From contig CAZHRF010000002.1 in the NCBI GenBank assembly GCA_964534625.1, positions 1-53,195 of the forward strand: a stretch of 53,195 bases of DNA, written 5' to 3'. Made by a program: the position numbers and the translations under genes. The notes below the pieces were generated by a model, which saw only the letters and a program-made list of their open reading frames with translations, did not search any database and had not been told where the DNA came from. This DNA comes from an uncultured archaeon. Its GTDB lineage: Archaea > Asgardarchaeota > Heimdallarchaeia > Heimdallarchaeales > Heimdallarchaeaceae. This document shows positions 1 through 53,195 of the stretch, piece after piece (positions within the stretch are counted from its first letter, which is position 1; every line of letters begins with the position of its first letter).

Positions 1-55
1 GCCTAAGAAGGAACCCAAACCAGAGCCTAAGAAGGAACCCAAACCAGAGCCTAAG
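1..55 (+). repeat. 24-bp coding tandem repeat (PKKEPKPE), at least 2.3 copies, truncated by the window edge
   Basis: GCCTAAGAAGGAACCCAAACCAGA x2 plus GCCTAAG. Confidence 0.9.
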
Positions 56-505
56 CCCAAAAAGAAAAAACAAAAACCACCAGCTCCTAAACCAAAACCA
101 AAAGAATATGATCAAGACAAACTTCCTATAGCTATAAGAAAGCCATTTAATCGTGAGCTAGCTAAAAGATATAAAAAACCCACAATTAAGCCAGATAGAT
201 CTCAAAAAACAAAGAAAAGGCATGAAATAGAAATTAATCAAACCTATGGTATTGTTAGTGATATAGTTCATGATAAACTTGGGCGGTCTGGAAATCGAAC
301 TCTTATTATTTCACTAAGGAAAAAAGGTTATCCCACACCGAGTTATATCGGTAAAAAAGTAAAAATAGAGATGTCAGGAAAAGAGATACGTGGGAAAATA
401 GTCAAAGTTCATGGTAAAGAAAAATCTGATACACCCAGTGTTCTAGTAAGGATGAATAGACCTGTATCACCCCATATTTTACAAAAAAAGGTTGAAATCA
501 TATAA
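2..505 (+). CDS. 5'-truncated protein: Pro/Lys-rich repeat region followed by a ribosomal protein eL33 (L35Ae)-like domain
   Basis: Not in the ORF track. Frame 2 is open from the window edge to TAA at 503-505: PKKEPKPEPKKEPKPE...YGIVSDIVHDKLGRSGNRTLIISL...YIGKKVKIEMSGKEIRGKIVKVHG...VLVRMNRPVSPHILQKKVEII*. The C-terminus resembles archaeal L35Ae (IG+xV...GKI+GKIVxxHG...VxxRF...VEI). Confidence 0.7.
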   Translation, partial: PKKEPKPEPKKEPKPEPKPKKKKQKPPAPKPKPKEYDQDKLPIAIRKPFNRELAKRYKKPTIKPDRSQKTKKRHEIEINQTYGIVSDIVHDKLGRSGNRTLIISLRKKGYPTPSYIGKKVKIEMSGKEIRGKIVKVHGKEKSDTPSVLVRMNRPVSPHILQKKVEII

Positions 506-540
506 TTTTTTTCTTTTTTTCTTTTTCTTTTTCTTTTTCT
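505..540 (+). terminator. oligo-T archaeal terminator
   Basis: Long T/C tract (several T5-T8 runs) immediately after the stop codon. Confidence 0.6.
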
Positions 541-581
541 ATCTCCATAACATTTTTTAGTTAATTCTTTGAGTTAAAACC

Positions 582-947
582 ATGGCAACTAAAAGACAAT
601 ATGAAAAATGGGGGAAATTTTTTGCTATATTTGGAGGCATATTCTTTATTGTAGGTGCAGTAATACTACTAATGGATATGATTCTTGATAGTTTTACTGT
701 CCATCAAGTAATTACCCAAACAATAGTGAGATCAAATTATTTTGTCCAAACAGAAATTATTTTGGTTATAGTTGGTTTTGTACTTGGAGTTCTTTCATTA
801 ATAATTCCTAATACTGAGTTGGGTAATTTTATTAAAGGATTATTATTGCTTGTGTTTGGGATTGCTGGACTAGGTCTGTCTGGTTTATTTGTTTTTATAG
901 GCGGCATGTTGTTTATCATAGCTTCAATGAAAAAAAACAACAGATAA
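582..947 (+). CDS. small multi-pass membrane protein
   Basis: 121 aa with 3-4 hydrophobic Gly-rich segments and basic termini. Confidence 0.8.
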   Translation: MATKRQYEKWGKFFAIFGGIFFIVGAVILLMDMILDSFTVHQVITQTIVRSNYFVQTEIILVIVGFVLGVLSLIIPNTELGNFIKGLLLLVFGIAGLGLSGLFVFIGGMLFIIASMKKNNR

Positions 948-1141
948 CCCTTCCCAATCTTCCATTTTTTTCTGTATCTCTTAAATTATTCAATATTATC
1001 CTCAAATAAAACCTAATTTTTATTTTTTTCATATGTTTTCCACTAGATGAAAGAAAAGTTAGTTTGTATTAATTATTTAGATATTCCAAACAAAAAGAAT
1101 AACTTTTATAGTAGGTTTTGCATTTTATCAATGAAAATACT

Positions 1142-4141
1142 ATGACTGAGGAATCAAGTGAAGACTTATTGACCGACACTTTAATTTTAGGTAAAAATCC
1201 TGATAATGATGAATATATCTCTTTACCTGCAAAAGCTCTTAAAAGACATGTGGCAATTTTTGGACAATCGGGTAGTGGTAAAACAGTAGCCTGTAAAGTT
1301 ATTATTGAAGAAGCAGTAAAAAACGGTATACCCGCAATAATAATTGATCCACAAGGTGATATTTGTTCAATGTCTCAAGTTGCGGAAAGTGAAATATTAG
1401 AAAAATATGGTTTAGATAAAGATTCTTATGAAACTTTTAAAGACAAACTAGAAGTTGTTTTATTGACTCCAGGATCTGAAAAAGGTGTTCCCCTTTCAAT
1501 TAATCCATTAGTTTTGCCTCCAAAAGAACTTGATTACCAAGAAAAAGTTTTAACTCTAGATGGTATAGCAAATAACATTTCAGAAGCATTGGGATACAAA
1601 ATAAGTACTGAAAGAGGAAGAGAAATTCACACATACCTTGTTTCTCTTCTTGAACATTGTATGAAAAATGATATAGAAGTGGAAGATTTTGAACAATTGA
1701 TTGAATTAATTGATTCACCGACAATTCCTTCCAAAGTACAAGGTTTAATAAGTAGTCGTATGAAGAGTTCTTTAATCAAAAATTTACGGTTTCTTACAGT
1801 GGGAGCCAATGCATTAATCTTTAAATTAGGCGCTAAACTCTCTATTCCAAATCTGATAAAGCCAGCCAAAGAAGGAAAAGTAAGACTTTCAATCATTTTT
1901 TTAAATACCTTAACATCACAAAGATTAAAGAAACTCTACATATCAACAATTGCACAAAATCTGTATACATACATATTAACTAATCCCTCAACCGACCCTC
2001 AAATGATATTTTATATAGATGAACTGGCTGGGCTGATTCCACCCTATCCACGAAATCCTCCTACTAAAAAGTGGTTACAATTACTTTTTAGACAAGCAAG
2101 AAAATATGGGTTAGCGTTATTGGTAGCAACACAAAATATCTCTGATGTTGATTACAAAGCATTTGATCAGGTAAAAACATTTCTTTATGGGGGATTCCAA
2201 TCGACACAGAACCGTAAGATTGTTGAAAAAATGTTGGAGAGTTATCCTGAAGCAAGTTACATCGCTGATAAATTAGCTCAATTGAAACAAGGAGAGTTTT
2301 ACTTATTATCTTCTCAATTCTATAAGGAACCCGTTCGTCTAAAAACTAGGTGGTTATATACGACCCATGAGACATTGACTGATAATGATATCGAAAAACT
2401 ATATGACAATCCACCCGAAACATTGGCAGAAGAGGTGGGAGAGTATGTACGATCAGTTGAAACAATGAATTTAGACGAAGTAAGTGATTCTCTCTCTTTA
2501 GATGATTTGGAAGCAGAACTTACTGGTCTAGGTGATATTGACATTAATGGTTCAATTGATGGTGAATGTATCGAGGAAGATGAAGGTACGTATGGTTCTG
2601 ATGATCTAGCTGATTTGCTTCCCGAATTATCCGATCTAAACGAGGGGGAAGTTAAAGATACACAAACAGTCGGAGCCTCAGTTGTTAAAACCGCTGAACA
2701 TAAGACGGCGGCTCCTGAAGTGGAGATAATTGATTTGTCTAAAATTATTAAATCAATGAAAAATCAATATGTAAAGTATGAACCTGTTGATTTTAAATCT
2801 TTAATGGAAACATATTTTGACGATGAAAATATAGGTTATTTGGGAATGGATGATCTCTCTTTGGTTTATGTTCCGTTTCTACTTGTTGAAATGACGATAA
2901 AAGCCAAGAGATATATAATGTTTGAATATGCGGGTAAGAAAAAAGAAGAAAAAATTGAACTAGAATTACCCATTAAACGTTTATTCCCCCTTATTGATAA
3001 AATTTCATTACAAGAAGAAAAAGAAATATGGGGTCTCAAAAAAATTCCTTTACAATCAGAGGAAGTATTTGGTGAGTTAATATCAATCCTACCAATGAAA
3101 AACTTGGGGTCATTATATGCTCCTCGTTCTTCCAATATTCTTCAGATTGAACCCCAAAAGAAAGCATCAAACATATTAGAATCATTTCAAGATGTTCTGC
3201 TTAATGACTATAATTTCTACAAGAGCGAGTGGCAAAAAGTTATAGAACAAAAAATAGACGAAATCGAATATGAAAAAAGAGCAGAAATAATTGATTGGAT
3301 GGGAGAACTCAAAGAAAAAAGAGATAATTTCTTTTCAGAGATACAAGCAAAAAGAGCCAAAGTTAACCAATATAAGAATCAAATTGATAACTCAAAAGCA
3401 ATTTATGCGACGTTAAAACCATTGATGGGAGACAAATTTAAATATAAAAGTCAACGTGACCAGAGTGAATTTCAGAAAGCCAAGAAATATTTAACATATG
3501 GTCCAAAAGTTATTCAAAATTATATCAAAGAACTTGAAACAGACCTTCAAGCGGTTAAAGAAATAGATGACAAACTTAAGAAACCAAACAAGGTTACAAT
3601 CGTACAAAATGTTGATGATATAATTAGTTCAAGAGAGTTTACAATTCCTACTAAAAAAGAATTGGTGGATATTTATGCTGCGATTGTACATATACCTATC
3701 TCTTTAGCGAAGATAGCATTATTAACAAGTAAGGGACAAGAAAATACGTATCATGTTATCGCAGAATCTGCTCTTGGATCGAATATATCTATTGCATGTG
3801 ATACTTGTTTGGATAAAAAGGCTAAAAAAATGAACTTTGTTACAACTCCTAATACATGTAGTGTATGTGAAAGAGTCATTTGTTATGATCATATAATATT
3901 AGAGTCCACTAGTAACAAAAAATTATGTTCAAAACATGCTCGGATATGTTCTATTTGTAAAAGAATTGTCTCCTCTGAAACGATAGAACAATGTGATTTT
4001 TGTAGAAACGTGTTATGTACTGAACATACCGAAAAATGTTCAGAGTGTGGGAAAATCATTTGTAAAGATCATACAACAAAAAAAGTAAAAAAAGGATTGT
4101 TTAAATCTGAAACGCTTTATCTTTGTCCAAAACATAGCTAA
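1142..4141 (+). CDS. HerA/FtsK-family (DUF87/DUF853-like) ATPase with acidic linker, coiled coil and C-terminal Cys/His zinc-finger repeats
   Basis: Walker A GQSGSGKT, IIIDPQGD, Walker B FYIDE, RQARKYG..LVATQ motif. C-terminus has repeated CxxC...CxxH units. ATG 1142 preferred over TTG 1118. Confidence 0.85.
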   Translation: MTEESSEDLLTDTLILGKNPDNDEYISLPAKALKRHVAIFGQSGSGKTVACKVIIEEAVKNGIPAIIIDPQGDICSMSQVAESEILEKYGLDKDSYETFKDKLEVVLLTPGSEKGVPLSINPLVLPPKELDYQEKVLTLDGIANNISEALGYKISTERGREIHTYLVSLLEHCMKNDIEVEDFEQLIELIDSPTIPSKVQGLISSRMKSSLIKNLRFLTVGANALIFKLGAKLSIPNLIKPAKEGKVRLSIIFLNTLTSQRLKKLYISTIAQNLYTYILTNPSTDPQMIFYIDELAGLIPPYPRNPPTKKWLQLLFRQARKYGLALLVATQNISDVDYKAFDQVKTFLYGGFQSTQNRKIVEKMLESYPEASYIADKLAQLKQGEFYLLSSQFYKEPVRLKTRWLYTTHETLTDNDIEKLYDNPPETLAEEVGEYVRSVETMNLDEVSDSLSLDDLEAELTGLGDIDINGSIDGECIEEDEGTYGSDDLADLLPELSDLNEGEVKDTQTVGASVVKTAEHKTAAPEVEIIDLSKIIKSMKNQYVKYEPVDFKSLMETYFDDENIGYLGMDDLSLVYVPFLLVEMTIKAKRYIMFEYAGKKKEEKIELELPIKRLFPLIDKISLQEEKEIWGLKKIPLQSEEVFGELISILPMKNLGSLYAPRSSNILQIEPQKKASNILESFQDVLLNDYNFYKSEWQKVIEQKIDEIEYEKRAEIIDWMGELKEKRDNFFSEIQAKRAKVNQYKNQIDNSKAIYATLKPLMGDKFKYKSQRDQSEFQKAKKYLTYGPKVIQNYIKELETDLQAVKEIDDKLKKPNKVTIVQNVDDIISSREFTIPTKKELVDIYAAIVHIPISLAKIALLTSKGQENTYHVIAESALGSNISIACDTCLDKKAKKMNFVTTPNTCSVCERVICYDHIILESTSNKKLCSKHARICSICKRIVSSETIEQCDFCRNVLCTEHTEKCSECGKIICKDHTTKKVKKGLFKSETLYLCPKHS

Positions 4142-4150
4142 TATCTGGAA

Positions 4151-4744
4151 GTGATAATAATCGGTAGATATAATAGACAAAAAAGTAGACCTTTAGTAAT
4201 ATTATTAGCTGGGCTTCCGGGTACAGGGAAGTCTACTATAGCTAGACGAGTTATGAAACGGTATAATTTAGAACACATAAGTACAGATTCTGTACGGAAA
4301 AGAATTTTCCGTAATGTAAAAGAATCTCAATTTGGAAAAGGTCATTATACTGAAAATAATAGGGTAATCGTCTATGATACTATCTTTTATGTTCTTTATA
4401 CGCTCCTTAGAAATGGAGTTGGGTGTGTATTGGATGGTACATTTTATCTTTCTAGGTTAAGAACAAAAGTTAAAAGAATTTGTGAAAGATTTAATGCACG
4501 GTTCATCTTGGTTCATGTAACTTGTCCTGAGGAAGTCATTGTAAAAAGGTTCAAAGAAAGACAAAAAAGACAAAGAAGAACACTTAGTGATGCTAACTTA
4601 GAGATTTATAGGCGTCTAAAAAGCGAATTCGAACCCATAATGATCCCGTACCTTAGTGTTGATGTAAGAGATGGAAGAGATAAAATTCTTGAGTTGATAC
4701 ATGAAAAAGTGAGAGAACAAACCTATTCAACACGAAGGTACTAA
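4151..4744 (+). CDS. P-loop kinase (AAA_33 / predicted kinase family)
   Basis: AGLPGTGKST, STDSVRK, VLDGTF, RxxxR lid, SDA motif. Lies 9 bp after the ATPase. Confidence 0.85.
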   Translation: MIIIGRYNRQKSRPLVILLAGLPGTGKSTIARRVMKRYNLEHISTDSVRKRIFRNVKESQFGKGHYTENNRVIVYDTIFYVLYTLLRNGVGCVLDGTFYLSRLRTKVKRICERFNARFILVHVTCPEEVIVKRFKERQKRQRRTLSDANLEIYRRLKSEFEPIMIPYLSVDVRDGRDKILELIHEKVREQTYSTRRY

Positions 4745-4797
4745 AGAATATTCCCTCCTATCTTTTTGAATAAAAAATGAACCAAGGAAATTTTTTT

Positions 4798-4897
4798 CAT
4801 GAACTTTACAGTTCATGGTTGTGCACTTTTCAACACTAGTTTTGTTTGTCTTAGAAGTACTTTTGGTTGTCAGGTGCGATGAACTCTAAGGTGTATG
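4798..4897 (-). mobile_element. ~100-bp dispersed double-palindrome element (MITE/REPIN-like), copy 1
   Basis: Ends CATGAAC-TTTACA-GTTCATG and GATGAAC-TCTAAG-GTGTATG, flanked by T7/T6. Aligns end to end with 14531-14629. Confidence 0.8.
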
Positions 4898-4949
4898 TTT
4901 TTTATCATAATTTCAACATAGTATATAAAACATGAAAAGTAAGAAAATT

Positions 4950-4985
4950 AAAAAAAAACCTCGCGGGTGACAAGTCACCTATCCC
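4950..4985 (-). terminator. hairpin plus poly-T, possible terminator downstream of 5047..5649
   Basis: GGTGAC-AA-GTCACC inverted repeat followed on the minus strand by a T9 run. Confidence 0.4.
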
Positions 4986-5046
4986 AAAGTAAGCTTTTTG
5001 ATCTCAAGAAAATAAAAAAGTTACAAAAGAAATAAAGCAACTCTCT

Positions 5047-5649
5047 CTATATATTAAGAAATTCTATAGGTTGAAACATAAAGGCAAATAGAATTGACAT
5101 ATATACAGCTAGTAATAAGGTTAATAATCCAGCTGTTAATGATGGAGCTAACTGAGGAATTCTTTTTTCACCAGGTCGGATATCAGTCTCTATATGTTCT
5201 CCAGTAGCTTCGTCTAAAGCTTTACCAACACCCATCTCTTTAACTATTCTTTCTTTGCGTTTCTTTTGAACTTCCATTTTAACGTCATAAAAATTAGGGG
5301 ATTTACCGATAATTTTACGCAAAATATAGATGGCAATTGCTTCTAACAAATCTAGAGAATAGGATATTCCGTATATAAAAGCTGTCCCTCCGATTAAGTA
5401 GAGAAAGATTATTGTGGTGTTAAGGGATGAGTTATTAATCCCTGCTCCAAATATTATCCCAGTTAACATTGCTGCTGCCCACATCATAGAAGCAATTAAT
5501 GCTGATGATAGGGGCATTTCTAATACCTTATCATAAAATATGTCCCAGCGAGATACTGTAAAAACGTACCCGCAATGACTACATCTGAACTGTTTTTCTC
5601 CTTCTTGCTCAATATCGTCTAATTTACAAAATTTACATTGCATAGTCAC
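5047..5649 (-). CDS. membrane protein with N-terminal zinc ribbon
   Basis: CKFC...CSHC at the N-terminus, then about 3 hydrophobic helices. Confidence 0.8.
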   Translation of the reverse strand: MTMQCKFCKLDDIEQEGEKQFRCSHCGYVFTVSRWDIFYDKVLEMPLSSALIASMMWAAAMLTGIIFGAGINNSSLNTTIIFLYLIGGTAFIYGISYSLDLLEAIAIYILRKIIGKSPNFYDVKMEVQKKRKERIVKEMGVGKALDEATGEHIETDIRPGEKRIPQLAPSLTAGLLTLLLAVYMSILFAFMFQPIEFLNI

Positions 5650-5740
5650 TACACCTATTTCTTATTGTGTTTTTTATTCGTATATTTATAATCTTTATGT
5701 TGTGGTTTGCTTTATAAACCACATGATAGTTCTAAGATTA

Positions 5741-6685
5741 CTAAACTATTGTGTCTATAAACCTTTCTAGTTTTTCTTTGCTTTGTTCCAAAGAATTAGA
5801 AGAAGAAAATATTTGTTTTATTTCCTTGGAAATAACGTGACTTAAACGTCTGGCTTCTGGAAGATTTTTTTCGTTTCTAAAGGCAATTGCTGTTAAAAAA
5901 TTATTTTCTTCAGATAGTAAGAAGTAACAGTCTTTTATTATTAAGACTTTAACCTCTTCTTTTCCGAGGATCTCGTTACTAAAACTACTTGTTGCACTTA
6001 GGAAACCAGAAAATAACTCTGTGTGTTCTCTCTTCTGAGAAGTGATGTTATAAGGGTCATAGGAATACAATAATCTACCTTCTTTGGTGCCAATAATTAT
6101 AGCATCAGGTTTATCTGTAAAATCTAGAATTGCTTGTTCAACCTTAGAAGAAAACCATCGTAAAGCATAGTTTATGTTGGTACCTTTGCGAATTGAGGTC
6201 TTAAAACATTTAAAAGTTATATTAGGATAATTGGTCATTTTATTTAAATCAAATTTATTGATGACCTCTTCCAAACTAACCGATTTTTTAAGATCAGATT
6301 TATTTGCTAGGAAGAGAATAACTTTATTCATATAATTGTCTTCTAACCATTCATCGATTATTTTCCAATACCAATAAGCAGATTCTTCTATGTCTCCAGC
6401 TTTGGATGTATCGTGAATGTATATAATTCCAACAGATGTTTTGATGTATGAACGCCATAAAGTATCGCGATAAACATCTTGACCCGAAATGTCAAAAACA
6501 TGACACGATAAATTACCAATAGATACTCGCTCAAAATCAAGAGCAATGGTTGGTTGGGGTCTATGAAATTTACCGTCTTTAAGATATTCGACTAATGTTG
6601 TTTTTCCAACCCAAGGAAGGCCTAGAATAACTATGGGGACACCTTCTTTTGATAGATTAACAATATCTGGAACAGAATTATTCAT
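5741..6685 (-). CDS. Arf/Sar-like small GTPase fused to a C-terminal longin/roadblock-like domain
   Basis: G1 GLPWVGKTT, G2 PTI, G3 DISGQ, G4 NKSD, G5 TSI. C-terminal IIIGTKEGRLLYSY...LFSGFLSATSSFSNEI pattern is typical of Asgard longin-like domains. Confidence 0.85.
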   Translation of the reverse strand: MNNSVPDIVNLSKEGVPIVILGLPWVGKTTLVEYLKDGKFHRPQPTIALDFERVSIGNLSCHVFDISGQDVYRDTLWRSYIKTSVGIIYIHDTSKAGDIEESAYWYWKIIDEWLEDNYMNKVILFLANKSDLKKSVSLEEVINKFDLNKMTNYPNITFKCFKTSIRKGTNINYALRWFSSKVEQAILDFTDKPDAIIIGTKEGRLLYSYDPYNITSQKREHTELFSGFLSATSSFSNEILGKEEVKVLIIKDCYFLLSEENNFLTAIAFRNEKNLPEARRLSHVISKEIKQIFSSSNSLEQSKEKLERFIDTIV

Positions 6686-6707
6686 GTTTTTCCTCTACTT
6701 TTTTGGG

Positions 6708-8990
6708 TCACATATGCAAGATTAAGTAATCTAAAACGCTCACAAACTCTTTATATGGCACATCTTTCCTTTTTCTTCTATCTTCAACACTTCTAGCATT
6801 CTCTTGACAGAAAAGAGCCATACTATAAACAATCTTATGAAGATCTTCTCTTTTTCCGAGAAGCTCAATAACCCCGCCTAATATGTCACTAATCTCATAT
6901 AATTCACTTTTAGCTTCATTGTAATGATTAGCCGATTTTAAGTGTTCCTTCAGCATAGCATTTAATTCAGCTAAAATAATAGATTTAATAGCTTTAAACA
7001 TCTTTTTAGTAGCAGGAATAAAAGCCATTCTACGATCTATAAAGTCCCAATTAACTTCATTACCTTTTATAGAAACATCACGTTTCATTGAAATGAGCTC
7101 TTGGGTGTCAATCTCCATTAAATCAAGTAGTTCAACAAAATCAGACATATCTTTAAATTGATTCTCGACTGATTCTATAATAAACTCGGGAGGTTTTTCT
7201 AATCGTGAATAAAAGGAGATTATTTCTGAAAAGACTTCACGTACTTTTTTGTGATAAGACTCTTGGATACCAAGGAGTGCCAAATTGGTTTCTGTAATCA
7301 TCCCAGTAATCTTGGTTTCAATAAGGCGGTTGTTTAATAATTCTTCCATTTCTTTATTATCTATCTCTTTAAGATTCTTACTGGCCTTTTTAGCAGCATA
7401 GTGTGCTTTGGCACGTAAAATGAGATCCAACACAATATTACTATCAGCATACAAATAGATCTTGTTTTCAGCCAATAAAGATTGAAGATAGTCTCTCATT
7501 GAATGAACTCTATGTAAAACTTTGATTTTTTGTTCAAGGAAGGCAGGTAAGAGTTCTATGGCTCTTTCTACGGAAGATAATTTTTTATTTATCGATGTAA
7601 TCTGCTGATAACTCAAACTAGGATTATCATCATTAACTCTTAAAGTCTTTAAACTCATTTCATCGAGTATTGATGAAAGAACGTTTAAAGAATAGCTAAA
7701 CTGAGATAAAACCATATCAATCAGTTTTAGAGGAGAATAATCTCTGTCCAGTAAAGATTCCAGTAAATGAGTAGCTGAAGCATAATTAACGCCAACACCA
7801 TATAAATAAGGAGAAGTTATATTAGATTGCTTTTTATCCAACGCAGCAACAATATTTACGCAAGATTTGAGTGCACCTTCTCTGTCGTTATTAGACAAGC
7901 ATTTAAAGGTTTGATTATAATAAATAGCTAAACGGGAAAGTCTTGCTAAGCCTTTTACTTGTTTTAAATCCAAATCAACAATCTTGTTAATATCGATAGG
8001 AATAGAAGAAGCTTGTCCCAGGTGTTTGTGGATCTCAACCATCTTTTCAAGGGTATAATCTAAATAGATAGCATGATGTTTTAAATCACCAGATTCCAAA
8101 GCATATTCTGCTAGGTTTTTATAGTGATTTGATAAGAAGTAATTAATCTGGGCGTTAACCAAAGGAAGGAAAACATTTTCAATTTTCATTGCTTGCTTAC
8201 CTAAATCACCTGGGATGTCAGACCATAATTCAATTACAGATTCAAAATGTTCTTTTGCGTGATCTACAATGGATAGCTGAGAAATAGGATCAGACCACCA
8301 AAAATCCTTGGCAGATTGTTCTGCTATCTCAACAATGTGAGAGAGAAGAGTTTCACCTTGTAAGCGATCGTAATCGCCAATCTTGGATAAAATAGCAGGA
8401 TCTTCTTTTGCGTTGGGGAGATTGTATAAAGTGGGGATTAACCTTTTTTTATGTTCAAGATGTAATAAAGGACGCAAAATCTTTAGTAAATCTTTTTTAG
8501 TGGGATTGGGCGTTAATGATTGGTGTTCTTTAATAGGCGGTAACTCATCATCAATGATACGATAAAGAATTGTATCAAGAGTTTCTTTGGCTTGAATATA
8601 ATAGGTATATACCTCGTCTTCAGGTTCATAATCAAAAACGCCATTATTACGTACTTGACTATAGACATAAGATAAAATTGATAATTTTAACTGAAAATCT
8701 GTCAAAGATATCATTTGATTGGCAATGGGACCATGTAAAAGAGTATGTAGGGGTATGGGATTGTCTTTATCCTCAGTAGTACGAGCATTAGACAATCGGT
8801 TAAATGCCATGGATGCTAAATTGTTAATAGAGGAAAGATTCTTAGAACAAGATTCGGCAAATTCAATCCATTTTGAAGAGATTTCTTGGGGCTCGTCCAA
8901 TTTGGTAAACTCAATGTATAGTTCATCGCGTTCCATTTCCATTTCAACAAACTTGTTGAAAATACGAGTTTCGAGTAAGGATAAATGCAT
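6708..8990 (-). CDS. large alpha-helical (solenoid/TPR-like) hypothetical protein
   Basis: 760-aa ORF, amphipathic helical pattern, no catalytic motif recognised. Ends 22 bp upstream of the GTPase. Alternative ATG at 8942. Confidence 0.75.
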   Translation of the reverse strand: MHLSLLETRIFNKFVEMEMERDELYIEFTKLDEPQEISSKWIEFAESCSKNLSSINNLASMAFNRLSNARTTEDKDNPIPLHTLLHGPIANQMISLTDFQLKLSILSYVYSQVRNNGVFDYEPEDEVYTYYIQAKETLDTILYRIIDDELPPIKEHQSLTPNPTKKDLLKILRPLLHLEHKKRLIPTLYNLPNAKEDPAILSKIGDYDRLQGETLLSHIVEIAEQSAKDFWWSDPISQLSIVDHAKEHFESVIELWSDIPGDLGKQAMKIENVFLPLVNAQINYFLSNHYKNLAEYALESGDLKHHAIYLDYTLEKMVEIHKHLGQASSIPIDINKIVDLDLKQVKGLARLSRLAIYYNQTFKCLSNNDREGALKSCVNIVAALDKKQSNITSPYLYGVGVNYASATHLLESLLDRDYSPLKLIDMVLSQFSYSLNVLSSILDEMSLKTLRVNDDNPSLSYQQITSINKKLSSVERAIELLPAFLEQKIKVLHRVHSMRDYLQSLLAENKIYLYADSNIVLDLILRAKAHYAAKKASKNLKEIDNKEMEELLNNRLIETKITGMITETNLALLGIQESYHKKVREVFSEIISFYSRLEKPPEFIIESVENQFKDMSDFVELLDLMEIDTQELISMKRDVSIKGNEVNWDFIDRRMAFIPATKKMFKAIKSIILAELNAMLKEHLKSANHYNEAKSELYEISDILGGVIELLGKREDLHKIVYSMALFCQENARSVEDRRKRKDVPYKEFVSVLDYLILHM

Positions 8991-9065
8991 AAATAAAAGA
9001 TAAGTGAAGACATTTAAAATTGTATCGTACGAAAATTTTTATCGTGTCATGTTTTAAAATAAGCT

Positions 9066-10157
9066 GTGAAAAACCTAAATTATAATTTAAGAATTAATAA
9101 AGTGAAAGAAGATTTGGAAGAAAAAAAGATAGATCTGTTATTAGTAACTCCATCGGTAAATTTTGGTTATCTATTTAAAAAAAATCTATCAATGAGGGAA
9201 AGATTGATTTGTGGCATGGTGGCTATTGATGAAGAACCTAAACTTGTAGCTCCCTCTTTTGAAGAAGAAAGAATGAGAAAATCAACAAATATTAAACAAA
9301 TAATTGCATGGAAAGAAAACGAAGATCCTTACAAAAAAGTACATGAAAACGCAGAAAAAGCAGTCAACAGGATAGCCCTAGAACCTTCTACACCATTTGA
9401 AGTATATCTAAGATTACAAAAAAAATTTCCAGATGCAGAATTTGTTAGTGGAACAGAAATAGTTAACAAGATGAGGGCTAGGAAGTCAGAAGCTGAAGTA
9501 CAAAGAATAAAAAAAGCTATGGAATATACAGTAGAAGCAATGAAAGATACTGTTGCACAGTTCAAAGTTGGTATGACGGAAAAAGAAATACAGAAAATAC
9601 TCTTAAAAAAAATGACTGATTTATCGGGAGAAATAAGTTGGGCATTAGTACAATTTGCAGAAAATAGCGCAATACCCCATGCTTCATCTTCTGATAAGAG
9701 GTTAAAAAGAGATGATGTGGTATTAATAGATGCTGGAACAAGTGTAGATGACTACTTCTCAGATATAACAATAACAACCGTATTTGGTAAACCAAATAAA
9801 AAATTTATGGAAATCTATAATATTGTCCAAAAAGCCAATGAGAAAGCTTTAGAGACCTCAAAAACGGGTGTCATAGCAGAAAAAGTAGATCACGCAGCAA
9901 GAGAAGTAATAGAGAACAAAGGATATGGAAAGTACTTTACCCATAGACTAGGGCATGGGTTGGGACTAGAAATACATGAATCACCCTATATCGTTCAAGG
10001 AAACAAAGAACAACTAGTAACAGGGAATGTGCATACTGATGAACCTGGGATATATATCCCCGGTCAATTTGGTATTAGAATAGAAGACGATATTTTAGTG
10101 GGGAAAAAATCTACTAGAATTTATGAGTTTGAGAGGAAAAGCTTTTGGGAAAAATGA
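9066..10157 (+). CDS. Xaa-Pro peptidase (M24B, prolidase/aminopeptidase P)
   Basis: SAIPH, IDAG...SDIT, HRLGHGLGLEIHE, EPGIY, GIRIED metal-binding motifs; creatinase-like N-domain. Confidence 0.95.
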   Translation: MKNLNYNLRINKVKEDLEEKKIDLLLVTPSVNFGYLFKKNLSMRERLICGMVAIDEEPKLVAPSFEEERMRKSTNIKQIIAWKENEDPYKKVHENAEKAVNRIALEPSTPFEVYLRLQKKFPDAEFVSGTEIVNKMRARKSEAEVQRIKKAMEYTVEAMKDTVAQFKVGMTEKEIQKILLKKMTDLSGEISWALVQFAENSAIPHASSSDKRLKRDDVVLIDAGTSVDDYFSDITITTVFGKPNKKFMEIYNIVQKANEKALETSKTGVIAEKVDHAAREVIENKGYGKYFTHRLGHGLGLEIHESPYIVQGNKEQLVTGNVHTDEPGIYIPGQFGIRIEDDILVGKKSTRIYEFERKSFWEK

Positions 10158-10921
10158 CAAACGATTATGTGCTGTTTGATAGGGTAGCACAGGTTTACGA
10201 TAAGACCAGACCAATTCCAAAGGCTATAAAGAAATTCTATAAAAAAGAACTTATGTCGTATCTGGAAAAAGAAGGAAGACCACCCTATGAAATAATAGCT
10301 CTAGGGGTGGGTACGGGAAGAATAGAAAAAGAACTGGTGTCAAAAGAAGTACAACTGTTTGGCATTGACCTCTCATTCGAAATGTTAAGAAATTATGAAA
10401 AAAAAGTAAATAATCAGTATTCATATATTATTCAAGCGGATGGGTATACTTTACCATTTAGAAAGAAATTTGACCTATGTACACTCATTCATGTTACACA
10501 TTTAATGAACAACTTTGAAAAGTTACTTTCAGAAATAAAAACTATTAGTAATTATCTTGTTCAGGGAGAAGCATATACTGATCTTTATAATAATCCAGTA
10601 AGGAAAGCATACGTCCGTAGATTAGAAGAACTGGGATGGGAAGAGAGAAAGGGAAGCGAAGAAGCATTTCAAGAATTTGTGAAAGATAAAGGCTATAAAA
10701 TAAAATTAAAGAAAAAAGAAGTTAAAACCGACATTTTGCTGTCTGAAGTATATCAAATAATAAAAAACAATTATTTATCAACTCATTGGACAGCTGATAA
10801 AAAGATGCATAACCAAGCAATTCACTATGTAGATGAAAACATTGCTTCGCAAGATATTGATGTAGAAAAAAAACTAAAAGTACCAGCAAGAATAGTCTTG
10901 AGATTTGTAGACTTGCAGTAA
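10154..10921 (+). CDS. class I SAM-dependent methyltransferase
   Basis: FDRVAQVYDKTR, LGVGTGR motif I, GIDLS..ML, QADG..LPF. ATGA overlap with the upstream stop supports start 10154. Confidence 0.85.
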   Translation: MTNDYVLFDRVAQVYDKTRPIPKAIKKFYKKELMSYLEKEGRPPYEIIALGVGTGRIEKELVSKEVQLFGIDLSFEMLRNYEKKVNNQYSYIIQADGYTLPFRKKFDLCTLIHVTHLMNNFEKLLSEIKTISNYLVQGEAYTDLYNNPVRKAYVRRLEELGWEERKGSEEAFQEFVKDKGYKIKLKKKEVKTDILLSEVYQIIKNNYLSTHWTADKKMHNQAIHYVDENIASQDIDVEKKLKVPARIVLRFVDLQ

Positions 10922-10946
10922 TTTTCTTCTAAATTTTGTTAAAATA

Positions 10947-11321
10947 TTAAGGCAGTTCTAAATCAATACTCTCTATAATCATAGATTTGAAATTTATCTG
11001 CGTATCTCTAGAACTACACTCGGGACACTTAAAATTATAAGTGAATTCGGGATCCCCTTCAGAAGCGGGAGCTCCTTTATAGTTACACTTTAAACAAACT
11101 ATCTCTTTTTCCTGTTCTAATAATTGAAGGATTGAACCTTCTAATAATTCAAATTCTGGTTCTTGAATGATAATCTCATAAGCGTCGCAAAGTAAATCGG
11201 GAACAATCATCTCATAAGGACTAGTAGAAACAGTAACCTTCTTCACTTTAAGTGCATTATGCTCTAAAGCAATTTTTTTTACTTGCTCAACAATTGCAAA
11301 TGCTACGCTATATTCGTGCAT
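10947..11321 (-). CDS. hypA: hydrogenase maturation nickel metallochaperone HypA
   Basis: N-terminal MHE, two CxxC (CLKC, CPEC). Confidence 0.93.
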   Translation of the reverse strand: MHEYSVAFAIVEQVKKIALEHNALKVKKVTVSTSPYEMIVPDLLCDAYEIIIQEPEFELLEGSILQLLEQEKEIVCLKCNYKGAPASEGDPEFTYNFKCPECSSRDTQINFKSMIIESIDLELP

Positions 11322-11322
11322 A

Positions 11323-11985
11323 TTAAACTTCTCGGGGAATGATAAGACCTAAGTGATGAAGGAGTTCGTCTATACCTTCCCCTGTCTTTGCACTAGTAGG
11401 AATAACTTTCATATCAGATTTAACTTTTTTAGCGTCATTAATCAGCTCGTCTATGTCAAACCCTATCCCTTTTAAATCACACTTGTTAATAATAGCAATA
11501 TCCGCTCCCTTGAAAATAATTGGGTGCTTCTTAACAACATAGGGACCTTCAGTAATGCTGATAACAACAATATTAAGTTCTGCACCAACATCCCAATTGG
11601 CAGGACAAATAAGATTACCTACATTCTCAGTAAAGAATAAATCATACTCATCAATATTGATTTTATCAAGCTCTTTTTTGACAAGTTTGGCATTCAAATG
11701 ACAACCACCATGAGTCTCAATCTGAGTGGTAGTAGCACCATGAGAAGCAATCCGATCAGCATCAATACTAGTGGCAACATCACCATTGATAACAAAAATG
11801 TTATAGTGAGGAGAAAGAATTTCAGATAGTTTTTCTAATAAGGAGGTTTTACCTGCACCAATAGAACCCATAATATTAAAATGATGAGCACTGTGAGTTT
11901 TCATCGTCTGTCGAATTTCATCAGCTAACTGATCATTAACAGCATAAGCATTCTTTTTGACTTGAACTTTTTTATCCTTTGTCAT
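11323..11985 (-). CDS. hypB: hydrogenase nickel incorporation GTPase HypB
   Basis: GSIGAGKT, GGCHL, ENVGNLICPA, NKCD; adjacent to hypA. Confidence 0.95.
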   Translation of the reverse strand: MTKDKKVQVKKNAYAVNDQLADEIRQTMKTHSAHHFNIMGSIGAGKTSLLEKLSEILSPHYNIFVINGDVATSIDADRIASHGATTTQIETHGGCHLNAKLVKKELDKINIDEYDLFFTENVGNLICPANWDVGAELNIVVISITEGPYVVKKHPIIFKGADIAIINKCDLKGIGFDIDELINDAKKVKSDMKVIPTSAKTGEGIDELLHHLGLIIPREV

Positions 11986-12043
11986 AATCTAAGGGGATAA
12001 AATGCAAGAATAATATAAACCATTCGATTGAACTATGGAAAAA

Positions 12044-12149
12044 CATGCACCTTAGAGTACATCTTACCTAATAAAAATATGGTCAGCTAAGTATAAGTAT
12101 GATTAGCAGCGTGAGAAAATGACAACAGAGATGGACATTGAAGTTCATG
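12044..12149 (+). mobile_element. ~100-bp dispersed double-palindrome element, copy 2
   Basis: Ends CATGCAC-CTTAGA-GTACATC and GATGGAC-ATTGAA-GTTCATG, flanked by A5/A7. Aligns with 45533-45628 and with the reverse complement of copies 1 and 3. Confidence 0.7.
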
Positions 12150-12251
12150 AAAAAAATATTACTATTGATTGTTAGTATTACCAATAAAAATTTAAGTATT
12201 AGGTGATTATATACAACTGAGAGAATCTTAGAGAAGAGAAGAGGAATAAAA

Positions 12252-14057
12252 ATGGAAATTATTAACAAAATTAAAAATAAGAAGGCTGTATCGCCAATAT
12301 TAGCTACAATGCTGTTAATAAGTCTAGTAGTGGTGGCCAGTAGTATGGTCTACTTCTTAGTTGTACCAATGCTAAGGGGAAATGAAGACTTAACAATAGT
12401 AAATGCCCAATGGTTTGATAGTGATGGTGATACAATAGTTGATGTAGTATATGTGAGAATACAAAATACAGGAACAGCTACATCAACCATAGAAGCAATA
12501 AATATAACTCTAACAAATAGCGAGTATAGTAATAAAATCATTGAAAATGCAATATTAACGGGTAATCTATCACAATTGCTTATAACAGTAGGAGAAACTA
12601 GGAATTTAGAAATAAATTTTGATGCAACTGAGGATATACGACTAGGTAAAAATGAATTTAACGTAAGGATAACATATGCAGAGGGGGATATATCTTCTTT
12701 TTTATCACCAAGTCTCAGGGGGATAAATGAAATATCAGAATTATCACTAAGTATTGTAAATCCAATCAATGGTTCTTGGTATAATGGTATATTAGACCCC
12801 CATGCTACTGCTAGCGGTGGATATAATAGATCCGCAATTACTTATGATTTTTATTTTCCAAATGGAACTTTAGATGAGAACAAAAGTGATCAACCTTTAT
12901 CTAGTACCATAGATACTATCGAATATGACAATATTGATGGGTATGTGATTGTTTTTAAAGTAAATGATAGTTTAGGTCAATTTAACTCTAAAAATAGAAC
13001 AATTGGAATTGATAATAGTGATCCAATTATTGAGAGTCTTCAATTAAATTCTTCAGAGTCCTTAACAATAAATCAAGGAGAAGCAGTAGAGATTGAATGG
13101 TCTATTTCTAATACGGGATCTGATATTTCGAATGTTACCGTTGTTTTAAGTGGAACAGATTATTTTGACCAATTATTTACAGCTTCTGATAATACAACAA
13201 CAACTTATATACTCTCTTCAACTTATACTTCAGCATTACTACATGGTGATTATACGGTAACATTGTATACTAGAGACGAAGCAGGAAATACCGCAGAAAG
13301 TGGAAGAACGTTAACTGTAACCGATATAATCCCTCCTGATGTGAGGATTGATGACCCAGTAAATGGTACAACCATAGACGGAAGTTATGAATTTACAGTT
13401 TATGCTGATGACATATCTGGTATTGATACAAGTCAATTTAGGTTAAGGTTTGTAGATGCTGAATCTCCATCGACTGTGTACTATACATTCAAACAGAGTG
13501 TAGAAGGCACAGCTAGTTATTCTACAACTAGTAATGAGTGGTCAGTAATCATAGATACCACGACACTTGAAAATGCATATATGAAATTAACAGCTGTTGT
13601 ATGGGATAATGCTGGTAATTCGAATACAACATCAGTCAATATTACAGTAGATAATAGTATTATTTCTGTTGGTAGTTTTTATCATGTTGATGGTGAAGGT
13701 GGAGGCATTTTTCTGACATTGTCAAATCAAGGAACAACAGAAATTAGTGTAACAAAAGTTAAGGTTGATTGGACTTCAACTGTGGATGGATACATTTGTG
13801 TAGCTTTTGAAAATGGAACAGATTATGCAGTAGATCCGGTAGCAAATCCTGGATATGGTAAAAATGTAGAAGTTTCTATTACTTATGATGCTGGAACGTT
13901 ACCAGTTGCTGCATCCGAATCAATATCATTGAGATATGAGTTTAAAAAACAGAAGGGTGCATCACCAAACTATGATTCAACAGTCACGAGTGGTATATAC
14001 ACCTTTTACTTCTACATAGATGGTGCTTGGACTAGTGGATACCCCTATTCTGTTTAA
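12252..14057 (+). CDS. archaeal type IV pilin/archaellin-type N-terminus fused to multiple Ig-like domains (surface adhesin-like)
   Basis: Class III signal peptide KKA/VSPILATMLLISLVVVA; repeated Big-like motifs (D.AGN, VDN..P, I..PxNG); Thr/Ser/Asn-rich with many NxS/T sequons. Confidence 0.85.
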   Translation: MEIINKIKNKKAVSPILATMLLISLVVVASSMVYFLVVPMLRGNEDLTIVNAQWFDSDGDTIVDVVYVRIQNTGTATSTIEAINITLTNSEYSNKIIENAILTGNLSQLLITVGETRNLEINFDATEDIRLGKNEFNVRITYAEGDISSFLSPSLRGINEISELSLSIVNPINGSWYNGILDPHATASGGYNRSAITYDFYFPNGTLDENKSDQPLSSTIDTIEYDNIDGYVIVFKVNDSLGQFNSKNRTIGIDNSDPIIESLQLNSSESLTINQGEAVEIEWSISNTGSDISNVTVVLSGTDYFDQLFTASDNTTTTYILSSTYTSALLHGDYTVTLYTRDEAGNTAESGRTLTVTDIIPPDVRIDDPVNGTTIDGSYEFTVYADDISGIDTSQFRLRFVDAESPSTVYYTFKQSVEGTASYSTTSNEWSVIIDTTTLENAYMKLTAVVWDNAGNSNTTSVNITVDNSIISVGSFYHVDGEGGGIFLTLSNQGTTEISVTKVKVDWTSTVDGYICVAFENGTDYAVDPVANPGYGKNVEVSITYDAGTLPVAASESISLRYEFKKQKGASPNYDSTVTSGIYTFYFYIDGAWTSGYPYSV

Positions 14058-14074
14058 TGCCTTTTTCTTATTTT

Positions 14075-14430
14075 TCCTCTTTTGCATCTTTTTTCCATTA
14101 ACTTCAGACATACTCACGTTTCGTTCTATCAACAGACGTTTTATTTTTCTCACATAATGACCATTTCGGTAATTTCGGTACCATTTGTCACGGTAGACAA
14201 TTGGTACAGTTTTAGATTGCGAGTAGGTACCCACTCACAGGGATACACAAAAACCCAAGAAGTTTAGGTAGAGTTTTAGTAGGATTCTATCGTCTATTGT
14301 CCGTGGTAAACCTACTCCGTGAAATACTTGGACAAGTGTGATTCTAACTTATGTCCCTATGGACGAAACCCGGAGGGCGGAAGGAATGACCAAGAGAAAA
14401 GAGAGATTCTCACGATTCTCACATAGTAGG
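14075..14430 (+). ncRNA. candidate structured non-coding RNA (family not recognised)
   Basis: GC-enriched intergenic stretch with several hairpins and long-range complementarities; most G-U pairs favour the + strand. Confidence 0.25.
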
Positions 14431-14530
14431 TGTTAAGCGGTTCTAAATATATTAGAAAAATTTGCGTTTCGGTTGCTATTCCCCCTATTTGGTATTTTGT
14501 ACTTGTTTCCTCGTTTTATTCTGTTTTTTT

Positions 14531-14629
14531 CATGAACCTTAAAGCTCATCTTTGTGGACTTTTCAATACTAGTTTTATTTGCCTTAGAAGTATTTTTGGT
14601 TGTTAGTGAGATAAACTCTAAGGTTCATA
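14531..14629 (-). mobile_element. ~100-bp dispersed double-palindrome element, copy 3
   Basis: Ends CATGAAC-CTTAAA-GCTCATC and GATAAAC-TCTAAG-GTTCATA, flanked by T7/T7. Colinear with copy 1. Confidence 0.8.
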
Positions 14630-15154
14630 TTTTTTTGTCTTTGTTGCTTACTGCATACATAACCATTCCATCGTTGGTAAACTTGGTTTTTTCTGGTGAC
14701 CCGTCCATCTTTGTTCATTCTTGCCCCGCGAAGGGAACAAATTGGTCGCTCTTCATTCTTCCTTCACTTTGTTTTGTCAATTTTACTAAATACTTTCATG
14801 TCGTGGTTATATCTTCCTCCCTTCTCTGTTTTTCGGTACTGATTTTTTTGCGGGAAGTTATCTTCAAGTACCAGGATGTCTCTGGGCCATAGAAAGAACA
14901 GATAATGTGCTTAGATACGTAGTCACCCGGGTAAAAAATCTTTCTTTAGAATAGGTGAATATGTCACGAGCAAGGCTTTATCTCTTTTTATGTGTTAAGT
15001 TTATTACTCGTATTGATCGATATTTGTGTAATGCAACACTTATTGTGGTTTCATAGTTGTGTGTATAGTTAATCCAACAAATGTTCATCTTTTGAAACTG
15101 TTAACTTGATTAAAATGCTCTCAAAGTTAATTAAACTGAATAATTTATCTTATC

Positions 15155-15439
15155 TTATAAAAATAGTTCTGGTTCTTTAATTTTTTTAACTCTTTTTTCT
15201 AGTTGTAATAGCTCTTCTGCTGTTTTTCCTTTATCCAGCTTGCATAAATTGCTTTTAGCATTTTCATATGTTTTTTGAATCAAATTGGATATTTCCTCTT
15301 TTAGATCTTCATTTTCTGTTTGTTTAGCAATATTATAAACGGTTTCTAAAAGTTCAGAACTTTTATCATATCTTTCCATTTCAACCATTTTGTTAGCAAC
15401 ATCAACAAAAAATTGAATATTCTGGGAAATCTTACTCAT
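15155..15439 (-). CDS. small helical hypothetical protein
   Basis: 94-aa ORF with ATG and upstream TATA-like TTTTATAG; helical, charged. Confidence 0.6.
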   Translation of the reverse strand: MSKISQNIQFFVDVANKMVEMERYDKSSELLETVYNIAKQTENEDLKEEISNLIQKTYENAKSNLCKLDKGKTAEELLQLEKRVKKIKEPELFL

Positions 15440-15674
15440 TCTGAGATAGTGTTAAAATAGGTCTATAAAAGCCTTCCTTACAAAGTATATTTAAACGGAT
15501 TAGGATGGGGACAGGGATGGAGGGAGACTGTCACACACTGTTTCATACTAATTCTGGATTGATTTACCCATCTATGAGTATGTTCATTGTTATAAAATAG
15601 AGTTATAGGTAAGATAAGGAAGGAGGGAGGAGTTTGTTTTGCAAAAACTTTTGTAATAACGTTTAGAAATATCT

Positions 15675-17045
15675 ATGATGACTAATTGTTCTGAAATAGA
15701 GAAAACTTTTCTTAATAAATTGTTATTAGTGATCCCAGAACCTCTGGCTGTCTATCGTTTTAAAAAGAAAATGGCTTTATTTGATAAATTTACTAGGGAT
15801 AAAACAGGATATCTGATTATCATTGACAGCCAAGACTATACTAGACAGAATTTATTATTGATTGATCTTATTTACGATAAAATCCAAGATCAATATGGGT
15901 GGCCTGAAGGCACGGCTTTTGCCCGTTCTTTTTCAAGAGCTTACATTAGAAATCCCACAAATCTCTGGCATGTTAATATGTTAAGAGTGGGATGTGTTAT
16001 GCCCGAAGATATGATAAATGTGTTAGAAACAAGGGTTTTGCTTTATGGAGCGGATATCATAGAAAAAACATCTTTCCCTCACGATAAAGACGAAATTCTC
16101 AAGATACACCCAGGGTTAGAGAGAGAAGAAGTAAAAAAGATAGCAGAAAAATATTCTCAATATACTCCTCTTATTGCACCAGAAACTTGCTGGAGTAGAC
16201 ATAATTTTACTGTAGAACATCTAATAGAATCACTAATTGAAGAGCGTTTAGTTAAACTAGCAGAAGGAAAAAAATCGAATCGTAAAATGACCCATGTTCA
16301 TATTTATGGGAGAGATGGTGGGTCAGGTAAAACACAACTAATGTACTCATTTATGAAAAGATGCAAAAAAAAGGGATTAGCGTTTGTTTATAGAACTGGT
16401 TTTTGGAAAGATGATGCTGGGAATTATAAATCGGGGTATATCAAAGAGAATGAACCTCAAATGGTCTCAAAATGGGTCAAGTGTAAAGTTCCTAAACACC
16501 GTTCTTTTGTGCTATTTGTTGATGAAGTAGACATAGATCTGGAGTTAGTCGAATATATGTTTGAAGAACAAACTGGTCACTATCTGATTATATCTGCAGC
16601 AAAAGAGATACCTGATTTTGTCAATGAATCTTTTGAAATTTATGATATAAGTAAAGAATATACCTTTGGAAAAAAAGCGTATGAAAAACTACTAAACACC
16701 TTAATTGAGAGGTCAAACATATCAGAAGAAGTATATCCCACTCAAAGTAAAGAGATTATAATTAATAAAACCCGTTTGTGGAATCATAATAGTTTCCGTA
16801 GAACACCTACTGCTATTGTGTTGGCTGCATCGCTGGCTTTAGCTGAGGCTATAAAACAAAAAGAAAAAGGCGCGGTTAAACATATTCAAGTTACACCTAC
16901 CTTAGCTGAAAAATGGGCAGTAATAGCTAAATCTCCTTGGTATCAAGAATATGCTGATGTTCACGATGTACATGCTGAGTATCTTATTTTCGATGGTAAA
17001 AAGTATATTAAAAAAGATCCTCATTATCATCACGTTTTGCCTTAA
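15675..17045 (+). CDS. P-loop (AAA+-like) NTPase with uncharacterised N-terminal domain
   Basis: HIYGRDGGSGKT Walker A, VLFVDEVD Walker B. Confidence 0.7.
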   Translation: MMTNCSEIEKTFLNKLLLVIPEPLAVYRFKKKMALFDKFTRDKTGYLIIIDSQDYTRQNLLLIDLIYDKIQDQYGWPEGTAFARSFSRAYIRNPTNLWHVNMLRVGCVMPEDMINVLETRVLLYGADIIEKTSFPHDKDEILKIHPGLEREEVKKIAEKYSQYTPLIAPETCWSRHNFTVEHLIESLIEERLVKLAEGKKSNRKMTHVHIYGRDGGSGKTQLMYSFMKRCKKKGLAFVYRTGFWKDDAGNYKSGYIKENEPQMVSKWVKCKVPKHRSFVLFVDEVDIDLELVEYMFEEQTGHYLIISAAKEIPDFVNESFEIYDISKEYTFGKKAYEKLLNTLIERSNISEEVYPTQSKEIIINKTRLWNHNSFRRTPTAIVLAASLALAEAIKQKEKGAVKHIQVTPTLAEKWAVIAKSPWYQEYADVHDVHAEYLIFDGKKYIKKDPHYHHVLP

Positions 17046-17099
17046 CAGTCAAAAATAAAGAATTTCCCCTCCTCTGTAAAAAACTAAAAAAACAGGGGG

Positions 17100-18095
17100 T
17101 TATTTGAGTTTATTTCCACATGCTCCACAGAATTTAGCTTTTGAATCAACTTCTGATCCACAATTTATACAGAATTTTTTGTGTTTTCCTTTTTTTTCAT
17201 CTTCTGTCGAGTCTCCACAACCTGGGCAGAACTTAGCACTTGGAGAAAACTTAGCCCCACACTGATTACAAGTAAGGAATGCTTCTTCAGTATGGTGTGT
17301 TTCTTTGATGTTTTCAGCTTGATTCAATTGTTTTTGGGTAAATAAATTGTTCATAACAGCTGCACCAACACCAAAGTTAGCTCCTCCACCTGAAGGGAGT
17401 TTTGATGCTACTTTAGCTGTTCCATCATACTGTTGGATTTGTTTTGCATCTACACCAGCACGCATCCAGAACAAACGGTCACGATATTCTGGAGTAGTGT
17501 CTATCCCTCCAAACTTTAGATTAGTTAGATTTATACCCATCTCAAGAAGATCTGTAGCCACAACATCTTCAACATGGTTAGAGGTAACTTGTAAATTAGA
17601 AAGTACATCTACTATGCTCTTCTCACTTAATACGCTAATTACTTCTTGAACTACAAAATTACGGAAGAATTCATTGAACGCCCCAGTACTATAGATATTG
17701 CGATTACCCGCAATCTCAAACGCAAATAGTTGGGGGTCTTTAATTTTATAGAAATAGTCACCAAAAAATTGTAAAGGAGCTAATTCTTTCGTCTGGGATC
17801 TACCGCCAAATTTACCTTGAAATTTACCCATGTTAACATATATAACTTGACAATCGAAGGGATTCTTATCATAACCCACCATGGCGGATAAAAATCTAGT
17901 CAATAAAGGAATATTTTTTGTTTTCATCAAATGACGACCTGGTTTGAGGACATCATATGCTTTTGAATCTTTGATAAATACTGCTACTTGATTAGGTAAC
18001 ACATTAACAGTATCACCCCAATTAATTGTTTGACGAGGGTGTCTATAGATTATTTCATCCCCACGTCCTGTTTTCCAATCTATTACTTCTGGCAT
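17100..18095 (-). CDS. SPFH/band-7 domain protein with C-terminal double zinc ribbon (YdjI-like)
   Basis: VLPNQVAVFIKD...PGRH...NIPLL...PFDCQVIYVN SPFH pattern; CNQC..CPGC and CINC..CGAC. Confidence 0.88.
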   Translation of the reverse strand: MPEVIDWKTGRGDEIIYRHPRQTINWGDTVNVLPNQVAVFIKDSKAYDVLKPGRHLMKTKNIPLLTRFLSAMVGYDKNPFDCQVIYVNMGKFQGKFGGRSQTKELAPLQFFGDYFYKIKDPQLFAFEIAGNRNIYSTGAFNEFFRNFVVQEVISVLSEKSIVDVLSNLQVTSNHVEDVVATDLLEMGINLTNLKFGGIDTTPEYRDRLFWMRAGVDAKQIQQYDGTAKVASKLPSGGGANFGVGAAVMNNLFTQKQLNQAENIKETHHTEEAFLTCNQCGAKFSPSAKFCPGCGDSTEDEKKGKHKKFCINCGSEVDSKAKFCGACGNKLK

Positions 18096-18348
18096 TTTTT
18101 TTAACCTCTGTTGTTTTAAGAAATTGCAAGTAATCTTTGTTTATACGGGTTTTTAAATCTATTTAATTAGATTGGTTTTTGATTTCGGGAAAGGCTAAAA
18201 AAGAGGGTTTTACAAGAAGGATCTCAATAAAATTGAGTTCATCAATCGTTAGGATCAAGTTCAAGATAAGAATCGGTTTCACGGATGAAGTCCATGAAAT
18301 AGTTAAAAAATTAGAAAAAAAGGAGCCCAATAAAAATGAGCGATTGTT

Positions 18349-19347
18349 TTATATTGATGCTGAATAATCGGTTTGTTTTTCCTTATCTCTTATTTCTTGG
18401 ATATAACTTGCTGCCTCTATGGCTGCAATTGTCCCTTGACCTGTGCTTGTTGTAATTTGTCTGTGAAGCGGATTCTGAATAAGTGATGTAGCGTCTCCCG
18501 CAGCAAATACGCCTTTAACGTTAGTGTTACAATTAAGGTCAACTTTAATTAATCCATTTTCAAGTTCACAACCCAACTCTTTTGCAATTTCTACATTGGG
18601 TATTGAACCAATTTCAGCAAACACACCATCGGTTTTGAGTGTCGTGCCATCATCAAACTCAACTTCTTCAACTGTATTTGTTCCATTTATTCTAATAATC
18701 TGCTTGTTATAGAGAATTTCAACGTTTTCACGTTGTTTTGCCCGTTCAATATAGATTTGTTCGCATTTCAAGTAATCAGATCGTGATGTCCAATAAATTT
18801 TCTTTGCCCCTACATCGCTCAAAGCCAGAGTACCTGTTGCTGCTGCATCACCTGATCCTGCTACAACAACTGTTTTATCTTTAAAGAAAGACGCATCACA
18901 TGTAGCACAATATGAAACTCCTCGACCAACAAACTCTTTCTCACCTGGGACATCTAACTCACGATGTCTTCCTCCAGTAGCCAATATTAGTGCTTTCACA
19001 ACAAATACTCCATTATCTGTTATAAGCTTAAAACGATTGGGTTCTATTTTATCAACTCTGTCTACTTCAGCAAATACAACTTTCGCCCCAAATTTTTCAG
19101 CTTGATTTTTCATTTTCTCTGATAGTTCAACGCCAGATATCATCTCAAATCCAGGATAATTCTCTATTTCTAAAGCTAAAGCCATTTGTCCTCCATAATC
19201 CATACCCATGGCAACCACAGAGATTCCTGCCCTAGCACCATATAGAGCGGCTGTTAAACCTGCGGGACCCAAACCAATAATTCCTAGGTCTTTCTCAACC
19301 ACAGGCATATCTTCGATATCTGCATCTTCTTTTGGTAATAATAACAT
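18349..19347 (-). CDS. trxB: thioredoxin-disulfide reductase
   Basis: GLGPAGLTAA, IENYPG, GVSYCATCD, GVFAAGD. Confidence 0.92.
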   Translation of the reverse strand: MLLLPKEDADIEDMPVVEKDLGIIGLGPAGLTAALYGARAGISVVAMGMDYGGQMALALEIENYPGFEMISGVELSEKMKNQAEKFGAKVVFAEVDRVDKIEPNRFKLITDNGVFVVKALILATGGRHRELDVPGEKEFVGRGVSYCATCDASFFKDKTVVVAGSGDAAATGTLALSDVGAKKIYWTSRSDYLKCEQIYIERAKQRENVEILYNKQIIRINGTNTVEEVEFDDGTTLKTDGVFAEIGSIPNVEIAKELGCELENGLIKVDLNCNTNVKGVFAAGDATSLIQNPLHRQITTSTGQGTIAAIEAASYIQEIRDKEKQTDYSASI

Positions 19348-19535
19348 TCAATTTTCTCCTTTTTATAATCAACAAATAGATTATTAACGAGAGTTTTTAA
19401 TATTTTCTTTCTTCAAAAAAAAATCATCAAAATTAGGCATAATATGTAATTAATTGTTGTTATGTTATTACCACTATAGAGAGGCTTTAAAATTTTTTTA
19501 GATAGGTGGAGAAAAAATATAAATATAAAGGGTAA

Positions 19536-20096
19536 ATGCTTATTATCATGTGGAAAATAAAAGATACAACATTAAAACTAGAACAAGGTGATATCACTGA
19601 ATTTGAAGGTGATGCAATAGTTAATTGTGCAAATACTGATATGGTTCTAGGGGCAGGAGTGGCTGGTGCAATATTCAGAAAAGGAGGACAAATAATCCAA
19701 GATGAATGTAATGCATATGGATCAATATTTCTAGGAGAAGCTGCAATTACAACAGCTGGGAATTTACAAGTTAAAAAAGTCATCCATGCAGCTGCAATGA
19801 AATTGGGTGATAAACCAACGGAAAATTCTTTAAGAGAGTCCATACTAAATTCTTTGCGATTAGCAGAAGAAAACGATTTGACATCTATTGCCTTTCCTCC
19901 CCTTGGTACGTGTGTAGGAGAATTCCCCAAAAGGGAATGCGCACAGATCTTTGTTAATGAATTCAAGAAGTACTTTGAAGAAAAAGAAACCAAAATAAAA
20001 ACAGTTGTAATTTACCTTCTTAATGAGCATGATTATAAAATATTTGACGAAGAATTTGTAATAAAATTGGGGTCAAGTTCGGTTACTGAATCTTAA
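19536..20096 (+). CDS. macrodomain protein (MacroD-type ADP-ribose binding/hydrolase)
   Basis: QGDIT, IVNCAN...GAGVAGAI, ITTAGNL, VIHA, SIAFPPLGT. Confidence 0.92.
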   Translation: MLIIMWKIKDTTLKLEQGDITEFEGDAIVNCANTDMVLGAGVAGAIFRKGGQIIQDECNAYGSIFLGEAAITTAGNLQVKKVIHAAAMKLGDKPTENSLRESILNSLRLAEENDLTSIAFPPLGTCVGEFPKRECAQIFVNEFKKYFEEKETKIKTVVIYLLNEHDYKIFDEEFVIKLGSSSVTES

Positions 20097-20505
20097 AGAA
20101 ATGCTCTGATTTTAAGTGTCAATACCTGCTTTTCTTTTTTTTCTACTCTTTTTACTCCTGAATTATCATCTGTTTATAATATCAATGCGTGTATGTTCAA
20201 TTGCAAAATTAACAACCAAATGGATGAAAAGTTAAACTAAATATCCTCTTTTGAAGATTTAGAATATCGAAAAATAGTGATTAAAGCCCTATTTAAGAAA
20301 TGTTAAACACTTGTAATACTATCTAGAGTTGTATATATATTTTGGGAATTTCAGATGAAAATTCGGGAGTAGAAACATAAAAATAAACAAAAGATACATT
20401 TTCAAAGAAGATGTTCAAATCTCGGCAATTGGCTACATAATTGATGGTCTTAAGTTGTCAGTAATTAAGCATGTTTTACTTTGTATCTTTTCTATTTTCC
20501 AGAAT

Positions 20506-20958
20506 CTAACTTTTTTTAATAATCTCTCTAAAAAAATCTGATGAAAATTCCTTGTGAGTTGTGCTAATTACACTCCATTTTCCTTTTCTTTCCAATTTTA
20601 TGACTTTAGCATCAAACAACTGATTTAAATGATGGGAGATAGTGGATTGACATAAACCCGTAATGTGTTCGATTTCACAGGGACAGGATATACCGTTCAT
20701 AATTAACTTTAACATTAATAATCTGTTTTTGTTTGCTAGTGATTTGAATAGTTTTAATAATGATTTGATTTCTTTCTTTTTTTTCCACTTTACAAACTCT
20801 TTTTCCACTTGTTTTAACTTTTCTAGGCGGTTCTTAGGTGAACTTGAAATTATTCCTTGTTCATGCAATTCTTTAATTTTTGTTTTTATTTCTTCGCTCA
20901 CTTTATTCACTAGATTTTTACCGCTATACTGATTCTTGTCCACCTCATTTATAAACAT
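20506..20958 (-). CDS. ArsR/SmtB-family metalloregulator
   Basis: FKSLANKNRL, CPCE (alpha3 CxC), QSTISHHL, GKW wing; divergent from the permease. Confidence 0.9.
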   Translation of the reverse strand: MFINEVDKNQYSGKNLVNKVSEEIKTKIKELHEQGIISSSPKNRLEKLKQVEKEFVKWKKKKEIKSLLKLFKSLANKNRLLMLKLIMNGISCPCEIEHITGLCQSTISHHLNQLFDAKVIKLERKGKWSVISTTHKEFSSDFFREIIKKS

Positions 20959-21010
20959 ATCTACATATCGTGAAATATCGATATGTTTATAAATCGAAGA
21001 AATTCGATAT
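20947..21010. promoter_or_regulatory. divergent promoter with palindromic TATA and two ArsR-type operator palindromes
   Basis: TTTATAAA at 20986-20993 is about 30 bp from both starts. Boxes ATATCG-N8-CGATAT (20965-20984) and AAATCG-N8-CGATAT (20991-21010). Perfect 15-bp inverted repeat at 20947-20961/20980-20994. Confidence 0.7.
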
Positions 21011-21022
21011 GAATGAATAAAA

Positions 21023-22417
21023 ATGGTTAGTCCAATACTAAAAAAAATTGGTGAAATACTTTTTGGAGGAGTGCTAGCTCTAGCTGACTATCTCTCATTC
21101 CATGTTTTGTTATGCTTAGTTCCTGCCTTTTTCATTGCAGGGGCAATGGTAGTATTTATTCCAAAGGATTTCATTATGAAATATGTTGGAGCGGATGCCA
21201 AAAAAATTGTTGCGTATCCCATGGCAGCTATTGGGGGTTTTCTTATAGCAGTGTGTTCATGTACGGTTCTCCCTCTATTCGTTGGAATAAAAAAGAAAGG
21301 AGCGGGTTTAGGTCCGGCTATAACGTTTCTTTTTGCGGCACCTGCTGTAAACATCTTAGCTATCACCTATACAGGTGTTCTTATTAGTATGAAACTTGCA
21401 GCAGCAAGAGCTGTTTTGGCACTTGTTTTTGCAATACTTATAGGCTATTTGATGGAATTGCTTTTCGCACCAAAAAGCAAAGATAAGAAACTTAAAAGCG
21501 AAACAGACGAAGAAAGGGAAAGGGAAGTTGAAACAAAACTTGGTGAAGCTGTTGAAGATGCGTATGGAGAAAAACCTGAAGTTGTAGCAGTTAAACAACC
21601 TAAAAAAACTAATAAAGAAAAACTAACATTGACTCTACAGATTTTTGCACCTCTTATGGGATTAGTATTAGCTATTTTCAGTAAAGAAATATTGCTGGCT
21701 ATTGGCGTAGGTACTCCTGTTATACTACAGACAAGTATTTGGGTGTTAGGCACAATTGCATTAGTTATAATTTCTTTTATAGACACAAATCGTGGGTTAA
21801 ACTTGTTTTTGTGGTTAGCTTATGTACTATTTACTGGTACATCTCAGATAAATTATTTCAATGCATCAATGTTCAATGGAACTGCTGATCTAAAAGCGTC
21901 AATTTTTAATATGGCAGGAAAAGCAGTTCTAACCCTCATAATTGTTATTGGAACGTGGTTTTATAGTAAAGAGAATTTTGAGAACGAAATTCTTAAAGAA
22001 TGGATGAAAGAAACATGGGCTTTCTTCAAACAGATCTTTCCATTGATAATAGTTGGTGTATTTGTAGCCGGGATGCTAGATGTCATAATCCCTGATAAAA
22101 TAATTGAAAACTCAGTAGGTAAAAATAGTGTTTTAGCCAATTTAATTGGTGTTTTATTTGGTGTATTCATGTATTTCCCAACGTTAATGGAAGTTCCTAT
22201 AGCTCAAATGTTTTTGAGTAAAGGTATGGCAGAAGGTGTTTTACTTGCCTATCTATTGGCTGATCCTGAATTATCTATTCAGAGTATATTAGTTACACGT
22301 AAATATATTGGCGATAAGCAAAACTTTGTTTATGTGTTACTTGTGATACTGTTTACGGTTATAGCAGGCTTATTATATGGTCTACTAATTGCAGGTGAGC
22401 CTATAAGCTTGTGGTAA
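21023..22417 (+). CDS. DUF318/ArsP-family permease
   Basis: CLVPAFFIAG, AVCSCTVLPLF, FLFAAPAVN, MYFPTLMEVP; multi-TM. Confidence 0.92.
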   Translation: MVSPILKKIGEILFGGVLALADYLSFHVLLCLVPAFFIAGAMVVFIPKDFIMKYVGADAKKIVAYPMAAIGGFLIAVCSCTVLPLFVGIKKKGAGLGPAITFLFAAPAVNILAITYTGVLISMKLAAARAVLALVFAILIGYLMELLFAPKSKDKKLKSETDEEREREVETKLGEAVEDAYGEKPEVVAVKQPKKTNKEKLTLTLQIFAPLMGLVLAIFSKEILLAIGVGTPVILQTSIWVLGTIALVIISFIDTNRGLNLFLWLAYVLFTGTSQINYFNASMFNGTADLKASIFNMAGKAVLTLIIVIGTWFYSKENFENEILKEWMKETWAFFKQIFPLIIVGVFVAGMLDVIIPDKIIENSVGKNSVLANLIGVLFGVFMYFPTLMEVPIAQMFLSKGMAEGVLLAYLLADPELSIQSILVTRKYIGDKQNFVYVLLVILFTVIAGLLYGLLIAGEPISLW

Positions 22418-22435
22418 CAATAAGGAGATGAAAAC

Positions 22436-22678
22436 ATGACAAAGAAAAAAATTAGTATATTAGGCACAGGATGTAAGAAATGCAAAAAACTGCTAGAGAT
22501 AGCTGAAAAGGCTGTTAAAGAGGCAGGTAAAGAAGCAGAATATGAAATAGAATACATCACAGAAATTGAAAAGTTTGCTGATTATGATGTATTTATTACT
22601 CCAGCATTGAAAATAGAGGATCAAACTATTGTAGAAGGGGGATTAATAACTTCCAGCAAACTCATCGAAAAGTTGTAA
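22436..22678 (+). CDS. small thioredoxin-like redox protein (MTH895/Thioredoxin_3 type)
   Basis: ILGTGCKKC, TPAL; SD AAGGAG; typical partner of DUF318. Confidence 0.9.
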   Translation: MTKKKISILGTGCKKCKKLLEIAEKAVKEAGKEAEYEIEYITEIEKFADYDVFITPALKIEDQTIVEGGLITSSKLIEKL

Positions 22679-22714
22679 AGTGTTCTCTTTTTTACTTTTT
22701 GCCTTTTTCTCTGT

Positions 22715-22890
22715 TTATAGTTTATAGCCAAATATATGGAGTCAATTCATTTTTTTGTATATTTTTCCCCAGCAATCATTACACAGCGGAACCCGCCTAG
22801 AACCACAAAAATTTGGATTGTTAATTGTTTTGACTCTCGCCAAGGAACTTGTTTGCTACAACCATTACACACAATAATTTTACTTTTCAT
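22715..22890 (-). pseudogene. frameshifted small Cys-rich zinc-finger gene
   Basis: ATG overlaps the DGC stop (ATGA). MKSKIIVCNGCSKQVPWRESKQ continues in another frame as NNPNFCGSRRVPLCNDCWGKIYKK. Confidence 0.5.
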
Positions 22891-23324
22891 TGTAATTTCT
22901 CCTTATTAACGATGCGTTCAATAACTATGTTTGCAGTTTTTTCAATTTCACTATCATTTAGATAATCAGAAATTTTTTCGCTACCACCTTTAAAGACTTC
23001 CTTGAATGATCTTTTCTTTATTCCAAGATCTTTTGTTAGAACAATAGATTCAGGATTTATTCCTTGCTTTTCAACTTCTTTAGTCGTACATTTCATCGCG
23101 CACCCGTCTATTGTTAACACTTTTTCAGCATTTTGAGTACTGTTAATAACCGACTTAACACCTTGGGATAGAGCCGTTAAAAAACCAATAGAGGCTTGGT
23201 TTAGCGTAACTTCTACTGCTCGAACGCCAGCATGCCCTGTTGTTATACCAGTATTTGAAAACCCACCAAAACAGGCATAAATTACTGTCGGATAGTCATT
23301 TGTATCATGTGTATTGTTATTCAT
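22887..23324 (-). CDS. DGC-domain putative zinc-binding protein
   Basis: YACFGGFSNTG, IDGCAMKC. Confidence 0.85.
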   Translation of the reverse strand: MNNNTHDTNDYPTVIYACFGGFSNTGITTGHAGVRAVEVTLNQASIGFLTALSQGVKSVINSTQNAEKVLTIDGCAMKCTTKEVEKQGINPESIVLTKDLGIKKRSFKEVFKGGSEKISDYLNDSEIEKTANIVIERIVNKEKLQ

Positions 23325-23334
23325 AGAACAAAAA

Positions 23335-23368
23335 TCATATCGACATATTCGAGATTTTCGATTTATAT
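23335..23368 (-). promoter_or_regulatory. probable ArsR operator/TATA upstream of the DGC gene
   Basis: Overlapping ATATCG-N7-CGAGAT and TATTCG-N7-CGATTT, similar to the boxes at 20965-21010, next to TATAAA on the minus strand. Confidence 0.5.
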
Positions 23369-23454
23369 GTATTATATTCTCTTCCTATTTTGGAATTATT
23401 CATAAAAAATATTTTCTATTTCTTTAAACCGAATAAATCCCTAAAGAAAATAGT

Positions 23455-23563
23455 TAGTACTTCCGAATTAACGAAAATATTAAAGACTTTACTCATTTAG
23501 AACGCATCTTTGCCTATTTGATTACAGAGATTATAGCAATAAAGCACTATTTCGGAAGTACTA
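23455..23563. mobile_element. 109-bp MITE with terminal inverted repeats and 5-bp target-site duplication
   Basis: TAGTACTTCCGAATTA ... TATTTCGGAAGTACTA (15/16 match), flanked by ATAGT at 23450-23454 and 23564-23568. Confidence 0.8.
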
Positions 23564-23605
23564 ATAGTAAAGAAAAAAATATAAACTAGATAAAAATGTC
23601 AAAGC

Positions 23606-26485
23606 ATGAGTAACATGCCAAAAAACAAGTATTTAGAAGAGGATATGGCCAAAAAGAGAATACGGTGGCAATGTTTAGAGATAGAAGAAGTTTATGAAAA
23701 ATTATCAACAAGCGAAAAAGGACTAACAAAAAAAGAAGCAGAAAGACGACTGGAAGAATATGGCCCCAATAAAATAGAGTATGAAGAAAAATACAAAATA
23801 CTAAAAATGATTGGAGCTCAATTCAAAAACTTCTTATTGATATTATTGATTATAGCATTCATAATCAGTTTGGTTTTAGGAATTAAACACACCATAACAA
23901 GTGATGAGATATCCAAAGAATTGTACGAGGCTATAGTTATATTTGTGATTATTGTGCTAAATATAGTTATAGGTTTTGTTCAAGAATATAAAAGTGATCA
24001 CGCTTTAGAAACCATTAAACACTATTTTGAAAGTAAAGTTGTAGTTATAAGGGAAGGAAGAGAAAAGATTATTTCTTCATGGGAATTAGTGCCTGGTGAT
24101 ATTGTAAAAATTGAGACAGGAGATAACATACCTGCCGATTTGAGATTAATTGAAACTACAAGCCTTAAAATTGATGAAATACCGATAACAGGAGAATCTG
24201 CACCTGTTACCAAAGAAATAGTTACCATGAACAAAGAAGAATGTCAACTACCTGACCTCACAAATATTGCTTTTATGGGTAGTACAGTAGTTTATGGCAG
24301 AGGGACAGGTGTTGTTATATCTACTGGTAATGATAGTGAGATGGGTAAGATGACTGTTCTAACAAAAATAAAACCAGAAAAAACTTACCTACAAGAAACA
24401 ATCGACAAGTTTGCAAAAAGCATAGCTGTTTTTGTGCTTATTTTAGTCACTTTTACAATGATATATAGAGTGGTTTCATTGATAACAGTATATGAGAAGG
24501 AGTTTTTAGACGCATTTTTTGAAAGCCTAGAAATAGCTATAGTATTAGCAGTATCAGCTGTACCAGAAGGAATAGCCGTAACAATAGCTATATTGTTAAC
24601 TATAGGAGCAACAAGGATGGCAAAAAGGAATGCAATAATAACACGGTTACCAGCTGTAGAAACTCTAGGATCTGTGGATTATTTATGTACAGGAAAAACA
24701 GGAACATTGACAAAAGGGGAAATGACTGTAGAAGAAGTATGGTTATATGAAAAAAAGCATCTCAAAGTAAGCGGAACAGGGTATGATTTAAAAGGTGAAT
24801 TTTGTATAAATGGAGAAAAAATAGAACCTAGAAAATTTAAACACCTAGAATGGTTGTTGAAATGCGCATACTTGTGTAATAATGCAAGTTTGATAAAAAA
24901 TGGAAAAGAAATAAAGTTAAGAGGCGATCCAACTGAGATAGCATTAATTGTATTGGCTGAAAAAGCGGGTATAGCAAAAAACTATCAAGAAGAAGGAGTA
25001 CGTGAAATTGTCTTCGAAAGTAGAAGAAAAAGAATGACAAAAATATATAGAATTGACAATGAATACTATGCTTTTATGAAGGGTGCTCCTTCTACAGTAG
25101 TAAATAGATGTCATAGCATAATGCAAGATGGAAAAGAAATATTGATTACTAAGGAAATTCACGATGAAGTATTACAAAGAAAAGGCGAAATGTCAAAGAG
25201 AGCTTTAAGAGTACTTGCCATGGCTTATAGAAAAGTGCCAGAAGAAATGATATATGAGGAACCGGATAGAATAGAATCGGAAATGGTATTTGTGGGATTA
25301 ACAGGTATGATTGATCCACCCAAACCTGAAATTAGAGAATCAATAGAACAATGCAAAAAAGCGGGTATAAAGACGGTATTATTTTCAGGTGATCATAAAG
25401 AAACATGTATAGAAATAGCAAAAGAAGTGGGAATTCTTACAGAAGAATCTGATTTGATAGTTAATGGGGAAGAATTTAGTATATTAACAGATTATGAGTT
25501 AAAAGAAAAAATAGAAAGGATAAAAGTTTACAGTAGAGTGGATACCAAAGATAAATACCGGATAGTGAACACACTCCAAGAGATGGGACATGTAGTTGCA
25601 GTAGTGGGAAGGGGGGTGAATGATTCGCCAGCGTTAAAAAAAGCAGATATAGGAATAGCAATGGGAACAGGAACAGATCAAAGCATAGAAGCAGCAGATA
25701 TGATACTGAAAGATGATTCATTTAATACAATAGTTGAGGCAGTAGCAGAAGGGAGAACAATATTTCATAATATGAAAAAATTTGTCCATTATGCACTAAG
25801 TTCGAATATAGACGAAATATTTGAAGTGTTTATAATTTTGTCCCTATTTAATATGTTACCATTACTACCCTTACAGATATTATTTCTAAATTTATTAACA
25901 GATTCGTTACCTGCATTATCTTTAGCTAGTGAACCACATGATCCCTCTTTAATGGAAGGACCTCCTGCTAATAGGAAACATTTTTTGAGAGAAATATATG
26001 GGTTTTCTTTGCTTACAGGATGTATCGCCTTAATTGCCTCACTAGGAGATTTTCTGATAGGTTATCTGCTAATAGGGGAAGGAAGGATAGAAGCAAGAAT
26101 GACTGCGTTAAATTATACAATACCTGCAGAGTATACAATGCATGATTATGTACTAGCCTATGCTCAATTAATATCTTTTGTTGCTACAATAGTTTATGAA
26201 TTGATCTTTATTTTCTTAATCCGATGTAATGATGAGACACCATTTATAGAATCAAAACCATTGAGAAATATTTGGCTTGTTAGATCAGTATCTTTATCTT
26301 TTATTCTATTGTTAATAGTTGTATATGTTCCACCGTTACAAGCGATTTTTACTAGTTTTCCACCTGGGTTCTATTATATCTTAGGGGCACTAGATTGGTT
26401 GCTGATATTATCTCTAACTTTAGGTGTGAATATAATCGTAGAGTTATTAAGATATATTCTTCGGGATAAAAAGTGGATGAAATAG
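23606..26485 (+). CDS. P-type IIA (Ca2+-type) ATPase homolog with degenerate catalytic motifs
   Basis: YGPN, LVPGD, TGES, VPEG, GDPTE, KGAP, DPP, SSN.DE, LNLLTD. But CTGKTGT replaces DKTGT and GRGVND replaces GDGVND. Confidence 0.92.
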   Translation: MSNMPKNKYLEEDMAKKRIRWQCLEIEEVYEKLSTSEKGLTKKEAERRLEEYGPNKIEYEEKYKILKMIGAQFKNFLLILLIIAFIISLVLGIKHTITSDEISKELYEAIVIFVIIVLNIVIGFVQEYKSDHALETIKHYFESKVVVIREGREKIISSWELVPGDIVKIETGDNIPADLRLIETTSLKIDEIPITGESAPVTKEIVTMNKEECQLPDLTNIAFMGSTVVYGRGTGVVISTGNDSEMGKMTVLTKIKPEKTYLQETIDKFAKSIAVFVLILVTFTMIYRVVSLITVYEKEFLDAFFESLEIAIVLAVSAVPEGIAVTIAILLTIGATRMAKRNAIITRLPAVETLGSVDYLCTGKTGTLTKGEMTVEEVWLYEKKHLKVSGTGYDLKGEFCINGEKIEPRKFKHLEWLLKCAYLCNNASLIKNGKEIKLRGDPTEIALIVLAEKAGIAKNYQEEGVREIVFESRRKRMTKIYRIDNEYYAFMKGAPSTVVNRCHSIMQDGKEILITKEIHDEVLQRKGEMSKRALRVLAMAYRKVPEEMIYEEPDRIESEMVFVGLTGMIDPPKPEIRESIEQCKKAGIKTVLFSGDHKETCIEIAKEVGILTEESDLIVNGEEFSILTDYELKEKIERIKVYSRVDTKDKYRIVNTLQEMGHVVAVVGRGVNDSPALKKADIGIAMGTGTDQSIEAADMILKDDSFNTIVEAVAEGRTIFHNMKKFVHYALSSNIDEIFEVFIILSLFNMLPLLPLQILFLNLLTDSLPALSLASEPHDPSLMEGPPANRKHFLREIYGFSLLTGCIALIASLGDFLIGYLLIGEGRIEARMTALNYTIPAEYTMHDYVLAYAQLISFVATIVYELIFIFLIRCNDETPFIESKPLRNIWLVRSVSLSFILLLIVVYVPPLQAIFTSFPPGFYYILGALDWLLILSLTLGVNIIVELLRYILRDKKWMK

Positions 26486-26531
26486 TTCGAAACGGGTATG
26501 ATAAAAGATCTGGAGTAAGCCTTACTTTATG

Positions 26532-27410
26532 TTATATTTTATCCCAAATTCGTATTATTTCATATATAAGATGAACAACTAGGTTTAGAACCAAATTATT
26601 TTCTTGAGAGACTCTTGTCTCTACGATATCAACATAGACAGCATTAGGCAGTATGAGTTCCAATACTTCTAATAGGTCATGAGGGGAAAGACCAAATGGT
26701 TCGGGTACGCTCAACGTGGGAACATAACATTGGTCCAAAATATCTAAATCAATACTTAAACAGACATTATTGTATCGGTCCATAAATGAAAGAATTTTGT
26801 TTTTTACCTGTTTTGTATTCTTTATAATATTGCTTGTTGGAATAAAATTGATTTTATCTTCTTTGATTATATCGAATTCTTCTTTTGATTGAGAGTATGA
26901 GTGTCCTCCGATGAGCATTAATTGTTCGCTTGTTATTTTTTCGTCCTTCAAAAGATTATGAAATATAGTGGCATGAGACCTTTTTACCCCTGGGGGGTAT
27001 TCTTTTGCCAAATCGGCGTGCGCATCTAACCAAATAAGGCCTATATTTTTTAGCTCAGCTTTACTAAGGGAGAAATACGTACTGTAATGGTCACCACCTA
27101 TCATGATGATTTTCGAGTTGGTTTTTTTTGCTAATTGCCATATCTTGGAAATCCTTTTATTTTCTCCTTTCTTCGTTATGTCTATGTCACCAAAATCATA
27201 ACACATCGTTTTAGTTTCGTGGATATTGTAGTTAACAGAGATCCCACTATTATTCACCGAAAATCTTCGTATTAAACTAGGGGATTTAGCACATCCTTTT
27301 GGGGTTTGTTTTTCACCTTCATATGGTATTCCATATAAAATAATACTTTGTTCTTTGATTTCCTTCATTTCTTCTCTTGAATCAAAAAAGCCTACAAATG
27401 GTTCACACAC
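26532..27410 (-). CDS. arginase/agmatinase (ureohydrolase) family protein
   Basis: GGDH, DAHAD, SHA, SIDLDILD Mn-binding motifs. Confidence 0.88.
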   Translation of the reverse strand: MCEPFVGFFDSREEMKEIKEQSIILYGIPYEGEKQTPKGCAKSPSLIRRFSVNNSGISVNYNIHETKTMCYDFGDIDITKKGENKRISKIWQLAKKTNSKIIMIGGDHYSTYFSLSKAELKNIGLIWLDAHADLAKEYPPGVKRSHATIFHNLLKDEKITSEQLMLIGGHSYSQSKEEFDIIKEDKINFIPTSNIIKNTKQVKNKILSFMDRYNNVCLSIDLDILDQCYVPTLSVPEPFGLSPHDLLEVLELILPNAVYVDIVETRVSQENNLVLNLVVHLIYEIIRIWDKI

Positions 27411-27444
27411 TCATATCGCTCCCATATATATCAGTCTGTTTTCT

Positions 27445-29937
27445 CTACTCTCTTTTTTTATTAAGTAATGTAGCAGGTGATGTAACAAATTCTTGTTCTT
27501 CTACTTGTTCTGTTTCAGTCTCTTGTTCTTCTTGATCTTTTATATCTTGTATTGATAAATCAACTAACAAACTACTATCGTCTATTGAAATAATGCGAGG
27601 TAATTCAATTTTAGCGGGATTAAAGTCTTTTAACAATTCTTCTATTTCTTTCATTTGGGATATTTTGCCTATTAAATTCATGAAAGTTAAAACATTTTCT
27701 GGATAAAGAGCTGCTTGGGGGATCAAACTGAGTTTTTTCCCTATGGATATTGCTAGGTTATCTAAAAAGTATTTATCCTCTTTCAAAACCTTTGCTGGTT
27801 CATCAGAAATAAAAGAAGCTATCTTGAGCAAGTTTATCTTTGTCCATATACTCACTACTGGTTCAGGCTCTAAATTTAATGTATGAACAACACCAATATC
27901 TTCTCCCTTAACATTTTCCACTATCTTTCCTTCAATGTCAAAAACTTCAATTAAATCGAATGAAGGAGAACCATAGCCAACTTTAATATCATCACCGACT
28001 ATTTTTAATGTTCCAATGCTATAAAGTGCATATTTGGCATGTTCAACGTCATGGGGTAGTATACCTGCATTTTTTTGTACTAATATCTGTTTAAGAAATT
28101 CTGGATCTTCAACTTTTGTTTCCATAATTTTGTATTCCCTAGATAGTTTGAACAGTAGATGCCATTTTTTTTCTCTAAAACTCAGATTGAAATGTTTATG
28201 ACTATCCTCTTGATCAACATATAATAGATCATACACCATTGCAAAAAATCTATCTGGAAGAACCTCTCTTTCCACTACTAAGAAATATCCTTCTTTAGGG
28301 TGATATAAAATCGAATGGGCCTCTCCAATCTTTTTACCAAAAATATCTTCAACTTCAATATGTTCATTTTCTTCTATGAACACTCTAAATTCATGGCTCG
28401 CCTTTGGATCAAAGAAAGGAAGAAGTAATCCTAGTTCTCTAATATTCTGAGTTTTAATAACTATATTTCGACTTCTTTCAATAATATCTTCGATAGGAAC
28501 AAATAAGAACTGTATTGGCTGTCTTAAGAGATCTTCTAATTCGGATGATAAATTGGCTCCAATACTTTTACAATAGTCAATGATATTATCTGGGATTAAA
28601 AAGGCGTGAGAAATATGCGGTAGAACTCGAGGAAACTCATTTAATAAAGAAGTTCTTTTATCTTCTTCACTCATTGCCCTAGTGCTTTGTATGATTGGTG
28701 CAATAACATGATCATAAGTCCTTCTAAGTAAAGAAGAAGAGATTTCTTGCTGTTTTCTAATAATGAATCCATAATCATCTCCTGATTTTCCTGGACCAAC
28801 CATAAAACCAATGAGTTCATTATCAGTATTTATCACACTTCTTCCATTATAATCCCATATTCGCTTGAGTTCTTTCATTAAGGTATAGTCAATGTTTGTC
28901 GAAAAAGAACTGGCAATGACTTCAAGGTTAGGTAGAAAAGCTATTGATCTAACTACTTCGCAGTATCTTCTAATCCTTGCTTCAGTATCATCAGAAAGGT
29001 CTGCAAAATATCTTGATGATATGTCTTGAAATCGTAGATGCTCTCCATATATCTCATCAATAGCTTCCAAGTCAATAATATAGTCGTTGATATCTTCTTC
29101 TAATAATTCTTCAAAGATTTTGAATTGACGTATTCTCCTTTCCAGTCCCTCTAATTGGTTTTGTACTAGTGATTTTTGATTTTCTTCTTTAAAACGATTC
29201 AATACCTCTATTTTATCATTTACAGCTATTTTCCATTTTTTTGTATCTTCGATTGCTTTTTTCAATAAAGGACGATGTCTTAATACTCTGTTATTTATCT
29301 CATAAATTATTCCTTTTATTTCTTCACGTTCTATCTCTCCCCTTCTAAGTCTATTCAAATTCTCGCTTAATTCGTTATTGAATAGAAGAAAGTTGTTGTG
29401 TGTTTTTTTATAAATATGATCAACCGTAATATTGGAAAGTAAATCTGAGAGTGCATAATATTTATCAAAAATAATTTTTTCCTTTTTTTCTAGTTTCTTT
29501 TTTTCTTCTAAATAAGCAGAATTGGTTTTTTTATTATCAGTAAACTCTTGGTCAATCTGTAATTCTTGTTGAAGAAGATTTGAAGCTGAAAGAATCGCTA
29601 AATTCATGACATATCTAATCTTCAACTCTTTCATTGCGATTTCAGGAATAGTTTTTATAGCCATATTTGGTAAACTTATGGTTGGTTCAATTATTTGGGG
29701 TGATGTGGCTTTTCCTTGTTCCAAATCAACTTCCATCTGCTCTAAATTATCTGTTCCAATCAGAATTCTATTTGCTTCTTTATTTAGAACGCCTTCCATT
29801 GGAAGTTCTTTTAGCATATTCTGGTATTTTGTTTTTAATATCTGATAGGTACGTCTATCTATTGAACCCTTTATATACCGGATATCAAGATCACGAATTA
29901 ATCTTTGTATCCTTTGTCTTTTCCCAACTTTGGACAT
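27445..29937 (-). CDS. SHOCT-like/coiled-coil protein with three PRC-barrel-like repeats
   Basis: N-terminal LxxRYIKGSIDRRTY..LK (SHOCT-like), long heptad region, then GRSVINTDNELIG, IEVEDIFGKKIG, GKIVENVKGEDIG, each followed later by a closing strand motif (FVPIEDI...NIVI; YSIGTL...DIKV; IELPRI...SLLV). Confidence 0.65.
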   Translation of the reverse strand: MSKVGKRQRIQRLIRDLDIRYIKGSIDRRTYQILKTKYQNMLKELPMEGVLNKEANRILIGTDNLEQMEVDLEQGKATSPQIIEPTISLPNMAIKTIPEIAMKELKIRYVMNLAILSASNLLQQELQIDQEFTDNKKTNSAYLEEKKKLEKKEKIIFDKYYALSDLLSNITVDHIYKKTHNNFLLFNNELSENLNRLRRGEIEREEIKGIIYEINNRVLRHRPLLKKAIEDTKKWKIAVNDKIEVLNRFKEENQKSLVQNQLEGLERRIRQFKIFEELLEEDINDYIIDLEAIDEIYGEHLRFQDISSRYFADLSDDTEARIRRYCEVVRSIAFLPNLEVIASSFSTNIDYTLMKELKRIWDYNGRSVINTDNELIGFMVGPGKSGDDYGFIIRKQQEISSSLLRRTYDHVIAPIIQSTRAMSEEDKRTSLLNEFPRVLPHISHAFLIPDNIIDYCKSIGANLSSELEDLLRQPIQFLFVPIEDIIERSRNIVIKTQNIRELGLLLPFFDPKASHEFRVFIEENEHIEVEDIFGKKIGEAHSILYHPKEGYFLVVEREVLPDRFFAMVYDLLYVDQEDSHKHFNLSFREKKWHLLFKLSREYKIMETKVEDPEFLKQILVQKNAGILPHDVEHAKYALYSIGTLKIVGDDIKVGYGSPSFDLIEVFDIEGKIVENVKGEDIGVVHTLNLEPEPVVSIWTKINLLKIASFISDEPAKVLKEDKYFLDNLAISIGKKLSLIPQAALYPENVLTFMNLIGKISQMKEIEELLKDFNPAKIELPRIISIDDSSLLVDLSIQDIKDQEEQETETEQVEEQEFVTSPATLLNKKRE

Positions 29938-30204
29938 TAACTCTCATATATGTATATACTTAAGGACTAAAAAATGTTGCTAACAATAGAAGAATAGAAA
30001 TTACTAGCATAACAAAAAAGATAAATCGAAAGGGTAATTATCAATACAATATGTCCCTCTAAATTGTTGTTGAAGTAAGAATAGAGAGGAAATTCGCTAG
30101 ATAAAAAACTGCTACTTTTTTCCATATGTCTTTCCTAAACAGCAATAAATAAATAATACTATAATTACTACTAGAATAACAAATATTCACACGAAGGTAA
30201 TAAA

Positions 30205-30564
30205 ATGAGTTTCGAAGAAATACTTACAGGATTAGCTCAAGAAGGAACATTAGGTGTTTGCTGGTTAATAGGTAATGATCAGCAAATTCATTATACGTAT
30301 GGAGAATGGGATGTAAATCCTGTTCTGGCCTTTCAGGCTTGGAAGAACCAATCTGGATCTATTATGCTTGGCGGTATTAAATATACTGTGCTTGATATGA
30401 ATCAAGAACGTCTTATAGCCTCTAATTTAGGTGGCGATAATGGTCATATCCTAGTTGCTAAATGTCACAAATGGGATGGAGTTGTAGTCGCTTGGGCCCC
30501 TCAACAAGTACCTAAAGATTATGCATATGCTTCTACTGCAAGATTGGCAGCAAAAGTAGGATAG
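30205..30564 (+). CDS. profilin (Asgard type)
   Basis: 119 aa; SIMLGGIKYTVL..NQERLIASNLGG..GHILVAK matches the profilin core pattern. Confidence 0.85.
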   Translation: MSFEEILTGLAQEGTLGVCWLIGNDQQIHYTYGEWDVNPVLAFQAWKNQSGSIMLGGIKYTVLDMNQERLIASNLGGDNGHILVAKCHKWDGVVVAWAPQQVPKDYAYASTARLAAKVG

Positions 30565-30574
30565 GGGCACAATT

Positions 30575-30889
30575 TTGTCATTCCATCCATCCTTCAATGT
30601 TCAAGAAGGATCTATTTTTCTTTCCTTATATGTACATACTAAATCATCACAAAGAAAAATAGTTTTGTATCCAAAATCGATTGAAGTATATATTTTCGAT
30701 CCACCAACGAAAGGTAAAGCAAATAAAGGTTTGGTGAAATTTTTATCGAAAGAACTAGGGATACCATCATCGTCTTTCAACATCGTACATGGACATACTT
30801 CAAGAAACAAAATAATAGAGATTACAAATATAGATCCTGCTTTTTTAGAAAGGAAATTGGAAAAAATTGCAGAATTATATGAAGTTTGA
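30575..30889 (+). CDS. DUF167/YggU family protein
   Basis: PPTKGKANKGL..FLSK, IVHGHTSRNK. Confidence 0.88.
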   Translation: MSFHPSFNVQEGSIFLSLYVHTKSSQRKIVLYPKSIEVYIFDPPTKGKANKGLVKFLSKELGIPSSSFNIVHGHTSRNKIIEITNIDPAFLERKLEKIAELYEV

Positions 30890-30896
30890 ACATAGA

Positions 30897-31457
30897 TTAG
30901 AGATTCATCATTTCAAACGAACGTATTAACTCATTTCTATCATTCAATTTTGAGGCAAACGAACGACCATTCATCAACAATCTATTTATTTCGTTTTCTA
31001 TCCCCTCTAAGTACATTTCTTCCAATTTTTCTAAAATATTCTTGATTGTATCTCTAAACTCCTCGCATGAATCGATAATATCGATTTCTAACATATATAA
31101 AATCGATAAATCTATACCGCCTTCTTCTATAACTTTAATATCAAAAAATGTTGAATATTCATAATCAGTATCAGAGACCTCTTTTCTTAAATCTGCGATT
31201 AACTTTGAAATCATGCCTGCAGGTCCCCACGTTGTGAGAAGTTGTGAGTGTATGAGCAATTCTTGAACTTGGGATATTAAATCACCAGATTCTTGTAATA
31301 TGTTTAAAACCTTTTTTCTAAAAGCCACATCAGATTGTTTTCTAAACTCTTGTTTTTTATATCCTAAATATCCCGAAATATTAGCTATAAGGATTTTAAG
31401 GGCTTCGCTTTTTTCTTCTCCATCTGGTTGGGATTTTTCGCTTTTATTGCTAAACAT
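30897..31457 (-). CDS. helical hypothetical protein (I.GY.GYK..E.R..SD family)
   Basis: 186 aa, helical bundle pattern; ISGYLGYKKQEFRKQSD motif. Confidence 0.75.
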   Translation of the reverse strand: MFSNKSEKSQPDGEEKSEALKILIANISGYLGYKKQEFRKQSDVAFRKKVLNILQESGDLISQVQELLIHSQLLTTWGPAGMISKLIADLRKEVSDTDYEYSTFFDIKVIEEGGIDLSILYMLEIDIIDSCEEFRDTIKNILEKLEEMYLEGIENEINRLLMNGRSFASKLNDRNELIRSFEMMNL

Positions 31458-31615
31458 CTTATATACCTTTCCCTAATCTTATTTAAATATGTTCCGTAAA
31501 TTTTCTTATGTTGTACATTAATTGTTTCTGTAATATTTTTGCACATTCTGAATTTATTTTTTTATTTTTTAAACTCAACCTATTTTATTCGATATGAGTA
31601 TATATTCTAGTTCGC

Positions 31616-32890
31616 TTATTTATCTTTAAGTTCTTTTAGAATCTCTTTTAGTAAAGTTATTATTGTTTTATTATATCCTGAAATTCTTCTATTCAACGCT
31701 TCTATGGCAACTAATACCTCTTTATTATTTTTCTCTTCATTTCTATCCAAAGTTATAGTACGCCTTTGTTTATCAAATTCTGTTTCCTTAATTTGATTTT
31801 TGTTTATCTGTTTTCTTTCTAATTTGGAACTGGCAGCATTTTTAACCCTTGTTTCATGTATTTTATTGACTTCTTCAACAGGTTTTGCTTGTTGTGCTTT
31901 TTTTGTTTGATCTTCTTTAGCGGAAACTGAACTGGTAGGATGAGTTGTTTCTTCTTTTTGTTTTTGGTCTTTTTGCTCAATCATTGAAGCCAATCGAGCA
32001 TAATCTATCCCTCTTTTTTTTGCAAGGTTTGTAAGCAGTATCTCTCTATATCCTGCATCTTCTATTTCTAATTCGTTTATTTCTCTCTCAATCTCCTCAA
32101 GAATCATTATTGCCTCTTCTAACTTTTTCGATTTTTCATCCATTGTTTTATCTTCCTTTTTTTCTTCTATTTGTGATCTTAAGACAGCTGTAGGGTTTCT
32201 TAGTTTATATGTTTGTTCTAACAGCTTATCTTTGGGATCTAACCACCTAAAAACATTTGATATGAACTTTCTATTGTTATATGATGAAATACCCGCTTCT
32301 ATATCTGCAAACATGATATAAGAACCTGAAATAAATATCTCTCCTTTTTTATGTGCCGAAAGGGCAAAAACAGTTGAATGGGGAGGATCGCTTGTTTCGC
32401 TAGATTTTGCTAGTATAACAGCATTTTTACCTGTTCTTATAGAACAACCAGAAGAAAACGCTAAAGTTTTAATACCATCGTTGATAGGATGTCCCGTAAA
32501 ATTGGTGATAAGGGGAATATTTTCACTATTGAAACAATTATTTTTCCTATCAATGACTTGGGTAGATATAAGTTCTAGCTCGAAATGTTTGAGAAACTCA
32601 TTTAGATTAGTATTTAAACCTCTATCCCCCCCTGAGTTACTGAAAATAGCTATCCTTCCCCCTTTATCAACAAATCTAAGAAGGGCTTTGATCTCATGTT
32701 CATACAATTTTGAACCATCAGGGCAAAGAAATACAAGCAAATCTGCATTCATTATACTGCTATATTTGATGGGAAAACTGTCAAGAGCACCAATTTGATG
32801 TCCTAAGGACTGGAGAGTAGACGATAGAATGCGAAAATTAACAAAAATTTGTCCTCGTTCGTTCTGTGTTGTGTCAAATAATATTTTCAT
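31616..32890 (-). CDS. GIFT (GldG/IFT52-like, DUF4350) domain protein with C-terminal coiled coil
   Basis: MKILFDTTQNE, DLLVFLCP...EIKALLRFVDKGG, NLNEFL..F, HPI..GI...FSSGCSI, N..FISNVFRWL; charged coiled-coil tail. ATG 32890 preferred. Confidence 0.75.
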   Translation of the reverse strand: MKILFDTTQNERGQIFVNFRILSSTLQSLGHQIGALDSFPIKYSSIMNADLLVFLCPDGSKLYEHEIKALLRFVDKGGRIAIFSNSGGDRGLNTNLNEFLKHFELELISTQVIDRKNNCFNSENIPLITNFTGHPINDGIKTLAFSSGCSIRTGKNAVILAKSSETSDPPHSTVFALSAHKKGEIFISGSYIMFADIEAGISSYNNRKFISNVFRWLDPKDKLLEQTYKLRNPTAVLRSQIEEKKEDKTMDEKSKKLEEAIMILEEIEREINELEIEDAGYREILLTNLAKKRGIDYARLASMIEQKDQKQKEETTHPTSSVSAKEDQTKKAQQAKPVEEVNKIHETRVKNAASSKLERKQINKNQIKETEFDKQRRTITLDRNEEKNNKEVLVAIEALNRRISGYNKTIITLLKEILKELKDK

Positions 32891-33062
32891 CTTAATCCCG
32901 TTTAAACAAGTCAAGAGAGAATGTAATTAATTCTTTTCTTTCGTTAATATATCAGTAAAAGAACTCTATATAAAAATTTGCTGTAAAAACATTTGGAAAA
33001 AGTGAAAAGAAAAGAATTGAATATTAGAACTCTATAAAAAAGAAAAAGGTGAAAAAAATCAG

Positions 33063-34034
33063 TTAGGTTGCTTCTTCTCTATATGCTAAACGTATGCCAG
33101 ATACTAATGTACGTACGGTGAATACTAGACCAACGATACCCGTATATAATGCCAAGTTAAACAACATACCTGGATCATTAATGACAAAAAATCCGCCTAA
33201 AATGGTCATAGTACCAAAAATAATACTAAGCACAATAACTTGAGCCCAATACGTTTTCTTTCGAGGGATCTGAGTAAAAACTGTTCTACCTGTTGAGGCT
33301 CCCAATATTGCTTTGTAATTTCGCGTTCCAACAGAATATTCAATAAAATAGAAGGGTATGTGCAATAAATACGCTCCTTCAATTGCCGGATTATCTCTTA
33401 ACTGTTCAATGACCTCTATCTCTTTTAGTACTAAGCCTTTATGCATATTTCTCATTACATTAATCGCTTGTTCCTTTGCTTGATCTGCTTTCAATATACT
33501 ACCTGCAATTTCAGCTTTGACTTTATCTGCTTCACTTTTTTGGAAATATCTTTTTGATCTAGTTGAAATTTCAAAGTCTAATAATTCATCTTCAATTTCT
33601 TCTGCTGCATATATTTTGAACTCACGCTTATCATCAAATACTCCTTGTTCCGGTTTTAAATGGAAACGAATATTCCTATAACCTGATTTGTAACGACCAC
33701 TATAAGTGGCATATCTCCCTTTGCCGGCATATTCTGTACGATTATGAACAGTGATTATCCAATAGGGGTAGTATTTCAAATTAATTTTGGTAAATTTGAG
33801 GTTTTCATGTAAGTTTTCGGGAGTTCCTGGGTACTTGAATAGATCACCGATTAATTCCAGACGGATTTGTTCTACATTATACTCCACAGGGAGCATATAG
33901 TGTTCAAATTTTTCCTTTTGATTTGTCACTTTCGTTCTCACATTACAATAAACACATGTTACAACTAATTGTCCCTCTTGTATATCCAATGGAGCACCAC
34001 AATTATTACATGAAATAACTTGACTTTCATTCAT
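33063..34034 (-). CDS. zinc-ribbon membrane protein, YdjG-like (paralog 1)
   Basis: CNNCGAPL...CVYC, YYPYW, LLHIPFY...G.TG, two C-terminal TM helices. Confidence 0.78.
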   Translation of the reverse strand: MNESQVISCNNCGAPLDIQEGQLVVTCVYCNVRTKVTNQKEKFEHYMLPVEYNVEQIRLELIGDLFKYPGTPENLHENLKFTKINLKYYPYWIITVHNRTEYAGKGRYATYSGRYKSGYRNIRFHLKPEQGVFDDKREFKIYAAEEIEDELLDFEISTRSKRYFQKSEADKVKAEIAGSILKADQAKEQAINVMRNMHKGLVLKEIEVIEQLRDNPAIEGAYLLHIPFYFIEYSVGTRNYKAILGASTGRTVFTQIPRKKTYWAQVIVLSIIFGTMTILGGFFVINDPGMLFNLALYTGIVGLVFTVRTLVSGIRLAYREEAT

Positions 34035-35009
34035 TTAATTAACCACCGATTTTTCTTTGAATACATTATTAATTGTAAAAAAGCCTAAGACTGAAACAAT
34101 AACTGCTATTATAATTGCACCTAACACATATGGTAACAAAAAGAAATACACAATAACACCACCGCCTATAAGAGCAGTTAGAGAAATCGCTAGCATGGTA
34201 ATTCTATATCTAGGGGTTACGGGTAACTCTCCTTTAACGATTTCACCTGTATGGCCTATTAATGTTATACGATACGTCTCTTTTTTATGAGTATATTGTA
34301 TTTGCCAAACTGGTATGTGCATGAACACCGTTCCCTCAAATGTTATTTGAGTAGAACAATCGAATACTTTAGTACATTTATTTTCAGCCTTTTTTCTATG
34401 ATCTTCAAATATCTCTGTTTTTGCGAGTTGGTTAGCGTAATCTAAGGAAATTTCAGAATTAAGATAATTGAAATCTCTTATTTTCTTTTTTAAAGTTTCT
34501 TGATTGAATGGTTCGGCCTTATGAAAATCTCTCTTAACAAAATGCATCAATTTGTTATAACCAAAAATTGTTGTTATTCTTCTGCCAAGTATGGGTTCTA
34601 TTCGCCTTTGATCGATAGTTCCTTTTACTTCTTTATATACGGTTACATGTTCTGTACGTCTGTTCTTTCCCGTACCAACTGTGCGAGTTTCTGTATACCT
34701 TCTGTATCCAAGATATCTAGTAAAAGCATGAGCTAAAACAACCCAAAAAGGCATGAGCAAAAGATCTAACTTGGTGACAGAGTAGTTTCCAATACCTCGT
34801 AAAAAACCTTTTTTCTTTATAAAATCTTTTAGAATTATATGTACCTCATTTAAAGATATCGTATTTTGCAATATCCTTTGATCTTTGAATGCAGTCCCAT
34901 CTGCGAGTATAGCTTGACCACAGTTTATACAATTGAAAATTTGATTTTCTGGATCAACATCAAAAGGTGCATTGCAATTGGGACATTGATAATGCTTAAT
35001 AATACTCAT
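34035..35009 (-). CDS. zinc-ribbon membrane protein, YdjG-like (paralog 2)
   Basis: CPNCNAPF...CINC, LMPFW, MHIPVW...GHTGEIVKGELP, two C-terminal TM helices; abuts paralog 1. Confidence 0.78.
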   Translation of the reverse strand: MSIIKHYQCPNCNAPFDVDPENQIFNCINCGQAILADGTAFKDQRILQNTISLNEVHIILKDFIKKKGFLRGIGNYSVTKLDLLLMPFWVVLAHAFTRYLGYRRYTETRTVGTGKNRRTEHVTVYKEVKGTIDQRRIEPILGRRITTIFGYNKLMHFVKRDFHKAEPFNQETLKKKIRDFNYLNSEISLDYANQLAKTEIFEDHRKKAENKCTKVFDCSTQITFEGTVFMHIPVWQIQYTHKKETYRITLIGHTGEIVKGELPVTPRYRITMLAISLTALIGGGVIVYFFLLPYVLGAIIIAVIVSVLGFFTINNVFKEKSVVN

Positions 35010-35159
35010 ATGTATCGTTTGTACTTTTACAATAAAAAACTATTGCAAATAATTTGATGAATGTCAAAAAAAAATTAATCTGTTTAAGTCTTTTTCTTTT
35101 CAATGTCCACCAATATATTAATATTTGTTTTATTATCACAGATATTAGTGTGATTAATA

Positions 35160-35882
35160 ATGGATATTCCTGTATTTGTTGATTTTGGAGGTACTCTTGG
35201 CGATTCGATCGAGATAACTCGTAAAGTCTTTAAACAAGTGTTTGACAAAGATTTAACAAAAAAGCAAATAAAACAGTTCTTTCTGGATACTAAAAAACAT
35301 AATAGACAGAGTATGTATCTTTTTTTTAAATATCCTATAAATCCAATAAAACTACTTCTGAAAAAGAAACAAATTAGAAAAAAACAGAGAGAGTTATTCG
35401 AAAAGTATATTACTTTGTATCCCGATATAAAGAAAACCTTTGAAAAAATTAAAGAAATCGAAGGTATTGTTTTGATTCTTGTTACTCGTAATCCAATTTT
35501 TGAAGATAAGACATTAGGTAAAAAAATTCTTAATAGTTTATTTGGTGAAAACCCATTTGAGTACATGTTGTCAGCTGAAGATAAGTTTGATAAAATTTCC
35601 AAGCATTTCCCAATAGAACAAATACAAAAAGGAGTGTTTATAGGGGATAGTCCAGATGATGCCTATGTTGCTGATTTGTTGAATATACCTTTTTATGGCG
35701 TCTCATGGGGATATAATCCACCTAGCGAACTAAAAACCCCTTTCATAGCTTATGAACCGTTGGATTTATACAATATGGTCATTGATCACAAAAAAGACAT
35801 TGAAGAATCCCTAAGCCTTTATTCAAAAGATGAAGTTGATGAAGTAGATTTTGAGTTTGATGAAGAATTTGATAAAGAATGA
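35160..35882 (+). CDS. HAD-family hydrolase
   Basis: FVDFGGTL, LVTRN, FIGDSPDD, GVSWG; acidic tail. Confidence 0.85.
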   Translation: MDIPVFVDFGGTLGDSIEITRKVFKQVFDKDLTKKQIKQFFLDTKKHNRQSMYLFFKYPINPIKLLLKKKQIRKKQRELFEKYITLYPDIKKTFEKIKEIEGIVLILVTRNPIFEDKTLGKKILNSLFGENPFEYMLSAEDKFDKISKHFPIEQIQKGVFIGDSPDDAYVADLLNIPFYGVSWGYNPPSELKTPFIAYEPLDLYNMVIDHKKDIEESLSLYSKDEVDEVDFEFDEEFDKE

Positions 35883-36015
35883 AGTATAGATTGATCTTAG
35901 AGACTAGAAGAGGATTTTTTCATTAAAAAGTGTCAAATTATTAGCGTCCTTCATTTTATATAATATCAGATGGTTATGGGGTATGTTTTTATACTAATCC
36001 AAAAAAAAAGAAATT

Positions 36016-36531
36016 ATGCCTTTCACGCCTTATCATCTGGGATTCGCAATTCTGCTTTTTGCTATTATTAATAAACTAGATCCGATCTCGATCACTTTAG
36101 GTTGTATTCTTATTGATTTAGAGGGAATATTATACATCCTATGCAATATTGGTGAATTGCACGGAAAGTTTCATAGTCTGTTAGGCGTTCTTATTCTAAT
36201 TTTTCCAATAGTCATGTTGAGTTTTATATATAATAAATTAGGTGGTCAATACCCCTTAAACTATTCTTTTAGCTGGTTTTCTGCTATGGTTTCAGCCTTT
36301 ATTGGTTTACTCTCTCACATTTTTTTTGATGCAATTATTTATCCCGAAATGATGTTCTTTTATCCTTTTTCTTCAAAAAATGGTTTTTTTTATGGATTAT
36401 GGGATATAACTACCGCTTATACTATTCTAAGTGTGATGCTCGTGATAGGTCTAATTCTATTCACAACAAAGTTGCTTTATATAAACAAGAAAAATCACAA
36501 CTTGAAAAATCAAGAACGAGAGAAAATTTAA
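36016..36531 (+). CDS. membrane-bound metal-dependent hydrolase-like protein (YdjM/DUF4184-like)
   Basis: MPFTPYH, IDLE, HGKFHS, SHIFFD, FYPF. Confidence 0.8.
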   Translation: MPFTPYHLGFAILLFAIINKLDPISITLGCILIDLEGILYILCNIGELHGKFHSLLGVLILIFPIVMLSFIYNKLGGQYPLNYSFSWFSAMVSAFIGLLSHIFFDAIIYPEMMFFYPFSSKNGFFYGLWDITTAYTILSVMLVIGLILFTTKLLYINKKNHNLKNQEREKI

Positions 36532-36600
36532 CAAAATTACCAACTAAGTTATTTGAACACTAAAGCTAAGAAAATAATCAAATTGATTTTTTTCTGTTTT

Positions 36601-37140
36601 TTATTTAGATTGAAACCTCAATCGGACTTTTTTATCTTTTAATGATCTAATCGCATCCTCTCTTTGATAAGATAACCTTTCATCTTCTTTATCTATTGAT
36701 TCTAATCTCTCTAAATCTTCTTCTGAGCCTATTTGCCCCAATAACCAGACAATTTTAAGTTTTGAATTTTTATTTGTGTTTTTGTAAAACAAATCTCTGA
36801 TTTTTGATAAGATTAGTGTTGGATATTTTTTTAAAGACAATGCAGCTGAGTGAATGACATCCTGTTCAGTAGAAAGAAGTTGTTGTATCAATGTTTTTAT
36901 AAGATAGGGGATGGGTTTTTGTGTTTCAAGAACATAAATTATTTCCACTTTTATTTGTACTGATTTTGTCTCTCGTAATTTCAGTAATAATTTATCAGTA
37001 ATTTTTGGCGATTTATAATACTTTAATTGTTTAATACTAAAGAGAACTCTGTCTATATTTTTATTATCAAGCTGTTGGAGTAGAAAATCCACCAATTCTT
37101 TATCGTTTCCATCAAGAGTGGACTGCACTATTCTCACCAT
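36601..37140 (-). CDS. HEAT-repeat protein
   Basis: HEAT-like repeats (VWLLGQIG, AALSL). Confidence 0.7.
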   Translation of the reverse strand: MVRIVQSTLDGNDKELVDFLLQQLDNKNIDRVLFSIKQLKYYKSPKITDKLLLKLRETKSVQIKVEIIYVLETQKPIPYLIKTLIQQLLSTEQDVIHSAALSLKKYPTLILSKIRDLFYKNTNKNSKLKIVWLLGQIGSEEDLERLESIDKEDERLSYQREDAIRSLKDKKVRLRFQSK

Positions 37141-37245
37141 TTTTGTATTATATTTGATAATTCAGTCTAAATTTAAAAGTTATTGTGTATACTGTTTAAA
37201 ATTTATGTGTAATAAAAAAGGAAAAATAAGAAAAAGAAATGTTGA

Positions 37246-38712
37246 TTACTTATTCAGTTTTTTTCTTGTTATGATTGAGAATGTGACAAGTGATATAAAA
37301 GAGACTAAAACAAAAGGAAATGATACTGGTGTATCTCTTGGTATTTCAGGTTCAACTAGTTCAATTGTAATTGAAGTAAAATAGGTGTTACCTGCCTTGT
37401 CATAAACAGTAAGTGTTATGATATGGAGACCATAATTTAAGAATTCAATTGTATGCTCTGAAACATTTGGTAAAACTTCGTATGTATTTCCTTCATCAGT
37501 TGAGATCTCAAATTTATCTATTCCACTAAAGTCATCAGTACCATTGAATACTACAGTTGCCTTTTTCTTGCTATTATATATCTTGAAATCGTCTCCCTCT
37601 TCATATCCTTTAATTTTTATTGACCCTTCAGGAAGAACTGTATCAATTCTTACTTTCTCTGTAATATTACCAACTGCTTCTTCAGCTGAGATTGTAACCG
37701 TTATGTTATACTCTCCATCTCCACTATCTGAATAGTCGTATGTGACTCTATGTTTGGATACGTTTGCTAGTGTCTGAACATTTCCATTTCCCCAATCTAC
37801 ATCAACTTGTGAGATATTGCCAGTTTTGGATGTTGCATTCCATTTAATTGAAACATTGTAATAATTGGTATATTTGGGAACCTCTAATTCAATTATTGGA
37901 TTTCCATCAATAATAGGAATCACGTAAGCTTTATTCTCATAGAAAAATCTCATCTCGGCTGTTTCATTATCATAATGTTTTATGAATGGAACAATTTCTA
38001 TCTCATCTCCAACATCCAATGAATGATTGAAACTAATGGATACGTTTTTAGGATCATCCCCAACTAAATTTTCTGAGATAGTTTTGTTTATAAATTCATT
38101 AGTTCCTTTTTCAGTGAATTTTCGATATTGAACCCCATATTCTGTGATATTATATCTATAGAGGGTAATATTCATGTTAATCTCATCAAATTGAGTATAG
38201 TACTCATCAAGAAAATATGCTTTTGTTCTTATACCTGTAGATATTATGTTTACAATTCCTAGGGCATCTTCATATTCGCCTAGCCATGCTCTAAAGAGAA
38301 TAAAATTAGATGATACATTCAATGTATAATTATAATATCCTCTACCATTATTCATCTCTTCTGTTTTAACTTGATCATAAGACATAATTACTGGAGTATC
38401 CCACGTCAAATTGAATCCGCCATCATCCCCATATAATCGAGGAACTGTTTCATTTGATCCTCCATCATAGGAATACCATATTGTGACGTTATTATATTTA
38501 CTTGTAAAAATAAGTGCACCTTGGAAATCTATATCATTTCTCTCAACGGCTAAACTACCGCCTTCAATCTCATTTACAAATTGAGGTCTTTTTACCGTTT
38601 GTTCTAAGTTAAAAGATTCTTTTTCATTATTATTCATTAAACTACTAACAGCTAAACAGTTAAAAACGATAGTTGCTATAATCAATGGGACAAATAAGTT
38701 TATTTTTTTCAC
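37246..38712 (-). CDS. secreted, C-terminally anchored surface protein with PKD/Ig-like domains
   Basis: N-terminal signal peptide, VDWGNG (PKD), DDFSGI...YDKAGN (Ig), C-terminal TP.SF + TM + RKK. Confidence 0.82.
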   Translation of the reverse strand: MKKINLFVPLIIATIVFNCLAVSSLMNNNEKESFNLEQTVKRPQFVNEIEGGSLAVERNDIDFQGALIFTSKYNNVTIWYSYDGGSNETVPRLYGDDGGFNLTWDTPVIMSYDQVKTEEMNNGRGYYNYTLNVSSNFILFRAWLGEYEDALGIVNIISTGIRTKAYFLDEYYTQFDEINMNITLYRYNITEYGVQYRKFTEKGTNEFINKTISENLVGDDPKNVSISFNHSLDVGDEIEIVPFIKHYDNETAEMRFFYENKAYVIPIIDGNPIIELEVPKYTNYYNVSIKWNATSKTGNISQVDVDWGNGNVQTLANVSKHRVTYDYSDSGDGEYNITVTISAEEAVGNITEKVRIDTVLPEGSIKIKGYEEGDDFKIYNSKKKATVVFNGTDDFSGIDKFEISTDEGNTYEVLPNVSEHTIEFLNYGLHIITLTVYDKAGNTYFTSITIELVEPEIPRDTPVSFPFVLVSFISLVTFSIITRKKLNK

Positions 38713-38808
38713 TCTACCACCGTCACCGTATTCTTTTCAAACTTGTGAGTTCCTCGTTATTTTTAAATGTTTTCGAACTCGTTATAAAAATAGGGGGTCG
38801 GGTATTCA

Positions 38809-40161
38809 TTACTTTTTGACTAAAACATCGTTTGTCTTAATTGTAGGCAATAAAAAACTGTATGGAGTATGGGTTGGTCTGATTACTTTTGTCTCTTTTG
38901 AAAAAAGTGGATTGTTTGATAATATTGTAAAAATGTTTCCTTGAATATCAAATGTAGGAAGGAGACCTTGTATCTGTCCATCTTTTACTAAATATGATTC
39001 AAGTGAAACGACTTTAAACAAACCATTTTTATAATCTGAAGCCATTTGACCTTGAATAGACTGGATGTAGATACTTTCACTATCTTCAGTAAATAATTCA
39101 TCAAGATTATCTTTACCCTTTTGAATCAGAATATTTGATGGATTAACTGAAGGATAAGCTTGATATGTACGTGGAAAGCGTTCAAACATTTTAACTCTAA
39201 ATGAGTTTCCTGTTAGTTCTTCTCCTTTTTTTGCATATTGTACATTGTTTAAATGACCTACACATGTGCCTTTCTCAATTAATCTTGTTTCTGACTGTTG
39301 TACTCCTTCATCATCAAAAGCTGTAGAGTTGGGAAGACCTGGAATTGTACCATCATCTATTATCGTAAGATTATCTGCAAAGGAAATATCTTTAATATTC
39401 TCTATATTTTGGCTAGAAAAATTGGGAATAAATGCAAAAGAAAGTATGTCGGCAAATGCTTGTTGAGAAAAAATTACAGCGGGGTTTTCATGAAAGACCT
39501 TTGATTTTATTGAGGCACGTTGAATTGTATCCGAAATAAGTTGTTCGACGATTTTGTCAATTGATAAAGGAATCTTTCTTGTTGTAAGATTTTTTTCAGA
39601 AGTTGCGATCATACTAGCCCCCCTATAAAGTGCTCTTAAATTTAGATCAAACCAAGTTGCCTTTTCAAAAGCAAGTTTTCTGGAAGAGTTTGCTATCAGT
39701 CTTTTCTCTGAGGTTAATAATACTGTTCCATCAAGAATGGCCTCTTTGTTTTCCATATCTTTTTCCACTATTATTCTTGAAATATCAAAAAGAGCTTCTT
39801 CTTTTAACTCTGCTATTTGTTTATCAAAAATATTAGAAACAGGATACGTTGGATTTATATCATGAAATTCAAATTTATTAGTTTTAAAGGGAAAACGTAC
39901 GAAATTAGTAATATCTTTGATTTCATTTATTATATTAGCCAATGGATAACAGGCAAAATATAGGTTATTATTATCAAAAAATCTTATGGCACATCCTGTA
40001 CGATGAACTTTTTGTAGAATTTTGGGTACTCGAAATTCTGTCCCACCTTGCATTTGGCTTAATACTTGTATGAACACTTCCGATTCTTTGTAATTGTATT
40101 CTTTTTCTAGGATATTAAATACTTTAGTTGCTATGTTTTTTAATTCATTGTCGTCATACAT
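38809..40161 (-). CDS. TldE/PmbA family protein
   Basis: TIIDDGT...FDDEGV...LIEKG, TGNS, PSN; lacks HExxxH; 1 bp downstream of tldD. Confidence 0.88.
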   Translation of the reverse strand: MYDDNELKNIATKVFNILEKEYNYKESEVFIQVLSQMQGGTEFRVPKILQKVHRTGCAIRFFDNNNLYFACYPLANIINEIKDITNFVRFPFKTNKFEFHDINPTYPVSNIFDKQIAELKEEALFDISRIIVEKDMENKEAILDGTVLLTSEKRLIANSSRKLAFEKATWFDLNLRALYRGASMIATSEKNLTTRKIPLSIDKIVEQLISDTIQRASIKSKVFHENPAVIFSQQAFADILSFAFIPNFSSQNIENIKDISFADNLTIIDDGTIPGLPNSTAFDDEGVQQSETRLIEKGTCVGHLNNVQYAKKGEELTGNSFRVKMFERFPRTYQAYPSVNPSNILIQKGKDNLDELFTEDSESIYIQSIQGQMASDYKNGLFKVVSLESYLVKDGQIQGLLPTFDIQGNIFTILSNNPLFSKETKVIRPTHTPYSFLLPTIKTNDVLVKK

Positions 40162-40162
40162 T

Positions 40163-41533
40163 TTAACTCACTCTAATATCTGAAATAGAAATCTTTGGAG
40201 ATATTGATCCTAAGTATATCCGTTGATGATTCTTAACACAACTTGCTGGTTGGGTATAAATTTTTTTACCAATTCCTGAAATATTTGACAAGGTTTTCAT
40301 CATTTGCCCCCCTATTTGAAAACCATATAGATAATCCCCAAGCTCACCGTCTCTAATTTCTCTCCCATATTGTGCATTCAAATTGTAATACCCGGTTTGT
40401 GGTTCTGATGAGCCACTCAAACCATCCCCGATAAATATACCGTTCTTAACATCTTCTATTAGTTCCTCATCTGTGTAATCTCTGGGTTCAATGAAGATAT
40501 TACTCATTCGAACTTGAGGAAGTGAATCAAAAAGATGGGCTTTATAATTACCTGTAGATAAACCCCCCATCGCTGCAGCTGTTTTTCTACTATGAAGAAA
40601 ATCAGTGAGAATACCTTCTTCAAGCAACAATGTGCCTTTTCCTTTTACACCTTCTGAATCAAACTCATAATAACCCACAGTGTGTATATATGGATCATCA
40701 ATAACACTAATTATAGGTGGGGCGATTTTCATCCCTAATAGTCCAGCAGTAAATGATTTTCCGGCTAAAACATTATCAGCTTCTAGACTATGGCCTAGTA
40801 CTTCATGAATCAATGTCCAAGTGATATCTTCACTCATTACAGTTTTGTAATTGCCAGCCTTTACCATTTTGGAATTTTTAAAATTTTGCGCTATATCAAT
40901 TAATTTATCAAATTGCGTAAAATTTCGAAAGGGCACAACTTCAAGACCTCCAAGACCCCCAAAATTTTGATAATAACGTACCCTTTGTCCATTCTTTTCA
41001 GAGCTAGCTGTTACTGTAAGAATGGTATAAGGATACTCTTGATATACTCTAGACTCCTCAGAATTACAGAATAATTCTGACCAATTAATGTGTCGTAAAT
41101 CTATTTCCAAGACAACATCGTTTGGAATATTCGATTTAATGTAATTATGAACAGAAGAAATAAGTGATTCAAGATCTTCTTTGTCTAAATCTTTCCAATT
41201 TTCTTTAGGCTTTTCGGTAACAGAGGTATTCGTAACTGCAGCCTCAGCAAGGGTTGAATTACCTTTTTTCCAACTAGCAACAATATCAGATGATTTGACT
41301 ATACTTTTAATCTGATTCTTTGCATTATTAATGGAGGGAAATGATAAAAAACTTATTATTCCATTAACTAATAGTCTCATACCATATCCAGCGTTTATGC
41401 AATTATTTTCGCTAATTATTTCGCCATTGAGAACTTGAATATTTTTCTCTTCAATCCTTCCATAACGAATATCAGTATAATCAACATTCTTTTCACTTGT
41501 TAATTGGAAAAGTTTGGCGATAGTTTCGGGTAT
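40163..41533 (-). CDS. tldD: TldD family metalloprotease (extended to an apparent ATA start)
   Basis: HEVLGH, FDSEGV, RMSNIFI, C-terminal Cys. The frame stays open 51 codons upstream of ATG 41380 (IPETIAKL...VDYTDIRY...VLNG...GYGMR) to ATA at 41533, with GGAGGT 7 nt upstream. Confidence 0.88.
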   Translation of the reverse strand: MPETIAKLFQLTSEKNVDYTDIRYGRIEEKNIQVLNGEIISENNCINAGYGMRLLVNGIISFLSFPSINNAKNQIKSIVKSSDIVASWKKGNSTLAEAAVTNTSVTEKPKENWKDLDKEDLESLISSVHNYIKSNIPNDVVLEIDLRHINWSELFCNSEESRVYQEYPYTILTVTASSEKNGQRVRYYQNFGGLGGLEVVPFRNFTQFDKLIDIAQNFKNSKMVKAGNYKTVMSEDITWTLIHEVLGHSLEADNVLAGKSFTAGLLGMKIAPPIISVIDDPYIHTVGYYEFDSEGVKGKGTLLLEEGILTDFLHSRKTAAAMGGLSTGNYKAHLFDSLPQVRMSNIFIEPRDYTDEELIEDVKNGIFIGDGLSGSSEPQTGYYNLNAQYGREIRDGELGDYLYGFQIGGQMMKTLSNISGIGKKIYTQPASCVKNHQRIYLGSISPKISISDIRVS

Positions 41534-41634
41534 CTTCTAAACCTCCGTATCTTGGAGTATAAATATATACAACTATATATATCTAACTTTATTTGAAAGG
41601 AATTTATTATGTCATACAAAAACAGAAAACTTAT

Positions 41635-41656
41635 AGAGAGAGAGAGAGAGAGAGAG
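41635..41656 (+). repeat. (AG)11 microsatellite
   Basis: Perfect AG x11 followed by AAGAGAGA, 14 bp upstream of ATG 41671. Confidence 0.95.
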
Positions 41657-41670
41657 AAGAGAGACTTTTA

Positions 41671-42354
41671 ATGAATTTTGTAATAATATGCGATTTTGAT
41701 GGAACGATAACCAAAATGGACACGGGACAAGCGCTTCTAAATGAACTAGCAGATGGAGATTGGAAAAAATATGATGAATTGGTTATCAAAGGAGAAATAG
41801 GCACACGGCAAGCATTGATTAAACAATATGGTCTTGTTGCAACTACAGAGGAAGAATATACTACAATTGTTCAATCAATAAAAGTGGATGAAACATTTAT
41901 CGGTTTCTTCGATTGGATCAAGAAAAAAGAAATATCATTTTATGTAATATCAGATGGTTTTCAAAGTTATATTGAAAAGATATTTAGGAACCATGGTATT
42001 GATCCAACAGAAATAACTATCCTATCCAATGAAATGGAAATAAAAGATAATAAAATTGAATTAAAATTCAATACAGAACCTTGCGAACATGGTTGTGCAA
42101 ATTGTAAAATATCTCATGTGAAAAAGTTGAAGGAGAGATATGATAAAGTGATATATATAGGCGATGGATTATCTGATATTTTACCCGCAAAAAAATGTGC
42201 AGATATAATTTTTGCAAGAAAAAATAAGGATTTATCCCATGTTTTAGAAGGAGATAAGCGTTTGATAAATTTTTCTAATTTCAACGAAATAAAGAGAGAA
42301 ATCATGAACTACCCCACCCTCAAGGACGGGGTTTTCAAGAAGACGTTCAAATAA
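41671..42354 (+). CDS. MtnX-like HAD-IB phosphatase
   Basis: CDFDGTIT, VISDG, C..GCANCK, YIGDGLSD; real start most likely ATG 41671. Confidence 0.88.
   Translation: MNFVIICDFDGTITKMDTGQALLNELADGDWKKYDELVIKGEIGTRQALIKQYGLVATTEEEYTTIVQSIKVDETFIGFFDWIKKKEISFYVISDGFQSYIEKIFRNHGIDPTEITILSNEMEIKDNKIELKFNTEPCEHGCANCKISHVKKLKERYDKVIYIGDGLSDILPAKKCADIIFARKNKDLSHVLEGDKRLINFSNFNEIKREIMNYPTLKDGVFKKTFK
42304..42336 (-). mobile_element. IS200/IS605-family end remnant (subterminal hairpin)
   Basis: Minus strand GAAAACCCCGTCCTTGAGGGTGGGGTAGTTCAT: GC-rich hairpin plus TAGTTCAT, resembling IS605/IS1341-type ends; no tnpA/tnpB nearby. Confidence 0.65.
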
Positions 42355-42366
42355 AAAACATTGTAT

Positions 42367-43014
42367 CTAGTATTTATTCTGTTCTACTTGTACAAATGGA
42401 TTATTCTTTTTCTCGTTCCCAATAGTTGTAAGTGGTCCATGTCCGGGATAAATTATAGTATGATCAGATAACATATATAGTTTTTTTATTGTTTTTTCTA
42501 GTTGCTTTGAATTACCTTTATATAAATCCGTTCGTCCTATGCCTAATTGAAATAGAACATCTCCACAAAAAAGCGAATCGGCTGTACGGAAACTTATACT
42601 GCCTGGAGAATGACCGGGTGTAGCTATTGTTGTAATTTCTTTGTTTCCAATGGAATATATTTGATTATCTTCTAAAAAGATATCAGGGTCAACAAAGTCT
42701 TTCTCATAATCAAATCCAAACATTTTTGCAACCTGACCCATATTGTTAATTACATCTAATTCTATTTTAGATATGGCTACAAGGGTTTTAGGAAACCTTT
42801 TCTTTATTTCTTTTACGCCCATAATATGATCAAAATGGCCATGTGTCAAGAAAACATATTTGAGCATAAGTTTATTCTCTGTGATATAATTGTATAGTGA
42901 TTCATCAGAGTCAGGACAATCGATTAGAACTGCTTCATTACTTTCATCGTGTACCAAATAACAATTTGTCTCAAGCGGTCCTAACGCCATATGTTTGATT
43001 TTAAAATTTGGCAT
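42367..43014 (-). CDS. MBL-fold metallo-hydrolase (glyoxalase II-like)
   Basis: TNCY, THGHFDH, TPGHSPGS, GDVLF..GIGRTDL, PGHG. Confidence 0.93.
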   Translation of the reverse strand: MPNFKIKHMALGPLETNCYLVHDESNEAVLIDCPDSDESLYNYITENKLMLKYVFLTHGHFDHIMGVKEIKKRFPKTLVAISKIELDVINNMGQVAKMFGFDYEKDFVDPDIFLEDNQIYSIGNKEITTIATPGHSPGSISFRTADSLFCGDVLFQLGIGRTDLYKGNSKQLEKTIKKLYMLSDHTIIYPGHGPLTTIGNEKKNNPFVQVEQNKY

Positions 43015-43125
43015 GTTTTCATAGATATATTGCTAGTATATAAATTGAATGTACAGCACCAACGATTAACATTTGTTCTACTTAGGGGACTTATTACTGA
43101 AGAAATGCTTGATCAGTTGGGAAAC

Positions 43126-44043
43126 TCACCTATTTTTAATGAGTTTTTTAAGTGATCTTTTTGCAGCTTTTAGTATATATTGGTTTTCTTCTGATTTAAT
43201 CAAATTGCTTAAGGGCGGAATGGCTGATTTATCATTCATTTCACCCAAAACACTTGCTACATACATTCTGGTTCTCCAATCTTCTGCATTTAAAGCTAAG
43301 ATTAGCAATTCTAAGGCTTTAGGATTGCGTGTGTTAGCAAGAGCCTTTGCAGCATTTTCTTTAACATGTTGATTGGGATCTTGCATTAATATGTCAAAGA
43401 GTGGCTGGATAACTCTTTCACTTTTTATTTTTCCCAATGTTTCACAAATATTTATACGAACTTCAACATTGTCGTCTTCTACAAAATATAAGAGCGGTAT
43501 AATTGCTTGCTCTCCAATATTGGGAATATCTTTCCACTTTCCTCGTGCGATTAAAGAACATGTTTCCTCAAGTGGATTAGTTGGTTCCCATCCTAATTCT
43601 TTTAAGACTAATGCCCCCTCGTTTCTAACAATTGAATTGCTATCTTTTAAAGCTTCAATAAGAACCGAAATTGTCTCAAAAGAACCCATCTCACCTATTG
43701 CTCTAATCGCGTACTTACGTACTTCTGCGTTAGGGTCTTCCAATGCATTAATAAGGAAGGGTATGCTTCGTTCAGAACCAATTTTACCTAGTGCCCAACA
43801 AATGCGTGCCCTAACAGTTGGGTCAGATTCTTTTGTTAATAATAAATTAAGTTTAGGAACTAGTTTTGATCGTTTACTATTGTCAACGATAGTATTTATA
43901 GTGAAAATTTTCACAAAAGGGTCTTCGTTCTTGAGTGATTCTTCTAATTGTTCAATGTTGTCTTCTTCAATGAAAGGTTTGCCATCACGTTTAAACAAAA
44001 TATTTCCACCTTTAAAAAAGATAATCATCTTTTTTATTAACAT
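43126..44043 (-). CDS. HEAT/PBS-lyase repeat protein
   Basis: Multiple VR..A..ALG.IG...IP.LI.AL.D repeats. Confidence 0.9.
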   Translation of the reverse strand: MLIKKMIIFFKGGNILFKRDGKPFIEEDNIEQLEESLKNEDPFVKIFTINTIVDNSKRSKLVPKLNLLLTKESDPTVRARICWALGKIGSERSIPFLINALEDPNAEVRKYAIRAIGEMGSFETISVLIEALKDSNSIVRNEGALVLKELGWEPTNPLEETCSLIARGKWKDIPNIGEQAIIPLLYFVEDDNVEVRINICETLGKIKSERVIQPLFDILMQDPNQHVKENAAKALANTRNPKALELLILALNAEDWRTRMYVASVLGEMNDKSAIPPLSNLIKSEENQYILKAAKRSLKKLIKNR

Positions 44044-44150
44044 TAAACCTCTAATATAATAATCTTATTGGTCTTTTTGGTCTATAACAAATTTTAAAAA
44101 TTTTAATAATCATTTTTTTATTATTCTAATTAAATCTAGAGGAAATAAAA

Positions 44151-45506
44151 ATGACTGAAGAAAAGCAATTTACAAAAGAAGAATTACTTGCTAAAGCTGA
44201 AAAACCAGCTCAAGAAGCTATGAAATTACATCCGTATTATGAGGGAAAGATACAAACTGTTCCTAAATGTTCAATTTGGGGGTTTGATGCTTTTAGTGTT
44301 TGGTACACTCCTGGTGTAGCTGCTCCTTGTAAAGCTATTAATAAAAATAAAGAAGAAGTTTTCAAATATACCAACAAGGGTAATACAGTTGCCATTGTTA
44401 CAGATGGCACTCGAGTTTTGGGTCTTGGTGATATTGGACCTGAAGCTGCACTCCCTGTAATGGAGGGAAAGGCTCTTCTTTTTAAGTATTTAGGTGGGGT
44501 GGATGCTGTTCCTATCTGTTTAGATACTAAAGATCCCGATAAACTCATTCAAACAGTTAAGTACTTATCTCCATCATTTGGAGGTATAAATCTTGAAGAT
44601 ATATCTAAACCAAAATGTTACAAAGTACTAGAAACTCTAAGAAAAGAGTTAAATATTCCTGTATGGCATGATGATGCTCAAGGTACTGCAGCCATAATAA
44701 CTGCCGGGGTATTTGGGGCATTAAAATATGTGGGAAAAGAGTTTGATCAAATTAAAATCGCCATATTAGGGGTAGGGGCGGCAAACACTCGTACTGCTTA
44801 TGTTTTGAACACTGCTGGGATGGATTTAAAAAACATAATAATGTGTGATTCTACTGGTATCTTAACTTCTGATAGAGCTGATATAGTCGAAAAAAAAGAT
44901 TATGATCCCTTTAAATATGATTTGGCACAAAAAACAAATGTGGAAGGCATTACTGGAGATTTTGGAGAAGCCATGAAAGGTGCTGATGTTATGATATCAG
45001 CAGCCACACCTGAACCTGGAACTGTTAAAAAAGAATGGGTTTCTACTATGGCTGAAGACCCTATAGTATTTGCATGCGCAAATCCTTTACCTGAAATCTG
45101 GCCTTGGGATGCTAAGGCCGCAGGTGCTAAAATTATTGGAACAGGAAGAAGTGATTTCCCTAATCAAGTGAACAACAGTTTGGTTTTTCCTGCAATATTT
45201 AGAGGAGCACTTGATGTAAGTGCAAAAACTATTACAGACGAAATGTGTGTTACCGCAGCTAAGTCTCTAGCTGATTATGCTGAAGAAAAAGGATTAACAG
45301 CAGAATATGTGATACCAAAAATGTCAGATCCTAAAGTATTTATTAAAGAAGCTACGAGTGTAGCCCTTAAAGCCATTGATCAAGGTATTGCCCGTAGAGA
45401 GTTTGAAGAAGAGGAACTCTATAAAATGGCAGAAAAACGTATTAGACATGCACGTTCTATGACTAATAGTTTGATGGAAGAAGGCTTTATCAAACCAAAA
45501 ATATGA
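44151..45506 (+). CDS. NAD(P)-dependent malic enzyme
   Basis: [54 protein letters not shown]. Confidence 0.96.
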
Positions 45507-45532
45507 TAACACTATTTATCATCTATTTTTTT

Positions 45533-45628
45533 CATGAACCTTAGAATTATCTTAGTTATTAAATATCCCCATCTAAGTAGGATTTAATGAATGAAAAATG
45601 TATACGGAGCTGAACTTAGAAGTTCATG
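45533..45628 (+). mobile_element. ~100-bp dispersed double-palindrome element, copy 4
   Basis: Ends CATGAAC-CTTAGA-ATTATC and GCTGAAC-TTAGAA-GTTCATG, flanked by T7/T6; interior aligns with 12044-12149. Confidence 0.7.
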
Positions 45629-45696
45629 TTTTTTAAAATAAATTAACAACAGACAAATTTTAAGTAGTAGTAATTTTTGTTTGTAAATGATTAACT

Positions 45697-47283
45697 GTGA
45701 CAAATAGATACAAAAATTGGCCTAAAAATATAAAAAGAAACCTAGAGTATCCCGATCAATCTCTATATTCATTCTTTAATGACATTGTAGAAAATAACGC
45801 TCAAAAAATAGCAATAATAGAAGGGACAAAAGAATACACCTACACTATTTTAAGAGAACATAGCAACAAATTAGCCAAATTTTTCAAAGAATCTGGTTTA
45901 GTACAAAATGATAGTGTCAGTATATGTTTACCAAATACTGTATGGATGGTTGTCTCAATTTTTGCATCTTTTCAAATAGGTGCAAAAGTGACTTTAATCA
46001 ATCCTCGCCTTTCATCGCGTGAGGTTTTATTTCAAGTCAATAATTCAGGATCAAAAGTATTGATAACTTCACCTTCATTATGTAATAAAATCGGTACATT
46101 GGATGAAAAATATAATTTTATGCTGAAAATTGTTACACCCAAAATTATTACTAATGGGAAACAAGAAGATTGCGTGTCTGATTATATTCTGCTTGAAAGT
46201 ATACTAGATAAAGAAGAGAAATATACAAAAGATCTTTCTAACTCACAATCTCCTGCATTCTTATTTTATACTGGAGGAACAACTGGTGTTCCTAAAGCAG
46301 TAGTTTTAACACATCAAAATGTCTTAGCTAATGCTATACAGTTTCATTCATGGTTAACTCAGTCTGCACTTACTATTAAAGATAAAACATTAGCGATTTT
46401 ACCTCTGAGCCACAGTTTTGGTCTTCAATGTTCATTATTGTCTCAATTAATCGCTGTTAGAAAAATTATTATGGTGCCTTCTTTTATTCCAACAAAAATA
46501 ATTGAAGTCATAAAAAAAGAAGGAGTAGGATATTTTGCTGCTGTACCTACAATGTATATTGCTCTCTTAAATACAAGTTTTAATGAAAATGATTTTTCTT
46601 CGGTAAAGGTTTGTATTTCTGGAGGTGCAGCATTACCTAAAGAAGTTTTTAATAATTTCAAAGAAAAAACAGGTTTAACAATTACCGAAGGATATGGTTT
46701 AACGGAGTGTAGTCCTGTAACACATGTAAATATAATTAACAAACCAGTAGTTGGTTCAATAGGTTATCCTTTGCCTGATACAGACTGTAAAATAATAAGC
46801 ACTGAAACAGGTGTTGTCCTACCAAATGGGGAAATAGGAGAGCTGATCATAAAAGGTCCTCAAGTTATGAAAGGCTATTATAAAAAGAGTATGGAAACCA
46901 TGAAAGTTTTTACAGATGATGGGTGGCTAAAAACCGGAGACATTGCACTAATTGACGATGATGGATATACCTATATTAAGGATAGATTAAAAGATGTGAT
47001 AAATTCAGGTGGTTTTAAAGTATATCCTTCAGAAGTAGAAAATATTTTACAGAGTCATGATGCAATTAAAATGGTTGCAATTAAGGGGGTGGCTGATGAT
47101 TATTTCGGAGAGACAGTAAAGGCTTATATCGTGAAAAATAAAAACCAAAATATTTCTTATGAAGATATAAAGGAATATTGCAAAGATAAATTAGCATCAT
47201 ATAAAATCCCTAAAAAAGTAGCCTTCGTTGATTCACTCCCAATTAGTGCAGCTGGTAAAATATTAAGAAAGGATCTAGATTAA
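45697..47283 (+). CDS. long-chain fatty acid--CoA ligase (AMP-binding family)
   Basis: YTGGTTGVPK, EGYGLTE, TGD, DRLKD, GKILRK. Confidence 0.93.
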   Translation: MTNRYKNWPKNIKRNLEYPDQSLYSFFNDIVENNAQKIAIIEGTKEYTYTILREHSNKLAKFFKESGLVQNDSVSICLPNTVWMVVSIFASFQIGAKVTLINPRLSSREVLFQVNNSGSKVLITSPSLCNKIGTLDEKYNFMLKIVTPKIITNGKQEDCVSDYILLESILDKEEKYTKDLSNSQSPAFLFYTGGTTGVPKAVVLTHQNVLANAIQFHSWLTQSALTIKDKTLAILPLSHSFGLQCSLLSQLIAVRKIIMVPSFIPTKIIEVIKKEGVGYFAAVPTMYIALLNTSFNENDFSSVKVCISGGAALPKEVFNNFKEKTGLTITEGYGLTECSPVTHVNIINKPVVGSIGYPLPDTDCKIISTETGVVLPNGEIGELIIKGPQVMKGYYKKSMETMKVFTDDGWLKTGDIALIDDDGYTYIKDRLKDVINSGGFKVYPSEVENILQSHDAIKMVAIKGVADDYFGETVKAYIVKNKNQNISYEDIKEYCKDKLASYKIPKKVAFVDSLPISAAGKILRKDLD

Positions 47284-47390
47284 AACTCGTTAAATGTTTT
47301 GTGAAAGCAAAATCTTGATAAAAGAACAAATAAAGGTTGGTTATACGTTGGCATTAACGTGTAAATAATAACCTATTTATTTGGGGATCT

Positions 47391-50108
47391 GTGAGTATGG
47401 TTTTTGATGTTAAACTCTTTGAGAAGATAAAAGAACGATATGGTATAAGCTATGCTAATAATAGAGAAGAGTTTGTCATAAAACTTGCATTGAAAGGATA
47501 TTCTTACATGTATGAAGAAAATGCAGAAGAGGTAAAAAAAATTTCAGATTATCTCTCTCAGATAGTAGAACATTGGTCAGATGATGTTCTTTACACAAAA
47601 TACTATTTATATCGAGCCCAGGTATCTTCATTATTAAATGAGAACGAGTTACATTACCTAAAAAAAGCTCTTGAACATTCTAAGAAATTTGGTGATCAAA
47701 ACATCTCTCACGGGATATTATTACAAATTGCAGATACTGAATTTAAAGAAAAAAAATACGATAGTGCTCTTGAAACTTTGGAAAATATCAAGACAAAAGT
47801 AGACATCACAGAAGTAGATCGAGAGGCGTATTATGAATTAAAATCCCGTATCTATTGGCAGCTCGACGATTACAAAAAAGGATTTGAAGCAACCTATGAA
47901 TGGTTTAAATCCCTTGTAAAAAACTCTGATGATATAATTACATTGTTTATTGTTATTGTCTATTTACTTACTGTGATGTCTTCTGTTGATTTGTCGAAGG
48001 AAGAGGACAAACTTTCTCAAATTAGATCCGAGATAGAACAGGTGATGTCTTCTATAGCAAAACAAACAACTAACTTAGAAGAAGTCATAGATAGCTTGGA
48101 TATATTGTTCGCTGAATCTGTTGCTATTGTTCAACCTTCCTTCTTAGACGACTTTGCTGATTTGCTTTTAAGAACTACAAGATGGATGAATCCCTCTCGT
48201 TATCTCTATCTGGCATTAAAACTAATCGATGTGTTTGTCAATCTAGAAAAGAATGAAAAAGCATTACAAATTGTTGAATTGGCTATTAATTATGCAAAAG
48301 AACAAAAGTATGATAAGATCCTGTATTCTCTTAAAGTTAAAAAAATAGAACTATCCAATATTGTCTTTTATTTTGTTCCAATTAAGCCTTATTTCGAGAC
48401 AGAGCGAATTGATGAGTTAGAAATACATATTAATGGTATTTCTTCAAAAAGGTATCTTCAACCATATTGTTTTCCTTCAGGGATATTCCCCTCAGCGTCT
48501 TATTCTCATTTCATAACCATGTTAAAAGATGTAAAAGAACCAATATTATACGATAAGACGTTTTCAATTAAAGGATTACCTGATGAGGAAGAGCGCGAGT
48601 ATTTTATACTTGAAATGGAAATAGGTGAAGAACAATATTCTTTGTTACTAAAACAAGAATATAGAACAGATATTGAACATGACGGACAGTTTAAAGCAAC
48701 GGTTTTACCACATTATACAATCATGGGACAGATAAGTGAAAAGAAAGAAAAACCGTTAATAGATGTCTATGATATTGAAAAATTGCTATTACGTCTTCAA
48801 AAAGCAATGAATTGTCCAATTTCATCAATAAGGTTGATTTTTCCAGAAGATAGTTCCCAATTAAAAATTTTAAGGTATTATATATACGATAAAGAGTTTA
48901 AATCATTAAAAGTGCATCTTAAGAAAATAGCGAGAGATATGGCTGATAAGTATCCTATAGTTAAAAACAATGAGTTTCTAAAAATTCTTGATATTGATCC
49001 AATAACGCTATTTGATTTAAGTCTTAGAACAACAGAAAACATCGAACCTCTATTGAACATGATAAATGATGCATATGGATATGATTTAGATACTAAAACA
49101 TTCAAACAATTCATTGTAGATATACTAGAAAAGGCTATAAGCAAATCTAGTCCAGAGTATTTAGAGGAATTTTATCATAATTATTCTTGGTTGCAACTCA
49201 AAGCAGAATTGTTTGATGAGCGAAAGTCTCTAGAAGAAAAATTAGATTTATGTGAGAGAATGCAAAAAATTGCAAATACATTGCATAGCGAAGAAAAGAA
49301 ACTAGAAGTAATATTCTTCCAAATTATAAATGAGTATAGAAAAACCAATATAATATCACAGGAATTAGTAAAAAAACTTCTGGAAATGGCAAATGTGTTT
49401 GAAAGCGAAAAATACCAGGGATTTGCACAAATATTGCTTGAAATAAAACATTTAGAACCAGAACCAAGCTCTGAACAATTAGAAAAAACATTAGGGATAA
49501 TTTGTAGATTGTCGGAAACACATGGTAGCATAGATAAAACCGAGGAGATTTTTTATTTATTATTATCCCAAATAGGGCTTGATACGGCATTTGAATATTG
49601 TTTATATAAAAAAACCTTAAAATGCCATTTAACACCAATAGTATTAGATTTTATAAATAAACTAATTGAACATGATAAGATTGATAAAGCTCACATATTG
49701 CTAGAACATTTTAAAACAAGTCTAAATACTGAAAAAAAAGAAAAGAAAAGTTTTTCTTCTAGGTGGCTCTATTCTTATACTCAAACGAATTTACTCTTAT
49801 ATGATTTACATCAAGGATTGATAGATATAAGTAAAAGTGATGATAGAAAAGAACTAGAAATAATAATTGATGATATATTAGAGTATCATACATGGGTTAA
49901 TGATCCAGTAAAATTAGTTGAAATATTGATTGACAAAATAAAATGCAAATTACAATGTTCAGCGTATTGTGCATCTGAACCCTATGTAAATTGGATAGAT
50001 CAAGTGATACAGATGAACATTCCAATATTTAAAGAACCACAAAATGTTGATATATTAGAGAGAGCAAGAAATATTCAAAACAAAGTCATAGATCAACACT
50101 ATCACTGA
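47391..50108 (+). CDS. large TPR/alpha-solenoid hypothetical protein
   Basis: 905 aa, TPR-like helices at both ends with a central beta-rich segment. Confidence 0.75.
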   Translation: MSMVFDVKLFEKIKERYGISYANNREEFVIKLALKGYSYMYEENAEEVKKISDYLSQIVEHWSDDVLYTKYYLYRAQVSSLLNENELHYLKKALEHSKKFGDQNISHGILLQIADTEFKEKKYDSALETLENIKTKVDITEVDREAYYELKSRIYWQLDDYKKGFEATYEWFKSLVKNSDDIITLFIVIVYLLTVMSSVDLSKEEDKLSQIRSEIEQVMSSIAKQTTNLEEVIDSLDILFAESVAIVQPSFLDDFADLLLRTTRWMNPSRYLYLALKLIDVFVNLEKNEKALQIVELAINYAKEQKYDKILYSLKVKKIELSNIVFYFVPIKPYFETERIDELEIHINGISSKRYLQPYCFPSGIFPSASYSHFITMLKDVKEPILYDKTFSIKGLPDEEEREYFILEMEIGEEQYSLLLKQEYRTDIEHDGQFKATVLPHYTIMGQISEKKEKPLIDVYDIEKLLLRLQKAMNCPISSIRLIFPEDSSQLKILRYYIYDKEFKSLKVHLKKIARDMADKYPIVKNNEFLKILDIDPITLFDLSLRTTENIEPLLNMINDAYGYDLDTKTFKQFIVDILEKAISKSSPEYLEEFYHNYSWLQLKAELFDERKSLEEKLDLCERMQKIANTLHSEEKKLEVIFFQIINEYRKTNIISQELVKKLLEMANVFESEKYQGFAQILLEIKHLEPEPSSEQLEKTLGIICRLSETHGSIDKTEEIFYLLLSQIGLDTAFEYCLYKKTLKCHLTPIVLDFINKLIEHDKIDKAHILLEHFKTSLNTEKKEKKSFSSRWLYSYTQTNLLLYDLHQGLIDISKSDDRKELEIIIDDILEYHTWVNDPVKLVEILIDKIKCKLQCSAYCASEPYVNWIDQVIQMNIPIFKEPQNVDILERARNIQNKVIDQHYH

Positions 50109-50132
50109 TATCTAACTTAGATGTGTTATTCT

Positions 50133-51779
50133 CTATATAATATACTTTGTATTTCTTTTGATATAATTATAATAGTCCTCAACCTGTTTTATTACGTCAT
50201 TCTTCCGTTGCTTTTTATCATATCTTGAAAATTTAGGATGATTAATCAATTGTTGTTTAACATACTCAATTAATGGTTCTCCATGGCTTGGAACTAAATC
50301 TAAATGTAATCTCCTGATGAATATATCTTGTAATGTGAAAACATACTCGTTTTCAATTAGATAGGGTATTTCTGCTTTTATGATGGGTAATTCGCTGCTT
50401 ATTTGTTCTCTTAGTGTTGTATCTTTCTTTATTAAATCAATAATATCCTCAACACGTGTTCCATATGTTTTTAGCAAATGTTGTGCAGTTGTAACTTTAA
50501 ATTGCATTTTAATTAGCATGTCTAACATGTTAGTTCTGAAAGTTTCATAATCTTGGCTCTTTGAGCCTGGTAGGTTGATTTTATCTGTTTGGCATTTTGA
50601 ACCCTTTTTGATCCACTTTGATACTTTATTTACTGCTTTTTCTGCTAATAAGCGATATGTGGTTATTTTACCTCCAACAACAATTAAAATTCCTTGCTCG
50701 GGTACAAAAAATCTGAAATCTCGTGGTATATCTGTAACTATGGTCTTTGCACTCACTAATGGTCTAGCACCAGCAAATGCCGAGTAGACTTTATCACGTG
50801 AAAATAAATCCTCCTCCTCACAAATTCTTTTAGTTTCGGCTAACAAAAAATCAATGTCTTCTTTTGGTGGGTTAATATTGTCTGGATCTCCTTTGTAAAC
50901 ATTATCTGTGGTACCGACAAGAGCGTATTTTCCCCAAGGTACAATAAATCCGCCACTTTTTCTATTTTGATAAAAAAAACCTATAGCATCTTCTGCAAAT
51001 TTTTGTGAGAGCATAATATGTATACCTAGAGAAGCAGTAATATCCGGGAGATTGAATTTTTCATCCCATAACTCATTTGTCCAAATTCCCACAACGCTAG
51101 CTATTGTTTTTGTTTTAATGATAAATTCTTTATTGAGTATTTTATCCTTAACAGTAATCTCTTTTATTGCATTTTCTGTGTTAATTATTTTAACTTCTGC
51201 ATAATTCAGTATAGTAGCCCCATTATTCTCTGCAGCTATGGCATTTTCTATACATAATCTGGAGTCATCAGAAACTGCATCAATAAATGCACCACCACCC
51301 TTTAGTCCCTTTTTCTTGAGCCAAGGGATCAACTCTAAAATTTCATCTTTAGAGAATCTTTCATGTCTGGGTTTTTTGAACCCTGAAAAAAGATCATATA
51401 AAAACAAACCTATATAGAGAAAAAGTTTGGGTATTCTGTCTTCTTTATATATTGGAAAAACAAAGCGTAAGGGATGAATAATGTGGGGGGCTATTTTTTT
51501 CAAGATATTTCTTTCTCTAACACTTTCTAAAACCATCTTAAATTGTAATGTTTCGAAATATCTGATACCACCATGAATTAATTTTGCGCTTTTTGAACTA
51601 GTTCCTGCAGCAAAATCTCCTTTTTCTACGAGGGAGACCTTTAATCCTCTCATCCTCGCATCCCTTGCTATGCCTAATCCATTAATACCCCCTCCAATTA
51701 CTAAAAGATCAAAAATCTCTCCTTCTATCTGTTCTAATTTATTTTCTCTATCCCTTTTGATTTCACTTTTTTGAATCAT
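50133..51779 (-). CDS. glpD: FAD-dependent glycerol-3-phosphate dehydrogenase/oxidase
   Basis: IGGGING, GTSSKSAKLIHGGIRY, DDSRL, GTTD, GARPL, GGKITTYR. Confidence 0.93.
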   Translation of the reverse strand: MIQKSEIKRDRENKLEQIEGEIFDLLVIGGGINGLGIARDARMRGLKVSLVEKGDFAAGTSSKSAKLIHGGIRYFETLQFKMVLESVRERNILKKIAPHIIHPLRFVFPIYKEDRIPKLFLYIGLFLYDLFSGFKKPRHERFSKDEILELIPWLKKKGLKGGGAFIDAVSDDSRLCIENAIAAENNGATILNYAEVKIINTENAIKEITVKDKILNKEFIIKTKTIASVVGIWTNELWDEKFNLPDITASLGIHIMLSQKFAEDAIGFFYQNRKSGGFIVPWGKYALVGTTDNVYKGDPDNINPPKEDIDFLLAETKRICEEEDLFSRDKVYSAFAGARPLVSAKTIVTDIPRDFRFFVPEQGILIVVGGKITTYRLLAEKAVNKVSKWIKKGSKCQTDKINLPGSKSQDYETFRTNMLDMLIKMQFKVTTAQHLLKTYGTRVEDIIDLIKKDTTLREQISSELPIIKAEIPYLIENEYVFTLQDIFIRRLHLDLVPSHGEPLIEYVKQQLINHPKFSRYDKKQRKNDVIKQVEDYYNYIKRNTKYII

Positions 51780-52033
51780 TCTATAATATAAACTTTTATA
51801 ACTCTTTTAAATACTTGTAAAAGGTTGAGTGATTTTTTTTTAACTAGATATATACAACAAAAAACATTAATAACCCCTCTGTATAACTCTCTGGAAATGG
51901 CATTTATGAAATAATGGGGGTGTGAAGTCCTTGTATTACATTTGGTTTCATTCATAATGTTTATCAATAGACTACAATAATAAGTAACTTGTAACACTAA
52001 ACATAGACAAACTACTAAAAACGTGGTTCTCTA

Positions 52034-53195
52034 ATGCCTAGTAAAAAAAACATCACAATATTATCCATAGGTTCGGAAATTAGCCCTTTCATAAAAGGAA
52101 TAATTGACCATGATAGCCTAGCCTATAAGCTAATTACAAACAATGCGTGTGATTTTCAGATACACCATGCAGATCCTTCAAAAGTCTTAGATTATCATCT
52201 TGAATTTACAAATATAATTGAACAAAAAGCTAAAAAAAGTATAGACTCATTGACTATTTTTGAGACTTTGGGTCAGTTTTTAGATTTTTATAATCCTTTA
52301 CATCTCTCGACATTGAATTATTTAATATCCAAATACGCAACAAATATGAAAACCAAAGATAAAAAATACTCTGAAGTATGGAAAGAAATATCTTCAAAAA
52401 TATTTGATGAAGAGTTTATTCTACCCTTATTTGATGAGCCTAGGATATTACATATTAAAAAAGGTGAAGTAGAAGTACCTGTTAGACAGTATCTTTTATC
52501 TGAAAAAATTGAAGCAGACACCAAGAAAAAATCGAATTCAAAAGGAAAAGGAGAGGAGGAAGAAGAGATAACTGGTATTATTGATTTAGATGAAATTAAA
52601 AAGATGAAAATATGTAATGAAGCTGCCAAAGAAATCGAAAATTCAGATGCTGTTATTATTGTACCCACTGATGTAATTTCTTTATTTATTTTAACTCATT
52701 CGTCCGTTTTTAAAGAAATAATTAAAAAAACTTCAGGAAAAATAACAATTATATCGCCACTTTGGGAAGATCATAAAATATCTCCACAAGAGAAAGTAAT
52801 ACTAGAAAAAACAGGATTTAACCCTACTATAGAAGAAATTACGAAACTTGTAAAAGATATTGTTGATACTATCGTTGTAGATGAAAAAGAGGGTGATTCT
52901 GTTTCTAAATTGAGAGATTCAAATATTACCGTGTTAGTCGAGAATTTATCTCCAGAAAACCAGTATTCAGATGAGTTTATCGATGTAATATTAAAATCTG
53001 TTGAACTAGATATAGATGATTTAAGAGTTGAAAAGAAAAAAGAAAAGGAAGGGATTGGTGAAAAACTAATCAATATTTTTAATATACGCTCTGAATCAGA
53101 TAAAGAATCTCCAGACGCTGAAGTTGAGGGTACTCATGAAGAATCTCCAGACGTTGAAGTTGAGGGTGCCCATGAAGAATCTGCAGACGTTGAAG
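52034..53195 (+). CDS. 3'-truncated divergent CofD (2-phospho-L-lactate transferase)-like protein with acidic tandem-repeat tail
   Basis: Not in the ORF track. Open from ATG 52034 to the window end: ITILSIG...FIKGI; EAAKEIENSDAVIIVPTDVISL; KITIISPL; KDIVDTIVVDE resemble CofD segments. Confidence 0.6.
   Translation, partial: MPSKKNITILSIGSEISPFIKGIIDHDSLAYKLITNNACDFQIHHADPSKVLDYHLEFTNIIEQKAKKSIDSLTIFETLGQFLDFYNPLHLSTLNYLISKYATNMKTKDKKYSEVWKEISSKIFDEEFILPLFDEPRILHIKKGEVEVPVRQYLLSEKIEADTKKKSNSKGKGEEEEEITGIIDLDEIKKMKICNEAAKEIENSDAVIIVPTDVISLFILTHSSVFKEIIKKTSGKITIISPLWEDHKISPQEKVILEKTGFNPTIEEITKLVKDIVDTIVVDEKEGDSVSKLRDSNITVLVENLSPENQYSDEFIDVILKSVELDIDDLRVEKKKEKEGIGEKLINIFNIRSESDKESPDAEVEGTHEESPDVEVEGAHEESADVE
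53105..53195 (+). repeat. 36-bp coding tandem repeat (ESPDxEVEGxHE), at least 2.5 copies, truncated
   Basis: Units start at 53105, 53141 and 53177. Confidence 0.9.

Follow-up and report, generated by a model that had tools for sequence, protein, structure and literature searches.

The locus and its surroundings

The 53,195-nt stretch of contig CAZHRF010000002.1 (assembly GCA_964534625.1), hereafter the window, contains an intact gene for a P2A-type ATPase homologue that reads GKTGT at the phosphorylation motif (the GKTGT gene). Its features are given below by window coordinates, in comparison with SERCA, with a syntenic ortholog from a second organism, and with an active paralog on contig C79 of the same genome, both described later.

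23454..23564, no strand: 111-bp MITE with terminal inverted repeats TTAGTACTTCCGAA and a TAG duplication, directly 5' of the promoter-like box and missing from the ortholog
23567..23605, plus: A-rich box resembling BRE/TATA (TATAAAC at 23580, 26 nt upstream of the ATG), almost unchanged in the ortholog; putative promoter
23606..26485, plus: full-length ORF of the P2A-type ATPase homologue without the phospho-acceptor Asp; intact frame, 959 aa
23969..24000, plus: 32-nt tract in M2, exact match to the active paralog (C79 3395-3426)
24188..24199, plus: TGES of the A domain, retained (aa 195-198)
24323..24403, plus: A-M3 linker and M3 tip (aa 240-266) with T244S, A250T, P261Y and L266I, common to both GKTGT copies
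24560..24601, plus: VPEG of M4 (E321, SERCA E309, retained), then the altered stalk (L323I, A325V, A332T)
24692..24694, plus: G363 (GGA) in place of the DKTGT phospho-acceptor Asp (SERCA D351)
24722..25312, plus: N domain (aa 373-569), with DPTE, F470, K475, KGAP and R535 retained; 0 of 37 conserved columns altered on this lineage alone
25385..25393, plus: S594 (TCA), SGD instead of TGD, a conservative change
25604..25612, plus: V667-G668-R669, the altered TGD of the hinge TGDGVND (SERCA T701, D703); G669 in the ortholog
25664..25666, plus: G687, after which the next residue (A-domain pivot) is missing in both GKTGT copies
25799..25903, plus: SSNIDE of M5 (N734, E737) and NLLTD of M6 (N762, T765, D766), equivalent to SERCA N768, E771, N796, T799 and D800
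25872..25905, plus: 34-nt tract in M6, exact match to the active paralog (C79 1493-1526)
26198..26200, plus: E865 in M8, equivalent to SERCA E908 by motif register; Glu in all alignment rows shown

The GKTGT gene lies outside any operon, with a DGC-domain gene divergent upstream and an arginase-family gene convergent downstream. The upstream region (20506-23324) encodes an ArsR regulator, an ArsP-type permease, a small thioredoxin and the DGC-domain protein, and resembles a metal/arsenic-resistance cluster. Downstream, the arginase/agmatinase-family gene (26532-27410, minus strand) is 75% identical in amino acids between the two organisms, with a dS of 0.91 as against 0.37-0.48 for its neighbours, and it is possible that it was replaced by recombination. 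The next gene (27445-29937, minus strand) encodes an 830-aa protein that Pfam, NCBIfam and Atlas leave unassigned; the second organism has it too, in the same gene order (dN/dS 0.12). A search for a small regulin-like ORF beside either of the two ATPase genes gave nothing convincing, and an Rfam search gave no match.

The promoter-like box is conserved between the orthologs, whereas the flank is not. The MITE that abuts it occurs some 40 times in the genome, 34 copies being nearly full length, and several other copies also carry a 3-bp duplication; no long element sharing its ends was found.

Codon shuffles yielded one exact run such as those shared with the paralog in about 1 in 1000 cases, and two in none of 3000. 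Short gene conversion between the GKTGT gene and the paralog is the simplest reading of the two tracts, and conversion from C79 may help to hold M2 and M6 alike. The silent changes between the orthologs nevertheless show that selection acts on M6 as well.

The ortholog, the host and the active paralog

The altered codons, which the earlier note wished to see confirmed in reads, are borne out by a read-derived Logan unitig (L077, SRR7048228) that is identical to window positions 23971-25901 and spans all three; the same contig was recovered in five samples. L077 was located by prediction from the flanking Logan unitigs of the SRR70482xx runs (100% identity), which end at two 31-mers with further copies elsewhere in the genome. 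As the MAG may itself derive from these runs, L077 represents an independent assembly, not an independent organism. An independent organism is provided by SRR31660269, which yielded a syntenic ortholog (P0002; 89% amino acid and 89% nucleotide identity) that shares the arginase-family and 830-aa neighbours. The earlier note had proposed a search for orthologs with both GKTGT and GRGVND; P0002 has GKTGT, together with SGD, but its hinge reads GGGVND. The MAG origin makes an artefact of sequencing or assembly conceivable, but this is extremely improbable, and error was ruled out as the cause by the identical read-derived unitig in five samples and the separate ortholog with the same changes.

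All inferences on the GKTGT lineage rest on these two sequences. A third member was not found in near-length and short-fragment protein searches, among 50% representatives, or in metagenome and genome scans with a few patterns; neither these searches nor those that follow are proof of absence. The pattern GKTGT[LI]T had 11 other matches in 400 Asgard genomes, none of them in a P-type ATPase. Second P-type copies in genomes of the family all read DKTGT, and the matches in viral contigs were unrelated. One cluster representative as listed (P0122) proved to be a transposase fragment and was disregarded.

The named closest homologues of the GKTGT protein belong to Ca. Heimdallarchaeaceae/Heimdallarchaeota, and the host is a Heimdallarchaeia-like Asgard MAG. 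Its 3.37-Mb genome (G000) encodes six other P2-type ATPases, each with DKTGT. One of these, the C79 paralog (P0003, C79:853-3780), is 62% identical to the GKTGT protein and fully canonical; its contig is ordinary for this genome in tetranucleotide make-up, and its unitig occurs in the same run as that of the GKTGT gene, likewise in five samples. In the phylogenetic tree, the GKTGT pair nests among P2A pumps as sister to the C79 paralog within the Heimdall clade (support 100/100), and an AU test rejects a tree that holds the active family members together (p = 7e-65). The stem of the pair has 0.50 changes per site versus 0.20 for C79, i.e., 2.5 times faster. The gene is present in 1 of the 47 genomes of the order; in the other genomes, protein identity did not exceed 52% for any match, and DKTGT stood in all homologues examined. 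Because of this, and of its position as sister to C79, the GKTGT copy is a duplicate confined, so far, to one genus-level lineage. A C79 ortholog was not found for the P0002 organism, and therefore the co-occurrence of the two copies is shown for one species only. In addition, the C79 paralog and the nearest clade (L005/L011) read PEGLA for PEGLP, equivalent to SERCA P312A, and the P312A-type change is therefore older than the GKTGT copy.

Altered and retained residues

The phosphorylatable Asp of DKTGT is absent from both orthologs, and the Mg2+-binding Asp of GDGxND is absent as well (GRGVND and GGGVND), although Asp occupies positions 363 and 669 in all 215 other aligned pumps. The intact 959-aa ORF and the codons GGA (G363), TCA (S594) and AGG (R669, at 25610) are as first described, and so are the retained TGES, VPEG (aa 319), DPTE (441), KGAP (492), DPP (570), SSNIDE (732) and NLLTD (762). 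SGD is present as the earlier note had it, but T594S is conservative and found once among active pumps, 214 of the 215 having Thr. The idea that R669 fills the Mg/phosphate site as a mimic was rejected, since the ortholog has Gly there; by comparison of the two sequences, it is the acid that is lost at 669, and Arg itself is not conserved. T667V, P261Y and the one-residue deletion after G687 are changes beyond those noted before. In the alignment, the residue after G687 is present in 26 of 26 closest and 91 of 93 other relatives, and this same pivot indel separates P2A-I from P2A-II pumps (PMC10654040, section 5); working pumps without the residue exist.

All P2 domains were detected by Pfam, and the AlphaFold model (pLDDT 83.5) has complete A, N and P domains and a 10-TM (M1-M10) pump fold, for which the top Foldseek matches are SERCA structures (TM 0.77-0.83). 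The model is closest to E1-like structures, which we did not count as evidence, as its input alignment consisted of active pumps. The protein falls below the NCBIfam cut-offs of both the SERCA type (538 of 703) and the PMR1 type (580 of 798).

To locate the changes, we took the 196 alignment columns in which 95% or more of 118 active pumps agree, and counted those altered in both GKTGT copies but not in C79. Nineteen of the 196 are altered on this lineage alone, and at 18 of these the new residue is identical in both orthologs. Eleven lie in the P domain (I360L, D363G, M592L, T594S, A601C, A603E, P647T, T667V, D669R/G, A674S, V692Q), and the A-M3 linker and M4 stalk account for all others except L194I, just before TGES. 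The linker, stalk and P domain thus hold 18 of 19 changes versus a background of 34% in 97 further active pumps (p = 4e-8), and the P domain alone 11 versus 22% (p = 9e-4). By contrast, none of the 63 conserved columns of the N domain and M5-M10 is altered (0 of 19 changes versus 41%, p = 4e-5), and those of M1-M2 and M3-M4N are likewise free of lineage-specific change. These p-values are optimistic, as the domain grouping was set after the changes were seen and the 97 control pumps are related. As judged from the alignment, the loss is selective, hitting catalytic and coupling parts and sparing nucleotide and ion sites.

The M4 PEG and the two-site ligand set of SERCA-type P2A pumps are both present, and each of the seven Ca2+ side-chain ligands of SERCA has its counterpart (E321, N734, E737, N762, T765, D766 and E865). 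We take E865 to be SERCA E908 from the register of the motif in SERCA, the pairwise alignment being shifted at that position. The retained residues also include K364, T365, F470, K475, K492, R535, D596, R644, K650, N672 and D673. The two orthologs do not differ by a single amino acid at the seven ion ligands, at 16 nucleotide-site residues or in TGES, although retention of the seven ligands alone is not significant on a stem with about 10% of conserved columns altered. From the ligands, the bound ion would be Ca2+.

The dN/dS of the two orthologs is 0.166 (0.126-0.216) by NG86, with neighbouring genes at 0.155 and 0.122. A codon ML fit gave 0.098 at a dS of 0.57 (2dL = 328 against 1), and six active pump pairs of the family (dS 0.40-0.85) gave 0.063-0.099; the gene is thus constrained about as strongly as functioning pumps are, with a value near the top of their range. 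Values are low in every domain (0-0.24), and there is neither a stop nor a frameshift across this divergence. M5-M6 (aa 726-785) has 10 silent and no amino acid differences, and aa 315-375 has 12 silent and one. The relaxed selection that would have spoken against the earlier note is not seen, and the only close ortholog shares the loss. Overall, the 959-aa protein is, by its sequence, a catalytically dead paralog of an Asgard SERCA-like pump, real and under purifying selection, with the loss of essential catalytic residues expected of a pseudoenzyme, albeit from two sequences.

A putative pseudo-pump and its alternatives

The earlier note had proposed that concerted loss of catalytic acids with retained ion and ATP sites reflects selection for a non-pumping role, and the selective pattern of loss supports this. 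Whether the protein is a pseudo-pump that would bind Ca2+ and ATP without cycling, and act as a membrane Ca2+/ATP sensor or regulator, we regard as evenly balanced, and this is the reading that we favour over all others. On this reading, a P2A Ca2+-pump gene was duplicated in a single Heimdallarchaeia-like Asgard lineage of genus level; the C79 copy remained a pump, while the other lost the D351 and D703 equivalents, remodelled parts that drive the E1P-E2P stroke, and then returned to the purifying selection that it now shows. By established P-type chemistry, aspartyl phosphate could not form in this copy, and therefore it would not pump, nor would uphill transport be expected. It should nonetheless be able to take up one or two cations from the cytoplasm, and ATP in its N domain, and might switch without turnover between an ion-free state and an E1-ion-ATP state. 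SERCA mutants at D351 behave in this way; D351A has an increased affinity for ATP, with which it forms a stable Ca2-E1-ATP complex. A partner, most plausibly the pumping system of the paralog, could conceivably read this switch. The changed M3 tip (P261Y) belongs to the SERCA hub (Thr247, Pro248, Leu249, Glu340) that sets Ca2+ binding and release kinetics (PMC7733806). TGES speaks against a sensor, having no catalytic use where a phosphoenzyme is lacking, and its retention may reflect folding.

Other roles can be considered for the retained sites. A passive ion pathway, i.e., an uncoupled Ca2+ leak or Ca2+/H+ exchanger with alternating access but no phosphorylation, appears rather unlikely. 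Every ion ligand is retained and M5-M6 is invariant, as would suit such a pathway, but the outer gate of SERCA opens in E2P, the conserved columns of M1-M2, M3-M4N and M5-M10 carry no lineage-specific change, and a conserved ATP site would be unneeded unless ATP gated the leak. The M3-tip (P261Y) and M4-stalk changes, which touch the Ca2+ binding/release hub (PMC7733806), would favour it. It is also unlikely that the part played by the protein is purely structural, as chaperone, scaffold or decoy subunit of the active paralog or of some other membrane complex, with ion and ATP residues that serve folding, not sensing. Such a role would fit the low dN/dS in each domain, the retention of TGES without use, and the degenerate P-type modules fused to intact pumps in CtpH/CtpI (PMC13460109), but it sits poorly with the selectivity of the loss and with the separate locations of the gene and its paralog (C2 versus C79), and in a protein that bound no ion, one would expect erosion of the buried acids of M4-M8.

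Slow decay of a functionless duplicate, in which selection removes only misfolding variants, could account for the narrow range (1 of 47 genomes), the drift at residue 669 (G to R), a dN/dS at the upper limit seen among active pumps and a MITE beside the promoter. We consider it improbable in view of the open frame over a dS of 0.57 with a dN/dS of 0.10, the excess of silent changes at aa 315-375 and the conserved promoter-like box in an unconserved flank; a useless gene would also be lost more easily than kept in such form. Still less probable is an ATPase or pump with other chemistry, either non-covalent hydrolysis or a nearby Thr, Ser or Cys acceptor. K364, T365, D596, R644, K650, N672, D673 and TGES are all retained, and TMEM94/ERMA moves Mg2+ without GDGVND or TGES (PMC13322241). 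However, ERMA has and needs its Asp (D427N is dead), whereas nucleophile and Mg2+ ligand are both gone here, and the sole new conserved P-domain acid among the conserved-column changes is A603E.

Among known systems, the whole fold is that of SERCA-type P2A Ca2+-ATPases (SERCA1a/2; PDB 6lle, 4h1w, 1iwo) and Listeria LMCA1 (9euq, 6zhf; phmmer E = 5e-152), with TGES, the N-domain ATP site and the side-chain ligands of both SERCA Ca2+ sites in common; relative to SERCA, the D351 and D703 equivalents are missing and T701V, P248Y and the M4-stalk changes are added. The Heimdallarchaeia P2A pumps, of which C79 is the direct sister (62% identity, two shared nucleotide tracts), have the same ion-site motifs but all retain DKTGT, TGD and GDG[VI]ND. 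The likeness to engineered SERCA D351A/N and Na,K-ATPase D369N is the loss of the phospho-acceptor with ion and nucleotide sites intact, although those are laboratory single mutants, and the GKTGT gene is natural and selected, with many added changes. In SERCA as in Na,K- and H,K-ATPase, no phosphoenzyme forms once the acceptor Asp is replaced by Asn, and the protein is trapped in an E1-like state (PMC13322241). TMEM94/ERMA, a P-type fold with a disputed mechanism, shares the broken GDGVND loop but is otherwise the opposite, with the Asp (in DKQGI) kept and neither TGES nor an open nucleotide pocket. CtpH/CtpI are single fused chains and heavily degenerate, whereas the GKTGT gene is separate, full-length and barely eroded. 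As its place in the tree implies, this P2A gene became a dead P-type protein independently.

DKTGT has been taken as universal in P-type ATPases, and sequences without it discarded, in reviews and gene inventories (PMC10763278, PMC10654040). We found no report of a natural full-length P2A protein without the Asp, nor of a P-type ATPase pseudoenzyme, in a literature of which our coverage was incomplete. The GKTGT gene thus presents a P-type fold retained without its catalytic aspartates. A tentative and somewhat unlikely extension of the sensor reading is that a SERCA-like pump became a receptor given over to Ca2+ and ATP, a P-type protein naturally locked in E1 that regulates the pumping paralog or another effector. 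If true, this would be the first P-type “transceptor” without transport, found in those Asgard archaea that are nearest to eukaryotes, and it would show pseudo-pump evolution at an early stage, with the active twin still present. Because the GKTGT protein is 62% identical to the intact paralog and keeps its ion and ATP sites, the pair permits a direct test of the role of an unphosphorylatable P-type ATPase.

Two further observations concern other P-type ATPases of the group. Three P2-type ATPases of the host genome (C27:33934-36834, C46:18074-20983 and C90:2935-5805) have intact catalytic motifs and a GDGVNDALA hinge, together with PISIP, PIMIP or PIAIP in M4 and altered M5-M6 ligands. In another genome (G001), a second P2A pump is represented by its C-terminal half only (L055, C36:7178-8665; 493 aa), which lies close to a full-length copy and is possibly a split or truncated duplicate.
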